A program made the position numbers and the translations under genes. From assembly GCA_017504945.1 (NCBI GenBank), contig JAFVQJ010000015.1, positions 40,842 through 104,841 of the forward strand: a DNA stretch of 64,000 nt, in the 5' to 3' direction. Under the pieces are notes generated by a model, which did no database searches, had not been told where the DNA came from, and was given only the letters and a program-made list of their open reading frames with translations. Positions within the stretch are counted from its first letter, which is position 1; the number at the start of each line of letters is the position of its first letter. The DNA comes from Clostridia bacterium (GTDB taxonomy: Bacteria; Bacillota; Clostridia; Oscillospirales; RGIG5299). Below are positions 1-64,000 of the stretch, one piece after another.

Positions 1-294
1 GGCAAGCGTTTTCTTTCCCGCTATGCCGTCGGCGACAAGACCGTTGTCCTTTTGGTAGCGCTTTACGGCGTTTAGGGTTTTAGTGCCGAAAATGCCGTCG
101 GCATCGCCATCGCAAAGATAGCCCTTTTCGATGAGCTTTTTTTGAATGAGCCGCACCTCTTCACCCTGCGATCCGAGACGGGATAGCGCTTCGGCGTCCT
201 TCGCGGATTCGAAATATCCCACCGAAAAAACGGTGAGCGCCGAGATAATGAGCCACGCCGTTAGCCTTAAAGCAAAGCTGACTGTCCTTTTCAT
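1..294 (-). CDS. Peptidoglycan-binding (PG_binding_1-like) domain protein, N-terminal part only; the gene runs off the window edge
   Basis: My translation of the minus strand from the ATG at 294 gives MKRTVSFALRLTAWLIISALTVFSVGYFESAKDAEALSRLGSQGEEVRLIQKKLIEKGYLCDGDADGIFGTKTLNAVKRYQKDNGLVADGIAGKKTLA. This has an N-terminal hydrophobic segment followed by the G..V..LQ..L...GY....DG.FG..T..AV..FQ...GL..DG..G..T pattern. A GGAGAT RBS lies upstream. It is absent from the ORF track, presumably because there is no stop codon inside the window. Confidence 0.55.
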   Translation of the reverse strand, partial: MKRTVSFALRLTAWLIISALTVFSVGYFESAKDAEALSRLGSQGEEVRLIQKKLIEKGYLCDGDADGIFGTKTLNAVKRYQKDNGLVADGIAGKKTLA

Positions 295-438
295 TTTTAT
301 CTCCTTTTGCAATCGTTTTTATGGTAGTTTTTACCCAAAAAGCGCCGATATTCATTTTGTTAATGAAAATTTTACGATTTAAAAGGGTACAAAATTAAAA
401 AAGTATGGTAAAATATAATAAAAAACGGTGATGAAAAA

Positions 439-1044
439 ATGAAAAAAGGATTTAAAACGGTAATAGCGGCGCTTTCCGTTTTCGTATTTTTTATAATTGC
501 AACGGCGCTTCGCTTTGCGGCAAATGCTCTCAATTCCGTTTTGAGTGCCGATATGCTTGGTCTTGCCGTCCTTTTCGTTTTTATGCTCGGCTATGCGTTT
601 TTCATTTTTTACGGCTATAGCCTCACCGTTTTCGCATTGAACGAGAAAAAGTATTTAAAGGCGCTTCTTTTTGCTGCGTCGGCGGCGGTGGGCGCCATAG
701 CATCGAACGTAGCACTCAACAGCTTTTACGGCACCAAGACAAGCATAGTTCCGATAGTTGCCTTCGCGGCAATGAGCTATCTTATTCCCTTTACTCTTTC
801 GTTTATAATGAAAAACAGAGCGGTAATGTTTACCGTTACGGGAATAGCGCTTGTATTTTTGAATATACTTCTTTTAAACGCAATATCTCCCGAGGCGGCG
901 ACCTCGCTCGGCGCGGCGTTTCCCAATCTTCGAATAAATTCCGAGATTGGCGATAACAACGGAGTTTTATCGTATCTTCTTTACGTAGTTGTTTTCGGCG
1001 TTGAGTATCTTGCCCTGAGAAAAAGCTACAAAAAAATCTGTTAA
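439..1044 (+). CDS. Hypothetical polytopic membrane protein
   Basis: 201-aa ORF with several hydrophobic helices and no recognisable motif. Confidence 0.5.
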   Translation: MKKGFKTVIAALSVFVFFIIATALRFAANALNSVLSADMLGLAVLFVFMLGYAFFIFYGYSLTVFALNEKKYLKALLFAASAAVGAIASNVALNSFYGTKTSIVPIVAFAAMSYLIPFTLSFIMKNRAVMFTVTGIALVFLNILLLNAISPEAATSLGAAFPNLRINSEIGDNNGVLSYLLYVVVFGVEYLALRKSYKKIC

Positions 1045-1062
1045 CGACGGGAACTGGTAAAA

Positions 1063-1281
1063 ATGCCTATTTTAATGTATATTTTGGCGCAACCGCTTAC
1101 TTTGATATTTTTCTCGATAATACTGATATATATCGGAGTAAAGCTCACCTCTGCACCGAAAAAAAGACGAAAAGGAAATATTGAAGAGGACGGCGCCATT
1201 CACACCGAGGCGCGTGAGGTAAAGCGTCCTGCAGATGACAGCGCCGTGCAGGATCTTGACTCAAACCCGAAGGACAACTGA
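1063..1281 (+). CDS. Small hypothetical membrane protein
   Basis: 72-aa ORF with an N-terminal TM helix and a charged tail. It follows the previous gene closely and is followed by a terminator-like hairpin near 1291-1320. Confidence 0.35.
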   Translation: MPILMYILAQPLTLIFFSIILIYIGVKLTSAPKKRRKGNIEEDGAIHTEAREVKRPADDSAVQDLDSNPKDN

Positions 1282-1319
1282 AAAAAATTACACTCCACGA
1301 AAATTCGGGGAGTGTTTTT

Positions 1320-1793
1320 TTATTCTATTACGTAATCCGCTATATAGGTGTAAACGCGCTTTGGCTTGCCGTTACCGTGTATCGTAACGGTAAAATCTTT
1401 CGTTTTGTTTGACAAGTTGAAAGTTATTGTAATAAGCTTGCCCTCGTCGGAGGTTTCTTTATCGAAGATGAAACGGTATTCGTAATCGGATTCGGTTTGC
1501 TTGGAGCTCTTCTCAACGAGCTTATAGCCATCCTTATGCCGCAAAGAGATCTTTACGCGGTCAATGCCGTCCTTTTCATATTCATCAATGCTTACAACCT
1601 CAATCTCATCCGGCGAGGCATATTTTGCCGCTTCTCTTTCGCCTGCAATATAATTGACGACAAAAACACCCGCAAATATGCAAAGAAAAATAAGCGCAAG
1701 ATAAAACAGCTTGTGGGGTGGGGTCCAGCGTCCGGGAAGTCTGTCGAGGTACTCCTTTGTCATATGCCTGGGCTTGTTGACTTTTTTTGCCAT
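1320..1793 (-). CDS. Hypothetical membrane-anchored protein
   Basis: 157-aa ORF with a single N-terminal TM helix (LFYLALIFLCIFAGVFVVNYI) and a soluble C-terminal domain. Confidence 0.45.
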   Translation of the reverse strand: MAKKVNKPRHMTKEYLDRLPGRWTPPHKLFYLALIFLCIFAGVFVVNYIAGEREAAKYASPDEIEVVSIDEYEKDGIDRVKISLRHKDGYKLVEKSSKQTESDYEYRFIFDKETSDEGKLITITFNLSNKTKDFTVTIHGNGKPKRVYTYIADYVIE

Positions 1794-1881
1794 AAACGGT
1801 CACTCGCTTTCTCTTATTTAATTGAGGGTATCCTTATAATTTATTTTATCATATTTTTGCAAGTTTTGCAACCGATATTTT

Positions 1882-2583
1882 TCACTCAATTCCCGCAAGC
1901 TCTCTCACTATCTCGCCGGCAATGATAAGTCCTGCCGCAGACGGCACGAAGGAAATGCTTGCGGGCGTTCTCTCGCCTTCGCCGCTTTCGCAGGGCTGCT
2001 TTCTCGGAATTTCGTCCGACCACAGCACCTTTAAATGAGAAATTCCTCTTGCCTTCAGCTCTCTTCTCATCACTCTTGCAAGCGGACAGACCGACGTTTT
2101 TGAAATATCGCTTATCTTAAACCTTTCGGGATAGAGCTTGTTGCCCGTTCCCATAGAGGAAATTACCGGAATTCCCGCCGCCGTCGCCCTTTCGATAAGC
2201 AACAGCTTTGAGGTGACGGTGTCGATGCAGTCGGCAATATAATCGACGCGGGAAAGATCTATCTCTTTTGCGGTCTCGGCGCAGTATCTTATATCGAAGG
2301 TAATTATTTCACAATCGGAAACGTCGGCAAGATAGCGCCGTGCGACGTCGCACTTCTTTTGCCCAACCGTGCTTTTCGTTGCAAAAAGCTGACGGTTTAT
2401 ATTCGACGGCGAAACGGTGTCGAAATCAACGACTATCAGCCTTCCCACTCCCGCTCTTGCAAGGGCGGCGGCGGTGTAGGAGCCGACTCCGCCGAGTCCG
2501 AAAACGGCAACGGTCTTTTTTGAAAGAAGGGAAAGCGCTTCCTTTCCTATAAGCATTTCGGTTCTGTTTAAAAGGTCGTTCAT
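1882..2583 (-). CDS. tcdA: tRNA threonylcarbamoyladenosine dehydratase (ThiF/MoeB-family, TcdA-like)
   Basis: The sequence contains VAVFGLGGVGSYTAAALARAGVGRLIVVDFDTVSPSNINRQ, a Rossmann GxGxxG followed by the DxD..SNxNRQ signature of the E1-like ThiF family. Its ~233-aa size fits TcdA/CsdL. Confidence 0.8.
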   Translation of the reverse strand: MNDLLNRTEMLIGKEALSLLSKKTVAVFGLGGVGSYTAAALARAGVGRLIVVDFDTVSPSNINRQLFATKSTVGQKKCDVARRYLADVSDCEIITFDIRYCAETAKEIDLSRVDYIADCIDTVTSKLLLIERATAAGIPVISSMGTGNKLYPERFKISDISKTSVCPLARVMRRELKARGISHLKVLWSDEIPRKQPCESGEGERTPASISFVPSAAGLIIAGEIVRELAGIE

Positions 2584-2721
2584 AGCAAAAACTCCTTTTT
2601 GAGCTTTAAAATATTATATCACAAACAAAATTAATTGTCAAAACGGCGTAAAACCTTGACAAATCGGTTAAAAAATTATATGATATTATATCAGATATTT
2701 ATACTTTGCAGGAGATATAAA

Positions 2722-4155
2722 ATGGATAACAAGCTTGTTAAAGAAATTACCTCAATGGAAGAGGATTTCACCAAATGGTATACCGACATAGTAAAGAAAG
2801 CCGATCTTATCGACTATTCTTCCGTTAAGGGCTGTATGATATTCCGTCCCTACGGCTTTGCTATTTGGGAAAATATAAGAAATATTCTCGACGCTCGCTT
2901 TAAGGAGCTGGGTCACGAAAACGTTTCGATGCCGCTCTTTATACCCGAAAGCCTTTTGCAGAAGGAAAAGGATCACGTTGCGGGCTTTGCTCCCGAGGTT
3001 GCTTGGGTAACTCACGGCGGCGGTGAAAAGCTCACCGAGCGTCTTTGCGTAAGACCTACCTCTGAGGTGCTTTTCTGCGAGCATTACAAAAATATTATCG
3101 AATCCTACCGCGATCTTCCCAAGCTCTACAACCAGTGGTGCAACGTGGTAAGATGGGAAAAGACCACTCGCCCCTTCCTCAGAAATCTTGAGTTTCATTG
3201 GCAGGAGGGCCACACGATGCACGAAACGGAGGAGGACGCAAGAGAGGAAACTCTCCGTATGCTCCACGTTTATAACGATTTCTACCGCGATTCTCTCGCT
3301 ATTCCCGCAATAATCGGTAAAAAGACCGAAAAGGAAAAGTTCGCAGGCGCTATCGACACCTATACCGTCGAGCCGATGATGCACAACGGCTTTGCTCTTC
3401 AGGGCGGCACCTCCCACTATTTCGGCGACGGCTTTGCCAAGGCGTTTGACATCACCTTTACCGACAGAAATAACAAATTGCAGCATCCGCATCAGACCTC
3501 GTGGGGCGTTTCCACGAGAATGATAGGCGCTATTATAATGACTCACGGTGACGACAGCGGTCTTGTTCTTCCTCCCGCAATAGCACCTATTCAGGTAGTT
3601 ATCCTTCCTATTGCAATGCATAAGGCGGGCGTGCTTGAAAAGGCGGCAGAGCTTAAGGAAAGATTAAAGACCTCCTTCCGTGTCAAGCTCGACGACAGCG
3701 ACAATTCACCCGGATGGAAGTTCTCCGAATACGAGATGAAGGGCGTTCCCTTACGTCTTGAGATAGGCCCCCGCGATATTGCGGACGGTGTTTGCGTTAT
3801 AGTAAGGCGCGACAACCGCGAGAAAACGGTGGTAAAGCTTGAAAACCTCGAGGCAGAGATAAAAAGACTTCTTGCAGAGGTCCACAACGCAATGTATGAA
3901 AAGGCGAAGAAAAATCTTGAGGAAAAGACCTCGGTTGCCAAGAGCTACGACGAGTTTCTCGATATTGCAGCAAACAAGGGCGGCTTTATCAAGGCTATGT
4001 GGTGCGGCGATCCCGAGTGCGAGGCAAAGCTTAAGGACGTAACAGGCGGCGTAAAATCAAGATGCATTCCCTTCGAGGAAGAGGAGATAACCGACACCTG
4101 CGTATGCTGCGGCAAAAAGGCAAAGCATATGGTCGTCTGGGGCAGACAGTATTAA
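2722..4155 (+). CDS. proS: Proline--tRNA ligase (archaeal/eukaryote-like short type)
   Basis: Class II aaRS sequence with [30 protein letters not shown] and WQEGHT, and a C-terminal Zn-binding CxxC...CxxC segment. I chose the start at ATG 2722, which has a GGAGA RBS at 2711-2715, rather than the track start at 2635. Confidence 0.9.
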
Positions 4156-4160
4156 AACGA

Positions 4161-4192
4161 AAAAAGGAACTGCGGCTTGCAGTTCCTTTTTT
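4161..4192. terminator. Bidirectional intrinsic terminator between proS and rubrerythrin
   Basis: Stem GGAACTGC / GCAGTTCC (4166-4173 / 4179-4186), flanked by an A-run and a T-run. Confidence 0.6.
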
Positions 4193-4204
4193 GTTGTAAA
4201 AAAC

Positions 4205-4744
4205 TTAATAGTTTTCTGCCTTTATCTCGAAATATGCCTTGGGATGTGTGCAAACGGGGCAAAGCTCGGGAGCGGTCTCGCCGATGTGAAGATGACCGCA
4301 GTTTCTGCATTTCCAAACGGTAACGCCGTCTACCTTGAATACCTTGCCTGCCTCAACGTTTGCAAGAAGCTTGTTGTAGCGCTCCTCGTGCTCCTTTTCG
4401 ATCTTCGCGACCTCGGCAAAGAGGAAGGAAATGTGGTCAAAGCCCTCCTCCTTCGCAACGCGTGCAAAGTCGGCGTACATCTCGGTCCACTCGTAGTTTT
4501 CGCCTGCGGCGGCGTCCTTGAGATTCTCAACGGTGTCGGGAATCGCACCGTCGTGAAGAAGCTTGAACCAGATCTTTGCGTGCTCCTTCTCGTTTGAGGC
4601 AGTCTCCTCAAAAATTGCCGCTATCTGCTCGTATCCGTCCTTTTTTGCCTTAGATGCATAATAAGAATACTTGTTTCTTGCCTGCGATTCGCCTGCAAAT
4701 GCGGCCATAAGATTGGCTTCTGTTCTGCTGCCCTTGAATTCCAT
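4205..4744 (-). CDS. rbr: Rubrerythrin
   Basis: A ferritin-like diiron domain ([34 protein letters not shown]) is followed by a C-terminal rubredoxin pair, CRNCG...CPVC. Confidence 0.9.
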
Positions 4745-4791
4745 TTTTAATTACTCCTTTATAAAAAAATTGGTATAAAACCTTTTTATTA

Positions 4792-5874
4792 TCAAACCTC
4801 GGCTGCGACGGGAGCTTCGGCTATCGCCGCTTCTGCCGCCTTCTTTTCTGCCTTTTTTCTCTTCATCTTTCTCACTACCGAGCAAAGCACGGCATAAACC
4901 ACTATAAAAACGATAGCCGTTATAACGAAGATGAGGCTTACCTTGGTCATCGAGCCGAGAATGAGAGATGCTATCAAAGCAACGTCGATTCCCTCAACCG
5001 CGGGAATAAAGGCGATCGCAAAGCCGCCCGCAAGGGACGCGACGAGGAAGATAAGACCCGAAACGAGCATCGGCACGCCGCTCCAACACATCCATCTGAA
5101 GGGACTGAAGCGAAGCAACGCGATAAGAAGGAAGAGGGACAAAAGTATAACGATGGGAGCAAGCTTGCCTATCGTGCCAAACAGCACGCTGAAGGCGGTG
5201 GATATTATAGCGTCGGGGTTTTCAACGCCGTTTTCCTCGAGAGAGGAATAAATAAGCTCCTTGGTTGCCTCGTAGGTGGGAAGCTGACTTGCAAGCTCAC
5301 CCGTTATATTCTCTATTTCGCCCATTATATCGTCGGGTATCTCCTGACCGAGTATCTCCTCGATCTTGGGAACGACGTCCTCCAAAATGCCGTTTAAATA
5401 TTCGGCGTCAACGGTTATTTCGGTAGAGCCGGTTGCCATAAACTCGTAAAGACCCTCGGCGTAGTCGGAAACGATAACGCCTATAACGTCGTCCTTGACT
5501 ACGGTGATAAGAGCGTCAACGTCAACACCCTGATCGCGAAGCCCGTCGACGATCTCCTTTATTTCGGGGCTTTCCAAAAGGTCGTCGAGAGAGGGAATGG
5601 AAGAGTCTGCCTCAAGGGGAACCAAAAGGGCAGAGCCGTCCTTAAGTCCCACGCTTGCCGCTGCCTCGGAGCTTCCGCCGTTATTATTTCCCGTGGATAT
5701 TGTTATCGAGGTAATTATTCCTCTTATCATATCGGGAGAGAGCGCGTCGGACACCGTCCAAAGACAGATGGTGGCGGTGGATACTGCGAAGATGACTATG
5801 GCAACTATAACGGAGAAAAATACTCCGATGCCCTTTAAGATATTCTTGAATACCTTCAAAATAAACACCTGCAA
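4792..5874 (-). CDS. Hypothetical membrane protein
   Basis: 360-aa ORF with an N-terminal TM helix, an acidic central domain, several C-terminal TM helices and a basic tail. Confidence 0.5.
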   Translation of the reverse strand: MQVFILKVFKNILKGIGVFFSVIVAIVIFAVSTATICLWTVSDALSPDMIRGIITSITISTGNNNGGSSEAAASVGLKDGSALLVPLEADSSIPSLDDLLESPEIKEIVDGLRDQGVDVDALITVVKDDVIGVIVSDYAEGLYEFMATGSTEITVDAEYLNGILEDVVPKIEEILGQEIPDDIMGEIENITGELASQLPTYEATKELIYSSLEENGVENPDAIISTAFSVLFGTIGKLAPIVILLSLFLLIALLRFSPFRWMCWSGVPMLVSGLIFLVASLAGGFAIAFIPAVEGIDVALIASLILGSMTKVSLIFVITAIVFIVVYAVLCSVVRKMKRKKAEKKAAEAAIAEAPVAAEV

Positions 5875-6030
5875 TCAATTATTATAATCATATTTTATCA
5901 CATTATTTAGTAAAAGGCAATAAACTTTCTCATTTAATTTTCAATATTTGTTTTTTTATCCGTATTGCAATTTATGCGGTATATATGTTATAATAAAAGG
6001 AAGGTAAAAACGGAAGGACGGGGAGAGGCT

Positions 6031-6975
6031 TTGAAGCTGTTTGATAAATCAAAAACGTTTTTGGGTCTTGCTCCGATGGCGGGCTTTACCGACTACGCCT
6101 TTCGCAAGATATGCGCTCTGTGCGGCGCCGACTTTACCGTTACCGAAATGATAAGCTCAAAGGGACTTTATTATAACAACGAGCGCACGGGCAGTCTTAT
6201 GTCGATATGCAGAGAAAGCGGCGTGGGAGTGCAGATATTCGGCTCGGAGGAAAGGTCGCTTAACTATGCGGCGAGCTACGTTGCAAAAGAGGTATCTCCC
6301 GATTTTATAGATATAAATATGGGCTGTCCGACACCGAAGATAGTAAACTCGGGCGACGGCTCGGCTCTTTTGAAAGATCTCGATAAGGCGCTTTGCTGTG
6401 CAAGAGCGGTCATATCGGGAGCGGGCGACGTTCCCGTTACCGTGAAGCTTCGGCTCGGTTGGGAAAACGCTTTGCCAGAGCTTCCCGATTTTGTAAAGCG
6501 GCTTGAGGACGAGGGTATTGCCGCAGTGTTTGTTCACGGCAGGACCTCGCGTCAGATGTACCGACCGGGCGTTGATTACGGCGCGATAAAGAGAATAAAG
6601 GAAAGAGTGAATATTCCCGTATTTGCAAACGGCGATATAACCTCGCCCGAAAAGGCAAAAGAGGTGCTTTCGATTACGGGAGCCGACGGACTTCTGATAG
6701 GCAGAGGATCACTCGGAAATCCTTTCATATTCGGTCAGATAAAGGAATATCTTCAAAGCGGAAGCTACCGCACTCCCACCAAGGAGGAGATAACCGAGCT
6801 GGCGATAGCTCAGCTTAACGAGGCGGTTAAGGACAAGGGCGACAGACGCGCCTCCGTTGAGGCAAGAAGCCAGATAGCTCACTACCTCAAGGGAATGAGC
6901 GGCGCAGCCGAAAAGAGAAAAATGCTTTCGGAGGCAACCTCCTCCGACGAGATAATAAATATACTGAAACTGTGA
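6031..6975 (+). CDS. dus: tRNA-dihydrouridine synthase
   Basis: Contains LAPMAGFTDYAFRKI, DINMGCP and VTVKLRLGW, typical of the Dus family. The likely start is TTG 6031, preceded by a GGGGAGAGG RBS at 6020-6028; the track ORF starts earlier at 5965. Confidence 0.85.
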   Translation: MKLFDKSKTFLGLAPMAGFTDYAFRKICALCGADFTVTEMISSKGLYYNNERTGSLMSICRESGVGVQIFGSEERSLNYAASYVAKEVSPDFIDINMGCPTPKIVNSGDGSALLKDLDKALCCARAVISGAGDVPVTVKLRLGWENALPELPDFVKRLEDEGIAAVFVHGRTSRQMYRPGVDYGAIKRIKERVNIPVFANGDITSPEKAKEVLSITGADGLLIGRGSLGNPFIFGQIKEYLQSGSYRTPTKEEITELAIAQLNEAVKDKGDRRASVEARSQIAHYLKGMSGAAEKRKMLSEATSSDEIINILKL

Positions 6976-6991
6976 TTCGTGAGGTTTTGAA

Positions 6992-7525
6992 ATGGAATTT
7001 AACAGTGACTTCAAAAAACAGCTTATAAAAGGGGAAAGGGAAGCGGTCGACACCGTTATCGACAGCTTCGGCGATAAGGCTTACAGCTTTGCGCTGTGCT
7101 ATTTCGGCAACCGCCTTACCGCAGAGGAAGCGGTGAAAAAGAGCTTTTCGGCATTTTTTGCAAACGCCGCCGCTCTTTTGAGAGATTCCTCCGTGCCTGC
7201 GGCTTATTTTGCGTTGCTCAAGGGCTGGTGCGAGCACCGTATGAGCGAGGCGAAAAAAGAGGGAAAGAGCTTCGATTATTCCGCCTTTTCCGACAGATCC
7301 GAAATAATTCAGGCGATCGCCAAGGTCATCTCGGAGCTTAACCGCAAGGAAAAGAGCCTTTTCCTTCTTGCCGACGTGGTATGCCTTAAGCGAAACGTTC
7401 TGTGTGAGATATACGGAGTCGAATATGATGCGGTGGCAGACGCCGTGTCTATCTGTCGCGATAAGGTAATAACCAAGCTTTCCGCAATAGGCGATTTCAG
7501 CATGAAGGGCGGTGAGCAGGAATGA
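6992..7525 (+). CDS. ECF-type RNA polymerase sigma factor (divergent)
   Basis: A region-2-like stretch (LIKGEREAVDTVIDSFGDKAYSFALCYFGNRLTAEEAVKKSF) and a region-4-like stretch (LNRKEKSLFLLADV...YDAVADAVSICRDKVITKL) are present. The stop overlaps the next gene's start (ATGA at 7522-7525). Confidence 0.6.
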   Translation: MEFNSDFKKQLIKGEREAVDTVIDSFGDKAYSFALCYFGNRLTAEEAVKKSFSAFFANAAALLRDSSVPAAYFALLKGWCEHRMSEAKKEGKSFDYSAFSDRSEIIQAIAKVISELNRKEKSLFLLADVVCLKRNVLCEIYGVEYDAVADAVSICRDKVITKLSAIGDFSMKGGEQE

Positions 7526-8319
7526 TAAACGAATATACAAAGCGTATGATAAGCGATTTCGTTGACGGTGAGCTTCCCGCAAGCGAATGCTCGAAGCTGT
7601 TTGACGGCGGTGAGGAATCGCAGGAAAACAACAGATATCTTCATACTCTTCGCTTCGTTAAGCGTGCCGCGAGCGAGCTTACCGAAAGAGCGCCCGAAAA
7701 ATTAAAATCATCTACTGCCGCCTATATAACTAAGACCGAATCGATGAAGAAAAAATCGACTGTATTTAACGTGATGTGGATAACGCTTACCGTGCTTCTT
7801 GTTGCAATTCTCGTCTGGGCGCTTTGGAATCCCGCGATGAATGACGGCGGCAGCACCTCCTCCGATATCACATCGTCGACGGTTGAAAACAGCTCGGCAG
7901 ATCAACCCTCGTCGGATGTTTCCTCCGATATTTCCTCGGGTGAAGCCTCCTCCGACGTTTATTCGGGCGAAGCCTCCTCCGAGCCGATGGATTATTCCAC
8001 CTACTTGCCCTACGGAATAGACGAGTATTTAAAGCAGTCGGAGAATTACGAGGATTACCGCGGCATGAAGTTCTCCTTTGTAATAATAGCTCACGGCACG
8101 AAGGTGAATACCCTTATAGATAACAGACCCGGTCAGTTTACCAACGTGGTTGACGAGCCGAGAGTCTGGGCGCTTATAACATCGAAGATGACCTGCAGTG
8201 AGACCGAAACGATGTTCAGAACAAACGAGTTTACCGACATTGAGGTCATTGAGGACGAAAGGTTCGACGGAATAGATAAGACCGCCGAGCTGGGAATCGT
8301 TTTCGTAAGAGCAGAGTAA
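7522..8319 (+). CDS. Putative anti-sigma factor (single-pass membrane protein)
   Basis: It is translationally coupled to the sigma gene. The N-terminus MISDFVDGELP is typical of anti-sigma factors. A central TM helix (VMWITLTVLLVAILVWALW), a Ser/Asp-rich linker and an extracytoplasmic domain follow. Confidence 0.55.
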   Translation: MINEYTKRMISDFVDGELPASECSKLFDGGEESQENNRYLHTLRFVKRAASELTERAPEKLKSSTAAYITKTESMKKKSTVFNVMWITLTVLLVAILVWALWNPAMNDGGSTSSDITSSTVENSSADQPSSDVSSDISSGEASSDVYSGEASSEPMDYSTYLPYGIDEYLKQSENYEDYRGMKFSFVIIAHGTKVNTLIDNRPGQFTNVVDEPRVWALITSKMTCSETETMFRTNEFTDIEVIEDERFDGIDKTAELGIVFVRAE

Positions 8320-8331
8320 GCGGTGAATAAA

Positions 8332-8934
8332 ATGAACGCTAATTCAGCCTCCTTTATAACCTCTGTCTACGATATTTCAAGGCTGCCCTTCGACCGCCCC
8401 TTCGTAGCCTTTGCGGGAAGGTCTAACGTGGGCAAATCGAGTGCCGTAAACGCTCTTCTTGACAGAAAAAATCTTGCCCGTGTTTCATCAAAGCCGGGCA
8501 AGACCGCCTCTATAAATCTCTACGACCCCGGCGATAAGTTTTATATTGCCGACCTCCCCGGCTACGGCTTTGCAAAGGTATCGAAATCGGTGAAGCGCGA
8601 GTGGGGCGAGCTTATGGAGGGCTTTTTTGCCTCCCCTGCGGAGATAAAGCTGGTGGTCCATTTCGTTGATATAAGGCACGAGCCGCAGGTAACCGATATA
8701 GAGCTTACGCGTTTTCTCGCCGAAACGGGACTTCCTTTTTGCACCGTCTTTACAAAGGCGGATAAGGTGTCGAAATCGGAGGCAGAGAAGAACGCCGAGA
8801 GAAATACCAAAATACTTCGCTCACAGCTTAAGGGTACCTTCGCAAATATGCTCGCGCCCGTCATATTTTCTGCCGAAAAGAAGCAGGGAACCGATATTTT
8901 ACGGGCGCTTATAGAGCAGCTCGCATCGGTGTAA
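8332..8934 (+). CDS. engB: Ribosome biogenesis GTP-binding protein YsxC/EngB
   Basis: G1 motif GRSNVGKSS, DLPGYGFA and TKADK motifs are present. The start could be ATG 8332 or GTG 8323. Confidence 0.85.
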   Translation: MNANSASFITSVYDISRLPFDRPFVAFAGRSNVGKSSAVNALLDRKNLARVSSKPGKTASINLYDPGDKFYIADLPGYGFAKVSKSVKREWGELMEGFFASPAEIKLVVHFVDIRHEPQVTDIELTRFLAETGLPFCTVFTKADKVSKSEAEKNAERNTKILRSQLKGTFANMLAPVIFSAEKKQGTDILRALIEQLASV

Positions 8935-9223
8935 AAGTCTTGAAAAAAAGATAACAAACGGCGCAAAAATGGTTTACATAATATGCAAAATGATATTTAT
9001 GGTCAAATTGCACAATCAACATTGTTAACAGAGTTATCAACAACCTTCAAACGACGGTATATCGTGCTAAACACGGGTTTTCGACATAAAAACCGAAAGT
9101 CCGCAAACGAATATTGCAACGATGAGAAAAACGGCGTTTTGGTTTACATAATCTTCAATTTGGTAAAAAAGTACAAAAGAAAAAACTATCGTTTATAACC
9201 TCCTAAAAGGAGAGTGAAAGACA

Positions 9224-10060
9224 ATGAAAAAAGAGAACGAAAAAGCAAATAAAATAAAGCGCGTAATGGCAATACACGATATTGCCTGCTACGGCAAAAG
9301 CTCGCTCACGGTGGTGCTTCCCGCAATGTCTGCACTGGGCGCAGAGGTGGTGCCGCTTCCCACGGCGCTTCTTTCATCTCACACGGGAATAAAGAACGCC
9401 ACCTTCCTTCCGCTTGATAAGGAAATGCACGCGATACTCAACCATTGGGAATCGGAAAAGGTCGACTTCGATTGCATTTACAGCGGATTTTTGGGAAGTG
9501 CCGATCAGATAGATACGGTGCTGTCGGTCTTTGAAAAATATCCGTCCGCCTTTAAGGCGGTAGACCCCGTTATGGGCGATAACGGCGTGAAATACAAGAC
9601 CTATACCGACGAGATGTGTGAAAAAATGGTGCGCCTTGTAACCAAGGCGGACATAATAACCCCAAATTACACCGAGGCGTGTATGCTTCTCAATATGCCT
9701 TATGAGGAATTTCCCGATCTTTCGAAGGTGGAGACCGCTGCCCGCAAGCTCTGCGAGCTCGGACCGAGAACCGCGGTAATAACCGGCGTAAGAGAGGGCG
9801 ATAATATAATAAATGTCGCATACGACAGAAAAGAGGGAGTGTTTACCGGATCGTGTAAATACGTTAAGCGACGATATGACGGTACGGGCGACCTTTTTTC
9901 ATCGGTCTTTTTCGGGCTTATGCTCGAAAACGGCGACGTAAAGGCATCGCTTTCAAGAGCCTCGGAATTTATTCGCGACGTGGTGAAATACACCGCGGAG
10001 AATTCCGAAAACGATATTATCTTATTTGAACCGTTATTATGGAAGATCAAGGAGCAATAA
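9224..10060 (+). CDS. pdxK: Pyridoxal/pyridoxamine kinase (PdxK/PdxY family)
   Basis: Ribokinase-like fold with AIHDIACYGKSSLTVVLPAMSALG, DPVMGDNG and a C-terminal GTGDLFSS anion-hole motif. Confidence 0.7.
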   Translation: MKKENEKANKIKRVMAIHDIACYGKSSLTVVLPAMSALGAEVVPLPTALLSSHTGIKNATFLPLDKEMHAILNHWESEKVDFDCIYSGFLGSADQIDTVLSVFEKYPSAFKAVDPVMGDNGVKYKTYTDEMCEKMVRLVTKADIITPNYTEACMLLNMPYEEFPDLSKVETAARKLCELGPRTAVITGVREGDNIINVAYDRKEGVFTGSCKYVKRRYDGTGDLFSSVFFGLMLENGDVKASLSRASEFIRDVVKYTAENSENDIILFEPLLWKIKEQ

Positions 10061-10061
10061 A

Positions 10062-10586
10062 ATGAAACAGAATAAATTTAAAGAACAGCTTATGCAGCTT
10101 TGTCTTGCCGCCGTTTTTGCGGCTCTTACCTTTTTGGGTACCTTCTTTTTTAAAATCCCCTTCGGCACGGGCGGATATCTCCATTTGGGAGATGCGTTTA
10201 TACTCATCGCCGCGGTGCTTATCAAAAAGCCCTACGCGCTTGGCGCTGCCGCAATAGGTGCGGGACTTGCCGATATAATCGGCGGCTTTGCCGCTTGGGC
10301 GCCCTTTACGATGATAATAAAGGCGGCTATGGTACTTTGCTTTTTACTCGTTAAAAGCAATAATATCCTTTCCTTTGCGGCGATAGCCTCGGCAGTCGTT
10401 GCGGGTATAGTGAATATTTTGGGCTATTACCTTGCAGAGTGGATACTTTACGGTAATTTTATAGCACCGATTGCATCGGTCCCGTGGAACGCTCTTCAGA
10501 GCCTTTTCGGTATAGTGATATTTTGCCTTGCCGGTTTCGTCTTTAAGGCACCGCCGATAAAAAAGATGATAGACAGAATAAAATAA
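10062..10586 (+). CDS. ECF-transporter substrate-capture (S) component, possibly vitamin B6-related
   Basis: About 175 aa with 5-6 TM helices and the GYLHLGDAFILIA motif typical of ECF S components. ATG 10062 is preceded by AAGGAG and lies immediately downstream of pdxK. The substrate is inferred from context only. Confidence 0.6.
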   Translation: MKQNKFKEQLMQLCLAAVFAALTFLGTFFFKIPFGTGGYLHLGDAFILIAAVLIKKPYALGAAAIGAGLADIIGGFAAWAPFTMIIKAAMVLCFLLVKSNNILSFAAIASAVVAGIVNILGYYLAEWILYGNFIAPIASVPWNALQSLFGIVIFCLAGFVFKAPPIKKMIDRIK

Positions 10587-10590
10587 AAAG

Positions 10591-10623
10591 ATCCCTTTGC
10601 AGAATACTGCAAAGGGATTTTTG
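10591..10623. terminator. Bidirectional terminator between the ECF S-component gene and the MATE gene
   Basis: Perfect 12-bp stem ATCCCTTTGCAG / CTGCAAAGGGAT followed by a T-run. Confidence 0.65.
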
Positions 10624-11985
10624 TTAATCTTCCATAGTTTTCAGCTTTTTATCGTAAATTCGCTTATAGAGGAAAGCCGAGAGAATAAGCGAGGCTATCT
10701 CTGCAATGGGGTAGGATACCCAAACGAGATCGAGATTTCCCGTAAGCGACATAAGGTAGGCAATGGGCAAGAGGAAAATAAGCTGACGCGCAAAGGAAAC
10801 TATAAAGCTGTACATACCGTTTCCGACCGCCTGACTTACCGAGTTAAGACAAATGCACACTGCAGCTCCGAGGAAGGAGGATGCGATTATACGAAGGGCG
10901 GGGGCGCCTATTTTGAGCATTTCGTCCGATGCGGAGAACATCGAGAGCAAAAGCTCGGGGAATGCGACCATAAAGAGAGTGCCGAGCGACATAATTATTA
11001 TGGCGTAAATAACGGCAAGCTTTATCGTCTTGGTTATTCGCTTTCTGCGGCGTGCGCCGAAGTTATAGGCAACGATGGGAACCATACCGTTATTAAGACC
11101 GAAAACGGGCATAAAGAAGAAGCTCTGAATTTTGAAATATGCGCCGAAAACGTTGGTCGCCACCTCGGTAAATGAGGACAAAATGGAATTCATAAAGAAG
11201 ACCATTACTGAGCCCACCGACTGCATAAGAATAGAGGGGAGTCCCACCGAATAGATGTTTTTGATTATTTTGCCGTCGGGCTTAAAGCCTTTGAACGATA
11301 TGTGGATATCCTTATTGAGCTTAAGATTTGCAAAAATTCCAACCGCCGTGCCCGCCGCCTGACCTATAACGGTGGCAATTGCGGCACCTGCGATGCCCAT
11401 ATCGAAAACGAAGATGAAAACGGGGTCCAAAATAATGTTTACGATAGCGCCCGTCATCTGAACGAACATCGAAAGAGTGGTTCTTCCCGTCGACTGCAAA
11501 AGGCGGTTGAAGCATATTTCGCCAAAGGAGAAGATCGAGCCTATCATACAGATAGAAAGATATTCACAGCCGTAGCGGACGACCTCGGCGTTTTCCGTTT
11601 GCACCTCGAAGAAGGGACGCACGGCAAAAATACCGAGCAGCAGAAAAACGGAATAAGAAAGCAGATATAAAAACATACCGTTTACGGCGCTTTTGTTGGC
11701 GGAGTCAAACTCCTTTGCACCGAGATACCTCGACAGAAGCGAGCTCATACCGACGCCCGTGCCGACTGCAACGCCGATAAGCAGGTTTTGAGCGGGAAAG
11801 GCGTAGTTTACGGCGGTAAAGGCGTTTTCGCTTATCATTGCGACGAAGATGCTGTCAATTATATTGTAAAGCGCCTGAACGAGCATCGACACCATCATCG
11901 GAAGCGACATAGTGATAAGCAGCTTATTTATGGGCATAGTGCCCATTTTGTTTTCTTTGAGTGTGGAGGAGGATTGGTTGCTCAT
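10624..11985 (-). CDS. MATE family efflux transporter
   Basis: 453 aa with 12 predicted TM helices and an N-terminus (PINKLLITMSLPMMVSMLVQALYNIIDSIFV) typical of MatE/NorM. Confidence 0.85.
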   Translation of the reverse strand: MSNQSSSTLKENKMGTMPINKLLITMSLPMMVSMLVQALYNIIDSIFVAMISENAFTAVNYAFPAQNLLIGVAVGTGVGMSSLLSRYLGAKEFDSANKSAVNGMFLYLLSYSVFLLLGIFAVRPFFEVQTENAEVVRYGCEYLSICMIGSIFSFGEICFNRLLQSTGRTTLSMFVQMTGAIVNIILDPVFIFVFDMGIAGAAIATVIGQAAGTAVGIFANLKLNKDIHISFKGFKPDGKIIKNIYSVGLPSILMQSVGSVMVFFMNSILSSFTEVATNVFGAYFKIQSFFFMPVFGLNNGMVPIVAYNFGARRRKRITKTIKLAVIYAIIIMSLGTLFMVAFPELLLSMFSASDEMLKIGAPALRIIASSFLGAAVCICLNSVSQAVGNGMYSFIVSFARQLIFLLPIAYLMSLTGNLDLVWVSYPIAEIASLILSAFLYKRIYDKKLKTMED

Positions 11986-12103
11986 ATTTTTCTTCCTTTT
12001 TGATCTGCCTTTGTAAAATACTGTATATTAGCCTTAAAAATAACTATACCTTGTCTTTCGACAAGGTATAATAGTTTGCAAATATGCAAGACCTACAAAG
12101 CAA

Positions 12104-12310
12104 TTATTTATCTGCTTTGTTGAATCTTCTGTTGAATCTGTCAACACGGCCGCCGGTGTCGATAAGCTTCTGCTTGCCGGTGTAGAAGGGGTGGCATTTG
12201 GAGCAGATTTCAACGTTTATATCGCCTTTTGTGGTATGTGTTTCGATAACGTTGCCGCAAGCACATTTGATAACTGCGGGCTTAAATTCGGGATGGATAC
12301 CGTCTTTCAT
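12104..12310 (-). CDS. rpmE: 50S ribosomal protein L31
   Basis: MKDGIHPEF...CACGN...[28 protein letters not shown] is canonical L31 with its Zn ribbon. Confidence 0.95.
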
Positions 12311-12551
12311 TGTGTTTCACCTCTAATATCCTATTTAACGCCGTATTATGATAACACAAAAATCGTATTATTGCAATAGTTTTTTGAAAAAAATTTTAAA
12401 ATAGCTTAAATTTCGCTTTAAAATGATTGTAAAGCTTTACCAAAAAGCCGAAAAGCATTTAAAAATCGGGGTAATTGATATTATTCCGATTGCAAAAAGA
12501 TGAAAATGTGTTATAATAATAGATAATAAAATGCGCGAAGGAAGTTATGAA

Positions 12552-14882
12552 ATGAGCATTAAAAATCCGCAATTTACAGTTAAGGCAAACGAAACGAAAA
12601 GAAAGGCAAGAAAGCCGAGCGCCGACTACGCTTTTCCCTCCTTTTTGAATCAGCTTGAAATAAAGGACGTTAATGCAAATTGGATATGGGAAAACGGGTG
12701 CGAAGCGCAGAGCGCAGTCTGCTTTGTAAAGGATTTCACTCTTGATTTTATTCCCGAAACGGCAATTACCCGCATCTCTGCCGATAGCAAATACGTTTTA
12801 TGGGTAAACGGCGAGAAAACAGTGCTCGAGGGCGGTCTTAAAAGAGGCTTTGCGCCCGATTCCGTTTACTGCGACGAGATAGATATCGCCCCTTATCTCA
12901 AAATGGGCGAAAACAGAATAGCGGCTTGGGTGCGCTATTTCGGATACGACGGCTACTCTCACGTTTCGAGCGGAGAGGGCGGCTTTTTGCTCGAATGCCG
13001 CGCGGCAGCCGTTCGCACCGATGCTTCCTTCAAATGCAAGCGCGACAGCGCATATATCCCCGAGCTCGACAGTGAAATGCTTACAAACTACCGTCTTGCC
13101 GAGGGCAATATCTATTACGATGCAAGAGAGGAATTGGGCGAGTTTTATCTTCCCGATTTTGACGTTTCCTCTTGGGAAAACGCCACCGAAAAGGCTTATG
13201 CCGGCGAGGGAGCTTACGGAAAGCTCTACCCGAGGATAATTCCCATGTTCAAGGATTTCGGAGTAAGCGACTTTGTTTCTACCGAAATTATTTCACAGAA
13301 AAAGCTTTTTGCCGATAAGATATACGAGTGTATTCTCCCCTATAACTGCCACATCGTGCCGATAATAGAGGTCGATGCCCCCGCGGGCAAGCGCATCGAC
13401 GTTTATACCGATATGTACTGCGATGCAAACGGTCTTTCGCAGCGCCTTGTTTATATTACCAAAAAAGGCGTTCAGAGCTTTGAGAGCCCCTCGTGGATAA
13501 ACGGCGGAAAGGTATATTTTCATATTCCCTGCGGCGTTAAGGTGATATCTCTCAAATACAGAGAAACGGGCTACGATTCCGAGTTTTCGGGCGGCTTCGA
13601 GTGCGACGATACTGTGCTTAACGCCGTTTACGAAAAGTCCCGCCGCACCCTCTACGTAACGATGCGCGACACCTTTATGGATTGTCCCGACCGCGAACGC
13701 GCGCAGTGGTGGGGCGATGCGGTAAACGAGTCGGAGCTTTGCTATTACTGTATGGACGAAAAGGCGGCTCTGCTTTTCAAAAAGGGAATTCTCTCGATGG
13801 CGGCTTGGCAGCATACTGACGGCGTGCTTCAGACCGTAACTCCCGATAAGATAGATCTTTTCGAGCTTCCGCTTCAGAATCTTGCGGGAATAGTGGGATT
13901 TTTAAATTACTATAAATTCACGGGCGACTCTTCGGTGCTTCCTGTTGCCTATAAGGCGTCGCTTGCATACCTTTCCCTTTGGGAAACGGAGGAAAACGGT
14001 CTGGTATCTCACAGAAAGGGCAGCTGGGACTGGCCCGATTGGGGCGTCTCGGCAGATATGCCGGTGCTTGAAAACGCGTGGTACTATTACGCTCTCTTAA
14101 GCGTTATTGAGATGCACAAGATAATTGGAAAAAATCAGGGTATTGAAATACTTGAGGAGCGTGCCGCAAGGCTTAAAAACGCCTTTAATCACGTATTTTA
14201 CGACGGCAACGCCTATCTCTCCTCAAGCGGCTACGACGACAGGGCAAACGCCGTTGCGGTCATCTCCGGTCTTGCCGATAAGGATACCTACAAGGGCATT
14301 GCCAAGGTGTTCGATAACGTCTATAATTCAAGTCCGTATATGGAAAAGTACGTGCTTGAGGCTCTTTGCAGGATGGATCTTCACGAAAAGGCGAAAAACA
14401 GAATAAGAAAGCGCTATTCCGAAATGGCGAAGAGCGATTGCAGCACGCTTTGGGAATTCTGGAGCGCGGGCGCAGGAACCAAAAATCACGCGTGGTCGGG
14501 CGGACCTCTCGTGATAATGAGCCGTTATTTTGCGGGCGTATCGCCTCTTACAGCAGGCTACGGCACCTGTCTTATTAAGCCCGAGCTTGCGGGACTTTAC
14601 GAGATAAACGCCGAAATACCCACTCCCAACGGCACGGTAGGAGTTAAGGCAAGAAAAACCGATAATGCGGTGAAATATATTATAGACGTTCCCAAAAAGG
14701 GCGGCGCGGTAATTGCGATAAGAGCCTCGGAGAGCGACGGCGTATTTATAAACGGCGAAAGAGCAGAGCTTTTACCCAAGGCACAGACCGAGGGAATGAT
14801 ATTCTTGAAAGCCGACGCGACACATCTCTATTTTGCGGCAACGGCAGGTAAAAAGGAAATAATTACTGCAAAGAGCGAATAA
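12552..14882 (+). CDS. Glycoside hydrolase, alpha-L-rhamnosidase-like (GH78-like six-hairpin)
   Basis: FMDCPDRERAQWWGDA resembles the DCP.RER..W.GD motif of the GH78 catalytic domain, and the size is ~780 aa. I chose ATG 12552 (GGAAG RBS at 12540-12544). The family assignment is from memory and was not searched. Confidence 0.55.
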   Translation: MSIKNPQFTVKANETKRKARKPSADYAFPSFLNQLEIKDVNANWIWENGCEAQSAVCFVKDFTLDFIPETAITRISADSKYVLWVNGEKTVLEGGLKRGFAPDSVYCDEIDIAPYLKMGENRIAAWVRYFGYDGYSHVSSGEGGFLLECRAAAVRTDASFKCKRDSAYIPELDSEMLTNYRLAEGNIYYDAREELGEFYLPDFDVSSWENATEKAYAGEGAYGKLYPRIIPMFKDFGVSDFVSTEIISQKKLFADKIYECILPYNCHIVPIIEVDAPAGKRIDVYTDMYCDANGLSQRLVYITKKGVQSFESPSWINGGKVYFHIPCGVKVISLKYRETGYDSEFSGGFECDDTVLNAVYEKSRRTLYVTMRDTFMDCPDRERAQWWGDAVNESELCYYCMDEKAALLFKKGILSMAAWQHTDGVLQTVTPDKIDLFELPLQNLAGIVGFLNYYKFTGDSSVLPVAYKASLAYLSLWETEENGLVSHRKGSWDWPDWGVSADMPVLENAWYYYALLSVIEMHKIIGKNQGIEILEERAARLKNAFNHVFYDGNAYLSSSGYDDRANAVAVISGLADKDTYKGIAKVFDNVYNSSPYMEKYVLEALCRMDLHEKAKNRIRKRYSEMAKSDCSTLWEFWSAGAGTKNHAWSGGPLVIMSRYFAGVSPLTAGYGTCLIKPELAGLYEINAEIPTPNGTVGVKARKTDNAVKYIIDVPKKGGAVIAIRASESDGVFINGERAELLPKAQTEGMIFLKADATHLYFAATAGKKEIITAKSE

Positions 14883-14883
14883 A

Positions 14884-15717
14884 ATGAAGATAATAAACTT
14901 TCATACCCATATTTTTGCCGACGCGATAGCCAAAAGAGCAATATCGACGTTGGCGGAAAAATCAAACAAAATACCCTCGTACGACGGCACCGCGGGCGGA
15001 CTCATAGCCGATATGAAGAAAACGGGGGTAGATATATCGGTGGTACAGCCCGTTGCCACCAAGCCAACCCAGTGCGAAACTATAAACAGATGGGCATCGG
15101 AGTTAAACGGCAAGGACGGACTTGTCTTTTTCGGCGCACTTCATCCCGATTGCGAGAATTACAGAGAAATAATAGCAAACATAAAGGCAAGCGGCTTAAA
15201 GGGAGTAAAGCTCCACCCCGATTATCAGGGCTTTTTTGCCGACGAAAAGAGAATGTACCCGATTTATGAGGAGATATTCTCAAACGGTCTTATACTTCTT
15301 TTCCACAGCGGAGTGGATATCGGTCTTCCGCCGCCCGTCCACCTCACGCCCGACAGGGCAGTTACTCTTGCAAGGGATTTTGACGGCGCGAAGATGGTGT
15401 TTGCGCACCTCGGCGGCTTTATGCTCTACAAAGAAACGGCAAGAGCGTTTGGCAAGGCGTTTGAAAACGGAATTCCGAGTGGGGTATATATCGATACGTC
15501 GATGGGCTCGCTTTATTACGACGCAGATGAATTTGGGGCGCTTCTTGACCTCTTTACCGAGGATAAGCTCCTCTTTGCAACCGACGGGCCTTGGGGCTAT
15601 GCCGAGCGCGAAATAGCGGCGCAGACGGAGATGATAAAAAAAGCGGCGGGAAACGGTTACGAGAAGATAACCGAAAAGATAATGCATAAAAACGCGGAAA
15701 AGCTGCTGGGAATTTAA
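14884..15717 (+). CDS. Amidohydrolase-2 family TIM-barrel metal-dependent hydrolase
   Basis: N-terminal INFHTHIF metal-binding motif, VKLHPDYQGF, HLGG, and 277 aa in length. It starts 2 nt after the previous stop. Confidence 0.6.
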   Translation: MKIINFHTHIFADAIAKRAISTLAEKSNKIPSYDGTAGGLIADMKKTGVDISVVQPVATKPTQCETINRWASELNGKDGLVFFGALHPDCENYREIIANIKASGLKGVKLHPDYQGFFADEKRMYPIYEEIFSNGLILLFHSGVDIGLPPPVHLTPDRAVTLARDFDGAKMVFAHLGGFMLYKETARAFGKAFENGIPSGVYIDTSMGSLYYDADEFGALLDLFTEDKLLFATDGPWGYAEREIAAQTEMIKKAAGNGYEKITEKIMHKNAEKLLGI

Positions 15718-15859
15718 AACAAAAAAGCATTTGTTATTTGACAAATGCTTTATATTATATTTAAGACTTTTTGTGCAAATAAAAAGTCTTTTTGTCTATT
15801 TACCGATATTTATAAATTGTATAAAATAAAAACATAATTATTTCTTTCGGAGGGGAATT

Positions 15860-18331
15860 ATGAAAAAAACGGTTGCAGTTGTATTGGCTCTTATCCTCAT
15901 TGCCGTTACTGCGTCTGCGGTCTTTACGGGCTGTTCCAATGGGAAAGTTGGATTCAAGGGAAGTCTTACCGTTGCGCTTGACTCAAACGGTAAATACACC
16001 TCGGTAAAGTCCGGCGGCAAGGAGCTAATAACCCAAAGCGGAGCGGGCGGCTTCTTTATCTATAATTTTGAAGACAGAAGCTATTATGAAATGACGGAGG
16101 TCTCCGTTTCCAAAAAGGGAAGCAGCTACACCGTTTCGGGAAGCAACTCCGAGCTCGGAGCAACCCTTAACGCAACTCTTGAACAGAAAAACGGCGCCGT
16201 TATAGTAAAGGGCACGGTGAAGGATACCACCGGTAACGACCGCCGCTTCAGAGTAGAGCATTCACTTCCGATTGATGCAAACGGCTGGCGCTACGGCATT
16301 GATCTTAACAGCTCCGACGAGATAAAAGGAAAAAACGTATTTGCAAACCGCCACACCGTTTTAACCAAGATCTATCAGGCAAACTACCCCTTTGCTTCGA
16401 TATCGAACGACGAAACGGGTATAGCGGCAACCAACTTGTTTGATTCGCCCGTCGTTTACGATTATTGTTACGATAACGAGGCAAAGCTTTTTACCCAGTC
16501 CTTCTATATGGGACTTTCCTCACAGACCAAAAACCCCTCGGAGGGAAGCTTCTCCTTCGCGCTTTACGATTTCAAGGGCTATCACGGCTTCAGAGGCGCG
16601 GCTGACGGAATGTATAAGATCGTTCCCGAGGCGTTTGAAACAAAAGCAGAGGAGCATGGCAACTGGCTTTTCCAGCAAAACGCCTACTATAACCTCAACG
16701 GTGTAGAGGACTACCTCGGAATCTTCAACGAATCTCCCAACTATATATTCGATAATAAATACGGCGTAGCCTCGGCAAAATACGTTGCTCCCGCCGAGAT
16801 ATGGATCTCGTGGTACGACTATGACGGCCCCAACGCCGTTCCCACTGCGGCAGAGCTCAAGAGCAAGCTTGAAAAAATGCTTACGATGCCCGAGTCGGCA
16901 AAGGATATGTACGATAACGTATCTCAAAAGGATATTGCGTCGGCGATTTTCAGCAGTGGCTATTATATAAACAAGAATAACGATTACTGGAACGCGGGCT
17001 GGAACTCCTCTTACTCGAAGATAATGGCATTTATTGCAAACGGCAATCCCAATATTCCCGCCCCGAGCAACTACAGCATTCACCGTCAGATATTCAACGA
17101 CGAGGAGGCAAAAGCGGCATCGGAGGGATACAAGGTAACGGGTCTGTATATTGATAACGCCAACTACGGCTCACTTTCAAATCTCGATTACAATACCGCA
17201 AACTATAAATACAGCAGCTATCCTCTTCTTTGGGATAATTCCGGCACCCTTGCGCTTCCCTTGGGCTACTGCACTTGGGAGTTTATCGATGCCTTTACCG
17301 CAGAGGAAAGCGATAAGATATCTCTCGGAAACATCGCATTCCCCGATAACGGAAGCGCAACCGCGCTTGCTCATTTCTTTGATATCCCCGGCGGCGAGAT
17401 AGGAAACTCGTGGGGACAGACCGACGAGGAGTTTATGCTTCGTCGCGTAAACGCCTACCAAAAGCCTTGGGCACTCCTTCTTACTCAAAACTTCAACGAC
17501 GTTTTTGAAGGCGTTGTTGACAAAAACGAAGCAAACTATAAATCAAAAGAGCTTTTGATGAAACGCTCCCTTTTCTGGGGCGTTATGTGCAACGCTATGA
17601 CTTTGACCGCAGATACTGCGGCGCTTGAAAGCGTAAGACCGCTCTTTATAAAATACGGCACGGCTCAAAAGCTCGTTTCGGAAGCTGGCTGGGAACCGAT
17701 AACCCACGCCGTTCCCACCTCAAACGCAATAAGCTGTGAGAGATTCGGCGGCAACGGCAACGAGGCGGTTTGGTTTACCGTAAGAGCAAACCGCGACGGC
17801 GCCGAAAATGAGGGAATATACGTTCCGCTTCCCAATCTCGGCTTCAAAAAAGGCGATTATAACAAGCTTATTGCATTCGATGTTGTTGCAAATAAAATGC
17901 TTGACGTAGTTGTCGAAGGCGACATAATGACCGTCAAGACAGAGCTTTCCGAAACAGACGACGTTGCGGCGGTAATAATCGGCACTCCCGCGCAGATAGC
18001 GGCAGCACTCAAAGATGAAAACGCCACGGCAGCCAAACGCATAGAGGAAAAGCTTTCGGAACTTGAAAAGCTTGCCGACAAAAAGACCTCCGATCCCGCT
18101 GAGGTAATAGCTGAAATCAAGGAAATGAAAAAGGCAAATGCCGCATTCCTTAAAGCGGTAAATAAAGGCGATTTCGCAAAGGCGGCAGCCGAGCTTGAAA
18201 CGGTAACGAGCCTCTCGCAGAGCTTTATCGACCAAAAGACCTTCGGCGCGGTGGAGGGCAAGGCAATTCAAACCGAGCTTACCGCAGTTGCCGAAAGATA
18301 TATGAACAGATATAAAGCGTTATCGAAATAA
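15860..18331 (+). CDS. Large hypothetical lipoprotein
   Basis: Signal peptide with a lipobox (VFTGC). The protein is 823 aa with an alanine/lysine-rich helical C-terminal tail. No catalytic motif was recognised. Confidence 0.55.
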   Translation: MKKTVAVVLALILIAVTASAVFTGCSNGKVGFKGSLTVALDSNGKYTSVKSGGKELITQSGAGGFFIYNFEDRSYYEMTEVSVSKKGSSYTVSGSNSELGATLNATLEQKNGAVIVKGTVKDTTGNDRRFRVEHSLPIDANGWRYGIDLNSSDEIKGKNVFANRHTVLTKIYQANYPFASISNDETGIAATNLFDSPVVYDYCYDNEAKLFTQSFYMGLSSQTKNPSEGSFSFALYDFKGYHGFRGAADGMYKIVPEAFETKAEEHGNWLFQQNAYYNLNGVEDYLGIFNESPNYIFDNKYGVASAKYVAPAEIWISWYDYDGPNAVPTAAELKSKLEKMLTMPESAKDMYDNVSQKDIASAIFSSGYYINKNNDYWNAGWNSSYSKIMAFIANGNPNIPAPSNYSIHRQIFNDEEAKAASEGYKVTGLYIDNANYGSLSNLDYNTANYKYSSYPLLWDNSGTLALPLGYCTWEFIDAFTAEESDKISLGNIAFPDNGSATALAHFFDIPGGEIGNSWGQTDEEFMLRRVNAYQKPWALLLTQNFNDVFEGVVDKNEANYKSKELLMKRSLFWGVMCNAMTLTADTAALESVRPLFIKYGTAQKLVSEAGWEPITHAVPTSNAISCERFGGNGNEAVWFTVRANRDGAENEGIYVPLPNLGFKKGDYNKLIAFDVVANKMLDVVVEGDIMTVKTELSETDDVAAVIIGTPAQIAAALKDENATAAKRIEEKLSELEKLADKKTSDPAEVIAEIKEMKKANAAFLKAVNKGDFAKAAAELETVTSLSQSFIDQKTFGAVEGKAIQTELTAVAERYMNRYKALSK

Positions 18332-18373
18332 AACGCTTAATATAATGAAAAAATATATAAAGGAGCAAAAATA

Positions 18374-20044
18374 ATGAAAAAGATAATTGCAACAGTCTTG
18401 GCACTTGTCCTTTGTCTTGGGCTTCTTTCCGCCTGCACGGGCGGCGGAAGTCAGAGGATACCCTACGATTACGGCGATGGCTTTAAGCCCTATTCACCCG
18501 AAATAACGATAAGCGTTGCCAATCCCATGGCAGAAGACCTTGTGGCTTATCTCACCGAAAAGGGCGACAATCAGGAAAACAACGCTTGGAACAGGCTTTA
18601 CCGCGAAAAGTTGGGCATTAAGATAAGATACGATTCTGCTTTCGGTATGCTCGGCGGCTACACCGAGAAGCTCTCGGCTGCAAGCATGGCAGATAACTTC
18701 CCTGATCTCGCGTATCTCGGAAGCGGCGAATTTGCCTACACCCTCATAAAGAATATGTATGAAAGAGATCAGCTTGCCGACCTCACCGACGCTATTGAAA
18801 AGCTTGCGTCCGACGATCTCAAAAACGCCTTCGAGGTTGCAGGCGATGAGATCTTCTATCCTGCCACCTTCAACGGCAAGAAATTTGCGATTCCGCAGAT
18901 AATCGGCGCGGAAAACGAGGCGTATACCTATTATTTCCTCAGAAAAGACTGGCTTGATAACTTGAATCTCGCGATTCCCTCCACCTTTGAGGAGCTTCTC
19001 TCGGTCTGTGAGGCGTTTGCAAATCAGGATCCCGACGGAAACGGTGAGGACGATACCTACGGTCTTTCCTTCGGCGGCGACTTCAGAGAGACGGGCTCAC
19101 TCTTCTTTGCGGCATACGGAGCATATCCCGGTCAGTGGATAAAGAGTGAGGACGGAAGCAAGCTCGTTTACGGCTCTTACACCGAAAACACCAAGAGAGC
19201 TATTGCACAGCTTCACGAGATGTATAAGAGCGGCGCTCTTAATCCTGCCTTCAACGAGACCGGCTTCGACGGACTCTACACTGAGTTCAACACCGGTAAA
19301 GCAGGCGTTTTCATGGGTAAGGTATATTATCCCTTCCTCCTTGAAAACCTCGTTATGAGAAACCCCGATGCAGAGATAGTTGCCGTTAAGGCAATGGCGG
19401 CAGACGGCGGTGAGGTAAAGATAATGACTCCCACCAACGCGGCGGCGTATTTCGTAATGAATGCGAAATGCAACTATCCCGAGGCAATGGTAAAGATGTT
19501 TAACCTCTACCTTGAGACCAGCTTGAATCCCGAGTCGGAGGAACAGTATTACGAGCTTATAGCCGACAAGGATACCGGTAAGAATATCTGGACTATGTCA
19601 CCCGTCAAGACCGCTATTCCCGGTGAAAACGCCAGAAAGGCAAACATAGTTGTCGAGGCACTTCTCGAAGGCACAAAGGAAAATCTTCTTCCTCATCAGG
19701 TAGCTCTTTACGATCAGGTAGTTCAGTTTGAGGAGAGAGGCACCAAATCCCTCTACGGCGACTGGATGCTCTGGAAGGAAGGCGGCACCGAGTCCACCAT
19801 TCAGGAGTATTTCGATAACGAATGGTTTATGCCCATCAACTTCAACGGCGCAAAGACCGAAAGTATGCAGCTTTACGGCGACGATCTTTACAGCGGCGAG
19901 GTCGGCGGCTTTATCCTTATGATAATGGGTGAAAATCCCATCGACAGCTTCGACACAATGTACGACGCCTGGAAGGATATCGGCGGCGCCGACGTTGAAA
20001 GAGAGATCAACGAGTGGTACAGCACCGTCAGAGCGCAGAACTGA
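18374..20044 (+). CDS. ABC transporter extracellular solute-binding lipoprotein (large family-1 type)
   Basis: Lipobox LLSAC, ~556 aa, and sequence character typical of the large sugar/oligosaccharide-binding proteins. No permease or ATPase genes are adjacent. Confidence 0.7.
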   Translation: MKKIIATVLALVLCLGLLSACTGGGSQRIPYDYGDGFKPYSPEITISVANPMAEDLVAYLTEKGDNQENNAWNRLYREKLGIKIRYDSAFGMLGGYTEKLSAASMADNFPDLAYLGSGEFAYTLIKNMYERDQLADLTDAIEKLASDDLKNAFEVAGDEIFYPATFNGKKFAIPQIIGAENEAYTYYFLRKDWLDNLNLAIPSTFEELLSVCEAFANQDPDGNGEDDTYGLSFGGDFRETGSLFFAAYGAYPGQWIKSEDGSKLVYGSYTENTKRAIAQLHEMYKSGALNPAFNETGFDGLYTEFNTGKAGVFMGKVYYPFLLENLVMRNPDAEIVAVKAMAADGGEVKIMTPTNAAAYFVMNAKCNYPEAMVKMFNLYLETSLNPESEEQYYELIADKDTGKNIWTMSPVKTAIPGENARKANIVVEALLEGTKENLLPHQVALYDQVVQFEERGTKSLYGDWMLWKEGGTESTIQEYFDNEWFMPINFNGAKTESMQLYGDDLYSGEVGGFILMIMGENPIDSFDTMYDAWKDIGGADVEREINEWYSTVRAQN

Positions 20045-20070
20045 TAATTAAATAAAATAAAAACACAGAC

Positions 20071-20107
20071 GACCCCGTCCGAAATTTGTTCGGACGGGGT
20101 CATTTTT
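20071..20107 (+). terminator. Intrinsic terminator after the solute-binding protein gene
   Basis: 13-bp stem GACCCCGTCCGAA / TTCGGACGGGGTC followed by TTTTT. Confidence 0.75.
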
Positions 20108-20142
20108 GTTATAATAGAAGAAAAAACCTCGGAGGCATAAAA

Positions 20143-20979
20143 ATGAAAAGGGTACTGACAGAAACGGAATTGGAGAAATTTGAAGGATATCTGCTCAAAG
20201 AGGAAAAAAGCCTGCGCACAGTGGAAAAATATCTGCGCGACGTCGGGCGGTTTATCACCTTTGCAAACGGCAGGGAAATAGAAAAAAGCACGGTAATTGC
20301 CTATAAAACCATGCTCGAGAAAAGCTATGCCGTTTCGAGTGCAAACACAATGCTTGCCGCCCTGAACGGCTTTTTTCGCTTTATGGAGTGGCATGATCTC
20401 ACGGTAAAGCAGTTTAAATTTCAAAACAGAAGCTTTTGCCCGCAGGACAAGGAGCTTTCGAGAGAAGAATATGCGCGTCTCGTAACAACGGCGCTAAAAC
20501 AGGGGAACGAGCGTCTTTCACTCATTCTGCAGACCGTGTGCAGCACGGGCATACGCATAAGCGAGCTTGAATACATAACCGCCGAAACGGTAAGGCGCGG
20601 CGAGACGGTTGTAAGCTGCAAGGGTAAAAAACGCGTTATCCTGCTCGTGCCCGATCTTCAGAAAAAGCTTGAAAGATACGTTCGCAAAAACGGGATAGAA
20701 GGAAAGCTTTTCGTAACGAATAGCGGAAAGCCCGTTTGCCGCACGAACGTCTGGCGAGAGATGAAGCGTCTTGCCGCCGACGCCGACGTGCCCGAGAATA
20801 AGGTCTTTCCGCACAATTTAAGGCATCTCTTTGCCCGAACCTTCTATTCAATGGATAAGGATATAGTCAAGCTTGCCGACATTTTGGGGCATACCAACAT
20901 AAATACCACGCGAATATACACCGTTACAACTGCCGACGAATACAAAAAGAAGATGGAGGAGATGATGCTGATAATATAA
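20143..20979 (+). CDS. Tyrosine site-specific recombinase (XerC/D- or RecV-like), candidate invertase for the adjacent switch
   Basis: An N-terminal SAM-like domain (LRTVEKYLRDVGRFITF) is followed by a catalytic domain with the STGIRISEL (Arg), HNLRHLFA (His-x-x-Arg) and GHTNINTTRIYT (His...Tyr) motifs. ATG 20143 follows a GGAGG RBS, and an extended -10 (TGtTATAAT) lies at 20107-20115. Confidence 0.85.
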   Translation: MKRVLTETELEKFEGYLLKEEKSLRTVEKYLRDVGRFITFANGREIEKSTVIAYKTMLEKSYAVSSANTMLAALNGFFRFMEWHDLTVKQFKFQNRSFCPQDKELSREEYARLVTTALKQGNERLSLILQTVCSTGIRISELEYITAETVRRGETVVSCKGKKRVILLVPDLQKKLERYVRKNGIEGKLFVTNSGKPVCRTNVWREMKRLAADADVPENKVFPHNLRHLFARTFYSMDKDIVKLADILGHTNINTTRIYTVTTADEYKKKMEEMMLII

Positions 20980-21010
20980 AAACTGCCCACAGTCTTAAGA
21001 CTGCGGGCAG
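20976..21010 (-). terminator. Terminator of the leftward variant-A operon
   Basis: Hairpin CTGCCCACAGTCTT / AAGACTGCGGGCAG (20983-21010). Read on the minus strand it is followed by TTTT. Confidence 0.5.
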
Positions 21011-21032
21011 TAAATCAAAGATCCTTGGTCGA

Positions 21033-21164
21033 TTAATCCCAGCCGTTTTCGCCGGTAATGTAGTTTCCTTCGTTTTCACCCTCGGTAGTGGGGATAGAAA
21101 CGGTGATAACGTCTTCGATAGCAAAAAGCTCAAATTCGATTTCAGGTGTAGTATATTTTTTCAT
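21033..21164 (-). CDS. Conserved 43-aa acidic small protein (copy A), downstream of variant A
   Basis: My translation gives MKKYTTPEIEFELFAIEDVITVSIPTTEGENEGNYITGENGWD. It is preceded by AAAGGAGAT. It is below the track's length cut-off. A near-identical copy lies at 26654-26785. Confidence 0.5.
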   Translation of the reverse strand: MKKYTTPEIEFELFAIEDVITVSIPTTEGENEGNYITGENGWD

Positions 21165-21583
21165 TTTATTTATCTCCTTTCACCGAATTATGCGTTCATA
21201 GCATCGTTGATGCTTATAGCACGGAGACCACCGTAGGTGATGGTGCCGTCAGCATACTCAACGTAGCTTACTGCAAGGAAGATTCTGCTGAGCTGATCCT
21301 CGGGAATACCGATAAGAACTGCGGTAAAGGAGATCGAGTCGTCGGTCTTCTCGTAGTAGTTCTTTGCAACGATATCAAGGTAAGAGGTGCCGTCGATCTT
21401 GCCGTCTTGAGTATGACCGAGATAACCGCCGGTTACCTTGTCTGCGGGCATGATGATGGTGCCCATCTTTACGATAGAATCGTTGTTGTTAACGCTGTTA
21501 AGAGCAACGGTGGTCTTGAAACGAAGACCTGCTGCTACCTTCTCGGAAGGTGCTCTCCACTGTACAACGGGAGTGGTAGCCTT
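21033..21583. repeat. Outer inverted repeat, arm A (3' constant region of variant A plus the small ORF)
   Basis: This is the reverse complement of 26235-26785. I counted about 10 mismatches in the ~400 nt of the large gene that I aligned by eye. The mirror-image spurious ORFs in the track (21407..22129 + and 26097..26465 -) share the same peptide, which confirms the repeat. Confidence 0.85.
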
Positions 21584-23707
21584 GTTCTCGGTTTCGTTGT
21601 AATAAGCATCTGCACCTTCGTATTTACCGGCGGTTATACCGTTGATTGCTTTGAATTCTGCGGTAGCACCGCTGGTGCCGTAGCCGGTCTGACCGACTAT
21701 AACGTAAGCCTGATTGTTCTCATCAAGAACGTTGGTTACATTGAATTCGTAATCAACGTATGCGCCGGTGGGCTCTTCGGTCTCGGGATCGATCTCTTCA
21801 ATCTGAAGTGCTGCGCCGTTAAGATAGATCTTAACGTATTTATTACCGTCAACCTCGTAAACGTCGCCTACCGAGAAGGTGTTATCAACGTCGTTGGACC
21901 AAGCGTTAGTGAAGGCTATGGCGCCTACAACACCGGATCCGTAGATAACGTTATCGCCGCCGACGTGGATAGCAAGAGCAGTTGCGGGGTTGCAATCGGG
22001 GAAATAGGTATTGACGGACATCTGGAGGCTGTACGTAGTGGGCTTGGTTGCGCTCAAGATGAAATCGGTGTGAGCGTTAGGAGAGGAAAAGGTATTAGCG
22101 GTTTTGTTTATAACTATCTCAAGTCTTGATGCGAAGAGCTTCTCGTTATAAACAACGCCTGCCTGACCCCAGTTTCCGGTATTACTGTTGAGTTTGATTA
22201 TACCGTTGGGCTTATAAGAAACGATGCCGCCGGGAGTGGTTGCGTCTGCCATCCAAGGAGCGAGAACCGTCCAGTTAGAATCTGCGGGATCAAACTCAGC
22301 GGGAACCTCTAACCAAAGACCATAATTATTGGGAACAAAACCGCTGATATCAGAAATGATGTAGGTTCCGGTGGTATTGCCGCCATAGGTAGAAGCACCG
22401 AAGCCGAGAACCGCAATACCGTCTACAGAAAAGATAGATGCGGCATTTGCGAAGGTGTAGATAAGAGTGCCGTTAGCATAAAGATTAACGTCTGCACCGT
22501 CAATGCTGAATATGAAAGAGTTTACGTCGTTTACTTTGATGGCACTTACTACCTTATCTGCAAGAGATACACCGGAGTTAACACATGCGCCGTTAACATA
22601 AGTGTAGAGAAGTATCTGGTTGGCCAGATTGTTAACAAGTCTGAACTCAATGCTGTCACCGTTGGTAGTCTGAACGCAAGAACCGGCAGCGGTTGAAGGA
22701 ACAGTTGTGTTAGCTGCGGTAGAAAGCATTACCGAGAAGTTCTGGAAGCAGGTGCCTGCATCCTTGCCCGTATCATCGGTAAGAGCTTGATTAGGAACAA
22801 AGATATCAAGAGAAATGTTATTGCCCGAATCGAATGCAACACCCTTTAAAGAACTGATAGCTGCGCCCGACCATGCACCGGCGCCTATGGAAAGGGTACC
22901 GTCTGCGTTGATTGCTGCTGTTGCATTGTTTGCAGCAGAAGTATTCCAAGTGGGCTCAACGTAAGTATAAGCCTCGTAATCTGCAACAGAGTCGTCGTTA
23001 GAAACTATTTTGAAGTTTCTGAAGGAGGGCATATTGTTCCAGTCGCCGCAGTCGCCGTTGGAGCCAAGAACAACGTATTTGCCGGTTGCATTTTCGGGAG
23101 TATAGGCGTTGCAAACAAGAACGTCGTTTACCCACATAGAAACAACACCGTTTGCTACAACGACCTTAACGGTATTCCAATCGCCGGATTCGATACCGAT
23201 GATAGAATAGGGAGATGCTGCACAAGCAACTGCTTTTGCAGAAGTGTCAAAAAGTTCTACTACATTGTAGGTGCCCCAAGCAGCGTAGTTATCGGGGGTG
23301 CCTGCTGCCGTACCCTCGTAGTTGGCGAGTTTTACAGACATAGCGCCTGTCCAGTTTTTGTCTGCGCCGTCGGGGTATACACCCATAACGCCTACTACGG
23401 GAACACCGTTAGTAGTACTTGCGCTCTGGGTTGCGGGGACGTATGCTTCAACAGTAATAGTGTAGTTATTGTTGTAAGCAGAGGCATCATAAAGTGCGCC
23501 GAGGTTTGCAAAAGGAACCTCAGGATTGCCCCAACCCATAGAGAGAGAACCGTCAGCGTTTACTTTGAAGTTAGATGCGCTTGCGCCGCCGGTAGCGGTG
23601 TGCTCCCAACCGTCAGCAACTGCTGCCGATGCCATGGGGATTGCTGCAAATGCGAGAGGCAATATCATGATTATTGCGACCGCAATGCAAAGGAGTTTTC
23701 TTTTCAT
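21188..23707 (-). CDS. Secreted multi-domain beta-sandwich (LamG/concanavalin-like lectin-type) protein, variant A
   Basis: 839 aa. The signal peptide MKRKLLCIAVAIIMILPLAFAAIPMASAA is identical to that of variant B. Repeated modules of the type W..V.V.V.NG.V..W.ND look like LamG/DUF1080-type modules, but this is from memory and weak. The C-terminal ~130 aa are nearly identical to variant B. Confidence 0.8.
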   Translation of the reverse strand: MKRKLLCIAVAIIMILPLAFAAIPMASAAVADGWEHTATGGASASNFKVNADGSLSMGWGNPEVPFANLGALYDASAYNNNYTITVEAYVPATQSASTTNGVPVVGVMGVYPDGADKNWTGAMSVKLANYEGTAAGTPDNYAAWGTYNVVELFDTSAKAVACAASPYSIIGIESGDWNTVKVVVANGVVSMWVNDVLVCNAYTPENATGKYVVLGSNGDCGDWNNMPSFRNFKIVSNDDSVADYEAYTYVEPTWNTSAANNATAAINADGTLSIGAGAWSGAAISSLKGVAFDSGNNISLDIFVPNQALTDDTGKDAGTCFQNFSVMLSTAANTTVPSTAAGSCVQTTNGDSIEFRLVNNLANQILLYTYVNGACVNSGVSLADKVVSAIKVNDVNSFIFSIDGADVNLYANGTLIYTFANAASIFSVDGIAVLGFGASTYGGNTTGTYIISDISGFVPNNYGLWLEVPAEFDPADSNWTVLAPWMADATTPGGIVSYKPNGIIKLNSNTGNWGQAGVVYNEKLFASRLEIVINKTANTFSSPNAHTDFILSATKPTTYSLQMSVNTYFPDCNPATALAIHVGGDNVIYGSGVVGAIAFTNAWSNDVDNTFSVGDVYEVDGNKYVKIYLNGAALQIEEIDPETEEPTGAYVDYEFNVTNVLDENNQAYVIVGQTGYGTSGATAEFKAINGITAGKYEGADAYYNETENKATTPVVQWRAPSEKVAAGLRFKTTVALNSVNNNDSIVKMGTIIMPADKVTGGYLGHTQDGKIDGTSYLDIVAKNYYEKTDDSISFTAVLIGIPEDQLSRIFLAVSYVEYADGTITYGGLRAISINDAMNA

Positions 23708-23791
23708 GGTTTTTTTCCTTTCTTAATAATAAAATTTTTTTAATTTAGTTTACTTAAACGGTCGACAAATACAACATAATGAACATTATGT
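23621..23791. repeat. Inner inverted repeat, left arm (signal-peptide codons + 5' UTR + recombination core)
   Basis: 171 bp that is the reverse complement of 24154-24323 with a single 1-nt indel (A4 vs A3 at ~23731). Identity stops exactly at the end of the palindromic core (23791). Confidence 0.9.
23774..23791 (+). other. Candidate recombination core site L (ACATAATG-AA-CATTATGT)
   Basis: This near-palindrome sits at the inner end of the left IR arm. The context acaACATAATGAACATTATGTatc has the central TGAACA in the same orientation as site M and opposite to site R. Confidence 0.6.
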
Positions 23792-23806
23792 ATCAAAAAA
23801 ACCGTG

Positions 23807-23836
23807 AAAAAAAACAAAAACCACCCTCTCGGGTGG
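23807..23836 (-). terminator. Unidirectional (leftward-acting) terminator inside the invertible segment
   Basis: Hairpin CCACCC-tctc-GGGTGG (23821-23836). On the minus strand it is followed by TTTTTGTTTT. On the plus strand no T-run follows, so it should stop only transcription heading toward variant A. Confidence 0.55.
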
Positions 23837-23846
23837 CGAAAAGAAA

Positions 23847-23864
23847 ACATAATGAACATTATGT
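23847..23864 (+). other. Candidate recombination core site M (third, internal copy)
   Basis: aaaACATAATGAACATTATGTtgc has the same 18-bp core and the same orientation as site L. It lies 73 bp to the right of L, on the other side of the terminator. Confidence 0.55.
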
Positions 23865-23867
23865 TGC

Positions 23868-23896
23868 TTGAAAAAATACCGTTTTCGCCCTATTAT
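23868..23896 (+). promoter_or_regulatory. Promoter-like element, rightward (TTGAAA-N17-TATTAT)
   Basis: The hexamers and 17-nt spacing were read directly. The region is AT-rich, so the false-positive risk is high. Confidence 0.3.
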
Positions 23897-23907
23897 ATAT
23901 AAAAAAC

Positions 23908-23936
23908 ATTATAATATAGGTGCCTCCTCGCGACAA
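23908..23936 (-). promoter_or_regulatory. Promoter-like element, leftward (TTGTCG-N17-TATAAT on the minus strand)
   Basis: In plus-strand coordinates the -35 is at 23931-23936 and the -10 at 23908-23913. Transcripts from here would hit the 23807-23836 terminator before reaching variant A. Confidence 0.3.
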
Positions 23937-24087
23937 ATTTATAAATCCTCCCTTGAAATCCTCGAAAGCCGCACCACAGCTTGCTTTGCAGACCTTTTTT
24001 GCCGTTAAAATTTAAAAACTTTTGTCGATTTATACAAAAAATACACCTAAATTGACAATATTTTCTATAAAAAATAAAAATAAAGGC

Positions 24088-24116
24088 TTGCATTTTCCCT
24101 CTTGTTATGGTAAAAT
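24088..24116 (+). promoter_or_regulatory. Best sigma-70-type promoter in the switch, currently facing variant B (TTGCAT-N17-TGgTAAAAT)
   Basis: The -35 TTGCAT is at 24088-24093, followed by a 17-nt spacer and an extended -10 with TGG at 24108-24110 and TAAAAT at 24111-24116. It lies inside the invertible segment, 35 bp from site R. Confidence 0.5.
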
Positions 24117-24153
24117 AAAGTGAAATTTAGTTTATTTAATATGAATTCATACA

Positions 24154-24171
24154 ACATAATGTTCATTATGT
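24154..24171 (-). other. Candidate recombination core site R (ACATAATG-TT-CATTATGT, inverted relative to L and M)
   Basis: With flanks it forms a perfect 24-bp palindrome except for the central dinucleotide: ACAACATAATG-TT-CATTATGTTGT (24151-24174). It sits at the inner end of the right IR arm. Confidence 0.6.
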
Positions 24172-24323
24172 TGTATTTGTCGACCGTTTAAGTAAACTAA
24201 ATTAAAAAAATTTATTATTAAGAAAGGAAAAAAACCATGAAAAGAAAACTCCTTTGCATTGCGGTCGCAATAATCATGATATTGCCTCTCGCATTTGCAG
24301 CAATCCCCATGGCATCGGCAGCA
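24154..24323. repeat. Inner inverted repeat, right arm
   Basis: It is the partner of 23621-23791 and covers the core site, the 5' UTR, the RBS (AAGAAAGGAAAAAAACC ATG) and the first 29 codons of variant B. Confidence 0.9.
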
Positions 24324-26630
24324 TCGGTTAAGTATATTTCTTCTGATTTTTCTTATCCCGCCGATATAAATGGAATTGCAATCAACTCAGACGGCTCTAT
24401 GGGCGTTAGCTATGGTACACATGCTGAAAACGGTGTAAACTCTTACGTTGACTTTGTTGGCACCGCAAATCTTGGCAATAGCTACACCGTAGAGGTTGAT
24501 GTTCGTCTTGCAGAACAGATGCAGTATGCAGCTGCTATCGGCTTGGGTGCAAGTGATTCTTGGGTAGGTGCAGGCTTGGTTGTTAAGCTCGGTAATAACG
24601 GTAATAATTATCTTGAACTTTACGACAACGCTCTTGCTCCCTTGACTCCCGCTGTTGCTTCTGCAGCAGACTTCAACATGCGCACTTACAGCGAAGGCTT
24701 TAACACCGTAAAGTTCGTTGTAGAAAACAACGTTGTTGACCTTTATATCAACGACGTTCTTGTTCTCGCAGATTATGCGATGACTCCCATCGGCGGCTAT
24801 CTCGCTCTCGGTGTAAACGGAGATGCCGGAAACAAATACGTTCCTGTAACCTACAAAAATCTTAAGGTTACCAACGGCGAAGGAACCAAAAGCTATCTTG
24901 ATCAGCCTTTGAATTGGAACTTACAGGATCTCCAGGGAATAGGCGGAGCCTCCGATATGGCTGCTGCAGACCGTATTAATCCCAGCACCTATGTTTTGAA
25001 TAAAACAAACGGCTCTTTCGGAATTTATTCAAATGCATGGTCCGGATCGATCATTTCCTCTAAAAAGGCATTGGATATCAGCTCTGCCATTACGACAGAG
25101 GTGGTTATCGGCAATATGCCTTACGAAGCAACTGCCGGTCATGGAGCAAATCCCGCACAGTGCCACTCTATCGTTTTATCTGCATCGTCTCCCTCTATCA
25201 TTGCTAATGCATTTGCAGAATCGACCGTATACAGCGGTATAGAGGTTAAATTCATTAAAGATGTAGACGGAAATATCGACGTCTATTTTATGGAAAACGG
25301 AGCATTGAAGCTTCTGTCAGAAAACTTGTTCGTTCCCGGTGACGTAGTAACCTTTGCCTTCAAAAATAACGGCACCGATATTGCGGTATATGCCGCCAAG
25401 GGCAACGAAGCAGAAGCATTGCTTTATACATATGCAAATGCAGCTGGCAATTTCGCAGGATATGCATTTTTGGCTTACACCGCACAGACGTATGGCGGCG
25501 CAGTAACAAATGAAATGACCGTAAATAAAGTAAATGGCGTTGCAGCACTGGATTACGCAGGCGGTATTGTACCTGTAGAAGTCAAAGACGGTTGGAGCGA
25601 TGCTTTTGAAGCAGCATTTAACGCAAGTCAGAACGTACAGTGCGGTCAGGGTACTGTTGTTTTCAGTGCCAACGGTGAAATGAATCTCATTTCCGGTGAT
25701 GGTTGGTTTGGACATGCGGGAACCGCATTGGTTGAGAAAGTAGCTCTTTCCGGTTTGTCACTTGTCGTTGACATTTCCGGATTTACAATTAATGAACACA
25801 ATTTCGTCATATCTCTTACCAAGGCTCCCATTAGTGCAGCAGAATCTGCTGGAAGTTTCTGGTCTATTCCCGCATACGATAAGACCGCAACTACCAGCGA
25901 TCTCGGCTTGTTCTTCGATAAAAACGGAGGAATCGTAACCTGGTATGGACGTAATGACTGCGCACAGGGTGCCTTTGAAATCGGAGAGGACGCTAAATTT
26001 ACCGTAAAGTTTGGCGAGCCTTATGCTGACGGCGAAAAGACACTTGTTAAGCTGTATGTAAACGGCGCAGAAATCAGATCGTACGATATAACCGATTTAT
26101 TGGACGAGGACGGTAAGGTATACCTTTCTACCGGAGTTACCGGATATGGAAATACCGGTTGTTCTGCAAAAGTTATCAGCGTAAACGGTGTTACTGCAGG
26201 TCTTTATGACGGTGCAGCTACCTACACCGATCACAAGGCTACCACTCCCGTTGTACAGTGGAGAGCACCTTCCGAGAAAGTAGCAGCAGGTCTTCGTTTC
26301 AAGACCACCGTTGCTCTTAACGGCGTTAACAACAACGATTCTATCGTAAAGATGGGCACCATCATCATGCCCGCAGACAAGGTAACCGGCGGTTATCTCG
26401 GTCATACTCAAGACGGCAAGATCGACGGCACCTCTTACCTTGATATCGTTGCAAAGAACTACCACGAGAAGACCGACGACTCGATCTCCTTCACCGCAGT
26501 TCTTATCGGTATTCCCGAGGATCAGCTTGATAGAATCTTCCTTGCAGTAAGCTACGTTGAGTATGCTGACGGCACCATCACCTACGGTGGTCTCCGTGCT
26601 GTAAGCATCAACGATGCCATGAACGCATAA
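24237..26630 (+). CDS. Secreted multi-domain beta-sandwich (LamG/concanavalin-like lectin-type) protein, variant B
   Basis: 797 aa. The first 29 aa are identical to variant A. The central ~640 aa are only distantly similar to variant A, although the architecture is the same. The last ~130 aa (TTPVVQWRAPSEKVAAGLRFKTTVALN...GGLRAxSINDAMNA) are nearly identical. Confidence 0.8.
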   Translation: MKRKLLCIAVAIIMILPLAFAAIPMASAASVKYISSDFSYPADINGIAINSDGSMGVSYGTHAENGVNSYVDFVGTANLGNSYTVEVDVRLAEQMQYAAAIGLGASDSWVGAGLVVKLGNNGNNYLELYDNALAPLTPAVASAADFNMRTYSEGFNTVKFVVENNVVDLYINDVLVLADYAMTPIGGYLALGVNGDAGNKYVPVTYKNLKVTNGEGTKSYLDQPLNWNLQDLQGIGGASDMAAADRINPSTYVLNKTNGSFGIYSNAWSGSIISSKKALDISSAITTEVVIGNMPYEATAGHGANPAQCHSIVLSASSPSIIANAFAESTVYSGIEVKFIKDVDGNIDVYFMENGALKLLSENLFVPGDVVTFAFKNNGTDIAVYAAKGNEAEALLYTYANAAGNFAGYAFLAYTAQTYGGAVTNEMTVNKVNGVAALDYAGGIVPVEVKDGWSDAFEAAFNASQNVQCGQGTVVFSANGEMNLISGDGWFGHAGTALVEKVALSGLSLVVDISGFTINEHNFVISLTKAPISAAESAGSFWSIPAYDKTATTSDLGLFFDKNGGIVTWYGRNDCAQGAFEIGEDAKFTVKFGEPYADGEKTLVKLYVNGAEIRSYDITDLLDEDGKVYLSTGVTGYGNTGCSAKVISVNGVTAGLYDGAATYTDHKATTPVVQWRAPSEKVAAGLRFKTTVALNGVNNNDSIVKMGTIIMPADKVTGGYLGHTQDGKIDGTSYLDIVAKNYHEKTDDSISFTAVLIGIPEDQLDRIFLAVSYVEYADGTITYGGLRAVSINDAMNA

Positions 26631-26785
26631 TTCGGTGAAAGGAGATAAATAAAATGAAAAAATATACTACACCTGAAATCGAATTTGAGCTTTTTGCTAT
26701 CGAGGACGTTATCACCGTTTCCCTTCCTTCTGCTGAGGGTGAAAACGAGGGCGGATACATCACCGGCGAAAACGGTTGGGACTAA
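26235..26785. repeat. Outer inverted repeat, arm B
   Basis: This is the partner of 21033-21583 (see that entry). Confidence 0.85.
26654..26785 (+). CDS. Conserved 43-aa acidic small protein (copy B), downstream of variant B
   Basis: MKKYTTPEIEFELFAIEDVITVSLPSAEGENEGGYITGENGWD, preceded by an AAAGGAGAT RBS. It differs from copy A at 4 of 43 residues. Confidence 0.5.
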   Translation: MKKYTTPEIEFELFAIEDVITVSLPSAEGENEGGYITGENGWD

Positions 26786-26810
26786 TCCACCGATTTAACT
26801 CAATAATTAA

Positions 26811-26840
26811 AAACCGCAGGCATATTGCCTGCGGTTTTTT
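26811..26840 (+). terminator. Terminator of the rightward variant-B operon
   Basis: Stem AACCGCAGGC / GCCTGCGGTT followed by TTTTT. Confidence 0.7.
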
Positions 26841-26905
26841 CGTTTATCATTGATTTTAACAGAAAAAAGTGGTAAAATATTATGAAAGGAAAGTGAGTGG
26901 ATAAA

Positions 26906-29437
26906 ATGAAGCTTCTCGTCATAGACGGTAACAGTATAATAAACCGCGCCTTTTACGGCGTTAAAAGCGCCCTTACCAATTCGGAGGGCGTTCCCACAAA
27001 CGCCGTTTACGGCTTTGCAAATCTCCTTTTAAAAACGGTTGCCGACTACGCGCCCGACGGTATCGTCTGCGCCTTTGACAGAAGAGAGCCCACCTTCCGC
27101 CACGAAATGTACAGTGAATACAAGGCGACCCGAAAGGGTATGCCCGAGGAGCTTGCGGTGCAGATGCCGCTTTTGAAAAATCTGCTTGCCGCAATGGATA
27201 TAACCTGTCTTGAGCTTGCGGGCTACGAGGCGGACGATATTATAGGCACCGTCTCCGAGCGCGGAAGGGAAAAAGGCGTCGACTGCATTATTTTAACGGG
27301 CGATAAGGACGACCTTCAGCTTATTACCGAAAACACCAAGGTCGCACTCACCGTAACGAAAAATCACGAAACGGTAACCGAGCTTATGGGCAAGGACGAG
27401 GTAATTGCCCGCTACGGCGTGGCTCCCGAAAAGCTTATCGAGGTAAAAGCCCTTATGGGCGACAGCTCCGACAACGTCCCAGGCGTTAAGGGTATAGGCG
27501 AAAAAAGTGCCTTCGAGCTTATTGCAAATTACGGCAGTCTTGAGGCGCTTTACGAAAATATTGAGGATATAAAGGGCAGCAAAAAGGAAAAGCTGCTTAG
27601 CGATAAGGATATGGCGTTTTTGAGCAAAACGCTCGTCACCATTGATAAAAACGTACCCGTCGAGCTTGATTTTGACAAGACGGGATATAACGTTACCGCA
27701 ACCGAAAAGCTTCTTTCGGCGCTTCGCTATCTCGGATTCAATTCGATAATCAAAAAGCTCGGCGCGCCCGATGAGAGTGAGAATATAAAGAGCGCAGATG
27801 CCGTTTGCAAAAAAGAGGTGTCTGCCGCCGAAATAATAAGGACCTTTTCGAAAAGCGAAGAGATAGCCCTCTTTTTAAAGGATGATATTCTCTATTTCAA
27901 AAACGGCTCGGAGCTTTTATTTATCGCCGCAGATAAGATCGGCGAAGCGGCACAGATAATTGAAAACGAGAATATTAAAAAGGTCACCTTCGGATTAAAG
28001 GAGCTTTACCGCCTCTGCCTTAAGAAAGATATCGTATTAAGAGGCGCGGAGTTTGACGCCGAAACGGCAGTCTACCTTTTAAATCCCTCGGCGTCCGGCT
28101 ATACCCTTTCGGGTGCGGTCTACGAGCTTTTGAAGACCGAGTGCCAACACGATGCCGATTGCGCCGTAAAGCTTTTTGAGCTTAAAGACGAGGCTGTTTC
28201 ACGTCTTGAAAGGCTCAATATGGAAAAGCTTTACCGCGAGATAGAGCTTCCGCTCACCAAGGTGCTTGCCGAGATGGAGCACAGAGGCTTTATGGCTGAC
28301 AAGGCGGCGCTTTTGTCCTACGGAGAAAGGCTCGGAGTCGAGCTTTCAGAGCTGACAGAGGCAATATATACCCTCGCGGGCAGAGAATTTAACATAAATT
28401 CTCCCAAGCAGCTCGGCGAGATACTTTTTGAGGAGCTTGGGCTGAAATCACGCAAAAAGACGAAAAGCGGCTATTCGACCGACGCCGCCACCCTTGAAAA
28501 GCTTAAAGGCGTTCACCCGATAGTAGAGCTGATACTGCAGTATCGCGGTGTGGCAAAGCTTAAATCCACCTATGCCGACGGGCTATTGAAGCAGATAGCC
28601 GACGACGGCAGAATACACTCAACCTTTTTGCAAACGGTTACGCAGACGGGCAGAATATCCTCAAAGGAGCCGAATTTGCAAAATATTCCCGTAAGAAAGG
28701 AAGAGGGCAGGGAGCTTCGCAAAATGTTTATCGCCAAGGAGGGATATTCTCTTATTGACGGCGACTATTCGCAGATTGAGCTTCGCGTTCTTGCCGACAT
28801 AGCGCGTGACCCCGAAATGCAGGACGCCTTCCTTCACGATGAGGATATACACACCAAAACGGCGGCAGAGGTATTCAATATGCATCCCGCATTCGTAACG
28901 CCGCTTATGAGAACGAGAGCCAAGGCGGTAAACTTCGGCATAGTTTACGGAATAGGCGACTACTCTCTTTCAGAGGATCTGAAGATATCCGTTTCAGAGG
29001 CAAGAAGCTATATAAAAAGCTATCTCGAGACCTATCACGGCGTGGCGGAATATATGGAAAAAACCGTTTCGAAGGCGAAGGAAAAAGGCTTCGTTACCAC
29101 GGCGTTTAACAGAATAAGATATATTCCCGAGCTTTCGGCGGCGAATAAAAATATCGTAGCCTTCGGTGAGCGAGTTGCGAGAAATACTCCCATTCAGGGC
29201 ACGGCGGCAGACATTATAAAGATAGCTATGATAAGAGTTTCCGACCGCTTTGAAAAGGAAAATATGCAAAGCAGGCTGATACTTCAGATACACGACGAGC
29301 TTATTGCCGAGTGTCCCGATACGGAAACGGAGAGAGCGGCGGCAATAATGAAAGAGGAAATGGAAAACGCGGCATCGCTCTCGGTTCCTCTCAAGGTAGA
29401 TATAAACGCAGGCAAAAGCTGGTTTGATGCAAAATAA
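26906..29437 (+). CDS. polA: DNA polymerase I
   Basis: The N-terminal 5'-3' exonuclease begins LLVIDGNSIINRAFYG. The C-terminal family-A polymerase carries DYSQIELRVLA, RTRAKAVNFGIVYG and QIHDEL. The start could be ATG 26906 or GTG 26897. Confidence 0.9.
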   Translation: MKLLVIDGNSIINRAFYGVKSALTNSEGVPTNAVYGFANLLLKTVADYAPDGIVCAFDRREPTFRHEMYSEYKATRKGMPEELAVQMPLLKNLLAAMDITCLELAGYEADDIIGTVSERGREKGVDCIILTGDKDDLQLITENTKVALTVTKNHETVTELMGKDEVIARYGVAPEKLIEVKALMGDSSDNVPGVKGIGEKSAFELIANYGSLEALYENIEDIKGSKKEKLLSDKDMAFLSKTLVTIDKNVPVELDFDKTGYNVTATEKLLSALRYLGFNSIIKKLGAPDESENIKSADAVCKKEVSAAEIIRTFSKSEEIALFLKDDILYFKNGSELLFIAADKIGEAAQIIENENIKKVTFGLKELYRLCLKKDIVLRGAEFDAETAVYLLNPSASGYTLSGAVYELLKTECQHDADCAVKLFELKDEAVSRLERLNMEKLYREIELPLTKVLAEMEHRGFMADKAALLSYGERLGVELSELTEAIYTLAGREFNINSPKQLGEILFEELGLKSRKKTKSGYSTDAATLEKLKGVHPIVELILQYRGVAKLKSTYADGLLKQIADDGRIHSTFLQTVTQTGRISSKEPNLQNIPVRKEEGRELRKMFIAKEGYSLIDGDYSQIELRVLADIARDPEMQDAFLHDEDIHTKTAAEVFNMHPAFVTPLMRTRAKAVNFGIVYGIGDYSLSEDLKISVSEARSYIKSYLETYHGVAEYMEKTVSKAKEKGFVTTAFNRIRYIPELSAANKNIVAFGERVARNTPIQGTAADIIKIAMIRVSDRFEKENMQSRLILQIHDELIAECPDTETERAAAIMKEEMENAASLSVPLKVDINAGKSWFDAK

Positions 29438-29454
29438 GATTTAAAGGATAAATT

Positions 29455-31368
29455 ATGTTTTTCGATACCGTAATTTTTGATTTCGACTATACTCTCGCAG
29501 ACGGCACCGACGCTATCGTTGCCTGCTATAACTACGCCTTTTCAAAGCACGGATATCCGGACGGTGAGCGTGAGGCGGTGCGCCGCACGGTAGGCAAAAC
29601 GGTGCGCGATTCGATAAGGGAGCTTACCGGCTGTAACGACCTTCAAAGCATTGAGGATATGCGTCTTTTGTTTCGCGAAAAGGCAGACGAGATACTTGCA
29701 AAGCAGACCTATCTTTATAACGACACCGTCCCGATGCTGAATTTATTAAAGGAAAAGGGAATAAAGATCGCAATAGTTTCCTCCAAGGAAAAGATAAGAA
29801 TAGAGGAATCTCTGGGGATCGGCGGAGCCGACGGACTGATAGACCTTATAATCGGCGTTTCGAGCGCGCCCGAGCCAAAGCCCTCGCCCGTTGGCGTTAA
29901 AATGGCAATGGGGGAGCTTCTTGCGGAAAAGGCGCTCTACGTGGGCGACAGTCTTATTGACTTTGAAACTGCAAAAAACGCAGGGCTTCCCTTTGCGGCG
30001 GTAACCACGGGAACCACCGCGAAGGATGATTTTATTCTTGCAAATTCAGACGGTGCCGTAAACATCTTCGGTATTTTCGAAAGCCTCACAGAGCTTACGA
30101 AAAGCCTTTTTAAAGAGAGGACTCTTTACGTTACCGATATCGACGGCACCTTAAAAGAGGGCAGAGAGGCAATAGACGCTAAAAAAAAAGAGCTTTTGAA
30201 TAAGGCTGCCGATAACGGCGTGCTTTTCACGGCGGCAACGGCAAGAGGAGTAAGCTCCGCCCTTTGCGCGCTTGACGGAATAAAGCTCACCGCACCGCTT
30301 ATAACTCTTTCGGGTGTTGAATATTATAACGCAAAAAGCGGAAGGCTCAAAAGATATCCGCTTCCTGAAAAAACGGCAGTAAAAATAGAAAAAGAGGCGT
30401 TCTCTCTCGGACTTGAGGTCTTTTGCTATAAAACGGTGAGGGGCGATAAAACGCTTTACATATATCATCGCGAGCTTAAGAGCGATAGCGCAAGGCGCTT
30501 TAAGGATATGCGAAGCAAGGTAAACGGACAGCTCTTTTGTGAAAAGAGCGCATTTCCCCTTTCGGAAAACGAAGATATAGTTTACCTTGTGGTTATAGGC
30601 GATGAAAACGCCGTTTTAAAGCTTGAAAATACCGCTTTGCAAAGCACGGAGGTCGCCACCGAGCGCTTCTCCGAAAGCGGCACGGGAGTTTGCTACCTTG
30701 AGATTTTTTCAAAAGAGGGCGGCAAGGGAAATGCCGCGGAAAGAATAAAAAACGAGGTATTTGCAGACCGCGTAGTAGCCTTCGGCGATAATTTGAACGA
30801 CCTTTCTTTTAAATCGGTATCTGACGAGCTCTATACCGTTGAAAGCGGTCTTTCAAGGCTCAAGCAATCAGCCGACGGCGTTTTGAAAAACGGCTGTGTT
30901 GCCGATTTTATTGCAAGCCGCGCGGGCGTGTGCGACGGAATTGAAATATCTCTTGCAACGGCAGAGGATATACCGTATATAGAAAAGCTTGAAAGAAGGT
31001 TTTTTGCCGAGGCATACGGTGCAAGACTGCTTTTAAAGGCACTTGAGAGCGAAAGCTCTTATATAATCACGGCAAAGGAATTCGGTGCCGTTTCGGGATA
31101 TATCATCGCCGACGTATATGCCGATTTTGCCGAGATAGATAAAATACTTACCCTTCCCTCGTGCCGCGGCAGAGGTATTGCAAAAAGGCTTCACAAGGAG
31201 CTCGTTAAGACGGCGCTTGAAAAGGGAAGCGAAAAAATATTGCTCGAGGTGCGCTCGAAAAACAGTGCGAGAGCCTTTTACGAAAAGCTCGGATACACCG
31301 TTGACGGCGTGCGAAAAAATTATTACAGGGACGACGACGCAGTTTTGATGTCGCTCAAAATAAAGTAA
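29455..31368 (+). CDS. Tripartite fusion protein: HAD phosphatase + Cof-type HAD-IIB phosphatase + RimI-like GNAT acetyltransferase
   Basis: Residues 1-215 carry the DFDYTL HAD motif I and GDS..D. Residues ~225-480 carry DIDGTL and GDNLND (Cof-like). Residues ~490-637 carry the GNAT core (RGRGIAKRLHKEL...A.AFYEKLGY), as in RimI. The gene lies directly upstream of tsaD. Confidence 0.7.
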   Translation: MFFDTVIFDFDYTLADGTDAIVACYNYAFSKHGYPDGEREAVRRTVGKTVRDSIRELTGCNDLQSIEDMRLLFREKADEILAKQTYLYNDTVPMLNLLKEKGIKIAIVSSKEKIRIEESLGIGGADGLIDLIIGVSSAPEPKPSPVGVKMAMGELLAEKALYVGDSLIDFETAKNAGLPFAAVTTGTTAKDDFILANSDGAVNIFGIFESLTELTKSLFKERTLYVTDIDGTLKEGREAIDAKKKELLNKAADNGVLFTAATARGVSSALCALDGIKLTAPLITLSGVEYYNAKSGRLKRYPLPEKTAVKIEKEAFSLGLEVFCYKTVRGDKTLYIYHRELKSDSARRFKDMRSKVNGQLFCEKSAFPLSENEDIVYLVVIGDENAVLKLENTALQSTEVATERFSESGTGVCYLEIFSKEGGKGNAAERIKNEVFADRVVAFGDNLNDLSFKSVSDELYTVESGLSRLKQSADGVLKNGCVADFIASRAGVCDGIEISLATAEDIPYIEKLERRFFAEAYGARLLLKALESESSYIITAKEFGAVSGYIIADVYADFAEIDKILTLPSCRGRGIAKRLHKELVKTALEKGSEKILLEVRSKNSARAFYEKLGYTVDGVRKNYYRDDDAVLMSLKIK

Positions 31369-31381
31369 AAAGGAAACGGAA

Positions 31382-32383
31382 ATGAAGATACTCGGAATTG
31401 AAACGAGCTGTGACGAGACCGCCGCCGCGATAGTGGAGGACGGCAGAAAAATAATCTCGTCATCGGTGGTAACTCAAATAGAAGTACATAAGCTTTACGG
31501 CGGCGTCGTGCCCGAAATTGCATCGAGAATGCACACCGAGTCGTTAAACGCCGTATGTAAGAAGGCGCTTTCGGAGGCAGACCTTAACTACTCGGATATC
31601 GACGCCGTGGCGGTAACCTACGCGCCCGGACTCATCGGAGCGGTGCTCACGGGCGTTTGCTTTGCAAAGGGACTTGCTTACAGCCTCGAAAAACCGCTTA
31701 TTCCCGTCCACCATATAAGAGGGCATATTTCGGTGCTTTATACCGAATTCAAGGAGCTTACCCCTCCCTTTCTTGCAATTTGCGCCTCGGGCGGACATAC
31801 CAGCATAATTTTGGTAAAGAGCTACACCGAGTTTGAGCATATAGGCAGAACGCGTGACGATGCCGCAGGCGAAAGCTTCGATAAGGCGGCAAGAGTTTTA
31901 GGTCTTTCCTATCCGGGCGGTCCCGAGATAGATAAGCTTGCCAAGGCCGGCAACGAGAGGGCGTATAAGATACCGATTGTAAGCTTTGAGGAGAACCCCT
32001 TCGATTTTTCCTTTTCGGGTGTTAAGACCTTCGTTATAAACCTTGCCCACAGCGCAAGTCAGCGCGGCGAGGAGATAAATAGAGAGGATCTTGCCGCCTC
32101 CTTCAATTACACGGTGGCAAAAACTCTCGGCGATAAGCTCATTTCCGCCGCAAAGCACTATAAAATAGATAAGATCGCGGCAGTCGGCGGTGTTTCCGCA
32201 AACGACAGACTCCGCGCCTACTTAAAGGAGCAGGCGGATAAAAACGGACTTTCGCTCTATATTCCTCCGAAAAAGCTTTCGGGCGATAACGGCGTTATGC
32301 CGGCGGCGCAGGGCTACTTTGAATATCTTTCGGGAAATACGGCGGGGCTGGACTTAAACGGCTACGCCACAATGGAGATATAA
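31382..32383 (+). CDS. tsaD: tRNA N6-adenosine threonylcarbamoyltransferase TsaD
   Basis: Contains ILGIETSCDETAAAIV, HHIRGH and GGVSAN, all canonical Kae1/TsaD motifs. Confidence 0.92.
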   Translation: MKILGIETSCDETAAAIVEDGRKIISSSVVTQIEVHKLYGGVVPEIASRMHTESLNAVCKKALSEADLNYSDIDAVAVTYAPGLIGAVLTGVCFAKGLAYSLEKPLIPVHHIRGHISVLYTEFKELTPPFLAICASGGHTSIILVKSYTEFEHIGRTRDDAAGESFDKAARVLGLSYPGGPEIDKLAKAGNERAYKIPIVSFEENPFDFSFSGVKTFVINLAHSASQRGEEINREDLAASFNYTVAKTLGDKLISAAKHYKIDKIAAVGGVSANDRLRAYLKEQADKNGLSLYIPPKKLSGDNGVMPAAQGYFEYLSGNTAGLDLNGYATMEI

Positions 32384-32386
32384 AAT

Positions 32387-33103
32387 ATGAAAACTGTTGT
32401 AATAACGGGTGCCTCGAGAGGCATAGGAGCCGAAACGGCAAGACTTTTTTCAAAAAACGGCTATAACGTGGTAATAAATTATAATAAGAGCGAGCAAGCA
32501 GCCTTTAAGCTCGCCTCGGAGCTTGAAAACGCCGTGGCGGTAAAGGCAGACGTATCGACCGAAGGCGGAGCAAAATTTTTGATAGACGAGGCTCTTCGCA
32601 TCTTCGGAAGCGTTGACGTTCTCGTTAACAACGCGGGCGTTTCAATGAAAAAAATGCTGTGCGATACCACTCTTGACGATTGGAAGCGCCATTTTGAAAT
32701 AAACGTCGAATCGGTCTTTCTCTGCTCAAAGGCGGCAAGCGAGATAATGGTGCGAAACAAGTGGGGCAGAATAATAAACGTTTCGTCGATGTGGGGCATA
32801 AAGGGCGGCTCCTGCGAGGTCTGCTACTCTGCGGCGAAGGCGGCGGTGATAGGCTTTACCAAGGCACTCGCCCGTGAGCTCGGCCCCTCGGGAATAACGG
32901 TAAACGCCGTAGCACCGGGACTTATTGATACCGATATGAACGCCGACCTCACGAAAGAGGACAAGGAAATGATAATAGACGAAACTCCCGTTTCGAGAAT
33001 AGGCACGGCAGCAGACGTTGCCTTAGCGATCCTTTATCTCGCAAGCGACGGCGCCTCCTTTGTGACTGCGCAGGTCATCTCTGCAGACGGAGGTCTGATA
33101 TAA
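32387..33103 (+). CDS. Short-chain dehydrogenase/reductase (3-oxoacyl-ACP reductase-like)
   Basis: TGASRGIG cofactor motif, NNAG, and the YSAAK catalytic motif. Confidence 0.75.
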   Translation: MKTVVITGASRGIGAETARLFSKNGYNVVINYNKSEQAAFKLASELENAVAVKADVSTEGGAKFLIDEALRIFGSVDVLVNNAGVSMKKMLCDTTLDDWKRHFEINVESVFLCSKAASEIMVRNKWGRIINVSSMWGIKGGSCEVCYSAAKAAVIGFTKALARELGPSGITVNAVAPGLIDTDMNADLTKEDKEMIIDETPVSRIGTAADVALAILYLASDGASFVTAQVISADGGLI

Positions 33104-33148
33104 AACGGAATATCCCCGCCTCATTCGGCGGGGATATTTGTTTACCGC

Positions 33149-33985
33149 TTATCTTTGCTTGTTGCAGCCGTTGTTACAGCCGCAGCCTGCGCCGCTTCCG
33201 TCGGTAAAGAGAGCTTTGTTTTTAAGAGGCGGGAAAAATTCCTCGGTGGGGAATTTGAGCCTCTTAAAGAGCTCGCAGGGCTCCTTGTCGGTGCCGGGAC
33301 ATTCCTTGCAGGGAACGCAGAAATCGTAGGCGGGAATAAGCATCTGAACCTCGCGCTCAAGTCTTACCATAGAGAAAAGACCGAGTGTAACGAGAAGCTT
33401 GTTTTTCTCGCAGCTGTCAACCAGCTCGTCGTCGAAGCAGTTGCAGATAAATGCGGGAAGAGCTGCAACGTCGCACTCACAGCAGCAACAGTTGTCGCAG
33501 GGGTCTATCACCTTGGTGGCAAGGGCGAGCGGATCGACTGCCTCAACTACCGCCTTGGGCAGATTTGTCTTTTCGGGATACTGAAAATCGTATTCGCCGG
33601 GTGTTGCGAGAGAGGAGAAGATGCGCGCATTTCCGTTTGAACCGTAAAGAATGACCTTTTTGTCGGCAACGGCAAGACCCTCTATCTGAGTAGGTCTGCC
33701 CACGCCGCAAAATGCGTCGAAGGTAACTCGGAAGAAGAATTTGAGGTCCACGGTATAAAAACCGTCGTTGAAGGGGACTTCCTCGACGTCAATGTAAACC
33801 CAAATGACCTCAGCCGATCTTGCCTTGATGTTTATTGCTCTGTCGGCAACGCTTTGTCCCACTCTGGTGAGATAGACGCGCACGTCCTCAAAGCAGTCCT
33901 TGTCCTTGCAGCAGTCGTATATGCGGCTCGAGTTTATGCAGACCGATTCCTTGGCATTACCCGTAAAATATCTGTTGTCAGCCAT
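33149..33985 (-). CDS. Cysteine-rich hypothetical protein
   Basis: 278 aa counted from ATG 33985, which has an AGGAGG RBS 7 nt upstream. Cysteine clusters include CCKDKDC, CDNCCCCECD, CNC, CVPCKEC and GCGCNNGCN. No family was recognised. Confidence 0.5.
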   Translation of the reverse strand: MADNRYFTGNAKESVCINSSRIYDCCKDKDCFEDVRVYLTRVGQSVADRAINIKARSAEVIWVYIDVEEVPFNDGFYTVDLKFFFRVTFDAFCGVGRPTQIEGLAVADKKVILYGSNGNARIFSSLATPGEYDFQYPEKTNLPKAVVEAVDPLALATKVIDPCDNCCCCECDVAALPAFICNCFDDELVDSCEKNKLLVTLGLFSMVRLEREVQMLIPAYDFCVPCKECPGTDKEPCELFKRLKFPTEEFFPPLKNKALFTDGSGAGCGCNNGCNKQR

Positions 33986-34133
33986 ACTTTTGTCCTCCTT
34001 GAAGATTTTGAAATTCAAAAGGGCATATAACCCTCAATCCATATTATGCCACAGCGCAAAAGAGGGTGATAAAAAAGTAATATTTTTCAAAAAGGAAAAT
34101 ATATATTAGTAAAACAGATTGAAGGGTGATAAT

Positions 34134-34634
34134 ATGGTCGTTTTTTCATTTAAAATGACGAAAGCGAAGCTGAGTCTTGCTTTGTTTTGTATAGTCGCGG
34201 TGCTGATTACCGCAACGGCGGTGGCAGACTCGGTTGCAAAAAATTCCGAAACGGTAAAAAGCATGGCAGGAGTTACAAATGAGGACAGAATAACCTTTCT
34301 CACCGGCAAGGGCTGGGAGATAGTTGCAAATCCCGTTGAGATAAGGGAGATAACGGTTCCCAAGGAATTCGATGCCGTTTACACCGAATATAACAATATT
34401 CAGAAAAGCGTGGGCATGGACCTTTCGGCATACAGAGGAAAAACGGTAAAGCGCTACAGCTACGAGGTGATAAATTACCCCGACGGCGATGAAAAGCACG
34501 TTGTGGCAAACCTTATGGTGCTTGAAGGCAAGATAATCGGCGGCGATATATGCAGCACCGCCCTCGACGGCTTTATGCACGGACTTACCGATATAAATTC
34601 GGTTAAAACGGCACTTATGCAAAGACCCGAATAG
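34134..34634 (+). CDS. DUF4830-like membrane-anchored protein
   Basis: An N-terminal TM helix is followed by a GWEI....E..IPKEF..VY..YN..Q-like pattern. The family name is from memory. Confidence 0.5.
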   Translation: MVVFSFKMTKAKLSLALFCIVAVLITATAVADSVAKNSETVKSMAGVTNEDRITFLTGKGWEIVANPVEIREITVPKEFDAVYTEYNNIQKSVGMDLSAYRGKTVKRYSYEVINYPDGDEKHVVANLMVLEGKIIGGDICSTALDGFMHGLTDINSVKTALMQRPE

Positions 34635-34642
34635 CTTTATTT

Positions 34643-34738
34643 CCCCGCCTCAAACGAGGCGGGGAAAAATTTTTTTAAAATATTGTCAGCTTTTTGCCGT
34701 CTTATGCGTTTTATAGGTAGAGGATTAAAAATCCCGAT
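34643..34738 (+). repeat. Direct repeat copy 1 (terminator hairpin + 62-nt conserved element)
   Basis: CCCCGCC..GGCGGGG hairpin, T-run, then AAAATATTGTCAGCTTTTTGCCGTCTTATGCGTTTTATAGGTAGAGGATTAAAAATCCCGAT. The 62-nt core is identical at 38224-38286. Confidence 0.85.
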
Positions 34739-34910
34739 TAAACGGAGTCAAAGCTTTTTATCTGTCGATGTAAATTTCTTGACGAATAGAGGGTGATTTG
34801 CTACAACGGAAACGGGGGAATTTTCCTTAAATTTTTGAAAGGGGTGATTCCAATGGTGCATTTGGAAGAGGAAGAATCATTTCATTTAATATTGAAAGGA
34901 AGAAAAACTT

Positions 34911-37412
34911 ATGAGAAGACTAAAACGATCACTTGTCTTTCTTACGGTAACCGTAATGCTTTGCGGCTCGCTTCTTTCCTTTGCAACGGCTTATGCAAAT
35001 GAAGCCGTAAACGAAACGGAGCCGTTGATTAGCGAGCCGATCACCGACGTTCCGGCAATAGCGAGTGTAGGCGCAAGCGAGATAGAGAGCGGTAAAATTT
35101 ATCGCATAAAAAATGCAAACAGCGGTCTTTATTTGGCATTGCCGGGAAACGATGCAGATCTTTCAAACATAAACCTTGCCGTAAAAGATAATTCTGCATT
35201 AAATCAACAGTTCAAGATAGTTTATGACGAAACCTACGGCTTTTACCGCATCCATACGATGATGAGCTCGTTTGGCACAAACAGAGTGTTGGATATCTTC
35301 AGCAATCCCAATTCGCCGCCCGCAAACGGAAGAAACGTTCACATTTACGTTATTGAAATAATTGAAAATTTCAACTCTTACGGTTGGCAGATAAGTGACG
35401 TTGGCAACGACAAGGTAAAAATTTGCGCCGATTACAACGAATCACTTGCACTCACCGCCGCCGCGGGAGGAACGGCTGCGGGAACCAACGTTTTGGTAAA
35501 TACCTATAGCGGAGCAGAGCATCAGAAATGGATACTTGAAGAGGTAGTAAGCAACGCCGGCACAAACGCAAACGTCTCGTCACTTGTTGACGGCGGAATA
35601 TACAGAATAAAGGATTTTAGCGGAAATTACCTTACGGTAGCACCTAACACCGCCGGAAATTTCGACGTAACACTGAATAACGTTGAGATGCGTCCTGCCG
35701 TGGCACATTTGTGTCAGGAATTCAAGGTAGAGCTGAACCCCGATGGAAGCTACTATATAAGAGCAATGATCTCGAGCAACGGCACGAACAGGCTTATAGA
35801 CGTTTACAGCTCGAATATAGATCAGATAGTAAACGGAGCAAACGTGCATCTGCATCATCCGGGAGATGAAAACTCGAGCCGATGGAAAATAGAGTATATG
35901 TCTGTTGTGCGCTCTTTTTCAATAAAAATCGCCTGCAAGACAAATCTCGGAATGGCAGTTAGCGGCACCAACGTGCAAATGGCGTCCTTCCACGGCGGCT
36001 TGAGCCAGCAGTGGTTCTTCGAGCCGGTATCGTCAATCGTTTTAATCAATAACGCGCCCACAACGTCACTGCTTACCGGAGAAACCCACCAGCTTACAGA
36101 ATACGTCTATCCTCCGCAAGCCGTTACTTGGTCCTCATCAAATACGTCTGCTGTAAAAGTTGACTCCAACGGCTTGGTTTTTGCCGTAGGTGTAGGACAG
36201 GCAATAATAACCGCAACAACTGCTGCAGGCGATTATGACCAAGTAACAATATCAGTGTTACAGCCTCAAATAGTCCAATATTTAGGAATATATAAATTCA
36301 AAACATCAAACGACAAATATTTATATTCGTATATGGACACTTCAGGCAATCCAATTGTTGGACTCAAGGAGCCGTTAATTGATGATTACGGAAATCTTGT
36401 TGAGGATTCAAGCGTATTATGGGCAATAGCGGAGTTAAATAACGGTTATTATTCTGTTATATCTATGAATACTCGCGCGTACGGTTCACCAACGTACGGA
36501 TATAGCGAATATGCTTTACAATATTCCGAAAACGGCACTGTTTCAGTTGGACCGCTTTATTATTACGCCTCGCAACAATGGGATTTAACCCTTGACTTGG
36601 AGTATTGGGAAGTTTGGTTTGAATGCGTAAACAGTATAAACGGTCTTACAGTCGATAGCGACGATACTGTATCAACGGGAGTTTATTCGGAGTGCTTTGA
36701 CGTTGAAGAGTATGTTCCCTCTTGCTATTTTGGCGGAACGTACACCAGAGGATTAACACAAGTAAACGGAGAAAACCATTTAGACGTTGCGATTTTTATA
36801 AGTGAAGATATCCTTAATGGCTTGAATATTTCATATACACCCGTTAGCTATAACTATGCAACCGAAACGGCAACCTTCACGGAAATTCCGTATTATAGCT
36901 TTCTGAAAGAATGGGCTAAATTTACGGATAACCTTACAATTAAGATTTATCCGTATGACCCGGATGACTTAAATGAATATAGTGTATTAAACCCGTTTTT
37001 GTATTTCGATGATTCATTTTTAGTATTTGTTAATAAGAAACAATATCCTGCATATGGAGTTACGTATGGTTACAATTTGCCGTCAACTGCAAAATACTTC
37101 GAACCAAAAGATAGATTAGAAGGTTTGGATGTTAATATTAATGTTGCTGAAATAGTGCTGAATAATGTGTCAACAAATGGTTATAATTACTTCGAATTAT
37201 CGACGGTTGAACAAAAAGCTGTTTTGACACATGAGTTGGGTCACGCCTTGAAATTGAAACACCCAAACGAGGTAAAATCAGAAATAACTAACAAATTGGT
37301 AGATAAACCGTATTTTATTCCCACTTCTGTGATGAATAATCGTTTATTAAAATCCACTTGCATTCTCACTGCACACGACCACTTGACTTTAAAAGCAAAA
37401 TGGGGGATTTAA
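34911..37412 (+). CDS. Secreted multi-lectin protein with a C-terminal metzincin-like zinc metallopeptidase domain
   Basis: A signal peptide is followed by two ricin-B-like beta-trefoil modules with QxW-type motifs (QQFKI, QKWIL, SRWKI, QQWFF). A Big_2-like Ig domain follows (VTWSSSNTSAVKVDSNGLVFAVGVGQAIITATT). The C-terminal domain carries HELGHALKLKH (37230-37262) and a downstream SVM Met-turn-like motif. Composition drops from ~55-58% GC to ~30% GC near 36240, judged from my counts on sample lines. Confidence 0.75.
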   Translation: MRRLKRSLVFLTVTVMLCGSLLSFATAYANEAVNETEPLISEPITDVPAIASVGASEIESGKIYRIKNANSGLYLALPGNDADLSNINLAVKDNSALNQQFKIVYDETYGFYRIHTMMSSFGTNRVLDIFSNPNSPPANGRNVHIYVIEIIENFNSYGWQISDVGNDKVKICADYNESLALTAAAGGTAAGTNVLVNTYSGAEHQKWILEEVVSNAGTNANVSSLVDGGIYRIKDFSGNYLTVAPNTAGNFDVTLNNVEMRPAVAHLCQEFKVELNPDGSYYIRAMISSNGTNRLIDVYSSNIDQIVNGANVHLHHPGDENSSRWKIEYMSVVRSFSIKIACKTNLGMAVSGTNVQMASFHGGLSQQWFFEPVSSIVLINNAPTTSLLTGETHQLTEYVYPPQAVTWSSSNTSAVKVDSNGLVFAVGVGQAIITATTAAGDYDQVTISVLQPQIVQYLGIYKFKTSNDKYLYSYMDTSGNPIVGLKEPLIDDYGNLVEDSSVLWAIAELNNGYYSVISMNTRAYGSPTYGYSEYALQYSENGTVSVGPLYYYASQQWDLTLDLEYWEVWFECVNSINGLTVDSDDTVSTGVYSECFDVEEYVPSCYFGGTYTRGLTQVNGENHLDVAIFISEDILNGLNISYTPVSYNYATETATFTEIPYYSFLKEWAKFTDNLTIKIYPYDPDDLNEYSVLNPFLYFDDSFLVFVNKKQYPAYGVTYGYNLPSTAKYFEPKDRLEGLDVNINVAEIVLNNVSTNGYNYFELSTVEQKAVLTHELGHALKLKHPNEVKSEITNKLVDKPYFIPTSVMNNRLLKSTCILTAHDHLTLKAKWGI

Positions 37413-37414
37413 TT

Positions 37415-46553: not shown

Positions 46554-47765
46554 ATGAGAAAGACCATCTCCTGCATCGTTGCTTTAATATTGACCGTAAC
46601 GGCACTGCTTCCGATATTCTCGGTATTGACATTTGCCGAGGGCACTCCCGAGTTTTATCTTGAGGTTGATAAGACCGAGGTGCATCCCAAGCAGACGGTA
46701 AAGGTAACGGTAAAGATAAAGAACTTTGCCGCATATCTTGAAAACGGCATTTCCAATATTCAGGCGGCGTTTGAATTCGACCCCACCTTACTTACGGTGG
46801 ATAAGGATGAAAATCTCAAGCTCAGCGATAAGGTAACCGATTCAAAGCTCACCACCGAAACCTATCTCCACACCGATGAGGCAACTCCCAATAAGGCGGT
46901 CTTGGAGGTATGGATATATGCAATGAGCCTTGACGAATCTCTTTCGAACTATACCGAGGAGCTGTTTACCTACACCTTCACCGTTAAGGAGGAGGTAGAA
47001 AAGGATACCGTTTTGGAATTCAAGCTCGGCGAATTGAAATATTTCGTTGCAGACGGTTGGAACGAGGATAAATCGGATACCGTGTCTATAACCGATCTCA
47101 CCGACGTTATGCTCGGCGAAGCAAAAACAGTTACGGTGGGCAAGCTTCTTTCGGAGGTTGCAACTCTTAAATCTCTTGCGGTAGAGGGCTTTGAGCTAAA
47201 CCGTGATTTCTCCTCCACCCGCACCTCTTACGCGATAGCCGTTCCTTACGACGTAAAATCCGTAAAGCTCGATTACGAGACCTCGAGTGAATTTGCCACC
47301 GTAAAAACGAGCGGAACCTCGAAATTCACGGTAGGCACCAACACCGTGAAGATCACCGTAACCGCAGAGGACGGCAAAACCAAAAAGACATATACCATAA
47401 CGGTAACGCGTCAGCCCGAGGAGACACCGTCGGATACTCCCTCCGATATTCCTTCCGACACTCCGTCGGATATTCCGTCCGATACCCCCTCGGATATCCC
47501 GTCCGATACCCCGTCTGATATTCCTTCGGACATTCCGTCTGATATTCCTTCCGATATACCCTCCGATATTCCCTCAGAGGATACCGGCAGCTCCGATGAC
47601 GTTTACACCGGACTGCTTGAATCGCAGATAGAAAAGCTCGAAAAGGAAAATATTTTCTTAAAGGAAAAGGGCGCAACCGTAATTATAGTTTTTGCGGTAT
47701 TTTCGGTGATATTACTCGCGGCACTCATTATAGTTTCGGTAAACTATAAAAAGGATATAAAATAA
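46554..47765 (+). CDS. Cell-surface protein: cohesin-like + cadherin-like beta-sandwich domains, PSD(T/I) repeat linker and C-terminal TM anchor
   Basis: A signal peptide leads the protein. LKSLAVEGFELNRDFSSTRTSYAIAVPYDVKSVKL...TVTAEDGKTKKTYTITVTR matches the cadherin-like (CHU_C-type) pattern. It also has 12 tandem PSDx repeats and a C-terminal hydrophobic helix. Confidence 0.6.
   Translation: MRKTISCIVALILTVTALLPIFSVLTFAEGTPEFYLEVDKTEVHPKQTVKVTVKIKNFAAYLENGISNIQAAFEFDPTLLTVDKDENLKLSDKVTDSKLTTETYLHTDEATPNKAVLEVWIYAMSLDESLSNYTEELFTYTFTVKEEVEKDTVLEFKLGELKYFVADGWNEDKSDTVSITDLTDVMLGEAKTVTVGKLLSEVATLKSLAVEGFELNRDFSSTRTSYAIAVPYDVKSVKLDYETSSEFATVKTSGTSKFTVGTNTVKITVTAEDGKTKKTYTITVTRQPEETPSDTPSDIPSDTPSDIPSDTPSDIPSDTPSDIPSDIPSDIPSDIPSDIPSEDTGSSDDVYTGLLESQIEKLEKENIFLKEKGATVIIVFAVFSVILLAALIIVSVNYKKDIK
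47427..47576 (+). repeat. 12-nt-period tandem repeat encoding (PSDT/PSDI)n
   Basis: CCGTCGGATACT/CCCTCCGATATT... repeated about 12 times, read directly. Confidence 0.9.
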
Positions 47766-47811
47766 AAAGAAAAGCACGCCAAAAGCGTGCTTTTTGGATA
47801 AGGAAAGCAAA

Positions 47812-48492
47812 ATGAACGAGATAATGAACGTTTTTGCCTCACGCCTTGCCGAAATAAGAGCGGAGCGCAAAATAAAGCAAAAGGACGCGGCGGAGGCGCT
47901 CGGTCTTTCGCAGGGGCTTTTGTCGCACTACGAAAAGGGAATAAGAGAGTGCGGGCTTGAATTTTTAAGCCGCGCCGCCGATTATTACGGCGTTTCGGTC
48001 GACTGGCTTTTGGGCCTTACCGACGATAAGAACGAAACCATTTCGGAGGATCCCGACGAAGCTGCGGTAAACGGTAAGATAGAGCAAAACGATAAAAAAA
48101 TGGGAGCGTCGGTGCTTCCCGTTTTAAACAGAAGGCTTATCTTCAACGGCATAAACGTGCTTTATTATATGCTTGCAAAGATAGATTCAAACGAGCTTAC
48201 CACCGCAATATCCGACGATATTCTTCTCTCGGTCTATAACGGCTTTCGCACGGCGTATCTTTCAAATCCCGAGCACAGCGAGGATTTTTTCTCGGTAAAA
48301 AGCGATTATTACGGTCTTATCACCGCGGCGAGAGAGCAAAATACGGTGGATATAATCCGCGCCTCCAAAACGGCAGACGGAGCCGACGTCACCGAGGAGG
48401 ATCTTGCAAAAGAATTCGGCACGGTGCTGTCGTCGATAAACAATATAATGAAGAATTGTGAGAACAAATTAAGACAGCAAAACAAAAAATAA
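47812..48492 (+). CDS. XRE-family helix-turn-helix transcriptional regulator
   Basis: The N-terminal HTH is IRAERKIKQKDAAEALGLSQGLLSHYEKGIRECGLEFLSRAADYYGVSVDWLLG. ATG 47812 follows an AAGGAAAG RBS. Confidence 0.65.
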   Translation: MNEIMNVFASRLAEIRAERKIKQKDAAEALGLSQGLLSHYEKGIRECGLEFLSRAADYYGVSVDWLLGLTDDKNETISEDPDEAAVNGKIEQNDKKMGASVLPVLNRRLIFNGINVLYYMLAKIDSNELTTAISDDILLSVYNGFRTAYLSNPEHSEDFFSVKSDYYGLITAAREQNTVDIIRASKTADGADVTEEDLAKEFGTVLSSINNIMKNCENKLRQQNKK

Positions 48493-48652
48493 AAGCCTTA
48501 CGGCAAATTTTCGGCAATAAATATTGCGGCGTTATCGTATAATGTCAAAAGCTTTTTTTAAAAAAACAAAGCTTTTGACATTATTTTTTTCCTTTTTTGG
48601 CTATAATCCACTTGAGAAAGCCTCCCGCTTTTATGAGAAAGGAAAGAAAGGT

Positions 48653-50845
48653 ATGTCTAAAATTAAAAACGGATCGGTGATAAAGCCGAAAATAAAGGAA
48701 TATTTGACCGAGCTGTATAAAAGGAGCGCAGAGCATTTTGCGGTATTTTTTTCCTGCCTTTTGCTCTCTTTAAACGGTATAATGGGAGCGGCGTCGCCGC
48801 TCGGAATAGCTCTTTTTGCGGCAATACCTGTGTCAAAGCTGTCGTTTGCGGGTTTTTTGGGAACGGCACTCGGATATTATCTTGCCGCAGAGCCCTCCTA
48901 TTATATAACCGCCGCGGTAATCGCGGTGCTGAAGGTGGCGTTTACAAAGCGCGAAATGAAGGTGGGCAAGGCGTTTTTATCCTTTTCGGTCTTTGTCTTT
49001 TTAACGGTGGCAAAAGCCGTTGCCATGACGGAGAACGCCTTTGACGGCGGAGATATCCTCATTGCCGCCGTAACGGCGCTTTTTTCTGCTTGCTTTACCT
49101 TTATATCCTGTCTTGCGCTTGAAAAGGGAGAAAAAAGCAAAAGCGGCGAGACGGCAAGAGAAATATCGGTGATGCTCGTCGTTTCTGCGGTGGCGGCGTC
49201 GCTCTGCTTTTTTGAGGCGGCGGTCTTTAACGCGGGATATATCGCGACTGTGCTGATAATTCTCGTTGCCGCAAAAACGGGAAAAATAACGGGTGCAACC
49301 CTATACGGCGTAGCTGCGGGACTGTTTTTATCACTCTTTTCGCAAAGCGCCGTGCCGATAGCCGCTCTTTCGGTGGGCGGAATGACGGCGGGAATATTTT
49401 CGGAGAAAAACAGAGCGATATCGGCGTCGTTTATAGTGGTGTCGCTCGGGATATTTTCGGTTGCAACGGGAGAAAATCTCGTGCCTATGGTGTCAGCCGT
49501 GGTTGCGGGCGGAATATTCATTTTTCTGCCACAAAGAGCAACGGAGCTTGTCGGCAACAGGCTTTTTGCCCAAAACGGCTTGACTTCTGCTCCTTATAAC
49601 GCGGCTATCGACGTGATCGCACAAAAGCTCGGCGCACTCGGAGGCGCATTTGACAGCGTAGCCGACATAATCGATGAAAAGGATCCGTATAAAGCGGCTT
49701 GCGCCGTGCCGCAAAAAGTTGAAGAAAAATTTTGCAAGAACTGTAAAAAGAGATTTGGCTGCTACGGCAGATTGTACGACGACACCCTTCTGGCAATAAA
49801 CGCGGCGGCGTTTGAGAAGCTTAACGGTGTCGATGAAAGCGATAAAAAGAGCCGCTTTTCAAAGCGGTGTGAAAAAGCCGATAAAATATTTGAATTTATT
49901 GATAAAAGCACGGTGCTTGCTCAAAAAAGCGATTGCGAGGGCTACCGCCGTGCCGCAGAGGCAATAAGAGAGTTAAGCGGCGGCGTTTGCGAGATAGACG
50001 GCGACAAGGCGCTTGAGGGATATCTCGTTGCAAAGGGGGAAAAGAACCCGTCGGTCGCGGTCGAGCAGATATGCGGCGCAAAAAGAATAACCGTTTGCGG
50101 CAAAACGGCTTATTTGCCCGAGAAAAAGCGGCTTGAAAACGAGATATCGGAGATATACGGAAAAAAGCTAAAGGAGGTATACCGAAACGAAAGCGGTCAC
50201 GGATATACTGTAAGACTTGTTGAGGAGCCGAGGCTTTTCGCGCAATTTTCGGGAGTAACACAGGGTAAAAACGGAAACGAGATATGCGGCGATTCGATAG
50301 TGCGATTTGAAACGGAGGACGGTAGATTTTTTGCGGCGCTTTCGGACGGCATGGGCTCGGGCGCAGAGGCGAAGTCCGATTCACAGATGACGGTGGACCT
50401 TTTAAAGAGTATACTCTCGCGAAGCTTCGACGGAAAAACGGCAATGCGCGCCGTAAATTCGGCGCTTCAGAGCAAAAATCTCGACGCCTCCTTCGCTACG
50501 GTGGATATACTCACTTTGAACCTTCATAACGGCAGAGCCGAATTTATAAAATCGGGCGCTGCTCCCTCATTCGTCAAAAGAGGAAGCACCGTTTACGAAA
50601 TAACCTCGTCAACACTTCCCGCAGGACTTTCCTCGGGCGGTGAATACGATAAGATAGCCTTTACCTTAAAGCGCGGCGACACGGTGGTGATGATGTCGGA
50701 CGGCGTTTACGACGCCTTTTCCGATATGCGCGGCGTACTCTCCCGAGCAGGCGGGCTTTCTCCCGCAGAGCTTTGCAAAAGACTTATTTCGGCGCACTCA
50801 AACGACGATAAATCCGTTATGATAATTAAAATAGGCGCCGCATAA
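48653..50845 (+). CDS. spoIIE: Stage II sporulation protein E (PP2C phosphatase)
   Basis: About 10 N-terminal TM helices are followed by a C-terminal PP2C domain (GDS...F.ALSDGMGSG, ATVD, MMSDGV). A promoter-like TTGACA-N17-TATAAT at ~48575-48607 makes ATG 48653 the likely start rather than 48524. Confidence 0.85.
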   Translation: MSKIKNGSVIKPKIKEYLTELYKRSAEHFAVFFSCLLLSLNGIMGAASPLGIALFAAIPVSKLSFAGFLGTALGYYLAAEPSYYITAAVIAVLKVAFTKREMKVGKAFLSFSVFVFLTVAKAVAMTENAFDGGDILIAAVTALFSACFTFISCLALEKGEKSKSGETAREISVMLVVSAVAASLCFFEAAVFNAGYIATVLIILVAAKTGKITGATLYGVAAGLFLSLFSQSAVPIAALSVGGMTAGIFSEKNRAISASFIVVSLGIFSVATGENLVPMVSAVVAGGIFIFLPQRATELVGNRLFAQNGLTSAPYNAAIDVIAQKLGALGGAFDSVADIIDEKDPYKAACAVPQKVEEKFCKNCKKRFGCYGRLYDDTLLAINAAAFEKLNGVDESDKKSRFSKRCEKADKIFEFIDKSTVLAQKSDCEGYRRAAEAIRELSGGVCEIDGDKALEGYLVAKGEKNPSVAVEQICGAKRITVCGKTAYLPEKKRLENEISEIYGKKLKEVYRNESGHGYTVRLVEEPRLFAQFSGVTQGKNGNEICGDSIVRFETEDGRFFAALSDGMGSGAEAKSDSQMTVDLLKSILSRSFDGKTAMRAVNSALQSKNLDASFATVDILTLNLHNGRAEFIKSGAAPSFVKRGSTVYEITSSTLPAGLSSGGEYDKIAFTLKRGDTVVMMSDGVYDAFSDMRGVLSRAGGLSPAELCKRLISAHSNDDKSVMIIKIGAA

Positions 50846-50895
50846 AAGAACAAAAAGGGAGAAAAATAATTTAAAAACAGAAGAAGGGAAAGCTT

Positions 50896-51159
50896 ATGAT
50901 AAAGGGAACCAACAAAAACGCGGTAATTGTTAAAGGGAGAAGCGAGCTTTTCGAGCAGGCTATATTTATAGTAAGACCCGAGGCATCGAAAAGGGAGATA
51001 TCGGGCGCCGAGATAAGAAGAGAAATTGAGATATTTATAAGAGAAAATACGGGGAGAAAAAGAAGATAGGAAAAAAAGCCGTTTTTCAAGCGAAACGGGC
51101 GTTTTTGCAAAAAAACGGCAATATTTTTATAATAAATATTAAAAAATCCTTGACATAAA
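50896..51159 (+). CDS. Possible small basic protein (87 aa), not present in the supplied ORF track
   Basis: I translated it codon by codon: MIKGTNKNAVIVKGRSELFEQAIFIVRPEASKREISGAEIRREIEIFIRENTGRKKKIGKKAVFQAKRAFLQKNGNIFIINIKKSLT. A GAAGGGAAAG RBS lies upstream. The 3' third overlaps a terminator-like hairpin and the rplU promoter, so the functional product may be shorter or absent. Confidence 0.3.
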
Positions 51160-51179
51160 TACAAATTTGTGGTATAGTA
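51151..51179 (+). promoter_or_regulatory. Promoter of the rplU-prp-rpmA operon (TTGACA-N17-TGgTATAGT)
   Basis: Consensus -35, 17-nt spacer and an extended -10, all read directly. Confidence 0.65.
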
Positions 51180-51185
51180 CTAAAG

Positions 51186-51268
51186 CCGCATATTTCGGGT
51201 TTGCAAACGGCGCATTTATTGCGACCTACCTGCCGTAGCGAGTCTATAAGAAAGTGAGGTGCTTTGTT
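51186..51268 (+). promoter_or_regulatory. Structured 5' leader of rplU (candidate L21 ribosomal-protein leader)
   Basis: The ~80-nt UTR between the promoter and the TTG start contains local hairpins, for example CGCATTTATTGCG. An L21 leader is known in Firmicutes, but I could not run a covariance-model check. Confidence 0.35.
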
Positions 51269-51583
51269 TTGACATACGCAGTTATCGAAACCGGCGGAAA
51301 GCAGTACAAAGTACAGGAAGGCGAAATCATCTTCATCGAAAAAATCGAAGCAAACGAAGGCGACGCTATCAGCTTTGATACCGTACTTGCAGCTTGCAAA
51401 GAAGACAAGTTCACATTCGGTGCTCCCGTGATCGAGGGCGCATCCGTATCTGCAAAGGTTCTCAAAAACGGCAAAGACAAGAAAATCATCGTTTTCAAGT
51501 ATAAAGCCAAGAAGACCTATCGCAACAAGACCGGTCACAGACAGCCTTACACCAAGGTTCAGATCGAGTCCATCAATCTTTAA
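51269..51583 (+). CDS. rplU: 50S ribosomal protein L21
   Basis: (M)[17 protein letters not shown] is the canonical L21 N-terminus. TTG 51269 lies 8 nt after GAGGTG; the track ORF starts at GTG 51254. Confidence 0.9.
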
Positions 51584-51585
51584 TC

Positions 51586-51903
51586 ATGAACACCCTTACG
51601 TTTTTTAAACAAAACGGCAAGCTTTTCGGCTTTTCTTCGGTAGGGCATGCGGGTAGAGGCACTAAGGGCAACGACGTTGTCTGCGCCGCAATATCCGAGG
51701 CAGTGAGATACACCGCCAATATGCTCGATGCGTTTGCCCATCAGGTAAACGTTTCTGTTAACGAGGAAAATGCAACGGTTTGCGTAACGGTCAAAAACCC
51801 CGACATAAACAGTGAAACTGTTTTAAAGACGTTTTTGTCGGAGGCAAGACTTATCAAAGAGGAATATCCCAAAAATATCACTATTCACATTACGGAGGTG
51901 TGA
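51586..51903 (+). CDS. prp: Ribosomal-processing cysteine protease Prp
   Basis: Contains GHAG......DVVCAAIS, the catalytic His/Cys pair. It lies between rplU and rpmA, as in other Firmicutes. Confidence 0.85.
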   Translation: MNTLTFFKQNGKLFGFSSVGHAGRGTKGNDVVCAAISEAVRYTANMLDAFAHQVNVSVNEENATVCVTVKNPDINSETVLKTFLSEARLIKEEYPKNITIHITEV

Positions 51904-51906
51904 TAA

Positions 51907-52188
51907 ATGCTTAGAATCAGTATACAGTTTTTTGCACATAAAAAAGGTATGGGCTCCACGAAAAACGGCCGTGATTCCGAGTCCAAGCGCTTAGGCCCGA
52001 AGAGAGCTGACGGTCAGTTCGTTCTCGCAGGCAACATTCTTATGAGACAGCGCGGCACGAAGATTCATCCCGGAAACAACGTGGGCATCGGCTCTGACGA
52101 TACACTCTTCGCACTTATTGACGGAGTAGTAAAATTCGAAAGAGTGGGCAAAGACCGCAAGCAGGTCAGCGTTTACGCAAAAGCCTAA
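51907..52188 (+). CDS. rpmA: 50S ribosomal protein L27 (with Prp-cleaved N-terminal extension)
   Basis: [24 protein letters not shown] combines the N-terminal propeptide motif (..QFF|A.KKG) with the canonical L27 core. Confidence 0.95.
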
Positions 52189-52239
52189 CAAGATCACATA
52201 CCCCGATATGCTTCATATCGGGGTATAATTATCTCATAG

Positions 52240-53514
<1,275 letters not shown>

Positions 53515-53532
53515 AAAAACACCCTGCGGTTT

Positions 53533-53740
53533 GGCGTGATACTCTTATCGGAGTATCACGCCGGTTCTATTCGCCTTTGGCGAGTGATATTGCTACGCAG
53601 TGATATTCGGCTTACGCCGAGTGGTATTCGCTTCGCGAGTTTATGGGCGAATAGAATATCACTGTGAGGCGTAGCCGAACAATATCACTGCCCGCAAGGG
53701 CAATATCACTCTTTGCGAAAGCAAAGAATATCACTCATAG
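53533..53740. repeat. Array of the 9-mer AATATCACT (four copies) and its complement AGTGATATT (three copies, one degenerate), interleaved with small GC hairpins
   Basis: AGTGATATT occurs at 53583 and 53599, with AGTGGTATT at 53620. AATATCACT occurs at 53655, 53681, 53702 and 53727. A perfect 12-bp hairpin GGCGTGATACTC/GAGTATCACGCC with a related motif lies at 53533-53562. Spacers form mini-hairpins: CGGCttacGCCG, GCCCgcaaGGGC, CTTTGCgaaaGCAAAG, CGCCtttGGCG. Confidence 0.85.
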
Positions 53741-53754
53741 ACAACAGAAAAAGA

Positions 53755-53802
53755 GAGAGTCTTACGGAATTTTGCTTCCGCAAGACTCTCCCTTTTGTTT
53801 TA
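53755..53802 (+). terminator. Intrinsic terminator-like hairpin ~240 nt downstream of obg
   Basis: 13-bp stem GAGAGTCTTACGG / CCGCAAGACTCTC with one mismatch, followed by CCTTTTGTTTT. Confidence 0.55.
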
Positions 53803-53911
53803 TCGCCAGTTTCGCATTTGTTTTACAAATGCATCGGGCTGCGCCCATACCCCTATCTTATTTCTCCGATAAGGACATCACCCATTTACCGCAGGGCGTT
53901 TTAAATTCGAA

Positions 53912-54121
53912 TTAGTCCTGTGCCCAGATCTCACCGTTTTTGTTGGTGAACTTCTTGAGGATTATCATAATGAAGTCGACGAGTGCGCCGATGCCGAGGC
54001 AACCGCCGGTGAGGAGCCAGATGATACCGGTTCCGATCTTGCCTGCAAGGAATCTGTGGATTCCGAGACCGCCGAGGAAAAATGAAATGAGGATACCTGC
54101 TACGTAGCTGATTTTGTTCAT
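53912..54121 (-). CDS. TM2 domain-containing small membrane protein
   Basis: Two TM helices with GGLGIHRFLAGKIGTGIIWLLTGG, which matches the TM2 domain pattern. Confidence 0.7.
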   Translation of the reverse strand: MNKISYVAGILISFFLGGLGIHRFLAGKIGTGIIWLLTGGCLGIGALVDFIMIILKKFTNKNGEIWAQD

Positions 54122-54200
54122 GATAAACTTCCTTTCAAAGAAATTGTTAATTTTATATTAACATAATCTTGCACTGATGTCAATATAAAAAAAGAAAAAA

Positions 54201-54866
54201 TTAAAGCTTCCAATCAATTTCGGGAAGACCGTTTTCTCTTAAAAAAGCGTTTGCTTTGGAAAAATGTCTGCAACCGAAAAATCCGTTGTAGGCAGAGAGC
54301 GGACTCGGATGCGCCGCCTCCAATATAAGATGATCTTTGTTGGTAATAAGCTCCTTTTTCGAGCGGGCGTTTCTGCCCCACAGAATAAAGACGATGGGCT
54401 TTTCACGCTCGTTTAAAAGCGTTATGACCCGGTCGGTGAAAAGCTCCCAACCCTTGCCGCTGTGGCTGTTTGCCATGCCCTCGCGAACGGTAAGAGAGGT
54501 GTTGAGAAGCAAAACTCCGTTTTTCGCCCAGCCCTTGAGCGAGCCAGATATCGGCTCTTTAAAGCCGAGGTCGCTTGAATATTCCTTGAATATGTTTATG
54601 AGTGAGGGCGGCTTCGGAACTCCGTCCTTCACCGAAAAGCAAAGCCCCTCAGCCTGACCCCTTCCGTGATAGGGGTCCTGACCCAAGATGACGGCGGAAA
54701 CGTCCTGATAATCGGTGTATTTAAGGGCGTTGAAGATATCGAACATATCGGGATAAACGGCGTAACGAGAATACTCCTGCTTTAAAAAGGCGCGGAGCTT
54801 TAAGTAATATTCCTTTTCGAATTCCTCTTTTAAAAGAGTGTCCCAACCGTTTCCGAGCGTTACCAT
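54201..54866 (-). CDS. ung: Uracil-DNA glycosylase (family 1)
   Basis: [13 protein letters not shown] and AHPSPLSA motifs. Confidence 0.92.
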
Positions 54867-55636
54867 TTTAACTCCTCCAAGAATTTGAGCGATTGCGCTA
54901 TTTCGGTGTCTTTCCCGAAGCTTTTTCGGTAGACCTCAACGACGGCAGTACCGTCAAAGCCGTGATTTTTAAGCCTTTTGCAAATGCTTGCAATGGGGAA
55001 ATCGCCTTTGCCGGGGAGCAGACAGTCGACCTCGGAATTATAGTCGTTAATATGAAAATGCTTTATTCTCTCTCCCATCGCGTCGGCAACGTCGAAGGGC
55101 GAAAAACCGGCGCGGTTTGCCTGCTTTATGTCGAAGGTGAAATTGCAGTCGGGGACGGCATTTTTCAAAGCTCTTATATTTTCGGGAGTGGAAAAGGCGT
55201 AACGGTTTACGTTTTCCTGACAAAACACAACGCCGTATCTGTCGGCGCGCTCCTTTAGCTTGGCGTAATATTCAATTCCGAGCTCCAACGAGTCCTTTCC
55301 GCTTAAAAATCCGCCGTGAAAATTAAATATGACGGGCGAAAGCGCCGAAACAGCCTCGAACATCCTCTCGTATTTATCAAGCGCCTCTTCTCTGCGCCTT
55401 ATATACGGCGAGAAAAAGAGATACGGCTCGGCGTAACCGAAGGGGGTGTGGACCGAAACGATCTTAACGTTCTCGCTTTCGGAAAGAGCCTTTAACTCTT
55501 TGATATATTCCTTCGAGACCTCGTAATCGGTGTTTAAAAATACCTCCGCCGAGGAAAAACCCAGCTTTTTCACTCTTAAAAAGGACTTTTCCGGCTCCTC
55601 GGGGAAAAAGCAGGCGGTAGACATTGCGAAATTCAT
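54860..55636 (-). CDS. Xylose-isomerase-like TIM-barrel protein (sugar phosphate isomerase/epimerase family)
   Basis: 258 aa. The pattern of conserved H/D/E residues and HFHINDY fits the AP_endonuc_2 fold. Its ends overlap ung and ttcA. Confidence 0.6.
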
Positions 55637-56367
55637 TTTTCCTCGTCCTCTCTTTCAAAGGCACCGAAGCCGTCGATATTTTTTCTTACCATCGCACCGA
55701 AGATGCGCTCGCGAAGACCCTTGTTGTCTTTTTCAAGCTCGCGAAGAAGCGATTTCATATTTTCTCTTTCGGTATGCTCGTTTGCGGGACAAAGAGAGGA
55801 GCAGATGGGAAGAGAAAGTCTTTTCGCGGCGCTTGAGCAATCCCTTTCGGGCATATAGATTATCGGACGAATAACGGTTATCTCACGTCTGTCAAGATAG
55901 CTTTTTGGTGAAAAGCAGCCGATGCGCCCCTCGAAAAAGAGGTTTAACATAAAGGTCTCAACGGCGTCGTCAAAATTGTGACCGAGCGCTACCTTGTTTG
56001 CACCCAAGCGCACTGCCTCCTCGTTAAGAGCGCCGCGCCTCATACGCGAGCAAAGGGAGCAGGGATTCGATTCCTTGCGCACGTCGAAGATAATTTTACC
56101 TATCTCCGTTTTTATAATGCGGTAATCAATGCCTTGCTCACGGCAATATTCGCTGATGGGAGAATAGTCGGCGCCCTCAAAGCCCATATCGAGAGTTATG
56201 CCTATAATATCGAATTTTTTCGGATAAAATTTCTTAAGCGCCGCAAGACCGGCAAGCAAAACGAGGGAATCCTTGCCGCCCGAAACGCCTACGGCAATAA
56301 CGTCGCCCTCCGAGATAAGACCGTAATCGTCAACGGCGCGTCTTAACTGACTTAAAACCTTACGCAT
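55633..56367 (-). CDS. ttcA: PP-loop ATPase, tRNA 2-thiocytidine synthase TtcA-like
   Basis: SGGKDS PP-loop (VGVSGGKDSLVLL), and the CSLCSRMRRG and CSSLC cysteine motifs. The start ATG 56367 has a GGAG RBS upstream. Confidence 0.75.
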   Translation of the reverse strand: MRKVLSQLRRAVDDYGLISEGDVIAVGVSGGKDSLVLLAGLAALKKFYPKKFDIIGITLDMGFEGADYSPISEYCREQGIDYRIIKTEIGKIIFDVRKESNPCSLCSRMRRGALNEEAVRLGANKVALGHNFDDAVETFMLNLFFEGRIGCFSPKSYLDRREITVIRPIIYMPERDCSSAAKRLSLPICSSLCPANEHTERENMKSLLRELEKDNKGLRERIFGAMVRKNIDGFGAFEREDEEK

Positions 56368-56546
56368 AAAAAACTCCGTAATAAATGTTATATAAATTAT
56401 ATAATAAACGGCGGGATTTTTCAATGATGAAATGAAAAAAAGAAAAATATTAAGAATTATGAAAAAAACACTTGCATTTTTTTGATCGTTGTAGTATAAT
56501 ACTAAAGCACTTTAAAAAGAGATTAACCGAAAGGAAGATATATAAG

Positions 56547-56732
56547 ATGGCAAAATGCGAAATTTGTGAAAAGAGCCTCGTTTACGGAATCAAGGTTTCC
56601 CACTCTCACAGAAGAGCTAACAGAACTTGGAAGCCCAACGTAAAAAGAGTAAAAGCCATTGTAAACGGCGAAGCAACGCATATCTATGCATGCACCAGAT
56701 GCCTTCGTTCCGGTAAAGTAACAAGAGCTTAA
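56547..56732 (+). CDS. rpmB: 50S ribosomal protein L28
   Basis: MAKCEICEKSLVYGIKVSHSHRRANRTWKPNVKRVKA is canonical L28. A promoter TTGCAT-N17-TATAAT lies at ~56471-56499. Confidence 0.95.
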   Translation: MAKCEICEKSLVYGIKVSHSHRRANRTWKPNVKRVKAIVNGEATHIYACTRCLRSGKVTRA

Positions 56733-56762
56733 TCACATAACCGGTTTTACCGGTTATAATAT

Positions 56763-56836
56763 AGCGGGATTGTGTAAGGGTAGCACGACAGACTCTGACT
56801 CTGTTTGTGAGGGTTCGAATCCTTCTCCCGCTGCCA
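56763..56836 (+). tRNA. tRNA-Gln (anticodon CTG)
   Basis: I folded it by hand. The acceptor stem is AGCGGGA/TCCCGCT and the D-stem is GTGT/GCAC. The anticodon stem ACAGA/TCTGT closes the loop CTCTGAC, giving U33, anticodon CTG and A37. The T-arm is GAGGG-TTCGAAT-CCTTC, the discriminator is G, and CCA is encoded. Confidence 0.85.
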
Positions 56837-56840
56837 AACG

Positions 56841-56875
56841 AATAAACCACCCAAACGGGTGGTTTATTTGTTTTT
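56841..56875 (+). terminator. Intrinsic terminator after tRNA-Gln
   Basis: Stem AATAAACCACCC / GGGTGGTTTATT followed by a T-run. Confidence 0.75.
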
Positions 56876-56911
56876 GGAAAAGAAGGATTCGAACCGTTAA
56901 TGAAATCTTAT

Positions 56912-57769
56912 TTATTTCAGCGCCTTTTCCATATGAGAAAGATCGTAGAAGCCGCATATTTGCGCTATCTCCGATTTTCGCAGGTCGGTTTCGTTGATAA
57001 GACTGCTTGCACGCTGCTTTCGCAAAAATATAACATATTGCATTGGTGAGAGACCTGTGGTTTTCCGAAAAAATCGGGTAACGGTGGAGTGCGACATATT
57101 TGCCTTTGCCGCAATGTCCTTTACCGTGATCTTTTCGGAAAGATTGTTCTGTATATACTGAATGAGCATAACTATATCCTTGCCGTTTAGCTCCTCTGCC
57201 TTCTTCTTTTGCTTTCTGTTTGAGATTATGCAAAGATCGCAAACGTATTTAAGAGCAATAATATTCTGATAAACGAAAAGCTTTTTTTCGTCCGCCTCGA
57301 GAAGCAGGTTTATATCTCTCATCATATCGGCAAGCTCGGCATCGTTGAGATGAAGATAGTATTTACCTTCCCTTTGCTGACGCAGATGAGGCTCTGCATC
57401 AAACATAAAGGAAAAGCCCGCTATCTTTTCAAGATCCTTGAAATAGATCTTTAAAAATTCCTTTTTGAAAATAAGATGAAACACGTCAAGACCGCTTCCT
57501 TGCCGCTCGTAGCCGTGGTAGCTGTCGGGCGGGACGACGAAAACATCCCCCTTCTTGACCGAGACAGAGCCGTTTTCCATATGGTGAACACCCGCACCCG
57601 CAAGGACGATATTAAGCTCGTAAAAGGCGTGAGCGTGCATTCCTATATGGTAGCTCTTGTGAGTTACTGCCCTTACGAGATTGTATTCGTCGGAAAAAAA
57701 GGTCTCCGGAACGTTCCAATACCTCTTTACAGGTTCGACATAATAATTGCTGAAATTCATAATTCTCAC
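56912..57769 (-). CDS. AraC-family transcriptional regulator (cupin sensor + HTH)
   Basis: The N-terminal cupin-like domain has H.H..YEL. The C-terminal double HTH contains ITVKDIAAKANMSHSTVTRFFRK..G.SPMQY....R. It is transcribed divergently from the glycyl-radical enzyme gene. Confidence 0.8.
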   Translation of the reverse strand: MRIMNFSNYYVEPVKRYWNVPETFFSDEYNLVRAVTHKSYHIGMHAHAFYELNIVLAGAGVHHMENGSVSVKKGDVFVVPPDSYHGYERQGSGLDVFHLIFKKEFLKIYFKDLEKIAGFSFMFDAEPHLRQQREGKYYLHLNDAELADMMRDINLLLEADEKKLFVYQNIIALKYVCDLCIISNRKQKKKAEELNGKDIVMLIQYIQNNLSEKITVKDIAAKANMSHSTVTRFFRKTTGLSPMQYVIFLRKQRASSLINETDLRKSEIAQICGFYDLSHMEKALK

Positions 57770-57869
57770 CGATTTGACTGTATTTTACAATAAAATGATT
57801 TTATTATACTATGATTTTATCACTTTTTTTGATAAAATACAAGTGTAAATTTTCAGGGAGTGATAAAAC

Positions 57870-59870
57870 GTGAACGATATTGCAAGACATTTTTACGAAA
57901 AGGGCGAATATATTTTGAGCGGTTTTTACGAAAGACCCGAAAGATCGCGCTTTTGCCGTCTGTGCGACGGCTTTGCAAGCTATTACCGCAATATAAGGCT
58001 TCCCGAGTACAGCGGCGGAAGTCTCTACCCCACGGGCAAGGCCTATTATATGAATATTCCCGAAATTACTATGGTGGCGGTGCCGCACCATTCTCCGGGG
58101 ATGCTCTATTCTCCCGAACTTCTTGAAATGACTTGCGGTAAGGAATATGCAGATATGGTAGTGCGTGACATTCCAATGCTTCACCTGCTATTTCCGAATC
58201 CGCCCCGCACCACAGGCGGATTCGGATATACGCACGCTATCCCAAATTACAGCAGAATTGAAAAAGAGGGCTTTAACGGCTACCGTAAGCGTGTGCTTGC
58301 TCTTAAGGATTCCGATTTTAAGGACGGTATGCTTTCGCTTATCGACGGTATTGAGTGCTACGTTTCACGTATTGTTAAAATGCTTAAGGAGGTCGGCGGC
58401 AAAGCCGAGCTTATAGCGGCGTTCGAAAGAGTGCCCTTTGAGCCTGCAAGGAATATCTACGAGGCGATAGTTTGCCGCAATTTTATCTTTTATCTCGATT
58501 TTTGCGACGGCCCCGGAAGAATGGACACCGAGCTGATAGATTTTTACAACGGAGAGGACGTCGTTCCGCTTCTTCGGGAATTTTTCGTAAACGTAAACGA
58601 AAACGACGGCTGGGACCTCGCTCTCGGCCCCGATTACAACGCGCTTACTCTGCAGATTTTGAAGGCGTGCAAGGGATTTCGTCGCCCGTCGATAGAGCTT
58701 CGCGTTACCGAGGATATGCCGCGTGAGCTTTGGGAGGCTTCGATAGAATCTCTCAAAACCGGCTCGGGAAATCCCTGCTTTTATAACGAGGAACTTTACC
58801 AAAAGCTTCTTTCCGAGCGTTTTCCTCACATTCCTAAGGAGGATCTCCTTAAATTCAGCGGCTGCGGTTGCACCGAAACCACCCTTGCGGGCATCTGCCG
58901 CACCGGCTCGATAGATATAGACGTAAATGCACCGTTGGTTTTCAGAAAAACGATGGAGGAGTCGCTTGAAAAGTGCGACACCTTTGAGGAGTTTTATGAA
59001 AAAGCAGTCAGCGATATTGCCGACGCGGTATCGGAATCGGCGAAATTCGTTTATGATTTTTATGAAAAACGTTCGGAGCTGCTGCCGTATCCGATGAGAA
59101 CGTTGCTTATTGACGATTGCATTGACAAGGAGTCCGACTTCAACGCGGGCGGCGCGAGATATTCGTGGAGCGTTGTGAATTTCGCAGGTACGATAAACGT
59201 TATTGATTCGCTTCTTGCCATAAAGGAGCTGATTTACGATAAAAGAGAGTTTGGCGCCGCCGAGCTGATCGGCTTGCTTGATAAGGGAGACCCCGTGCTT
59301 TATAAGCGTCTTGAGGCCTGCGCTCATTTCGGCGTTGACGACGAAGCGGCAGACTCTCTTGCCGCAGAGTTTTCAGACCGTCTCTTTGCAATGTTTGATA
59401 ACTATTCGCTTCCCTTCGGCGATGGCTTTTTGCCCTGCTCGATTCAGTTTACCACCTACGTTGACAGAGGCAAATCCGTTGGCGCCACGCCTGACGGAAG
59501 AAGGGCGGGCGAACCGCTTTGCGACAGCCTTACGGCACTCAAGGGCAAGGCGACCAAAGGTCCTACCGCGCTTATTAACAGCATAACGAAGCTGAAGCTT
59601 TGGAGACTGCTTGGCACTCCCGTTGTAAATTTAAGCTTTTCACCCGAAAATCTCGATAAAGCGCTTGAGCCTATGATGAAGAGCTATTTCGAGCAGGGCG
59701 GTCTTCAGGCGCAGATAACCTGTGTTTCAAGGGACGATATGATCGATGCCCTTTCGCACCCCGAGCGCCACGAGGATCTTATCGTCAGAATCGGCGGATT
59801 TTCGGAATATTTCAACAGTCTTTCTCACGAGGCAAAGCTCTCGGTGATAGACAGAACGGTTATGATGTAA
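57870..59870 (+). CDS. Glycyl radical enzyme, short (666 aa) PFL-like family member of unknown substrate
   Basis: The C-terminal glycyl-radical motif is LIVRIGGFSEYF. The thiyl-Cys loop SGCGCTET has a Cys-x-Glu arrangement like the dehydratase/lyase class. The start is GTG, preceded by GGGAG. It is followed directly by an activase gene. Confidence 0.75.
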   Translation: MNDIARHFYEKGEYILSGFYERPERSRFCRLCDGFASYYRNIRLPEYSGGSLYPTGKAYYMNIPEITMVAVPHHSPGMLYSPELLEMTCGKEYADMVVRDIPMLHLLFPNPPRTTGGFGYTHAIPNYSRIEKEGFNGYRKRVLALKDSDFKDGMLSLIDGIECYVSRIVKMLKEVGGKAELIAAFERVPFEPARNIYEAIVCRNFIFYLDFCDGPGRMDTELIDFYNGEDVVPLLREFFVNVNENDGWDLALGPDYNALTLQILKACKGFRRPSIELRVTEDMPRELWEASIESLKTGSGNPCFYNEELYQKLLSERFPHIPKEDLLKFSGCGCTETTLAGICRTGSIDIDVNAPLVFRKTMEESLEKCDTFEEFYEKAVSDIADAVSESAKFVYDFYEKRSELLPYPMRTLLIDDCIDKESDFNAGGARYSWSVVNFAGTINVIDSLLAIKELIYDKREFGAAELIGLLDKGDPVLYKRLEACAHFGVDDEAADSLAAEFSDRLFAMFDNYSLPFGDGFLPCSIQFTTYVDRGKSVGATPDGRRAGEPLCDSLTALKGKATKGPTALINSITKLKLWRLLGTPVVNLSFSPENLDKALEPMMKSYFEQGGLQAQITCVSRDDMIDALSHPERHEDLIVRIGGFSEYFNSLSHEAKLSVIDRTVMM

Positions 59871-60767
59871 ATGACAGGAACTATCTTCAATATCCAGCGC
59901 TTTTGCTTAAACGACGGCCCCGGAATAAGAACGACTGTTTTTATGAAGGGCTGTCCGCTTCACTGCGCGTGGTGCCACAATCCCGAGTCGCTCTCCTTTG
60001 AGAAGGAGCTGCTTTACAACGCCGAAAGATGCGTCGGTTGCCGTAAATGTGAGACCGTGTGCAAGCAGGGAGTGCATATTTTTGGGGACGGCGCTCATCT
60101 TTTGGAGCGTGAAAAATGTGTTTTCTGCGGAGAGTGCGCGTCTGCCTGTCAATTCGGCGCCCTTTCTCTTGCTGGGACGGAGATGACGGCGGCGGAGATA
60201 GTCGCCGTCTCGGAAAGAGATATAAATTTTTATCGGAATTCGGGAGGCGGCGTAACCCTCTCGGGCGGTGAGCCGATGGCACAGTTTGAGCTTTCTCTCG
60301 AGGTGGCATCGGCGCTTTATAAAAAGGGAATATCGGTCGCGATAGAAACGTCGGGCACGGCAAGCGGCGATAAATACCGAAAGATAGCCGAGTTTACCGA
60401 CCTTTTTCTCTTCGATCTGAAGTTATCTAACGAGGAGCTTTACAAGAAATATACGGGCGGAAGATTGGAAACGGTACTGGAAAATTTAAAAGTCATAAGC
60501 TCTCTCGGAAAAGATGTAATATTAAGACTTCCGATAATTCCCGACGTAAACGGGGACGACGCGCATTTTGAATTTGCGGCGGCGGTCGCAAACGGGTATC
60601 CGACCGTAAAAAGCATTGAGATAATGCCTTATCACGCGCTTGGCGAAGAAAAGCAAAGACGGCTCGGAAGGGAAGCGGCTGTATTCAGAGCGCCCGATAA
60701 AAACGAAATTGACGGATATATCGAGAAGCTTTCAAGACTTACCGATAAGCCGGTGAAAAGGGGATAA
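59871..60767 (+). CDS. Glycyl-radical enzyme activating protein (radical SAM)
   Basis: It has the N-terminal FCLNDGPGIRTTVFMKGCPLHCAWCHNPE motif (CxxxCxxC). Two ferredoxin-like clusters follow: CVGCRKCETVC and CVFCGECASAC. A GGE SAM-binding motif is also present. Confidence 0.9.
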   Translation: MTGTIFNIQRFCLNDGPGIRTTVFMKGCPLHCAWCHNPESLSFEKELLYNAERCVGCRKCETVCKQGVHIFGDGAHLLEREKCVFCGECASACQFGALSLAGTEMTAAEIVAVSERDINFYRNSGGGVTLSGGEPMAQFELSLEVASALYKKGISVAIETSGTASGDKYRKIAEFTDLFLFDLKLSNEELYKKYTGGRLETVLENLKVISSLGKDVILRLPIIPDVNGDDAHFEFAAAVANGYPTVKSIEIMPYHALGEEKQRRLGREAAVFRAPDKNEIDGYIEKLSRLTDKPVKRG

Positions 60768-60869
60768 ATAAGAGGGTAAAAAGCTCGTTGCAAAGTTTTT
60801 TATATTGTTAATACCCATATTGTTAAACGAATAAGCCACTCGCTATGCGAGTGGCTTATTATTTCACGT

Positions 60870-61751
60870 CTATTTAATTATAACACCCTTATCGGTTGGC
60901 TTTGCGATAAAGCAGCAGTCAAATCGTGAGGCAAGCTCGCGGTGGCAACGCGACGCCGCGTCGGCATCGTCAAAGATTGCAAAGACCGACGAACCCGAGC
61001 CGCTCATAAGTGCCTTAAGGGGTGAAAATCGCAAAAGCTCGTCCTTAACGCTCTTTATTACGGGGAGCATAGAAAAACAAACAGGCTCGAATATGTTCTC
61101 CATACTTTCGCAAAGAGAGTGAAGGTCGCGACGGCAAAGAGCCGCTATCGCCTTTTCGCTGTCGGGATGAGAAAGATCGGAAAAGGTGTCAAACGTCTTA
61201 TAGACTTCGCCTGCCGAAAGACCGCCGCGCGGCTTTACTGTAACGACGGAGCAATCGGGCATAGAGGGAAGGGCAGAGAGCTTTTCGCCAATGCCGCCCG
61301 CAAGCGCGGTACCGCCGAAATAGCAAAAGGGAACGTCGGCACCTATTTTTTTGCAAAGCTCGGTTATTTCAAGATTACTCAACGGACAGCCAAACAGCAT
61401 ATTGAGAGCAAAAACCACGCCCGCACCGTCAGCCGAGCCGCCTGCCATACCTGCGGCAACGGGAATGACCTTTTTAACGTTAATCCTCACGCCGTAGGTG
61501 GCGCCGACCGTTTCAAAAAACAGCTTTGCCGCCTTATATGCGGTGTTTCTCTCGTCCCGCGGGACGTAGGGCAGATTGGTGTGAAGATCGATTTTATTGC
61601 CGCCTATCGCAACACTTATCTCGTCGTAGAGAGAAACGGTCTGCATAATGCTTTTAATTTCGTGATATCCGCCGTCGGTAAGACCGAGGACGTCGAGTGT
61701 GAGATTTATCTTTGCGGGGCAAAGAACCGATATCTCTTTCAACTTTATCAA
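60870..61751 (-). CDS. ispE: 4-diphosphocytidyl-2-C-methyl-D-erythritol kinase
   Basis: Contains PAKINLTLDV and the GHMP kinase motif PVAAGMAGGSADGA. Confidence 0.9.
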   Translation of the reverse strand: MIKLKEISVLCPAKINLTLDVLGLTDGGYHEIKSIMQTVSLYDEISVAIGGNKIDLHTNLPYVPRDERNTAYKAAKLFFETVGATYGVRINVKKVIPVAAGMAGGSADGAGVVFALNMLFGCPLSNLEITELCKKIGADVPFCYFGGTALAGGIGEKLSALPSMPDCSVVTVKPRGGLSAGEVYKTFDTFSDLSHPDSEKAIAALCRRDLHSLCESMENIFEPVCFSMLPVIKSVKDELLRFSPLKALMSGSGSSVFAIFDDADAASRCHRELASRFDCCFIAKPTDKGVIIK

Positions 61752-62908
61752 AGCTCCTTAATAAACTGCTCGAGCCTGAACATTGCGCGCTCGATGTTTT
61801 CTATTGAGTTTGCATAGCAGATCCTCGCATAGCCCTCGCCGCATTCGCCGAAGGCGTTGCCGGGGATTATCGCAAGCTTTTGCTCGGCAAGAAGTCTGTC
61901 GCAGAATTCATCTGAGGAAAGACCGAATTTTTTAATGTCGGGGAAGGCGTAGAAGGCACCCTTCGGGACGTAGCAGTCGATGCCGAGCATTTTAAGGGTA
62001 TCGCAAAGGTAATCTCTGCGCTTTTTGTATTCGGCGCGCATCTCAAGGACGTCGGGCATACCGTTTTTGAGAGCCTCGAGAGCGGCATACTGCGCGGCGG
62101 TGGGCGCCGACATTATGGCGTACTGATGGATCTTGAGCATCGCCTGAAGAATATCGTCGGGTGCGACGGTGTAACCGAGACGCCAACCCGTCATTGCAAA
62201 TGCCTTTGAAAAGCCGGATACCAGAACGGTGCGGTCCTTTAACTCGGGAAGTGAGGCGGGCGAGCAGTGCACGCCCTCGTAGGTAAGCTCGGCGTAAAGC
62301 TCGTCGGACAAAACGGTGAGGTCTGCCTCCTCTATAACGGGAGCGAGCGAGAGAAGCGCCTCCTTTGACATAATGGCGCCGGTGGGATTATTGGGGTAGG
62401 AAAGCACCAAAAGCTTTGATTTTTTCGTTATTTTTGATTTGAGCGACTCTGCGGTGAGAGCGAACTCGTTTTCCGCATAGCAGGGAACGGGAACGGGTAC
62501 GGCGCCAAGCAGGGTGACTATTGCCGAGAAGCTTACGAAGCAGGGCTCGGGAATAAGCACCTCGTCGCCGGGATCGAGCACGGCGCGAAGACAGAGGTCT
62601 ATCGCTTCCGAGCCGCCGACGGTAACGATTACGTCCGATGGGGGATAGCAAACGTTGAAGCGGTTTTCAAGATAGCGGCTTATCTCCTCGCGAAGCTCGG
62701 GCATACCGATATTTGAGGTGTAGTGAGTATGTCCGTTTCCGATGGAGCGCATACCCGCCTTCAAAATATGAAGAGGGGTAATAAAATCGGGCTCACCGAT
62801 ACCGAGAGAGATGCAGTCGTCGGTATTTGCCGAGATGTCGAAAAATCTTCTTATGCTCGACGGCTTTATCATTGCCGCCGTTTTTGAGATTCGTGCTCTT
62901 TTTTCCAT
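61748..62908 (-). CDS. Class I/II PLP-dependent aminotransferase (aspartate aminotransferase-like)
   Basis: Contains LGIGEPDF, NPTG and the SGFSKAFAMTGWRLGY PLP-lysine motif. Confidence 0.85.
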   Translation of the reverse strand: MEKRARISKTAAMIKPSSIRRFFDISANTDDCISLGIGEPDFITPLHILKAGMRSIGNGHTHYTSNIGMPELREEISRYLENRFNVCYPPSDVIVTVGGSEAIDLCLRAVLDPGDEVLIPEPCFVSFSAIVTLLGAVPVPVPCYAENEFALTAESLKSKITKKSKLLVLSYPNNPTGAIMSKEALLSLAPVIEEADLTVLSDELYAELTYEGVHCSPASLPELKDRTVLVSGFSKAFAMTGWRLGYTVAPDDILQAMLKIHQYAIMSAPTAAQYAALEALKNGMPDVLEMRAEYKKRRDYLCDTLKMLGIDCYVPKGAFYAFPDIKKFGLSSDEFCDRLLAEQKLAIIPGNAFGECGEGYARICYANSIENIERAMFRLEQFIKEL

Positions 62909-62921
62909 AATTTCACCTTAC

Positions 62922-63707
62922 TTATAATTTTTTCATTTCCGCTTTTCTCTTGGTGAATGCGGAAACGTATTTAAATCCAAGCTCCTTAAGAAGCTGTGTG
63001 GTCTCTTTTATTCCCACGCCGACGTGGTGGGGAAAATGGGCGTCGCTTCCGACCGTGATAAACTCGCCGCCAAGCTCGAGATAACGCTTTAAAACGTAGG
63101 TGGGCGGCATCGTTTCCTTCATTTTGTCGCGAAGCCCCGAGGTGTTTGCCTCAATACCCTTGCCTCTGGCAATAAGCGCCTTTAAAACCTCATCGGTCTC
63201 CTCTTTGTAATCGGCGATGGTGAGAGAGTAGCCCTGCCTCATTCCGTAGCGGAAGGGATAGGTAAGATGCCCCATAATATCGAAATCGGCGTTTTTGGCG
63301 TAGTCGAGAAGCCCGTCGAAATAGATAGAATAAAGCCTCGGAACGTCGTAATTCTTGTAATCCGCCTCCGAAAAGTCGGGATATCCCGCCATACAGTGAT
63401 AGGAGCCTATAACGAAATCGTATTCGGGAAAGGAGAGTATCTCCTTTGAAAGCTTTGGAAACTCCGTTTGCTGCCCCATTTCAACGCCTATCTTAACGGG
63501 AATATCAATTCCCGCGGCTGCGGCGGTGTAGTCCTCAAAGCACTCCTTTGGGGAGTAGGGGAACTGCTCCATAAGATTTAAGTCGCAGTGGTCGCAAATC
63601 GCGATCTCCGAAAGACCTGCCGCGGCGGCTGCTTTTATCATCTCTCTCGTGTCGGCGTCGCCGTCCATGGAAAGATGCGTATGCATATGATAATCGGCAA
63701 AAAACAT
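62922..63707 (-). CDS. PHP-domain histidinol-phosphatase family protein (HisJ-like)
   Basis: DYHMHTHLSMDG N-terminus and further His/Asp metal ligands (CDH, GHL, GSDAH). Confidence 0.75.
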   Translation of the reverse strand: MFFADYHMHTHLSMDGDADTREMIKAAAAAGLSEIAICDHCDLNLMEQFPYSPKECFEDYTAAAAGIDIPVKIGVEMGQQTEFPKLSKEILSFPEYDFVIGSYHCMAGYPDFSEADYKNYDVPRLYSIYFDGLLDYAKNADFDIMGHLTYPFRYGMRQGYSLTIADYKEETDEVLKALIARGKGIEANTSGLRDKMKETMPPTYVLKRYLELGGEFITVGSDAHFPHHVGVGIKETTQLLKELGFKYVSAFTKRKAEMKKL

Positions 63708-63886
63708 TTAAATACCTCTTTGAAACACTTTTATCTATATATTTTACAGTATTATATTAAAGATTTCAAGAAAAATATTGTAACAAATTAAAAAATATCG
63801 CAAATGACTTTACAAAAGAGAAAAAGTGTAGTATAATAATGCGGTAACACTTTAGCAAACTAAAGCGAAAGAAAGGAAAAAAGAAA

Positions 63887-64000
63887 ATGAAAAAGATCTT
63901 ATCTGTTGTATTGGCAGTAGTGCTTGCCTTCGGAATGGTGGCGGCATTCTCATCCTGCACCCAAAAGAGCGATTGGGAAAAGATTCAGGAAAAGGGCTAC
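63887..64000 (+). CDS. Lipoprotein, probably a solute-binding protein; N-terminal 38 codons only (runs off window)
   Basis: MKKILSVVLAVVLAFGMVAAFSSCTQKSDWEKIQEKGY has the lipobox FSSC. An AAAGGAAAAAAG RBS region lies upstream. The family is guessed from the W..I...G pattern. Confidence 0.45.
   Translation, partial: MKKILSVVLAVVLAFGMVAAFSSCTQKSDWEKIQEKGY

Follow-up and report, generated by a model that had tools for sequence, protein, structure and literature searches.

A probable tyrosine-recombinase inverton with three site copies between two divergent paralogs of a Clostridia bacterium

Described switches of related design

Switching of the Campylobacter fetus sap S-layer genes reportedly uses a unique promoter on an invertible segment, in work attributed to Dworkin and Blaser (1996-97). 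The segment lies between opposed paralogs with conserved 5' ends that are expressed in a mutually exclusive manner, and its inversion is RecA-dependent, using conserved regions of about 600 bp and no dedicated recombinase. The locus described here likewise has a promoter segment between opposed paralogs with conserved 5' ends, but differs in its 22-bp sites and dedicated recombinase; as a recombinase is present together with short sites whose half-sites recur family-wide, the locus does not fit a sap type of inversion that has long 5' homology as its only substrate.

In the Mycoplasma agalactiae vpma and M. bovis vsp loci, tyrosine recombinases encoded within the locus (Xer1/Mbr) place a single promoter by site-specific inversion before alternative, oppositely oriented surface-protein paralogs; these have in common a conserved 5' UTR and signal-peptide coding sequence, and the sites lie in the 5' UTR (PMC2268961). 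The present locus shares the predicted movement of a promoter, with one conserved promoter and one weaker consensus match seen in the sequence, the paralogs with a common 5' UTR and signal-peptide sequence, the placement of sites in the 5' UTR, and the locus-encoded tyrosine recombinase, which is likened to Xer1 at the general family level. It differs in having two genes rather than six or more, in its Gram-positive-type Clostridia host, in a signal peptide of Ala-Ser-Ala (signal peptidase I type) appearance instead of a lipoprotein one, in the additional conservation of the C-terminal domain, and in a terminator cassette between two direct sites.

The opposed genes UU172/UU171 and mba/UU376 of Ureaplasma parvum are alternately expressed through inversion at short inverted repeats, with three repeat copies reported for the mba locus, and the inversion moves the 5' coding part (membrane anchor), which creates chimeric genes (PMC3047005). 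Two opposed genes with short inverted repeats are also found here, in three copies as in mba, whereas the crossover would fall before the coding sequence, and the signal peptide exists as an identical copy in both genes. An earlier note on this DNA had regarded one switch for two divergent paralogs with identical leaders as undescribed, which was an overstatement in view of the vpma/vsp and Ureaplasma precedents (PMC2268961, PMC3047005): the design is known from mycoplasmas, to which the present locus adds one further recombination site, its third, and a terminator predicted to move.

Leader termination contributes to the OFF state of the Clostridioides difficile RecV switches cwpV, flgB, and cmrRST (PMC7446863, PMC3080850). 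The present locus resembles both the RecV switches and E. coli fimS (FimB/FimE) in its short inverted repeats, its tyrosine recombinase, and a regulatory segment that is predicted to be switchable. The known examples have two sites and turn one operon ON or OFF, while here one promoter would serve two divergent genes, the sites number three, and the invertible block would carry a terminator along. The site sequence is presumably unlike the RecV repeats.

Anatomy and conservation of the locus

The window, i.e. the whole 64 kb stretch that was analysed, comes from an uncultured ruminant-gut Clostridia bacterium. The features of the locus, in window positions, are:

20143-20979, plus strand: Xer-like tyrosine recombinase, presumed invertase, 278 aa, recognised by domains and catalytic residues
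20982-21011: hairpin separating the recombinase gene from the convergent A unit, resembling a terminator on the minus strand
21027-21592: left arm of the 3' repeat, with the A C-terminus (~135 aa), the 43-aa ORF, and the spacer that follows
21033-21164, minus strand: 43-aa acidic ORF downstream of A, from translation
21188-23707, minus strand: paralog A, 839 aa, secreted, predicted OFF in the present configuration
23621-23791: left arm of the 5' repeat, 171 nt, with A signal-peptide codons, RBS, and 84-nt leader
23772-23793, plus strand: site S1, CAACATAA-TGAACA-TTATGTAT, outer half-site perfect, terminator-side half-site imperfect
23806-23837, minus strand: module T, intrinsic terminator with a 7-bp GC stem, GAGA loop, and U-run
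23845-23866 (core 23847-23864), plus strand: site S2, AAACATAA-TGAACA-TTATGTTG, direct relative to S1
23867-24151: segment P, promoter-bearing and predicted invertible
23908-23936, minus strand: second promoter-like site TTGTCG-N17-TATAAT, a consensus match
24088-24116, plus strand: main promoter TTGCAT-N17-TGgTAAAAT, at present facing gene B
24152-24173, plus strand: site S3, CAACATAA-TGTTCA-TTATGTTG, perfect, inverted relative to S1 and S2
24154-24323: right arm of the 5' repeat, 170 nt, with B leader, RBS, and signal-peptide codons
24237-26630, plus strand: paralog B, 797 aa, predicted ON
26226-26791: right arm of the 3' repeat, including a 43-aa ORF at 26654-26785
26809-26839, plus strand: terminator hairpin separating the B unit from polA, from the hairpin scan

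All coordinates that the earlier note gave for the divergent genes and their 529-nt intergenic region hold, as does its 5' inverted repeat, which covers the 84-nt leader and 87 coding nt and whose arms differ only in the length of one T-run (T4 vs T3). A second inverted repeat, formed by the 3' ends of A and B, had been overlooked. Paralog A consists of ConA/LamG/galectin-like beta-sandwich domains in tandem, and A and B are 40% identical overall, with identical first 29 aa, about 97% identity over the last ~135 aa, and 27% in the central part. For the 43-aa ORF, an RBS was directly seen just for the duplicate copy after B; ORFs that are alike in size (36-43 aa as called, and compared by size) follow family genes in relatives.

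The recombinase gene is complete, as had been claimed. Its product belongs to the tyrosine recombinase superfamily (PF00589, Phage_integrase, E = 2.6e-23; PF02899, SAM-like, E = 1e-8), and the catalytic R, K, HxxR, H, and Y align with XerD, where GIRISEL, CKGKKR, HNLRH, LGH, and RIY fall on the catalytic positions of 1a0p. It scored below the NCBIfam equivalog cut-offs for XerA (137.8 vs 220), XerD (123.6 vs 329.6), and XerC (112.1 vs 335), and identity as any of these chromosome-dimer resolvases was consequently rejected. The gene ends about 50 nt from the 43-aa ORF, in agreement with the ~50 bp previously given as its distance from the left operon, and 208 nt from the A stop codon. More than 8000 relatives were found at about 60% identity. 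Recombinase and gene pair are syntenic in the window species, in L017, and in L020. No recombinase gene was found at the window-equivalent position, after a 556-aa gene, in L021 and L023, which have one site and one gene; this absence favours an A/B toggle.

The near-palindromic core ACATAATG-AA/TT-CATTATGT is present as first described, but the number of sites had to be revised: S2 is a third copy that was missed, which turns the proposed two-site switch into one with three sites. Allowing for up to three mismatches, the core occurs three times in 64 kb against 0.09 expected, and the 18-nt cores of S1, S2, and S3 are exact copies. Sites have a 22-bp format in which 8-bp half-sites (CAACATAA and TTATGTTG) surround an asymmetric 6-bp spacer. 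S1 and S2 are both inverted relative to S3 and together with it flank a short segment, the arrangement that a promoter inverton requires. The position of S2, direct relative to S1, places the terminator between the two, and S2 shares no flanking homology with the other sites, so gene duplication does not explain it. The cores end 66 nt (S1, A) and 65 nt (S3, B) upstream of the ATG. The spacer co-varies per genome, with TGAACA at all three sites here and TGCCCA throughout the sister-species loci, which again favours the toggle.

The putative main promoter was found where the earlier note had placed it; it was unlisted in the consensus scan because its -35 hexamer matches just 3 of 6 positions. 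Its position and extended -10 are kept in L017, L020, L021, and L023, and the putative extended -10 promoter is conserved in position across five loci. The leftward-acting hairpin with T-run was likewise recovered (-13.5 kcal/mol, z = -2.75), and is predicted to act only on transcription toward gene A. In sister species, a terminator with another stem sequence occupies the same place, its U-run always gene-proximal. Sites, promoter, and terminator are thus conserved across species. The predicted ON-state leader folds into a 5' hairpin (-24.9 kcal/mol, z = -4.7) that requires the P end to be joined to the leader. Promoter conservation, terminator placement, and leader fold are all in line with the toggle, while the second promoter-like site in P, whose transcripts would run leftward into T, counts against it.

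Orientation of the segment in relatives

The earlier interpretation of the locus as an inverton is supported by homologous loci that invert. At the P0004 locus, which has a 59% identical recombinase and three sites CAACATAA-N6-TTATGTTG with spacer CGCCTG, the 242-nt promoter segment in L015 and L016 is the exact reverse complement of that in L009-L012 and L014, and contig L013 terminates exactly at a site. At a viral-contig locus (L058/L107), 8 nt separate the end of the 54% identical recombinase from an inverted pair of sites whose half-sites are those found in the window; a foldback contig (L095) has both junction types. Both orientations of the enclosed promoter segment were found in natural samples at the 59% and 54% loci, which supports a real invertase family, and the window locus is by this analysis very probably a tyrosine-recombinase inverton.

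The two-site model of that interpretation proved incomplete. No flipped contig of the species was found among the assemblies: two contigs from independent samples and both halves of a third, broken assembly have the same orientation, which weighs against the toggle. The junctions of an S1xS3 flip would be identical to the present ones over >40 nt, so short sequences could not reveal such a state. In one sample the assembly break falls within P, and repeats do not account for it.

A search for the opposite orientation, suggested earlier, did find the module flipped in two relatives, and both cases speak for the toggle. L017 belongs to this species or is closely related to it (polA-side identity 98.3%), and its P segment, 93.7% identical, is flipped relative to the flanking genes, with the promoter end linked via a site to the recombinase-proximal gene. 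The remainder is deleted at a 10-nt microhomology, whose two copies would lie in direct orientation only after an inversion of P or of the whole block. The L017 site is degenerate and its partner sites are deleted; this decay of a lone site after partner loss implies selection for maintaining the sites in the window. In L019, from a sister species, the S-T-S module adjoins the polA-side gene as a mirror image of the window.

Proposed switch and alternatives

I consider it fairly probable that the locus is a site-specific A/B promoter toggle in which the terminator insulates the silent gene, and infer the action of the recombinase on these sites, the reacting pairs, and the consequences for expression as follows. 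The recombinase would recognise the 22-bp sites with half-sites CAACATAA and TTATGTTG and TGAACA spacer, and would invert DNA between oppositely oriented sites. In the present state, A <- leader-S1-T-S2-P(->)-S3-leader -> B, the extended -10 promoter of P would read through S3 into the common leader, so that B would be expressed, while leftward transcription would end at T and leave A silent. Recombination of S1 with S3 would flip T and P as one block, upon which the promoter would read into A through its identical leader, with T turned around to act rightward and shield B. The outcome would be mutually exclusive expression of two secreted multi-lectin-fold paralogs that have a common leader, signal peptide, and C-terminal domain but differ in their central parts.

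Further configurations are possible with three sites. S2 would let P flip alone, so that the promoter fires into T, and the third site may thereby add a both-off or attenuated state. It is doubtful, though conceivable, that the three sites and the terminator cassette make up a full four-configuration, three-phenotype switch (A on, B on, both off), in which a single recombinase would rearrange one promoter and one portable terminator.

The same S2xS3 flip of P could instead be all that the switch does. It would then be ON/OFF or strong/weak for B only, T would stay beside A, the main promoter would never drive A, and the role of S1 would be that of an accessory binding site, helically in phase with S2. 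P0004, the sole relative with a readable reacting pair, recombined its inner pair (L015, L016), which by analogy would mean S2xS3 here and would not turn A on. Other features also fit: the perfect half-sites of S2 and S3 face P while the T-facing ones are imperfect, the S1-S2 spacing is kept at 71-73 nt in three species (about 7 helical turns), and the leftward promoter-like site would face B after a P flip. Nevertheless, a B-only switch appears unlikely, as A retains an RBS and an intact ORF, and its leader is the same as the B leader even in the stretch that pairs with the P end in the 5' hairpin; furthermore, the S1 core matches that of S2 at 18/18 positions, the L017 promoter is directly joined via a site to the recombinase-proximal gene, and T lies on the opposite side in L019.

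RecA could equally have produced the L017 and L019 arrangements, in the manner of C. fetus sap, through homologous recombination that uses the 171-nt repeats to flip the promoter and/or the 566-nt repeats to flip the whole block; the neighbouring recombinase would then be irrelevant. The comparative sequences are compatible with this and with site-specific S1xS3 inversion alike. The repeats are long and near-identical (170/171 nt here, 171/171 in L002, and 566 nt at 95%), and the alleles are mosaics, which points to frequent homologous exchange at the conserved ends. However, the 5' repeat identity ends 2 nt inside a 22-bp site, the third site is without flanking homology, the spacers of one genome co-vary, and related recombinases invert segments flanked by just about 20-bp sites. 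Together with the synteny of recombinase and gene pair described above for the window species, L017, and L020, and the absence of the recombinase from its usual position in the single-site loci L021 and L023, this makes a RecA-driven inversion distinctly unlikely.

A fossil switch, in which an inverted duplication was partly homogenised by gene conversion and now has a fixed promoter, dead sites, and constitutive B, would agree with the single orientation seen in this species and with the locked single-gene derivatives that occur naturally (L017, L021, L023), but is very improbable given three exact cores, an intact recombinase with all catalytic residues, and the selection on sites implied by their decay in L017.

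If the four-configuration, three-phenotype switch is real, the locus would be the first to be dissected in a very large and uncharacterised family of Clostridia invertases, comprising the >8000 relatives at about 60% identity and using a common 8-6-8 site, CAACATAA-N6-TTATGTTG. The targets of this family seem to include surface proteins, a Peptidase_M73-like operon, and a probable DNA methyltransferase.

Anatomy of the proposed switch and its probable mechanism

The sequence features on which the earlier note had built its proposal of a switch were all confirmed. The two large open reading frames lie at 21188-23707 (minus strand) and 24237-26630 (plus strand) with a spacer of 529 nt, and the claimed 171/170-nt inverted repeat of their 5' ends was recovered by a repeat-finder as two overlapping pairs (23621-23745/24199-24323 and 23711-23791/24154-24234) that combine into one; direct comparison of the arms showed that their only difference is a single T in a T-run. 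The promoter-like TTGCAT-N17-TGgTAAAAT was found at 24088-24116 and the leftward hairpin with its T-run folded at -13.5 kcal/mol (z = -2.75), while the recombinase is complete, with 278 aa, PF00589 and PF02899 domains, and catalytic residues that align with those of XerD. The near-palindromic core ACATAATG-WW-CATTATGT is also present, but in three copies, one of which had been overlooked: allowing up to 3 mismatches, it occurs three times in 64 kb, against 0.09 expected by chance. The additional copy (23847-23864, within S2) has the polarity of S1 and no flanking homology to the other sites, and the terminator lies between these two, a position that had not been described. Likewise new was a 566-nt inverted repeat at the 3' ends (21027-21592 vs 26226-26791, 95%), which contains the last ~135 codons of both paralogs, a 43-aa acidic ORF, and ~160 nt of spacer.

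Features of the proposed switch locus
21188-23707, minus strand: secreted paralog A, predicted to be off
24237-26630, plus strand: secreted paralog B, predicted to be on
23772-23793: recombination site S1, CAACATAA-TGAACA-TTATGTAT
23792-23846, between S1 and S2: terminator module T
23845-23866: recombination site S2, direct to S1, AAACATAA-TGAACA-TTATGTTG
23867-24151: promoter-bearing segment P, with its promoter end at about 24100-24151
24152-24173: recombination site S3, inverted, CAACATAA-TGTTCA-TTATGTTG
21033-21164, minus strand, and 26654-26785, plus strand: 43-aa acidic ORF MKKYTTPEIEFELFAIEDVITVS...GENGWD, after each paralog and inside the 3' inverted repeat

When the three sites are set beside those of relatives, a putative recombination site of 22 bp emerges, in which an asymmetric 6-bp spacer separates the 8-bp half-sites CAACATAA and TTATGTTG. 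The half-sites facing the leaders and P are perfect, and those facing T are imperfect.

A and B are 40% identical overall, with identical first 29 residues, a C-terminus at ~97%, and a middle part at 27%. A foldback assembly artefact as the origin of the two-gene structure was rejected on this low identity of the middle part, and also on the same structure in independent assemblies from different samples. The switch feature in the window is real; the switching is what I infer.

The locus is fairly likely to be a toggle of the site-specific kind. As it now stands, transcription from the conserved promoter would run through S3 into the shared leader of B, with a predicted transcript start near 24122; the predicted 5' hairpin of this transcript (end of P, S3, and leader) folds at -24.9 kcal/mol (z = -4.7), and no Rfam family scored above its gathering score in the leader or switch. 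T would stop leftward transcription, for example from a second promoter-like site at 23936-23908. Inversion between S1 and S3 would turn the promoter of P towards A, with T then shielding B, and S2 would additionally permit flips of P alone that aim the promoter at T.

Configurations of the proposed switch and their expected output
T next to A, P towards B: B expected on
T next to A, P towards T: both expected off or attenuated
T next to B, P towards A: A expected on
T next to B, P towards T: both expected off or attenuated

The first configuration is the only one observed in the window species and its mirror image occurs in relatives; both configurations with P pointing towards T are hypothetical. 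Judging from tyrosine recombinase synapsis, steric hindrance probably impedes the excision of T between the direct sites, which lie 55 nt apart. An AT-rich imperfect palindrome, CCTATTATATATAAAAAACATTATAATATAGG (23889-23920), sits in P close to S2 and overlaps the second promoter-like site. A similar motif is conserved in three relatives (L017, L019, and L020), and an accessory protein may bind or bend the DNA there.

Inversion at related recombinase loci and in the A/B family

The window recombinase has more than 8000 relatives at ~60% identity and ~279 aa, the nearest outside the species being 62% identical, and it scores under the XerC, XerD, and XerA cut-offs. At the loci of one relative (P0004, 59% identical; L009-L016), three sites with the spacer CGCCTG and the half-sites of the window come after the recombinase gene: two are direct and 33 nt apart, and the third is inverted, 260 nt further on. 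The 242-nt segment between the inner pair is the exact reverse complement in L015/L016 of that in L009-L012 and L014, with identical flanks, and a further contig (L013) terminates exactly at a site. In L015/L016, the promoter TTGCAA-N17-TGTGATATAAT is directed at the downstream operon. Among the products of the operon under this invertible promoter are a Peptidase_M73-like protein and a sigma-70 region-4 protein. At the start of the unit is a large serine recombinase, and the chromosomal surroundings of the unit differ (those on the ClpB/CobW side in L009, those on the NAD synthase side in L010); the locus suggests a mobile element with its own phase switch.

Viral contigs were scanned for CAACATAA-N6-TTATGTTG, which yielded 101 loci, mostly single sites at chance level. 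L058 and L107 carry an inverted site pair, 250 nt apart with the spacer TCGGCA, and a recombinase 54% identical to the window's that ends 8 nt from one site. L095, a foldback contig from this locus, holds both junction types, so both orientations existed in that sample.

Viral switch (IMG/VR contigs; 228-nt segment, spacer TCGGCA)
3998-4269: L058
1243-1514: L107
872-1143: L095

Together, the P0004 and viral loci amount to natural inversion in two independent relatives, at the same half-sites as in the window. The viral switch lies upstream of a gene with a DNA methyltransferase-like motif, FLEPACGNGNFL, in its N-terminus, and L058 and L107 diverge further into this gene; the locus may be a phase-variable restriction-modification system.

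A and B belong to a very rare protein family, with 8 clusters among 5.8 billion proteins, all of whose members have the leader, signal peptide, and 3' end in common, with mosaic central parts. Profile scans of genome contigs and metagenome contigs returned only three related MAGs and no copy from the window species. In L020 (MAG SGB_816), the order is recombinase, gene, leader, site, T, site, and P pointing away, which is the window's state, with the spacer TGCCCA at both sites. L019 (MAG SGB_6988) shows the mirror state: P pointing away, then site, T, site, leader, and the gene on the side of polA, the gene downstream of the B unit. The terminators in these relatives have another stem sequence and are still strong hairpins (-21.3 and -20.1 kcal/mol); in every case the U-run lies towards the adjacent gene, and the distance from site to site comes to 73, 73, and 71 nt across the three species. 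The promoter segments of L021 and L020 are 91% identical and are oriented oppositely to each other with respect to the adjacent gene. L021 and L023 have one gene and one site, with the promoter towards the gene, and their 556-aa gene is not followed by a recombinase gene as it is in the window.

L017 matches the window at 98.3% identity towards polA and at 92% towards the recombinase, and carries a single gene adjoining the recombinase. A degenerate site, ACATGATGCTCATTATGT, joins the promoter end of P to the leader of this gene, and at its far end P runs directly into the region upstream of polA, the joint being a 10-nt microhomology, CGTTTTCGCC, found at window 23880-23889 and as its reverse complement at 26765-26774. 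These copies are direct only if P or the whole block from A to B had been inverted relative to the window, which makes L017 a deletion derivative of a flipped state. Its sequence would be compatible with a flip by S1 and S3, by the 171-nt repeats, or by the 566-nt repeats alike. Orthology of the gene next to T was tried as a test between inversion at S1 and S3 and inversion of the whole block, and failed because the alleles are mosaic, the middle parts of L019 and L020 being 23% identical. Central parts are 74% identical between A and P0122, 62% between C and P0126, and 60% between P0125 and P0128, with most other pairs at 23-36% and near-invariant 5' and 3' ends (alleles P0121-P0128; L017-L023). 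The pattern looks like cassette exchange via conserved ends under diversifying selection.

Search for the flipped state in the window species

A search for the locus in opposite orientation, as the earlier note had proposed, was successful in relatives (the mirror or flipped arrangements of L019 and L017) and returned none in the window species. L001, which is the window's own contig, and L002 both have the present configuration, and exact-protein look-ups with the recombinase, A, B, polA, the 556-aa gene, and family members turned up no other configuration in contigs of the species. Junctions formed by inversion between S1 and S3 are identical to the present junctions over the tested +/-20 nt, and within the 171-nt repeat the sole possible difference between A-on and B-on junctions is the T-run indel ~40 nt from the site. 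The A-on state would thus hardly show in contig data or in short junction searches, and the absence of the flipped state from two or three assemblies is weak evidence. The T3/T4 indel was uninformative as a crossover marker, since the 5' repeat of L002 is a perfect 171 nt with T4 on both sides; the orientation call of L002, made across this perfect repeat, carries weaker weight.

Flips of P alone have diagnostic 40-mers (GCGAAAAGAAAACATAATGAACATTATGTTGTATGAATTC, TTTTTCAAGCAACATAATGTTCATTATGTTGTATTTGTCG, CGACAAATACAACATAATGAACATTATGTTGCTTGAAAAA, and GAATTCATACAACATAATGTTCATTATGTTTTCTTTTCGC). In sample ERZ27256862, the megahit assembly is broken within P, with a gap of 53 nt (window 23975-24027) between the end of L008 at 23974 and the start of L007 at 24028. 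In an assembly-graph simulation at k = 141 the pure present state assembled through, so the repeats alone are not the cause of the break. A simulated mixture with the P-only flip gave ends at 23985 and 24033, near the observed ends and not exact, and the break was set aside as evidence for such a flip; it could reflect mixed orientations, strain variation, or low coverage.

Putative switched proteins and possible significance

Both A and B carry a cleavable signal peptide. AlphaFold models A as an all-beta protein (mean pLDDT 67), and the Foldseek matches of this model are tandem concanavalin-A-like, LamG, or galectin-type domains, such as BT3469, the lectin wings of V. cholerae sialidase, tandem galectins, and SraP. 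There was also a weak PF06439 match, the conserved C-terminal domain matched no Pfam or NCBIfam family, and a PDB sequence search with A gave no match. A and B are probably secreted glycan-binding proteins or adhesins. The 43-aa ORF, which matched nothing in Pfam or NCBIfam, has a strong RBS after B, seen directly, and an ORF of similar size (36-43 aa as called) follows the A/B-family genes of relatives; it could be a co-transcribed partner or a peptide precursor. Two lipoproteins directly upstream of the recombinase, neither with a family match, are kept there in every related locus, with an additional 822-aa paralog in L017 and L020, and may be functionally linked to the switched proteins.

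Neighbouring genes
15860-18331: lipoprotein, 823 aa
18374-20044: lipoprotein, 556 aa
34911-39964: 833-aa RicinB-lectin/Big_2 surface protein, then three ORFs of 266-282 aa without a Pfam match

The G+C content of the last region falls to 0.37-0.38 at 36-40 kb, and it may be a horizontally acquired surface-protein island.

Among known systems, C. fetus sap is a RecA-dependent analogue. The earlier suggestion that the arrangement may be undescribed was overstated, as its main elements are already found in the Mycoplasma vpma/vsp loci, where the signal-peptide regions and the 5' UTRs, which hold the recombination sites, are conserved, there is only one promoter, and the tyrosine recombinase is encoded in the locus (PMC2268961). 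In Ureaplasma, the opposed genes of UU172/UU171 and of mba/UU376 alternate by inversion, and the mba locus has three repeats (PMC3047005). Literature searches on inverton toggles between divergent genes and on rumen invertons returned nothing relevant. Three aspects look new, with no description found in the literature searched: the minimal two-gene form in Clostridia, the terminator cassette that is bracketed by direct sites and moves with the promoter, and the connection with a recombinase family that is very large and has a definable site. For this family of Xer-like recombinases in Clostridia, the consensus CAACATAA-N6-TTATGTTG offers a testable site, through which many further switches could be found from sequence alone. 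An inverted repeat longer than the k-mer or read renders the toggle invisible to junction-based inverton callers, so that switches of this kind are probably under-counted. If the proposed toggle is true, a gut anaerobe would alternate between two secreted proteins of glycan-binding type, and perhaps also neither, which would be a form of bet-hedging with a bearing on attachment, on phage or host recognition, and on how strains persist in the rumen.

Follow-up and report, generated by a model that had tools for sequence, protein, structure and literature searches.

Why should two neighbouring genes share almost the same beginning and almost the same end, in inverted orientation, around middles that have so little in common? 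The question is raised by gene A (21188..23707, minus strand, 839 aa) and its paralogue gene B (24237..26630, plus strand, 797 aa), which diverge from one another in the window, the 64,000-nucleotide stretch of a Clostridia bacterium contig analysed here. The answer that we favour, with a probability of about 0.75, is that this constant–variable–constant pair forms the output side, with two cassettes, of a switch that works by site-specific DNA inversion. The starts and ends of the two genes would be near-identical because the genes appear to take turns as the target of a promoter that a recombinase inverts, and the inner promoter switch explains why gene A is paired with gene B at all. An earlier, sequence-only reading of this DNA had described the pair without that inner switch.

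Both genes are complete in the ORF list, each with its own start and its own stop; gene B is named at NCBI [quoted passage not shown]. The gene A product is laid out as a Sec signal peptide, three concanavalin-A-like (ConA-like) lectin-type domains and the constant C-terminal domain. The 29-aa signal peptide is almost invariant in 8/8 family members, the sole hydrophobic segment of the gene A product is N-terminal, and a scan of the protein sequence found no LPxTG motif in it and no lipobox in the signal peptide. Against PF06439 (3-keto-disaccharide hydrolase/DUF1080, ConA-like), gene A reaches 33.2 bits and clears the cut-off of 26.8, while gene B, at 18.7 bits, stays under it. A fold search with the gene A model matches BT3469, LamG, galectins and the LNS domains of neurexin; when the family profile was run against PDB sequences, only one marginal match, 4jqt, came back. 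The cores (21617–23620 in A, 24324–26210 in B) are collinear, with just 28% amino-acid identity and 19% gaps. The products are probably variable glycan-binding proteins, either surface-exposed or secreted.

The constant 3′ ends form an outer inverted repeat, with arm A at 21027..21592 and arm B at 26226..26791. According to the repeat search, blastn and mismatch count, the arms are 566 nt long and 94.9% identical, with 29 mismatches and no gaps, and they contain the near-identical stretches first noticed in the bare sequence (21033–21583 and 26235–26785). Each arm consists of the last 405 nt of the large gene, a 23-nt spacer and a 43-aa ORF (small ORF A, 21033..21164, minus strand; small ORF B, 26654..26785, plus strand). 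The 405 coding nucleotides hold 12 mismatches (4 synonymous and 6 non-synonymous codons), close to the ten or so per 400 estimated before; the spacer, with its ribosome-binding site, has none, the 132-nt small ORF has 16 (8 synonymous and 4 non-synonymous codons), and the 6 nt past it have one. As blastn confirmed, identity changes abruptly at both borders, with no uniform divergence along the genes: at the inner border it rises from about 34/60 to 59/60 between 60-column blocks, and at the outer border it drops sharply right past the small-ORF stop. Beyond the arms, the terminator scan places an intrinsic terminator closing the operon of gene A and small ORF A (20982..21011, minus strand, a 13-pair stem with a T-run) and another closing the gene B operon (26809..26839, plus strand). 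Rfam has no match in the region. On our reading, the outer inverted repeat encloses a phase-variation locus as its outermost layer.

The shared 5′ ends described earlier are equally real, and they lead to the inner part of the locus. Here an inverted repeat of 171 nt, 99.4% identical and with a single indel, covers the 5′ UTRs and signal peptides of both genes, its arm on the gene A side (23621..23791) taking in the signal-peptide codons, the 5′ UTR and site s1, and its counterpart on the gene B side lying at 24154..24323. An 18-bp site, ACATAATG-NN-CATTATGT, has three matches in the window by pattern search, versus none expected by chance: s1, ACATAATGAACATTATGT (23774..23791, plus strand), s2 in the same orientation (23847..23864, plus strand), and s3, ACATAATGTTCATTATGT (24154..24171, plus strand), inverted with respect to the other two. 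Sites s1 and s3, inverted with respect to one another, form the inner edge of the 171-nt repeat and lie 66–83 nt upstream of each ATG; with up to 2 mismatches allowed, the same search found the motif neither within the two genes nor in the 3′ arms.

Between s1 and s3 lies the putatively invertible segment (23792..24153, 362 bp), which holds a terminator, s2 and a promoter. The intrinsic terminator (23820..23837, minus strand), which has the direct repeats s1 and s2 on either side of it, would block transcription towards gene A, while the predicted promoter, TTGCAT–17 nt–TGgTAAAAT, read from the sequence at 24088..24116 (plus strand), points towards gene B, with a predicted transcription start near 24123. 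Across species both of its hexamers stay unchanged and the spacer between them varies (alignment A4), and we infer that promoter and terminator work. Gene B is accordingly predicted to be expressed, and gene A to be silent, in the window orientation. A scan also gave promoter-like matches on the opposite strand of the 362-bp segment, so that there may be more to its transcription than a single promoter.

The presumed invertase is a tyrosine recombinase of 278 aa (20143..20979, plus strand), convergent with the gene A operon. It matches Pfam Phage_integrase at 2.6e-23 and has a SAM-like N-terminal domain; it is XerA/XerD-like, yet falls under the equivalog cut-offs, and its catalytic R, K, HxxR, H and Y are intact when aligned with the XerC-like 4a8e. 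Gene A separates it from the sites in the window, whereas in canonical relatives the recombinase abuts a site. In other metagenomes, recombinases 50% identical to this one end 1–18 nt from a site of the same sequence, and in L105, L065 and L068 an inverted copy of that site follows 220–280 bp away. One such sister element can be seen in both states: between L055/L105 and L057 the flanks are 96–99% the same and a 283-nt segment is inverted (99.3%). The 18-mer scan of metagenome contigs gave at least 120 matches, most of them lone chance ones, and only the loci with paired sites are informative. From these we infer that the recombinase acts on s1, s2 and s3 in this organism as well. The suspicion that constant ends around variable cores mark a variation locus gains support here: a tyrosine recombinase is encoded next to the pair, the recombination site is present three times, and the promoter lies on an invertible segment.

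Related loci show the promoter segment in both orientations. In L003, from the same species (98.3% identity in the flank carrying polA, the DNA polymerase I gene), the segment is flipped with respect to polA and its promoter points into the gene on the recombinase side, while gene B has been lost by deletion at an 11-nt microhomology. In L005 it is the polA-side gene that has the silent site–terminator–site layout, in contrast to the window, while L004 is laid out as the window is; in both, this arrangement has been kept upstream of the gene that is silent. L007–L009 have neither recombinase nor gene A and keep promoter, site and gene, and hence they are locked ON. Both orientations thus occur between genomes of relatives (L003 and L005 versus the window) and in the sister element L055/L057; every assembly of the window strain (window/L140, L141, L001+L002) has one and the same orientation. 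In ERZ27256862 the contig breaks inside the invertible segment, L001 starting at 24028 and L002 at 23974, and there is no site at that place. L138, which carries an A-type small ORF beside the polA-side terminator and looked like the reciprocal outer-arm junction, was set aside for its ~1x coverage and unrelated high-GC tail.

In the mechanism that we propose, two paralogous operons stand head to head. In each, the first gene would encode a secreted protein, with its signal peptide, lectin-type ConA-like domains and the constant C-terminal domain of Ig-like fold, and the second a 43-aa protein. The 362-bp segment between them, bounded by the inverted 18-bp s1 and s3 in the 5′ UTR of each gene, would carry one outward promoter at one end and, at the other, a terminator bracketed by the third site, s2. 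Flipping by the adjacent tyrosine recombinase would direct the promoter at one gene and place the terminator so as to shield the other; the window shows the state in which the promoter would face gene B. The 5′ constant end would then be recombination site, common leader and signal peptide, and the 3′ constant end the common C-terminal domain with its partner ORF, whose DNA gene conversion between the inverted arms would keep near-identical. The constant arms would also permit whole cores to be swapped between strains by homologous recombination.

A more elaborate reading, which we consider doubtful, takes the three-site layout as a switch of four configurations and three phenotypes, worked by one recombinase and driving a previously undescribed Clostridia surface-display module. 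Inversion between s1 and s3 would move promoter and terminator together, from B-ON to A-ON, and recombination of s2 with s3 (or of s1 with s2 after the flip) would point the promoter into the terminator, giving two “both OFF” states. The module would be the widespread, unannotated C-terminal Ig-like domain together with a dedicated partner protein of 36–43 aa.

How, then, do the ends stay alike while the cores differ? The sequence-only reading had offered concerted evolution of the ends or cassette-like replacement of the middle, and there is evidence for both. L141, essentially the same strain, shows nine differences from the window (8 substitutions, 1 indel) in 19,724 nt, and 9/9 of them lie within the inverted repeats, each changed to the base of the partner arm (about 7e-11 by chance for the location alone), a pattern that could also reflect de Bruijn-graph bubble popping or path switching in the repeat, since the repeat handling of an assembler could mimic conversion in a two-copy genome. 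Other strains have reshuffled mosaics of A-arm and B-arm alleles, the 3′ end of L009 being a mosaic too. The constant ends look homogenised: the non-coding spacer of 23 nt is the same in both arms, and of the 135 codons at the end of the large genes only 4 differ synonymously, next to cores that share 28% of their amino acids. As for the cores, L007 and L009 have flanks that are 97% identical and cores that are different; gene A of the window and P0003 in L003 have (near-)identical flanks around unrelated cores; and in L144 a B-like core stands beside the recombinase-side flank. In L144, the sites diagnostic of A and B switch from B to A within the arm, just before the recombinase-side flank, which makes the suggested inversion across the outer arms plausible.

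The conserved C-terminal domain of ~130 aa, for which a common anchoring or partner-binding role had been suggested, proves to be a real and widespread module. An exhaustive profile search matches it in 914 representative proteins, most of them surface-type proteins that carry it at the C-terminus; a word-index search using only the domain returned a single fragment. Structure prediction gives an Ig/FN3-like sandwich, and the fold search with this model is uninformative on function, as its matches are generic FN3/Ig-like ones only (E ≥ 1e-3, TM ≤ 0.55). Neither this domain nor the small ORF has a family in Pfam or NCBIfam. The small ORF, its ribosome-binding site and the 23-nt spacing are kept in every related locus, distant ones included. 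In many proteins the homologous C-terminal domain is followed by a tail of ~35–45 aa ending in ...DNDxxWPWN; the idea that the 43-aa ORF is such a tail, split off, is unsupported by profile–profile comparison (probability 0.5%, E = 0.13).

Inversion might instead be the work of general RecA-dependent homologous recombination over the 171-nt 5′ repeat, with the recombinase irrelevant or a Xer-like housekeeping enzyme. The repeat (171 nt, 99.4–100%) does far exceed the core site of a tyrosine recombinase, the recombinase does not abut the sites in the window, and homologous exchange is clearly at work in the locus. Yet the repeat stops exactly at the 18-bp near-palindromic site, the site recurs as s2 beyond the long repeat and stays the same from species to species even where the sequence next to it has changed, and elsewhere the same site with a homologous recombinase makes invertons that have no long repeats; we regard RecA as an improbable driver. 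Somewhat less probable again is that A and B are static paralogues, left by an inverted duplication, whose ends are held by purifying selection on the signal peptide and C-terminal domain, with neither switching nor exchange. Such a history would suit the single orientation in all assemblies of the window strain and a C-terminal domain that is a conserved module in many proteins, but selection on the protein leaves unexplained the near-identity at synonymous positions and in the non-coding spacer, and the sharp borders. Nor does it account for the repeat-confined, partner-matching differences of L141, for the opposite promoter orientation in relatives, or for identical flanks that enclose different cores.

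The two outer arms, at 566 nt, form a long inverted pair, and in L144 a B-like core joins the recombinase-side flank through an A/B switch within the arm, so one might take these arms for programmed inversion sites, forming a shufflon that swaps 3′ ends or flips the whole 5.8-kb unit. We think this very improbable, as no copy of the recombinase site motif occurs in these arms with 2 mismatches allowed, a flip of the whole unit would keep the promoter relation of each gene, and both arms encode the same domain, so that no new protein would result. A palindrome produced by assembly, from a chimeric or fold-back contig, has next to no likelihood: one assembly of the same sample series does break in the intergenic region, but the independent assemblies L140 and L141, from other samples, span the whole locus identically, and related species keep the architecture, in modified form, with diverged sequence. 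Given the same structure in the independent L141 assembly and the modified form in related species, the locus is not an artefact, and the recombinase-flipped promoter remains our preferred reading.

Promoter inversion is a familiar theme, and the closest known analogue of the present locus is the Mycoplasma Vpma/Xer1 system. In Mycoplasma agalactiae Vpma and M. bovis Vsp, a unique promoter is brought before alternative genes by inversions, the gene of the tyrosine recombinase Xer1 (Mbr) lies beside the locus, the recombination sites are in the 5′ UTR (−1 to −72) of each cassette gene, and 5′ UTR and signal peptide are highly conserved while the bodies of the cassettes vary (PMC2268961; PMC11868660). 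The window locus likewise has its site in the conserved 5′ UTR of both cassette genes, and a conserved signal peptide. It differs in having two cassettes, head to head round a small invertible promoter segment, where Vpma/Vsp have three or more; in products that are Sec-secreted, lectin-like, ConA-like multidomain proteins with no lipobox, where those of Vpma/Vsp are lipoproteins; in an added constant 3′ module of C-terminal domain and 43-aa ORF; in a terminator bracketed by a third site; and in its host, an uncultured Clostridia/Eubacteriales bacterium.

Other systems share single features with it. In Campylobacter fetus, where inversion of sapA homologues was reportedly described by Dworkin and Blaser in the 1990s, opposed homologues with conserved 5′ ends flank a sole promoter and are expressed in a mutually exclusive manner, as predicted here. 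The sap genes encode S-layer proteins, have conserved 5′ regions of ~600 bp and invert larger segments than the window locus, largely by RecA and with no dedicated neighbouring recombinase; the window has a 5′ repeat of 171 nt, a dedicated recombinase and short sites, which argues against exchange of the RecA type. Tyrosine recombinases also work ON/OFF invertons such as fimS of E. coli (FimB/FimE) and the RecV switches of Clostridioides difficile, and gut-microbiome invertons of this kind were reportedly described by Jiang et al. in 2019. Like these, the window locus has short inverted repeats, a promoter segment of a few hundred bp and a tyrosine recombinase nearby, and the sister systems L055/L057, L065, L068 and L105 are of exactly this simple kind, with the same site sequence as the window. 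A simple inverton turns one gene ON or OFF through two sites, whereas in the window a second paralogous operon fills the OFF side, for an A/B toggle with three sites. Salmonella Hin, a serine recombinase, also alternates two antigenically distinct versions of one surface protein by promoter inversion, the flagellar alternation passing through the repressor FljA; here a tyrosine recombinase would point one promoter at either gene, with no repressor step. Unlike the shufflon and Gin/Cin/Min, where crossover within coding sequence joins one constant N-terminus to alternative C-termini, the window locus has no copy of its site inside either gene.

The invertible-promoter style of bacterial surface variation is known, and here it appears in an uncultured gut Clostridia bacterium. 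One locus in ruminant-gut Clostridia would unite site-specific inversion, which chooses the expressed gene, gene conversion, which maintains the constant ends, and homologous cassette exchange between strains, which brings in new cores. Loci of this type break or homogenise assemblies, a warning for those who work from them. The recombinase/site family marked by ACATAATG-NN-CATTATGT also marks invertons in other gut Firmicutes and can aid the annotation of phase-variable genes in metagenomes. The C-terminal domain, carried by more than 900 representative surface proteins, has so far had no annotation, and its micro-ORF partner is conserved among these loci; the domain or the partner may prove to be a new means of anchoring or display.

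The two large ORFs, gene A (21188-23707, minus strand, 839 aa) and gene B (24237-26630, plus strand, 797 aa), are divergent, and each is followed 23 nt behind it by a 43-aa small ORF (A, 21033-21164, minus strand; B, 26654-26785, plus strand) and then by an intrinsic terminator of its own. Repeat finding and blastn place these 3' ends in an outer inverted repeat of 566 nt (arm A, 21027-21592; arm B, 26226-26791), with 94.9% identity, 29 mismatches and no gaps: the large genes account for 12 of these over 405 coding nt (four synonymous and six non-synonymous codons), the small ORFs for 16 (eight synonymous and four non-synonymous codons) and the 6 nt behind them for one, and the 23-nt spacer has none. 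Identity is gained and lost sharply at both borders, and the cores in between align collinearly at 28% amino-acid identity with 19% gaps. An inner inverted repeat (23621-23791 versus 24154-24323; 171 nt, one indel) takes in both 5' UTRs and the initial 29 codons. On these measurements, the description in the sequence-only reading, near-identical inverted 3' ends around diverged cores, is accurate, and its overall view of a constant-variable-constant pair is largely right. Downstream of this locus, close to a gene encoding a protein with Ricin-B and Big_2 domains, the window has direct repeats as well: 37475-38213 versus 39245-39991 (81% over about 750 nt) and 34657-34738 versus 38207-38286 (95% over 83 nt).

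That reading had offered gene conversion of the ends or cassette-like replacement of the middle, and the comparisons bear out both. Over 19,724 nt, L141, an independent assembly from another sample, differs from the window by eight substitutions and one indel. All nine differences lie in the repeats and each matches the partner arm: six in arm A (21287-21355) are changed to the B allele, those at 26601 and 26618 in arm B to the A allele, and with the indel at 24210 the inner repeat becomes perfect. The repeats make up 7.5% of this length, so the probability of finding all nine there, from location alone, is about 7e-11. Assembler behavior in repeats could mimic such partner-matching differences. 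In the single-copy strains L003, L146 and L147 the 29 A/B diagnostic sites are likewise reshuffled into mosaics, and in the related locus L009 the 3' end switches back and forth between two sequence types. Selection at the protein level cannot account for an identical non-coding spacer, nor for so few synonymous changes beside a core of 28% identity.

Replacement of cores is seen directly. The related loci L007 and L009 have flanks that are 97% identical through the signal peptide, yet their cores differ, and gene A occupies the same position as the gene for P0003 in L003. In L144, a B-like core (92%), together with a small ORF of the B type, is joined to the flank on the recombinase side (that of gene A), and inside the final 30 nt of the arm the diagnostic sites go over from B type to A type; this fits a crossover in the outer arm, by inversion of the whole interior or by a cassette swap.

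The intergenic region (529 bp, 27% GC) contains what appears to be the switch. The 18-bp site ACATAATG-NN-CATTATGT occurs three times, always in this region; chance alone would give no copy over the 64 kb of the window, two mismatches allowed. The central dinucleotide is AA in s1 (23774-23791, at the inner end of the 171-nt repeat) and s2 (23847-23864) and TT in s3 (24154-24171, at the other inner end), so that s3 is inverted relative to them. An intrinsic terminator is predicted between s1 and s2 (23820-23837, minus strand), and a putative promoter, TTGCAT-17 nt-TGgTAAAAT, read from the sequence at 24088-24116, lies near s3 and faces gene B; in an alignment of the window with four related loci, both hexamers are invariant and the spacer is variable. 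A tyrosine recombinase gene (20143-20979; Phage_integrase, 2.6e-23), with the catalytic R, K, HxxR, H and Y all kept, adjoins the gene A operon and is convergent with it.

We propose that the recombinase flips the 362-bp segment between s1 and s3 (23792-24153), whereupon the promoter would read into one gene or the other by way of the site and the common leader, and the terminator, moving with the segment, would always land before the other. More speculatively, the third site would on paper allow inversions that turn the promoter into the terminator, leaving both genes off. Since neither arm of the outer repeat contains a copy of the 18-bp site, that repeat would not be a recombinase target; it may instead be a shared functional 3' module homogenized by conversion, serving also as a homology arm for cassette exchange and for occasional inversion of the whole unit.

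Metagenome contigs were scanned for the 18-mer, and most of the matches listed are lone chance matches. Among the matches listed, several contigs carry two inverted copies 220-280 bp apart, and in L105, L065 and L068 a recombinase gene ends 1-18 nt from one of the paired sites; the L105 enzyme is 50% identical to that of the window. Between L055/L105 and L057, from different samples, the flanks are 96-99% the same and a 283-nt segment is in opposite orientation at 99.3%, which argues that this recombinase family inverts segments bounded by exactly these sites. These canonical relatives (L105, L065 and L068) control a single downstream surface-protein gene. Site pairs of such single-gene invertons are found in L055, L057, L105 and L112 (e.g., L105:8021-8300), at L065:1367-1666 and at L068:9826-10064, that of L105 lying upstream of the gene for a surface protein of 989 aa that has a membrane anchor at its C-terminus.

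The large-protein family is rare, with eight clusters among 5.8 billion proteins, all from metagenome-assembled genomes of uncultured Clostridia/Eubacteriales. In L004, from another species (about 82% identity), the site-terminator-site array precedes the recombinase-side gene and the promoter faces away, as in the window; in L005, from a third species, the array precedes the gene on the polA side (that of gene B), the opposite state. L003 belongs to the window's species (polA flank 98.3%), and its promoter segment is inverted with respect to polA and reads into the recombinase-side gene for P0003, a different gene. There the segment runs straight into the final 21 nt of small ORF B, with the microhomology CCGTTTTCGCC at the junction, as would be expected after a deletion in the "A-ON" orientation; this 11-mer is at 23880-23890, within the invertible segment, and its reverse complement is at 26768-26778, at the 3' end of small ORF B. 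In L007, L008 and L009 (the species of L004, 96%) the recombinase, the recombinase-side operon and s1-terminator-s2 are missing and promoter-site-gene is kept, so that they look locked ON. Close relatives thus include loci in either orientation with respect to the chromosome, as well as locked derivatives of each kind.

The window's own strain has one orientation in all assemblies, and switching inside one population is something we infer. In assembly ERZ27256862 the locus is split between two contigs, L001 (from window position 24028) and L002 (from 23974), both ending inside the invertible segment with a 53-nt gap and neither at a site or repeat border; low coverage or mixed orientations are possible causes. 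On the recombinase side, the flank of L003 shares only about 90-92% identity with the window, against 98.3% on the polA side, which suggests inter-lineage recombination around the locus. An 823-aa lipoprotein-like gene (15860-18331), upstream of that of a 556-aa putative substrate-binding lipoprotein (18374-20044), is single in the window and a tandem duplicate (822 + 822/823 aa) in L003 and L004.

Both large proteins have a Sec-type signal peptide, nearly invariant in 8/8 family members, as their sole hydrophobic segment, and neither has a lipobox or an LPxTG motif, as had been noted from the sequence. Gene A scores above the Pfam cut-off for PF06439, and its structure model (pLDDT 65) resembles tandem ConA-like, LamG and galectin domains; the cores are modular, particular modules being present in some family members and absent from others. 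The constant C-terminal ~130 aa are an autonomous domain, matched by 914 representative proteins (profile search, E <= 1e-3). Most of these carry it C-terminally, in company with BspA-type leucine-rich repeats, CHAP/SH3, Big_2 or GDSL domains. No Pfam family covers it, and its model (pLDDT 87), an Ig/FN3-like sandwich, gave no informative structural neighbor. A paralogue in L014 (L014:8784-10697) has the same signal peptide with the constant domain directly after it, at the N-terminus, and then a region resembling a pectate-lyase-type beta-helix, a placement suggesting that the domain is a movable module.

P0028, P0039, P0043, P0050, P0051, P0056, P0065 and P0070 are examples of the many homologues in which the constant domain is followed by a helical tail, roughly 35-45 aa long, with ...(G)DNDxxWPWN at the extreme C-terminus; this tail could be a sorting or anchoring signal. 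The acidic ...GWD/GWN end of the small ORF is only loosely like it, and a common origin of the two was not supported by hhalign. Even the most distant relatives retain the small ORF together with its ribosome-binding site and its spacing, and it probably encodes a genuine protein. In the more distant metagenome-assembled genome Tb.RUG.148 (L013:6221-8598 and L006:1-3338), the units of family gene plus small ORF appear to form a direct tandem array: one contig ends in sequence that matches the beginning of the other, a repeated GC-rich spacer of about 200 nt parts the units, each unit has a promoter of its own, and recombination sites are absent.

The locus resembles Mycoplasma Vpma/Vsp in that the promoter is unique, every gene has a site in its conserved 5' UTR, the signal peptide is conserved and an Xer-like recombinase lies adjacent; in its head-to-head geometry it resembles C. 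fetus sap. Unlike Vpma/Vsp it has two cassettes and its proteins are not lipoproteins, and unlike sap it has a dedicated recombinase with short sites and its proteins are not S-layer proteins. It belongs to neither family, nor is it a coding-sequence shufflon. It is best described as an inverton of the Clostridia recombinase/site family whose OFF direction has gained a second paralogous operon. The proposed mechanism would be phase or antigenic variation of a familiar type in a new context, unusual for its three sites, its mobile terminator and its constant 3' module with a micro-ORF.

Follow-up and report, generated by a model that had tools for sequence, protein, structure and literature searches.

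The intergenic region between two divergent genes for paralogous secreted proteins in this Clostridia genome holds three copies of a recombination core together with a predicted terminator and a predicted main promoter. The best explanation of this arrangement, which we hold with slightly better than even confidence, is a promoter switch with three usable sites and four isomers. One isomer would express gene A, one gene B, and two would be off or low; this four-isomer reading is plausible and unproven. The window is the whole 64-kb stretch of DNA that was analysed. The genes and repeats around the switch are the following.

20143-20979, plus strand: Xer-like tyrosine recombinase of 278 aa, the presumed invertase, located beyond gene A
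21027-21592 and partner 26226-26791, unstranded: outer inverted repeat of 566 nt, 95% complementary, holding the 3' ends of genes A and B and the 43-aa ORFs
21033-21164, minus strand: 43-aa ORF 3' of gene A, paralogue of 26654-26785, called as a gene in all related contigs
21188-23707, minus strand: gene A, secreted protein of 839 aa with a DUF1080/LamG-like domain (Pfam PF06439)
23621-23791, unstranded: left arm of the inner inverted repeat, comprising the 5'UTR, the first 29 codons and site L
24154-24323, unstranded: right arm of the inner inverted repeat, partner of 23621-23791
24237-26630, plus strand: gene B, secreted 797-aa paralogue of A
26654-26785, plus strand: 43-aa ORF 3' of gene B, paralogue of 21033-21164

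Proteins A and B have identical signal peptides and nearly identical C-terminal regions of ~135 aa, and their middles have diverged (40% identity overall). The inner inverted repeat (~170 bp, with 125 nt at 98% and 81 nt at 89%) is the 5'UTR and 29 codons common to the two divergent genes. Its arms differ by a 1-nt indel in an A/T run (near 23735 and 24207), and sites L and R are its inner ends.

The earlier note had described three copies of an 18-bp core, two with a central TGAACA and one with TGTTCA, and exact matches were recovered for all of them. Within the 64-kb window the 18-nt core ACATAATG-AA/TT-CATTATGT is confined to L, M and R, with the centre dinucleotide AA in L and M and TT in R. 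In 100 dinucleotide-preserving shuffles of the window the average was 0.03 matches, and the observed count was never reached; across the shuffle tests, the expected number of chance matches is 0.01-0.03. A 9-6-9 pattern, ACAACATAA-N6-TTATGTTGT, likewise matches the window only at these sites when up to three mismatches are allowed (none in R, two in M and three in L).

23771-23794 (core 23774-23791), plus strand: site L, ACAACATAA-TGAACA-TTATGTATC, outer arm perfect and inner arm degenerate
23844-23867 (core 23847-23864), plus strand: site M, AAAACATAA-TGAACA-TTATGTTGC, arms 8/9 each, direct to L and inverted to R
24151-24174 (core 24154-24171), plus strand: site R, ACAACATAA-TGTTCA-TTATGTTGT, a palindrome perfect except for the centre

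Site R is a palindrome of 13+2+13; the earlier note had described a palindrome of 24 bp there. The arms of M (8/9 and 8/9 against the consensus) are better than those of L (9/9 and 6/9), and the overlap of M is identical to that of L and R, which follows the family rule of one overlap shared across a locus. The centres of L and M are 73 bp apart, with 55 bp between the cores. All three sites are intergenic, and only promoter and terminator lie between them. The locus thus has the inverted sites (L or M relative to R) and the enclosed outward promoter of a promoter inverton, and with three sites for one recombinase it has more than two, as multi-site inversion systems do. The resemblance of the site arms had also been read as a trace of past crossovers inside the core. 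We reject this on logic, since crossovers exchange whole half-sites and do not homogenise them. Only two extra bases (TG) are common to the inner arms of M and R, and the arms resemble one another because they are recombinase half-sites.

Three predicted signals of transcription lie between the sites.

23795-23837, minus strand: intrinsic terminator T, with a 7-bp stem (stem-loop 23837-23820, -13.5 kcal/mol) and a U-tract at 23819-23795
23908-23936, minus strand: P_left, a promoter-like scan match, TTGTCG-17-TATAAT, 43 bp from M
24088-24116, plus strand: P_right, the predicted main promoter, TTGCAT-17-TGgTAAAAT, with an extended -10 and an A/T-rich upstream tract, 37 bp from R

A lone strong terminator between L and M had been proposed, and T is indeed the sole terminator-like site in 23500-24400, in the 55-bp gap and on the minus strand, where it is predicted to stop leftward transcription toward gene A. 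Its U-tract reads UUUUUGUUUUUUUU. An apparent relic of a gene start just inside L (AAAAAAACCGTGAAAAAAAA, 18/20 match to the start region) is a low-complexity A-run that coincides with this U-tract, and we treated it as chance. Outward promoter-like elements had been suggested at both ends of the M-R segment. The leftward one was found by the promoter scan, and the rightward one was read by eye from the sequence and falls under the -35 threshold of that scan. In the sequenced state P_right faces gene B, and P_left faces M and the terminator. The efficiency of the terminator and the strength of the promoters are predicted throughout. Rfam and tandem-repeat searches of 23300-24600 returned nothing relevant.

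Related loci have strong promoters at the same relative position as P_right. P_left is roughly kept in a sister strain (L100), but an equivalent sought at the matching place in the related lineage L106 (polA 77% identical) is absent. The terminator lies at the segment end opposite the promoter in the window, in L106 and in the family locus L030, and weakly so in L053, a locus with a 55% identical recombinase. The promoter scan detected no outward promoter within either arm of the inner repeat (the shared 5'UTR), and thus genes A and B depend on what the switch presents.

We propose that the locus is a promoter inverton worked by the nearby Xer-like tyrosine recombinase on sites with 9-bp arms and a 6-bp overlap, ACAACATAA-TGAACA-TTATGTTGT. 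The L-R stretch (362 bp) would carry one outward promoter at its R end and one intrinsic terminator at its L end. Inversion between L and R would convert the sequenced state S1 (B on) into S2 (A on), with the promoter passing from B to A; M and the terminator would then precede B and insulate the gene that lost its promoter. M would be a third, fully competent core site between terminator and promoter. Inversion between M and R (289 bp) would convert S1 into S3, in which the promoter fires into the stationary terminator and B is left without its main promoter. From S2, recombination of L with the relocated M (M') would yield S4, the mirror image of S3, and complete the cycle S1-S2-S4-S3-S1. 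S3 and S4 would be off for both genes; should the weak second promoter be real, S3 would instead be low for B and S4 low for A. Because P_left is unconserved in L106, an off outcome of the M x R inversion is somewhat likelier than an attenuated one. The data show the sites, the terminator, the design of the family, an inversion of the L x R type in the lineage, a conserved module of site, terminator and site, and the use of several sites in relatives; we infer both the M x R inversion in this species and a terminator efficient enough for an off state.

The predicted junctions are GGCGAAAAGAAAACATAATGAACATTATGTTGTATGAATTC and TTTTTTCAAGCAACATAATGTTCATTATGTTGTATTTGTCGACC for M x R (states S3 and S4) and CAAATACAACATAATGAACATTATGTTGCTTGAAAAAATACC for a deletion between L and M. 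Excision in cis between these direct repeats is probably disfavoured, as their centres are only 73 bp apart; the minimal loop sizes for Cre and FLP are the ground for this doubt. Unequal exchange between sister chromosomes could delete or duplicate the terminator cassette, as with the 31-bp units of relatives described below.

Searches for proteins identical to the recombinase and to the products of genes A and B retrieved five independent assemblies of the species (L043, L044, L045, L050/L051 and the window), all of them in state S1, which excludes an assembly artefact. We searched these five assemblies for the M x R junction, the L x R junction and the L x M deletion, and found none. A public metagenome scan with a state-independent 23-mer did not detect the species, and matched the unrelated L052 and the relative L053. 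In ERZ27256862 contigs end inside the segment, at 23974 and 24028. Isomer heterogeneity was considered as the cause and set aside, as simulated k=141 graphs of S1 plus each predicted isomer never reproduce these ends; an L100-like strain mixed in with the species is another possible source of the break.

The sister strain L100 shows the opposite orientation. Its flanks are 92-98% identical to the window, and it has one gene only between the recombinase and polA. When aligned to the window, the flanks match on the minus strand and the segment 23880-24323 on the plus strand. We simulated an L x R inversion followed by deletion of gene B, from the M-proximal segment end to the end of the second 43-aa ORF, with the junction in the shared GGCGAAAACG. 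The construct is colinear with L100 at 95.8% over 1096 nt, and L100 therefore descends from the A-on isomer. Its promoter segment is joined to the recombinase-proximal gene through an L/R-type site, without the terminator. The site left in L100 carries two mutations and lacks a partner, which locks the switch in the on state. The opposite orientation is seen only in this sister strain, which has since lost gene B; the five assemblies of the species share one orientation.

These data bear on the rearrangements that the earlier note had proposed; what it observed is confirmed, and how it read the observation is partly supported. The logic of the L x R inversion, which moves promoter and terminator together so that A is on and B insulated, holds, and the segment is flipped in L100, although the junction itself is missing from the five assemblies. 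For the M x R inversion, which flips 289 bp into the fixed terminator, logic and sites stand, but its junction is equally missing there. Loss of the terminator by L x M recombination has the direct repeats in its favour; against it are the intact cassette in the five assemblies and the doubtful excision in cis at 73 bp.

The lineage L106 carries the architecture of the tandem pair in a different sequence. Upstream of the polA-side gene there are two cores in direct orientation, spaced by 73 bp, and between them is a strong plus-strand terminator whose hairpin is unrelated in sequence to that of the window. The outer site resembles L (perfect outer arm, degenerate inner arm) and the inner site resembles M. 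The overlap is TGCCCA in both tandem sites, against TGAACA in the window. Layout and spacing have thus been retained, whereas the overlap is altered in step at both sites; sites that have to remain recombination partners should behave in this way, and a relic should not. In both the window and L106 the M-type site adjoins the same segment end, and nothing there points to an earlier exchange between M and R. Judged from its good arms, its identical overlap and the conservation of the module in L106, M looks like a functional site.

The recombinase has the domains of the tyrosine recombinase superfamily (Phage_integrase, PF00589, 2.6e-23; N-terminal SAM-like, PF02899, 1e-08) and, with its catalytic motifs, belongs to the Xer-like branch. 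The gene starts at the ATG at 20143, not at the upstream TTG of the mechanical ORF, and is preceded by a terminator of its own and a TGTTATAAT promoter. The closest solved structure is the XerC-like 4a8e; the aligned motifs GIRISEL (R), HNLRH, GH and the RIY tyrosine are intact. Neither Pfam nor this alignment indicates an extra arm-binding domain. The protein misses the cut-offs of all NCBIfam Xer equivalogs (the best, XerA, at 137.8 bits against 220; XerD at 123.6 against 329.6).

At least 8000 relatives of the recombinase are found at E <= 1e-20, nearly all of ~279 aa and from Clostridia. The closest non-self recombinase among the matches listed is ~61% identical, and homologues adjoining proven or candidate invertons are 44-61% identical; in the window, too, the recombinase gene is within a few kb of the sites. 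Wherever the context of a homologue is readable, it adjoins 24-nt inverted sites with the same 9-bp arms and a locus-specific 6-bp overlap, as follows.

TGAACA: L011, L030 and L053
TTTACA: P0096 loci
CGGAAG: P0014 loci
CGCCTG: P0004 loci
TATAAA: P0034 loci

The enclosed segments in these loci are 200-260 bp, with a strong promoter at one end. In L030 a 12/12 promoter lies at one end of the segment and a minus-strand terminator at the other, by its sequence the same design as the L-T...P-R order of the window. A genome-wide scan with the 18-mer gave 42 matches, mostly chance palindromes; only L011 and L030 had paired sites and a homologous recombinase. The core also gave 12 single matches in a scan of viral contigs, none with a homologous recombinase. 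As judged from sites and recombinases, the locus is a member of a large family of promoter invertons in Clostridia that has hardly been described.

Tandem sites recur in this family, and some of them have left natural isomers. In the P0004 loci two of the three sites form a tandem pair at a distance of 33 bp, and an isomer pair identifies the inner tandem site as the one seen recombining. L058 matches L056 without a mismatch once the stretch from the inner left site to the right site is inverted. L053 has three sites too, two of them in tandem at 74 bp. A terminator was looked for between these two and none was found, so a tandem pair may have a role that is independent of a terminator. In the P0014 loci one to three tandem 31-bp units lie left or right of the segment, among contigs with an identical recombinase. 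The right-hand unit is the reverse complement of the left-hand one, and slippage cannot produce it. L063 is L062 minus one tandem unit, and L064 can be derived from L062 by two inversions in succession, each with a different partner (no mismatch in 600 nt). L062 and L064 imply that each of the two tandem sites crosses over with the site at the other end of the segment under a 59-60% identical recombinase. The proposal of more than two switch states therefore has multi-partner isomers behind it at the locus of a 60% identical recombinase. Alternative use of site pairs is visible there, while the five assemblies of the species itself are in S1 only.

The spacing of 73 bp in the window and in L106, and of 74 bp in L053, corresponds to ~7 helical turns. 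It hints at a structural constraint that the multi-state model does not need.

M may recombine and still be a selectively neutral by-product of unequal recombinase-mediated exchange, with L x R as the only working switch. We regard this as unlikely, although it survives best among the alternatives. Tandem units do vary from one to three copies and from left to right with an identical recombinase and nothing between them, and a terminator beside the outer site is expected from the family design anyway. Drift is hard to fit, however, with L106, which keeps the order site-terminator-site at 73 bp despite a different hairpin and overlap at a polA identity of 77%.

Somewhat less probable is a role of M as an architectural or regulatory binding site, where recombinase bound at L and M sets the rate or direction of switching or protects L. 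L and M would lie on the same helix face (73 bp, ~7 turns) across A-tract-rich DNA. The spacing is 73, 73 and 74 bp in three loci with unrelated spacer sequences, the L053 spacer holds no terminator, the other tandem pairs are 31-33 bp apart (~3 turns), and the inner arm of the L-type site is degenerate both in the window and in L106. Binding alone, however, needs neither a full site nor an overlap that is identical to that of its partners and co-varies with them in L106. The tandem sites of relatives demonstrably cross over, and the recombinase lacks an extra arm-binding domain. The spacing and the terminator-free pair of L053 are compatible with an architectural function of the tandem pair, which could come on top of alternative crossover or replace it.

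If only M x R were active, the locus would be an on/off switch for B with a fixed terminator, and L a copy of the site duplicated together with the 5'UTR. M and R are the two best sites, and the inner tandem site is the one that recombines in the P0004 relatives. We nevertheless find this very improbable: the terminator-free junction of promoter and recombinase-proximal gene in L100 needs an L x R or an arm x arm inversion, and gene A would be promoterless, yet it is intact in all assemblies. A chance origin of the third copy, or its decay into an inactive relic, is effectively refuted by the exact 18/18 match, the shuffle expectation of 0.01-0.03 and the homologous site in L106, with only the absence of observed isomers in its favour.

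The proposed switch with three usable sites can be set beside known systems. In E. coli fimS, FimB and FimE act on two sites with 9-bp repeats upstream of one operon, with accessory IHF and Lrp sites. As proposed for the window, a tyrosine recombinase encoded nearby inverts a short promoter segment between inverted repeats; unlike the window, fimS is not known to have a second target gene or a trapped terminator. PMC2784873 summarises the system. In Campylobacter fetus sap, a promoter segment inverts between opposed paralogues with conserved 5' ends, and one or the other surface protein is expressed. This inversion is large and proceeds mainly by homologous recombination, and it is not known to have dedicated core sites or a terminator cassette like those of the window. 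In the R64 shufflon (Rci) and the Streptococcus pneumoniae cod/hsdS locus (PsrA, three repeat pairs) one tyrosine recombinase acts on more than two sites and gives several isomers. These systems reshuffle coding segments, whereas at the switch of the window no coding segment lies between the sites, and promoter and terminator would be shuffled.

By analogy, the toggle between divergent paralogues resembles sap and the Xer1 system vpma. In Mycoplasma agalactiae vpma and M. bovis vsp, Xer1 is encoded beside a set of paralogous surface-protein genes whose 5'UTR and signal peptide are conserved. Recombination takes place at sites within that 5'UTR, more than two of which can pair in different combinations, and one promoter serves the locus (PMC2268961). 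That system moves genes to a fixed promoter, whereas the window would move a promoter cassette between two fixed genes, and the third site of the window, unlike those of vpma/vsp, is free of any gene. Clostridioides difficile cwpV combines RecV inversion, a surface protein and an intrinsic terminator for the off state; its promoter lies outside the 195-bp invertible region, its terminator forms only in the off transcript, and it has two sites with recV not adjacent (PMC2784873). In the window, by contrast, the promoter lies inside the segment and the hairpin (23820-23837) is preformed and outside the M-R segment.

The closest description may be that of gut Clostridia invertons, which likewise pair a ~279-aa tyrosine recombinase with ~24-nt inverted sites around a 200-360-bp segment that has a promoter at one end. 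A 2025 survey of a defined gut community links Clostridia inverton group 139 statistically to a nearby tyrosine recombinase, invertase group 35, and its example has ~25-bp inverted repeats and a ~206-bp segment (PMC11892184). To judge by this description, the family of the window may be these two groups. Gut Clostridia invertons are arranged as recombinase and then operon, whereas in the window the switch lies between divergent paralogues and gene A separates it from the recombinase; the third site that traps a terminator is a feature of the window. A literature search that targeted the site sequence as well as three-site and nested promoter invertons turned up neither the site nor the layout. 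The locus is unusual in its toggle between divergent paralogues and in its conserved third site that traps a terminator, the latter without a description in the literature searched.

Tentatively, and with less confidence than we give to the three usable sites, the locus may be a natural single-recombinase state machine with four isomers and three phenotypes (A, B or neither), in which the module is under selection and the tandem spacing may suppress deletion of the cassette. Selection is suggested by the conservation of the module across species with a fixed, in-phase tandem spacing of 73 bp. The terminator cassette could then be uncoupled from the promoter. A two-site flip between two genes chooses only A or B; the third site, if this is true, would make a 'neither' state possible with no additional enzyme or promoter. 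Phase variation of surface proteins in gut anaerobes would thereby gain a new layout, which would also be a compact natural counterpart of engineered recombinase state machines. For the family as a whole, the 9-6-9 site grammar and the visible isomers provide a handle to find and predict invertons outside the Bacteroidota. The module of recombinase and inverton forms a very large, portable group in Clostridia, with tandem sites in use.

The sister strain of the window's species (L100) has lost much of the promoter switch. Gene B, site M and the terminator are all gone (L100 5880-5960, on the contig shared with L102), deleted at a 10-bp microhomology, and only a single recombination site is left. 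Because the overlap of this remaining site is mutated (ACATgATGcTCATTATGT), the switch in this strain is locked on. The recombinase gene is intact despite these losses.

At other loci (L054-L070 and L083-L099), we found very different operons under the control of the same recombinase-plus-inverton module. They include Peptidase_M73 (camelysin/TasA-like) clusters carried by conjugative elements, an Lgt-containing operon next to a Tn916-type integrase, and a helicase-like gene. Of the short Logan contigs carrying these loci, many stop precisely at the first site, the pattern expected of samples that contain both orientations.

Within the window's species, the contigs of one sample (ERZ27256862; L050 and L051) break midway through the promoter segment, leaving a 53-bp gap (window 23974-24028). 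When mixtures of the predicted isomers were simulated, none gave those contig ends. In the shared 5'UTR, the A/T homopolymer runs of the two repeat arms (window 23728-23740 versus 24205-24216) are one base apart in length, and the run also varies between assemblies (window, L043-L045, L050 and L051). The variants are A7T3 and A7T4, with A8T3 in L100. The length of this run could serve as a marker for phasing isomers, and might affect expression.

Both divergent genes are followed by a conserved small ORF:

21033-21164, minus strand: acidic 43-aa ORF, 3' of gene A
26654-26785, plus strand: acidic 43-aa ORF, 3' of gene B

The product (MKKYTTPEIEFELFAIEDVITVS...GENGWD) matches no known family and lacks a signal peptide. 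Homologues of genes A and B in L100, L101 and the more distant relative L106 are likewise trailed by a small acidic ORF (36-43 aa as called). The small ORF is probably on one transcript with the preceding large gene.

Elsewhere in the window, two large proteins (823 and 556 aa) without a convincing family match are encoded upstream of the recombinase (15860-20044); the gene for the former is duplicated in the sister strain, giving two 822-aa copies (L102 1192-7902). The stretch at 34911-39964 is low in GC (0.37-0.38 versus ~0.47). One of its genes specifies an 833-aa protein containing ricin-type lectin and Big_2 domains, and three further proteins encoded here match no family. This stretch may represent a surface-protein island acquired horizontally.

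Homologues of genes A and B are scarce, with eight matches (P0122, P0123, P0125, P0126 and P0128 among them). P0124 (L101 1-420), which is more distantly homologous to gene A, has a fixed promoter and lacks a recombination site, and two GC-rich direct repeats of ~180 bp lie 5' of the gene. All eight matches have the same signal peptide and C-terminal domain, and the combination of middle modules differs by protein (622-869 aa). The family thus looks like a set of mosaic, cassette-like surface proteins, apparently restricted to a small set of Clostridia from the ruminant gut.

Follow-up and report, generated by a model that had tools for sequence, protein, structure and literature searches.

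A strain-polymorphic, MITE-like insertion with a Gut-1-type double array in the terminator between obg and a TM2-domain gene of a Clostridia bacterium

In the Clostridia genome analysed here, an insertion of 352 bp occupies positions 53533-53884 of the window (the whole stretch of 64,000 nucleotides that was analysed), where it lies in the loop of the terminator between obg and a TM2-domain gene and is polymorphic between strains. The inserted sequence is MITE-like, bounded by terminal inverted repeats (TIRs) and non-coding, and we propose, with a probability of roughly 0.8, that it is a non-autonomous mobile DNA element residing in the T-rich loop of the obg/TM2 terminator. It combines the small size without coding capacity, the TIRs and the presence/absence polymorphism at an otherwise identical site that are expected of a MITE. 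An earlier reading of the region, made from its letters only (hereafter the sequence-only reading), had hesitated between a structured ncRNA, an iteron-like array and a MITE-like element; the last of these is borne out by the comparison with empty sites, by the TIRs and by dispersed relatives. The features of the region are the following:

53513-53532, no strand: left half of the split obg/TM2 terminator, with an A-run (53513-53519), the stem CACCCTGCGG (53520-53529) and loop Ts (53530-53532)
53533-53884, + strand: inserted element, long form, 352 bp, non-coding, absent from L200, L201 and L202 and with the same borders at other loci
53533-53562, + strand: left TIR, a perfect 12-bp hairpin (GGCGTGATACTC TTATCG GAGTATCACGCC) containing the 9-mer-like GTGATACT
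53563-53735, + strand: conserved core of 173 bp with the Gut-1-like double array, its borders recurring in many comparisons between loci and the core being covered by a 63-sequence alignment
53563-53632, + strand: left array, in order GGTTCTATT, hairpin 1 (TCGCC/GGCGA), AGTGATATT at 53583, hairpin 2 (GCTACGC), AGTGATATT at 53599, hairpin 3 (CGGCTTACGCCG), AGTGGTATT at 53620 and hairpin 4 (CGCTTCGCG)
53633-53654, + strand: asymmetric centre, AGTTTATGGGCGAATAG(A), in which GGCGAATAGA is complementary to TCTATTCGCC at 53566-53575
53655-53735, - strand: right array, four AATATCACT (53655, 53681, 53702 and 53727) with three hairpins between them (GGCGTAGCC, GCCCGCAAGGGC and CTTTGCGAAAGCAAAG)
53749-53806, no strand: internal bidirectional intrinsic terminator, with a stem at 53749-53796 (21-nt arms, 90% complementary) and then a T tract
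53814-53846, + strand: two more hairpins conserved in the right-hand module, GCATTTGT-TTT-ACAAATGC (53814-53832) and GGGC-TGC-GCCC (53836-53846)
53864-53884, - strand: right TIR, CTCCGATAAGGACATCACCCA, similar to the left end TGGCGTGATACTCTTATCGGAG when read as its reverse complement, TGGGTGATGTCCTTATCGGAG
53885-53902, no strand: right half of the split terminator, with TTT, the stem ACCGCAGGGCG and a T-run

The insertion was revealed by closely related assemblies. A search for Obg homologues, for which the contigs were fetched, gave three assemblies (L200, L201 and L202) that encode an Obg identical to that of the window and share its gene order, rplU, prp, rpmA and obg being followed on the opposite strand by the TM2, UDG and AP endonuclease genes. 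The obg and TM2-domain genes are convergent and one intrinsic terminator serves both; the gap between them is 397 bp in the window versus 43 bp in the three assemblies. By megablast, these assemblies align with the window at 98.1-98.8% identity on both sides and skip exactly 53533-53884, the left and right aligned pieces overlapping by 2 nt. At the empty site the element is replaced by an intact bidirectional terminator, CACCCTGCGG-TTTTA-CCGCAGGGTG (noted for L200 and L201), in the sequence ...AAAAAAACACCCTGCGGTTTTACCGCAGGGTGTTTT..., the obg-TM2 junction being also given as ...TTATTAAAAAAACACCCTGCGGTTTTACCGCAGGGTGTTTTAAATTCG.... Since assemblies with an identical Obg lack these bases and carry an intact terminator, 53533-53884 is read as an insertion of 352 bp. 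The empty site GG-TTTT-ACC corresponds to a filled site GG-TTT-element-TTT-ACC, that is, to a T duplication of 0-2 bp, which cannot be sized more closely because the insertion site is a T run.

A further assembly with a 99% identical Obg (L325) has a filled site, and its contig terminates within the element, as expected for a repeat. In the more distant relatives with 91-92% and 78% Obg identity for which the DNA behind obg is sequenced (L203, L326 and L204), the element was not found downstream of obg, where other genes lie; the genome of L203 (JAZQKU01) carries an element on another contig (L057). A conserved regulatory element downstream of obg was ruled out by its absence from the obg loci of other Clostridia, of which 80 were covered (407 kb). 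The 8-bp helix CCCTGCGG/CCGCAGGG, formerly proposed to close the whole region, is real, belongs to a 15-nt inverted repeat of 93% identity (53516-53530/53888-53902) and does close the fold, but it is not a part of the element: it is the stem of the host terminator cut in two.

Within the element, the TIRs are about 22 bp long, the left one being doubled back as the 12-bp hairpin already noticed at 53533-53562, which is indeed perfect and is kept in 14 other copies. Variants of the 9-mer (GTGATACT and GTGATGTC) sit in both element ends and point inward, as do the arrays of the core. There the AGTGATATT repeats (four or five in the left half, four in the right half) face inward, with short palindromes of free sequence between them. 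The terminator-like hairpin placed at 53755-53802 by the sequence-only reading is genuine, with its stem slightly to the left of that position (53749-53796), and it is kept in L080, L107, L097, L030, L011 and other copies. The ORFs of the region (40-83 aa only) overlap the repeats and cross the border; the 83-aa ORF at 53664-53915 spans the insertion border and therefore cannot exist in empty-site strains, in agreement with the view that these ORFs are by-products of the repeats. Only one copy of the element is present in the 64-kb window.

The array itself is far from chance. In the window, six exact copies and one near-exact copy of AGTGATATT/AATATCACT are arranged in two inverted halves with small palindromes between them, and the positions given before (AGTGATATT at 53583 and 53599, AGTGGTATT at 53620, AATATCACT at 53655, 53681, 53702 and 53727, the last four with spacings of 26, 21 and 25 nt) were all right. 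So were the spacer loops, which read GCAA and GAAA on the + strand in the right half and TTAC and TTC on the + strand in the left half. Exact AATATCACT is found 8 times in 64 kb, 6 of them within 153 bp, and the 8-mer GTGATATT 9 times in the window versus 1.41 +/- 1.07 times in shuffled sequences, none of which reached 9. Across loci, the spacing of the 9-mers varies from 16 to 26 nt without helical phasing; a cooperative binding on one face of a duplex is therefore unlikely. The segment 53512-53906 folds with an energy of -173.9 kcal/mol as RNA (z = -11.3) and -94.7 kcal/mol as DNA (z = -11.5). In both cases the minimum-free-energy fold is the nested pairing of the two halves that had been suggested, with the outer helix closing the whole fold. 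As a selected structure, the pairing of the left with the right array was rejected, the spacers of the two halves being generally not complementary across relatives; in the alignment of relatives, covariation is limited to the local hairpins and to the repeat shared by the left end and the centre.

The former statement that the array matches no known RNA family does not hold, as the Rfam scan returns the Gut-1 motif (RF01706). The left array matches at 53562-53632 on the + strand (48.0 bits, E = 1.7e-08) and the right array at 53677-53777 on the - strand (42.0 bits), both over positions 1-77 of the 77 of the model, which consists of three hairpins flanked by four GUGAWAU. Both scores are below the curated gathering score of 50 bits (cmscan), and a scan at the gathering threshold lists no Gut-1 in the window; relatives of the element are above it (L080 and L097 with 51.3 bits each, L011 with 60.3 and L006 with 60.5). 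The other Rfam families gave only chance-level matches in the window. Furthermore, the Gut-1 seed members BAAZ01000095 and BAAZ01025322 have the same double-array layout of GTGATATT: an upstream hairpin or terminator, TATATTCGCC, the forward array, a centre GCAGTTT...GCGAATATAATATCAC and the reverse array. Judged from its sequence and layout, the array of the window is a member of the Gut-1 family.

Gut-1 was described from human-gut metagenomes only, as a certain RNA on the basis of covariation and with a function that is not known (Weinberg et al. 2010, PMC2864571). The likeness lies in the repeated GUGAWAU with three short hairpins between. The Rfam model treats a single half-array as an sRNA and places it on the GUGAUAU strand, whereas the element of the window contains an inverted pair of such arrays inside a TIR-bounded mobile element; moreover, Rfam knows the motif from gut metagenomes only, whereas the relatives found here belong to Clostridia genomes. 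These data suggest that Gut-1, which has been taken for a small RNA of the gut, belongs to a transposable repeat, at least here.

Relatives were sought by scanning one genome of each species for runs of three GTGATATT repeats, which gave at least 119 loci. Nearly all of those listed are in gut or rumen Clostridia genomes, among which are Oscillospiraceae, Acutalibacteraceae, Christensenellaceae, Ruminococcus and some Lachnospiraceae, and about 70 of the listed loci have the same motif map, forward copies and then reverse copies. The family is polar rather than a simple palindrome, the order being a long hairpin, cAGTTnTATTCGCC, four hairpins alternating with AGTGATATT, AGTT-N4-6-GGCGAATAnA and four AATATCACT with three hairpins between them. 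In pairwise comparisons between loci, the borders of the 173-bp core recur at -85 to -88 and +85 to +88 from the centre. Blastn against the loci also gave elements with sharp borders near 53531 and 53887 (L080 with 92.8% identity, L107 with 89.1%, L039, L097 and L030), and the flanks of the copies in L080, L107, L039 and L097 are unrelated to those of the window.

Outside the borders, each locus has its own inverted repeat, with As before and Ts after, that is, a bidirectional intrinsic terminator cut in two. About 18 copies split unique terminators in this manner (an A-run/stem flank paired with a stem/T-run flank). A hairpin of at least 7 bp is present within 55 nt upstream of the core in 61 of 69 cores, versus 16% of control windows, and it ends 0-3 nt before the core in 57 of those 61. 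Other sub-families have the same core with different but related terminal hairpins, for example GAGGCGCACTCC-GTAA-GGAAGTGCGCCTC or GCGAGACTTCTC-TAAGG-GAAGTCTCGC, and matching inverted copies at the right end. The core occurs also without recognisable terminal repeats, and single-array relatives, the form that Rfam models, exist as well. Because the core sits in elements whose terminal repeats differ or are not recognisable, the arrays may be either transposition machinery or a cargo module.

Among the matches listed, two contigs come from the same genome in several cases, and several contigs have two copies each. In L033, two cores that are 97.6% identical have unrelated flanks starting exactly at AGTTATATT. 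The copy downstream of ppdK in this locus, a block made of a terminator hairpin and a core, was compared with related genomes that lack it. The block has a copy of the ppdK 3' end with its terminator on either side, the two copies being diverged, and it seems to have come with foreign flanking DNA by recombination and not by clean transposition. As a second clean pair of empty and filled sites, this bare core downstream of ppdK was rejected on account of its complex, recombination-like junction.

No protein family was present in more than 8 of the 119 listed loci (all-against-all clustering of 703 ORFs), and among the matches listed neither an autonomous parent nor a transposase with matching ends was found, the terminal repeats being only at the elements themselves. 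Since no transposase or autonomous parent was found, transposition itself is inferred. A phage or plasmid origin was rejected, with 0 plasmid matches and one weak phage match; in viral sets, 80 contigs fetched from at least 120 pattern matches contained 2 true members, the others examined being unrelated tandem repeats.

The spacers provide information on the nature of the folded molecule. Nearly all of the 230 distinct spacers are perfect palindromes, their stems containing 1024 Watson-Crick, 8 G·T, 6 A·C and 45-51 other pairs, and many pairs of the alignment fold show double changes; the spacers are under selection for pairing. The stems show no excess of G·T, unlike typical RNA helices. A choice of strand from the ratio of G·U to A·C was rejected, since 8 versus 6 gives no bias. 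The apexes are in contrast strongly strand-specific: of 196 hairpins, 96 have c[G(N)NA]g when read on the AATATCACT strand and 1 when read on the other strand, and about half of the G(N)NA apexes are C-G-closed GNA triloops. Those of the window are GCGTAGC, GCGTAAGC, GCGAAGC, GCGTAGC, CCGCAAGG and GCGAAAGC. Mini-hairpins of the type GCGNAGC/GCGNNAGC melt at 70-76 C as DNA, versus 39 C for r(GCGAAAGC) and 33 C for the complementary-type GCTTTTGC (PMC13037366). As the apexes match this rule for mini-hairpin DNA, they point to a folded single-stranded DNA more than to an RNA.

The loop rules of the family thus favor DNA and the strand opposite to that of the Rfam model: the left array would be structured on its - strand and the right array on its + strand. 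On each side this strand runs 5'->3' outward, which is the symmetry expected of transposon ends. Besides the spacers, position n covaries between TnTATTCGC on the left and GCGAATAnA at the centre (A-T in 28, T-A in 17 and C-G in 15 copies, with one sequence broken), so these two motifs may pair or may stay identical as an inverted repeat; the three variants of n probably follow sub-families, so that the independent covariation events are few.

On the minus strand, the centre reads GTGATATTnTATTCGCC, which resembles an extended -10 element (TGnTATTnT). The TA...T hexamer is kept at the centre in 71 of 71 copies, mostly with TG before it, and many copies have TTGAAA or TTGAAG, which comes from the first right-hand hairpin, 16-17 nt from the -10-like site. 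Copies such as L009 have TTGAAA-16-TGaTATTAT, the site in L009 matching at 10 of 12 positions in the promoter scan, and 22 of 71 copies conform to the promoter criteria. The minus-strand centre of the window copy is a weak extended -10-like site (TGaTATTCT), and no promoter-like site conforming to the criteria was found on either strand of this copy. From its sequence, a transcript starting at the centre and reading into the left array would consist of the AAUAUCACU-hairpin array and would end at the left hairpin if the latter is a bidirectional terminator.

The orientation of the core is linked to the upstream gene, with 47 cores on the same strand and 16 on the opposite one (about 3.9 s.d. 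from an even split), and between co-directional gene pairs the cores are split 24 to 6. Orientation by GC skew (35:22, p = 0.11) and by the local coding strand (30:27) were both rejected as not significant. The dependence on the upstream gene and not on GC skew argues against a single-strand transposition coupled to the replication fork, of the IS200/IS605 type, and the bias fits with an orientation-specific targeting of terminators or with a selection for proper termination.

Several alternative explanations have to be weighed against a mobile DNA element. The region could be the gene of a structured small RNA, or an RNA element of a 3'-UTR. Its hairpins and 9-mers would then work at the RNA level, for instance by offering an RNA-binding protein a multi-site platform or a sponge, and the mobility would be incidental or the RNA would be expressed from a domesticated repeat. 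The Gut-1 matches in the window and in relatives, the rating of the motif as a certain RNA in 2010, the strong covariation of the stems, the GNRA-type loops on the AATATCACT strand and the RNA fold (z = -11.3) speak for it. So do the promoter-like site of copies such as L009, which reads into the left array toward a bidirectional terminator, the 22 of 71 copies that conform to the promoter criteria, and the orientation tied to the upstream gene (47 versus 16). However, G·U pairs are not enriched (8 G·T versus 6 A·C), and about half of the G..A loops are C-G-closed triloops, which have a high stability as DNA but little as RNA. In addition, neither strand of the window copy carries a promoter-like site, the terminator precedes each array in the Rfam orientation instead of following it, and the element, whose family is multi-copy, is polymorphic between strains. 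We consider this explanation possible but rather doubtful. Concerning the Gut-1-type array as such, Rfam files the motif as a structured ncRNA, as the first option of the sequence-only reading had it, but its hairpins behave more like DNA helices; with few G·T and DNA-type triloops, the evidence from sequence leans to DNA over an action as RNA. It is possible that an RNA is expressed from the element, which would not be exclusive of mobility.

The insertions lie within terminator hairpins or immediately behind them, are oriented like the upstream gene and show little or no target duplication. This would be also in agreement with a (retro-)mobile element that moves by way of RNA and seeks out intrinsic terminators with a borrowed reverse transcriptase, as group IIC introns do. 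Such an element seems quite improbable, given that the Rfam scan shows no intron or retron features, reverse transcriptase is not enriched near the loci, the TIRs are clear and typical of DNA transposons, and the hairpin rules fit DNA. Even more improbable is an array bound by a host protein in double-stranded DNA (iterons, a partition site, a fork trap or a nucleoid site), despite seven to nine near-invariant 9-mers in two inverted sets and flanking terminators that would exclude RNA polymerase. The absence of the element from near-identical strains makes it dispensable, which argues against such a role, as do its many dispersed copies, the unphased spacing of 16-26 nt, the palindromic spacers of free sequence, which have no role in duplex binding, and the lack of plasmid match. 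Iterons or partition sites would be phased direct repeats at an origin or a par locus, whereas this array is chromosomal, dispensable and spaced by 16-26 nt. A replication terminus or fork trap was rejected, since the cumulative GC skew is still rising through 53.6 kb, with no switch there. A host function of the binding array is thus largely refuted already, and the iteron-like option survives only in the form of possible transposase-binding repeats, not of a host replication or partition site.

For the preferred reading, a mobile DNA element, the best inference is that an enzyme acting in trans on folded single-stranded DNA recognises the 9-mers and mini-hairpins. A transposase provided in trans would bind to the repeated 9-mers. 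While the DNA is transiently single-stranded, the spacers would fold into stable mini-hairpins, at either end on the strand that points outward in the 5'->3' direction. Hairpin DNA may be what this enzyme recognises, within the element as well as in its targets, the terminator hairpins. The built-in terminator, together with a fold that would let the split host stem re-pair, could keep obg and its neighbour terminated, and the insertion would be tolerated because both genes stay properly terminated. A more tentative proposal, which we regard as unlikely though conceivable, is that the Gut-1 module is the folded single-stranded DNA platform of an undescribed, structure-guided transposition system, a platform in which invariant 9-mers alternate with ultra-stable c[G(N)NA]g mini-hairpins. 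This system would read hairpins in its own ends as well as in the intrinsic terminators that it targets, and the elements would be portable terminator/insulator cassettes of gut Clostridia.

The element can be compared with several known systems. Bacterial MITEs and small repeats include the Correia elements of Neisseria, the pneumococcal BOX, RUP and SPRITE and ERIC (review PMC10969869). Like these, the element of the window is small, non-coding, bounded by TIRs, strongly self-complementary, intergenic, strain-polymorphic and part of a multi-copy family, and its modular build recalls the repeated sub-units of BOX and the terminator-like parts of SPRITE. In contrast with these repeats, it has internal arrays of an invariant 9-mer and covarying mini-hairpins of free sequence, its family inserts in the terminator loop or directly after it, and its core is common to differing terminal hairpins.

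IS1397 and ISKpn1 insert into the loops of REP/BIME palindromes and group IIC introns seek terminators; all are autonomous and encode a transposase or a reverse transcriptase. The target is likewise a hairpin-forming structure and not a sequence, whereas the element of the window encodes nothing and shows no IS3-type or intron features. Palindrome elements derived from IS200/IS605 and integron attC sites act as folded single-stranded DNA hairpins in which structure is conserved over sequence. This conservation of hairpin structure is shared by the element of the window, which differs from them by real TIRs, by an orientation that is not linked to GC skew and by the absence of attC R and L boxes.

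Taken together, these results give hosts, namely gut and rumen Clostridia, to Gut-1, an orphan sRNA of gut metagenomes in Rfam since 2010, as well as a full architecture with an inverted double array and an asymmetric centre, and they provide direct evidence that Gut-1 travels as, or within, a mobile element. The insertion in a terminator loop by an element with its own bidirectional terminator is an unusual way for a repeat to spread with gene expression intact. Annotators would drop the label of sRNA gene for such loci, assemblers would expect contig breaks there, and a transposase that reads a 9-mer together with DNA mini-hairpins is a worthwhile target of search. If the proposal of a single-stranded DNA platform is true, a long-standing orphan 'RNA' family of Rfam would be a DNA element.

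Downstream of ppdK in the locus L033 (2170-2640), the ppdK 3' end together with the terminator is present in two diverged copies, and a block consisting of the hairpin and the core lies between them. Two related genomes, L328 and L329 (both 3800-4300, downstream of ppdK), have this end-and-terminator segment only once and lack the element. Since the block lies between two diverged copies, whereas the relatives have only one and no element, the sequence comparison suggests that it came in by recombination with foreign DNA.

In the window, which carries the filled allele, a C at 53897 creates an A·C mismatch in the split terminator's right arm; the counterpart in the empty-site assembly L200, at 3792, is a T and the terminator stem is perfect. 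The stretch between 34000 and 40000, a possible foreign island, has a low GC content (0.38-0.40 versus about 0.47 elsewhere). A further feature lies amid minus-strand ORFs on the right side of the element, at a distance of about 3 kb:
56763-56833, plus strand, tRNA gene (59.5 bits)

Several variations were observed among the other loci. The single-array relatives L023, L060, L071, L079, L087 and L061 end in AGTTGYGGAATATTCC, followed in some (L071, L087) by an AT-rich ATTATTAATTATTAATTAATAATTATTAATT stretch. The whole unit is tandemly duplicated in L061 and L040, and additional hairpin-forming DNA is nested within individual element hairpins in L103 (in hp1) and L107 (in hp4), both of the left array. 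Among phage and viral contigs obtained from the gut, a few also bear family-like arrays: phage record MT835815.1 (5049-5172) and viral contigs L210 and L287. At L006, L007, L110 and one further locus, the right array is directly followed by an ORF starting 25-60 nt past the element, which encodes a four-helix bundle similar to the '23S rRNA intervening sequence protein' (beginning MADSILRDKSKEFAKEI).

Many short-form copies are located immediately 3' of a tRNA gene (L009, L012, L021, L026, L028, L031, L110 and others). The junction reads ...CCA|GAAAAAA-hairpin-TTTTTTC|AGTTATATT; it hardly varies in its A-run, in the length of its T-run or in the C preceding AGTT. In L012, L028, L031, L112 (two copies) and L009, short-form elements have in common a promoter/leader-like stretch immediately beyond the right array, TCTTGCnnCTCC...TTTTATGCTATAATACACnnAGGCGGTGA...ATG, which precedes mutually unrelated small membrane or lipoprotein ORFs. 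At these loci, terminator, core and promoter appear as if they formed a single intergenic cassette.
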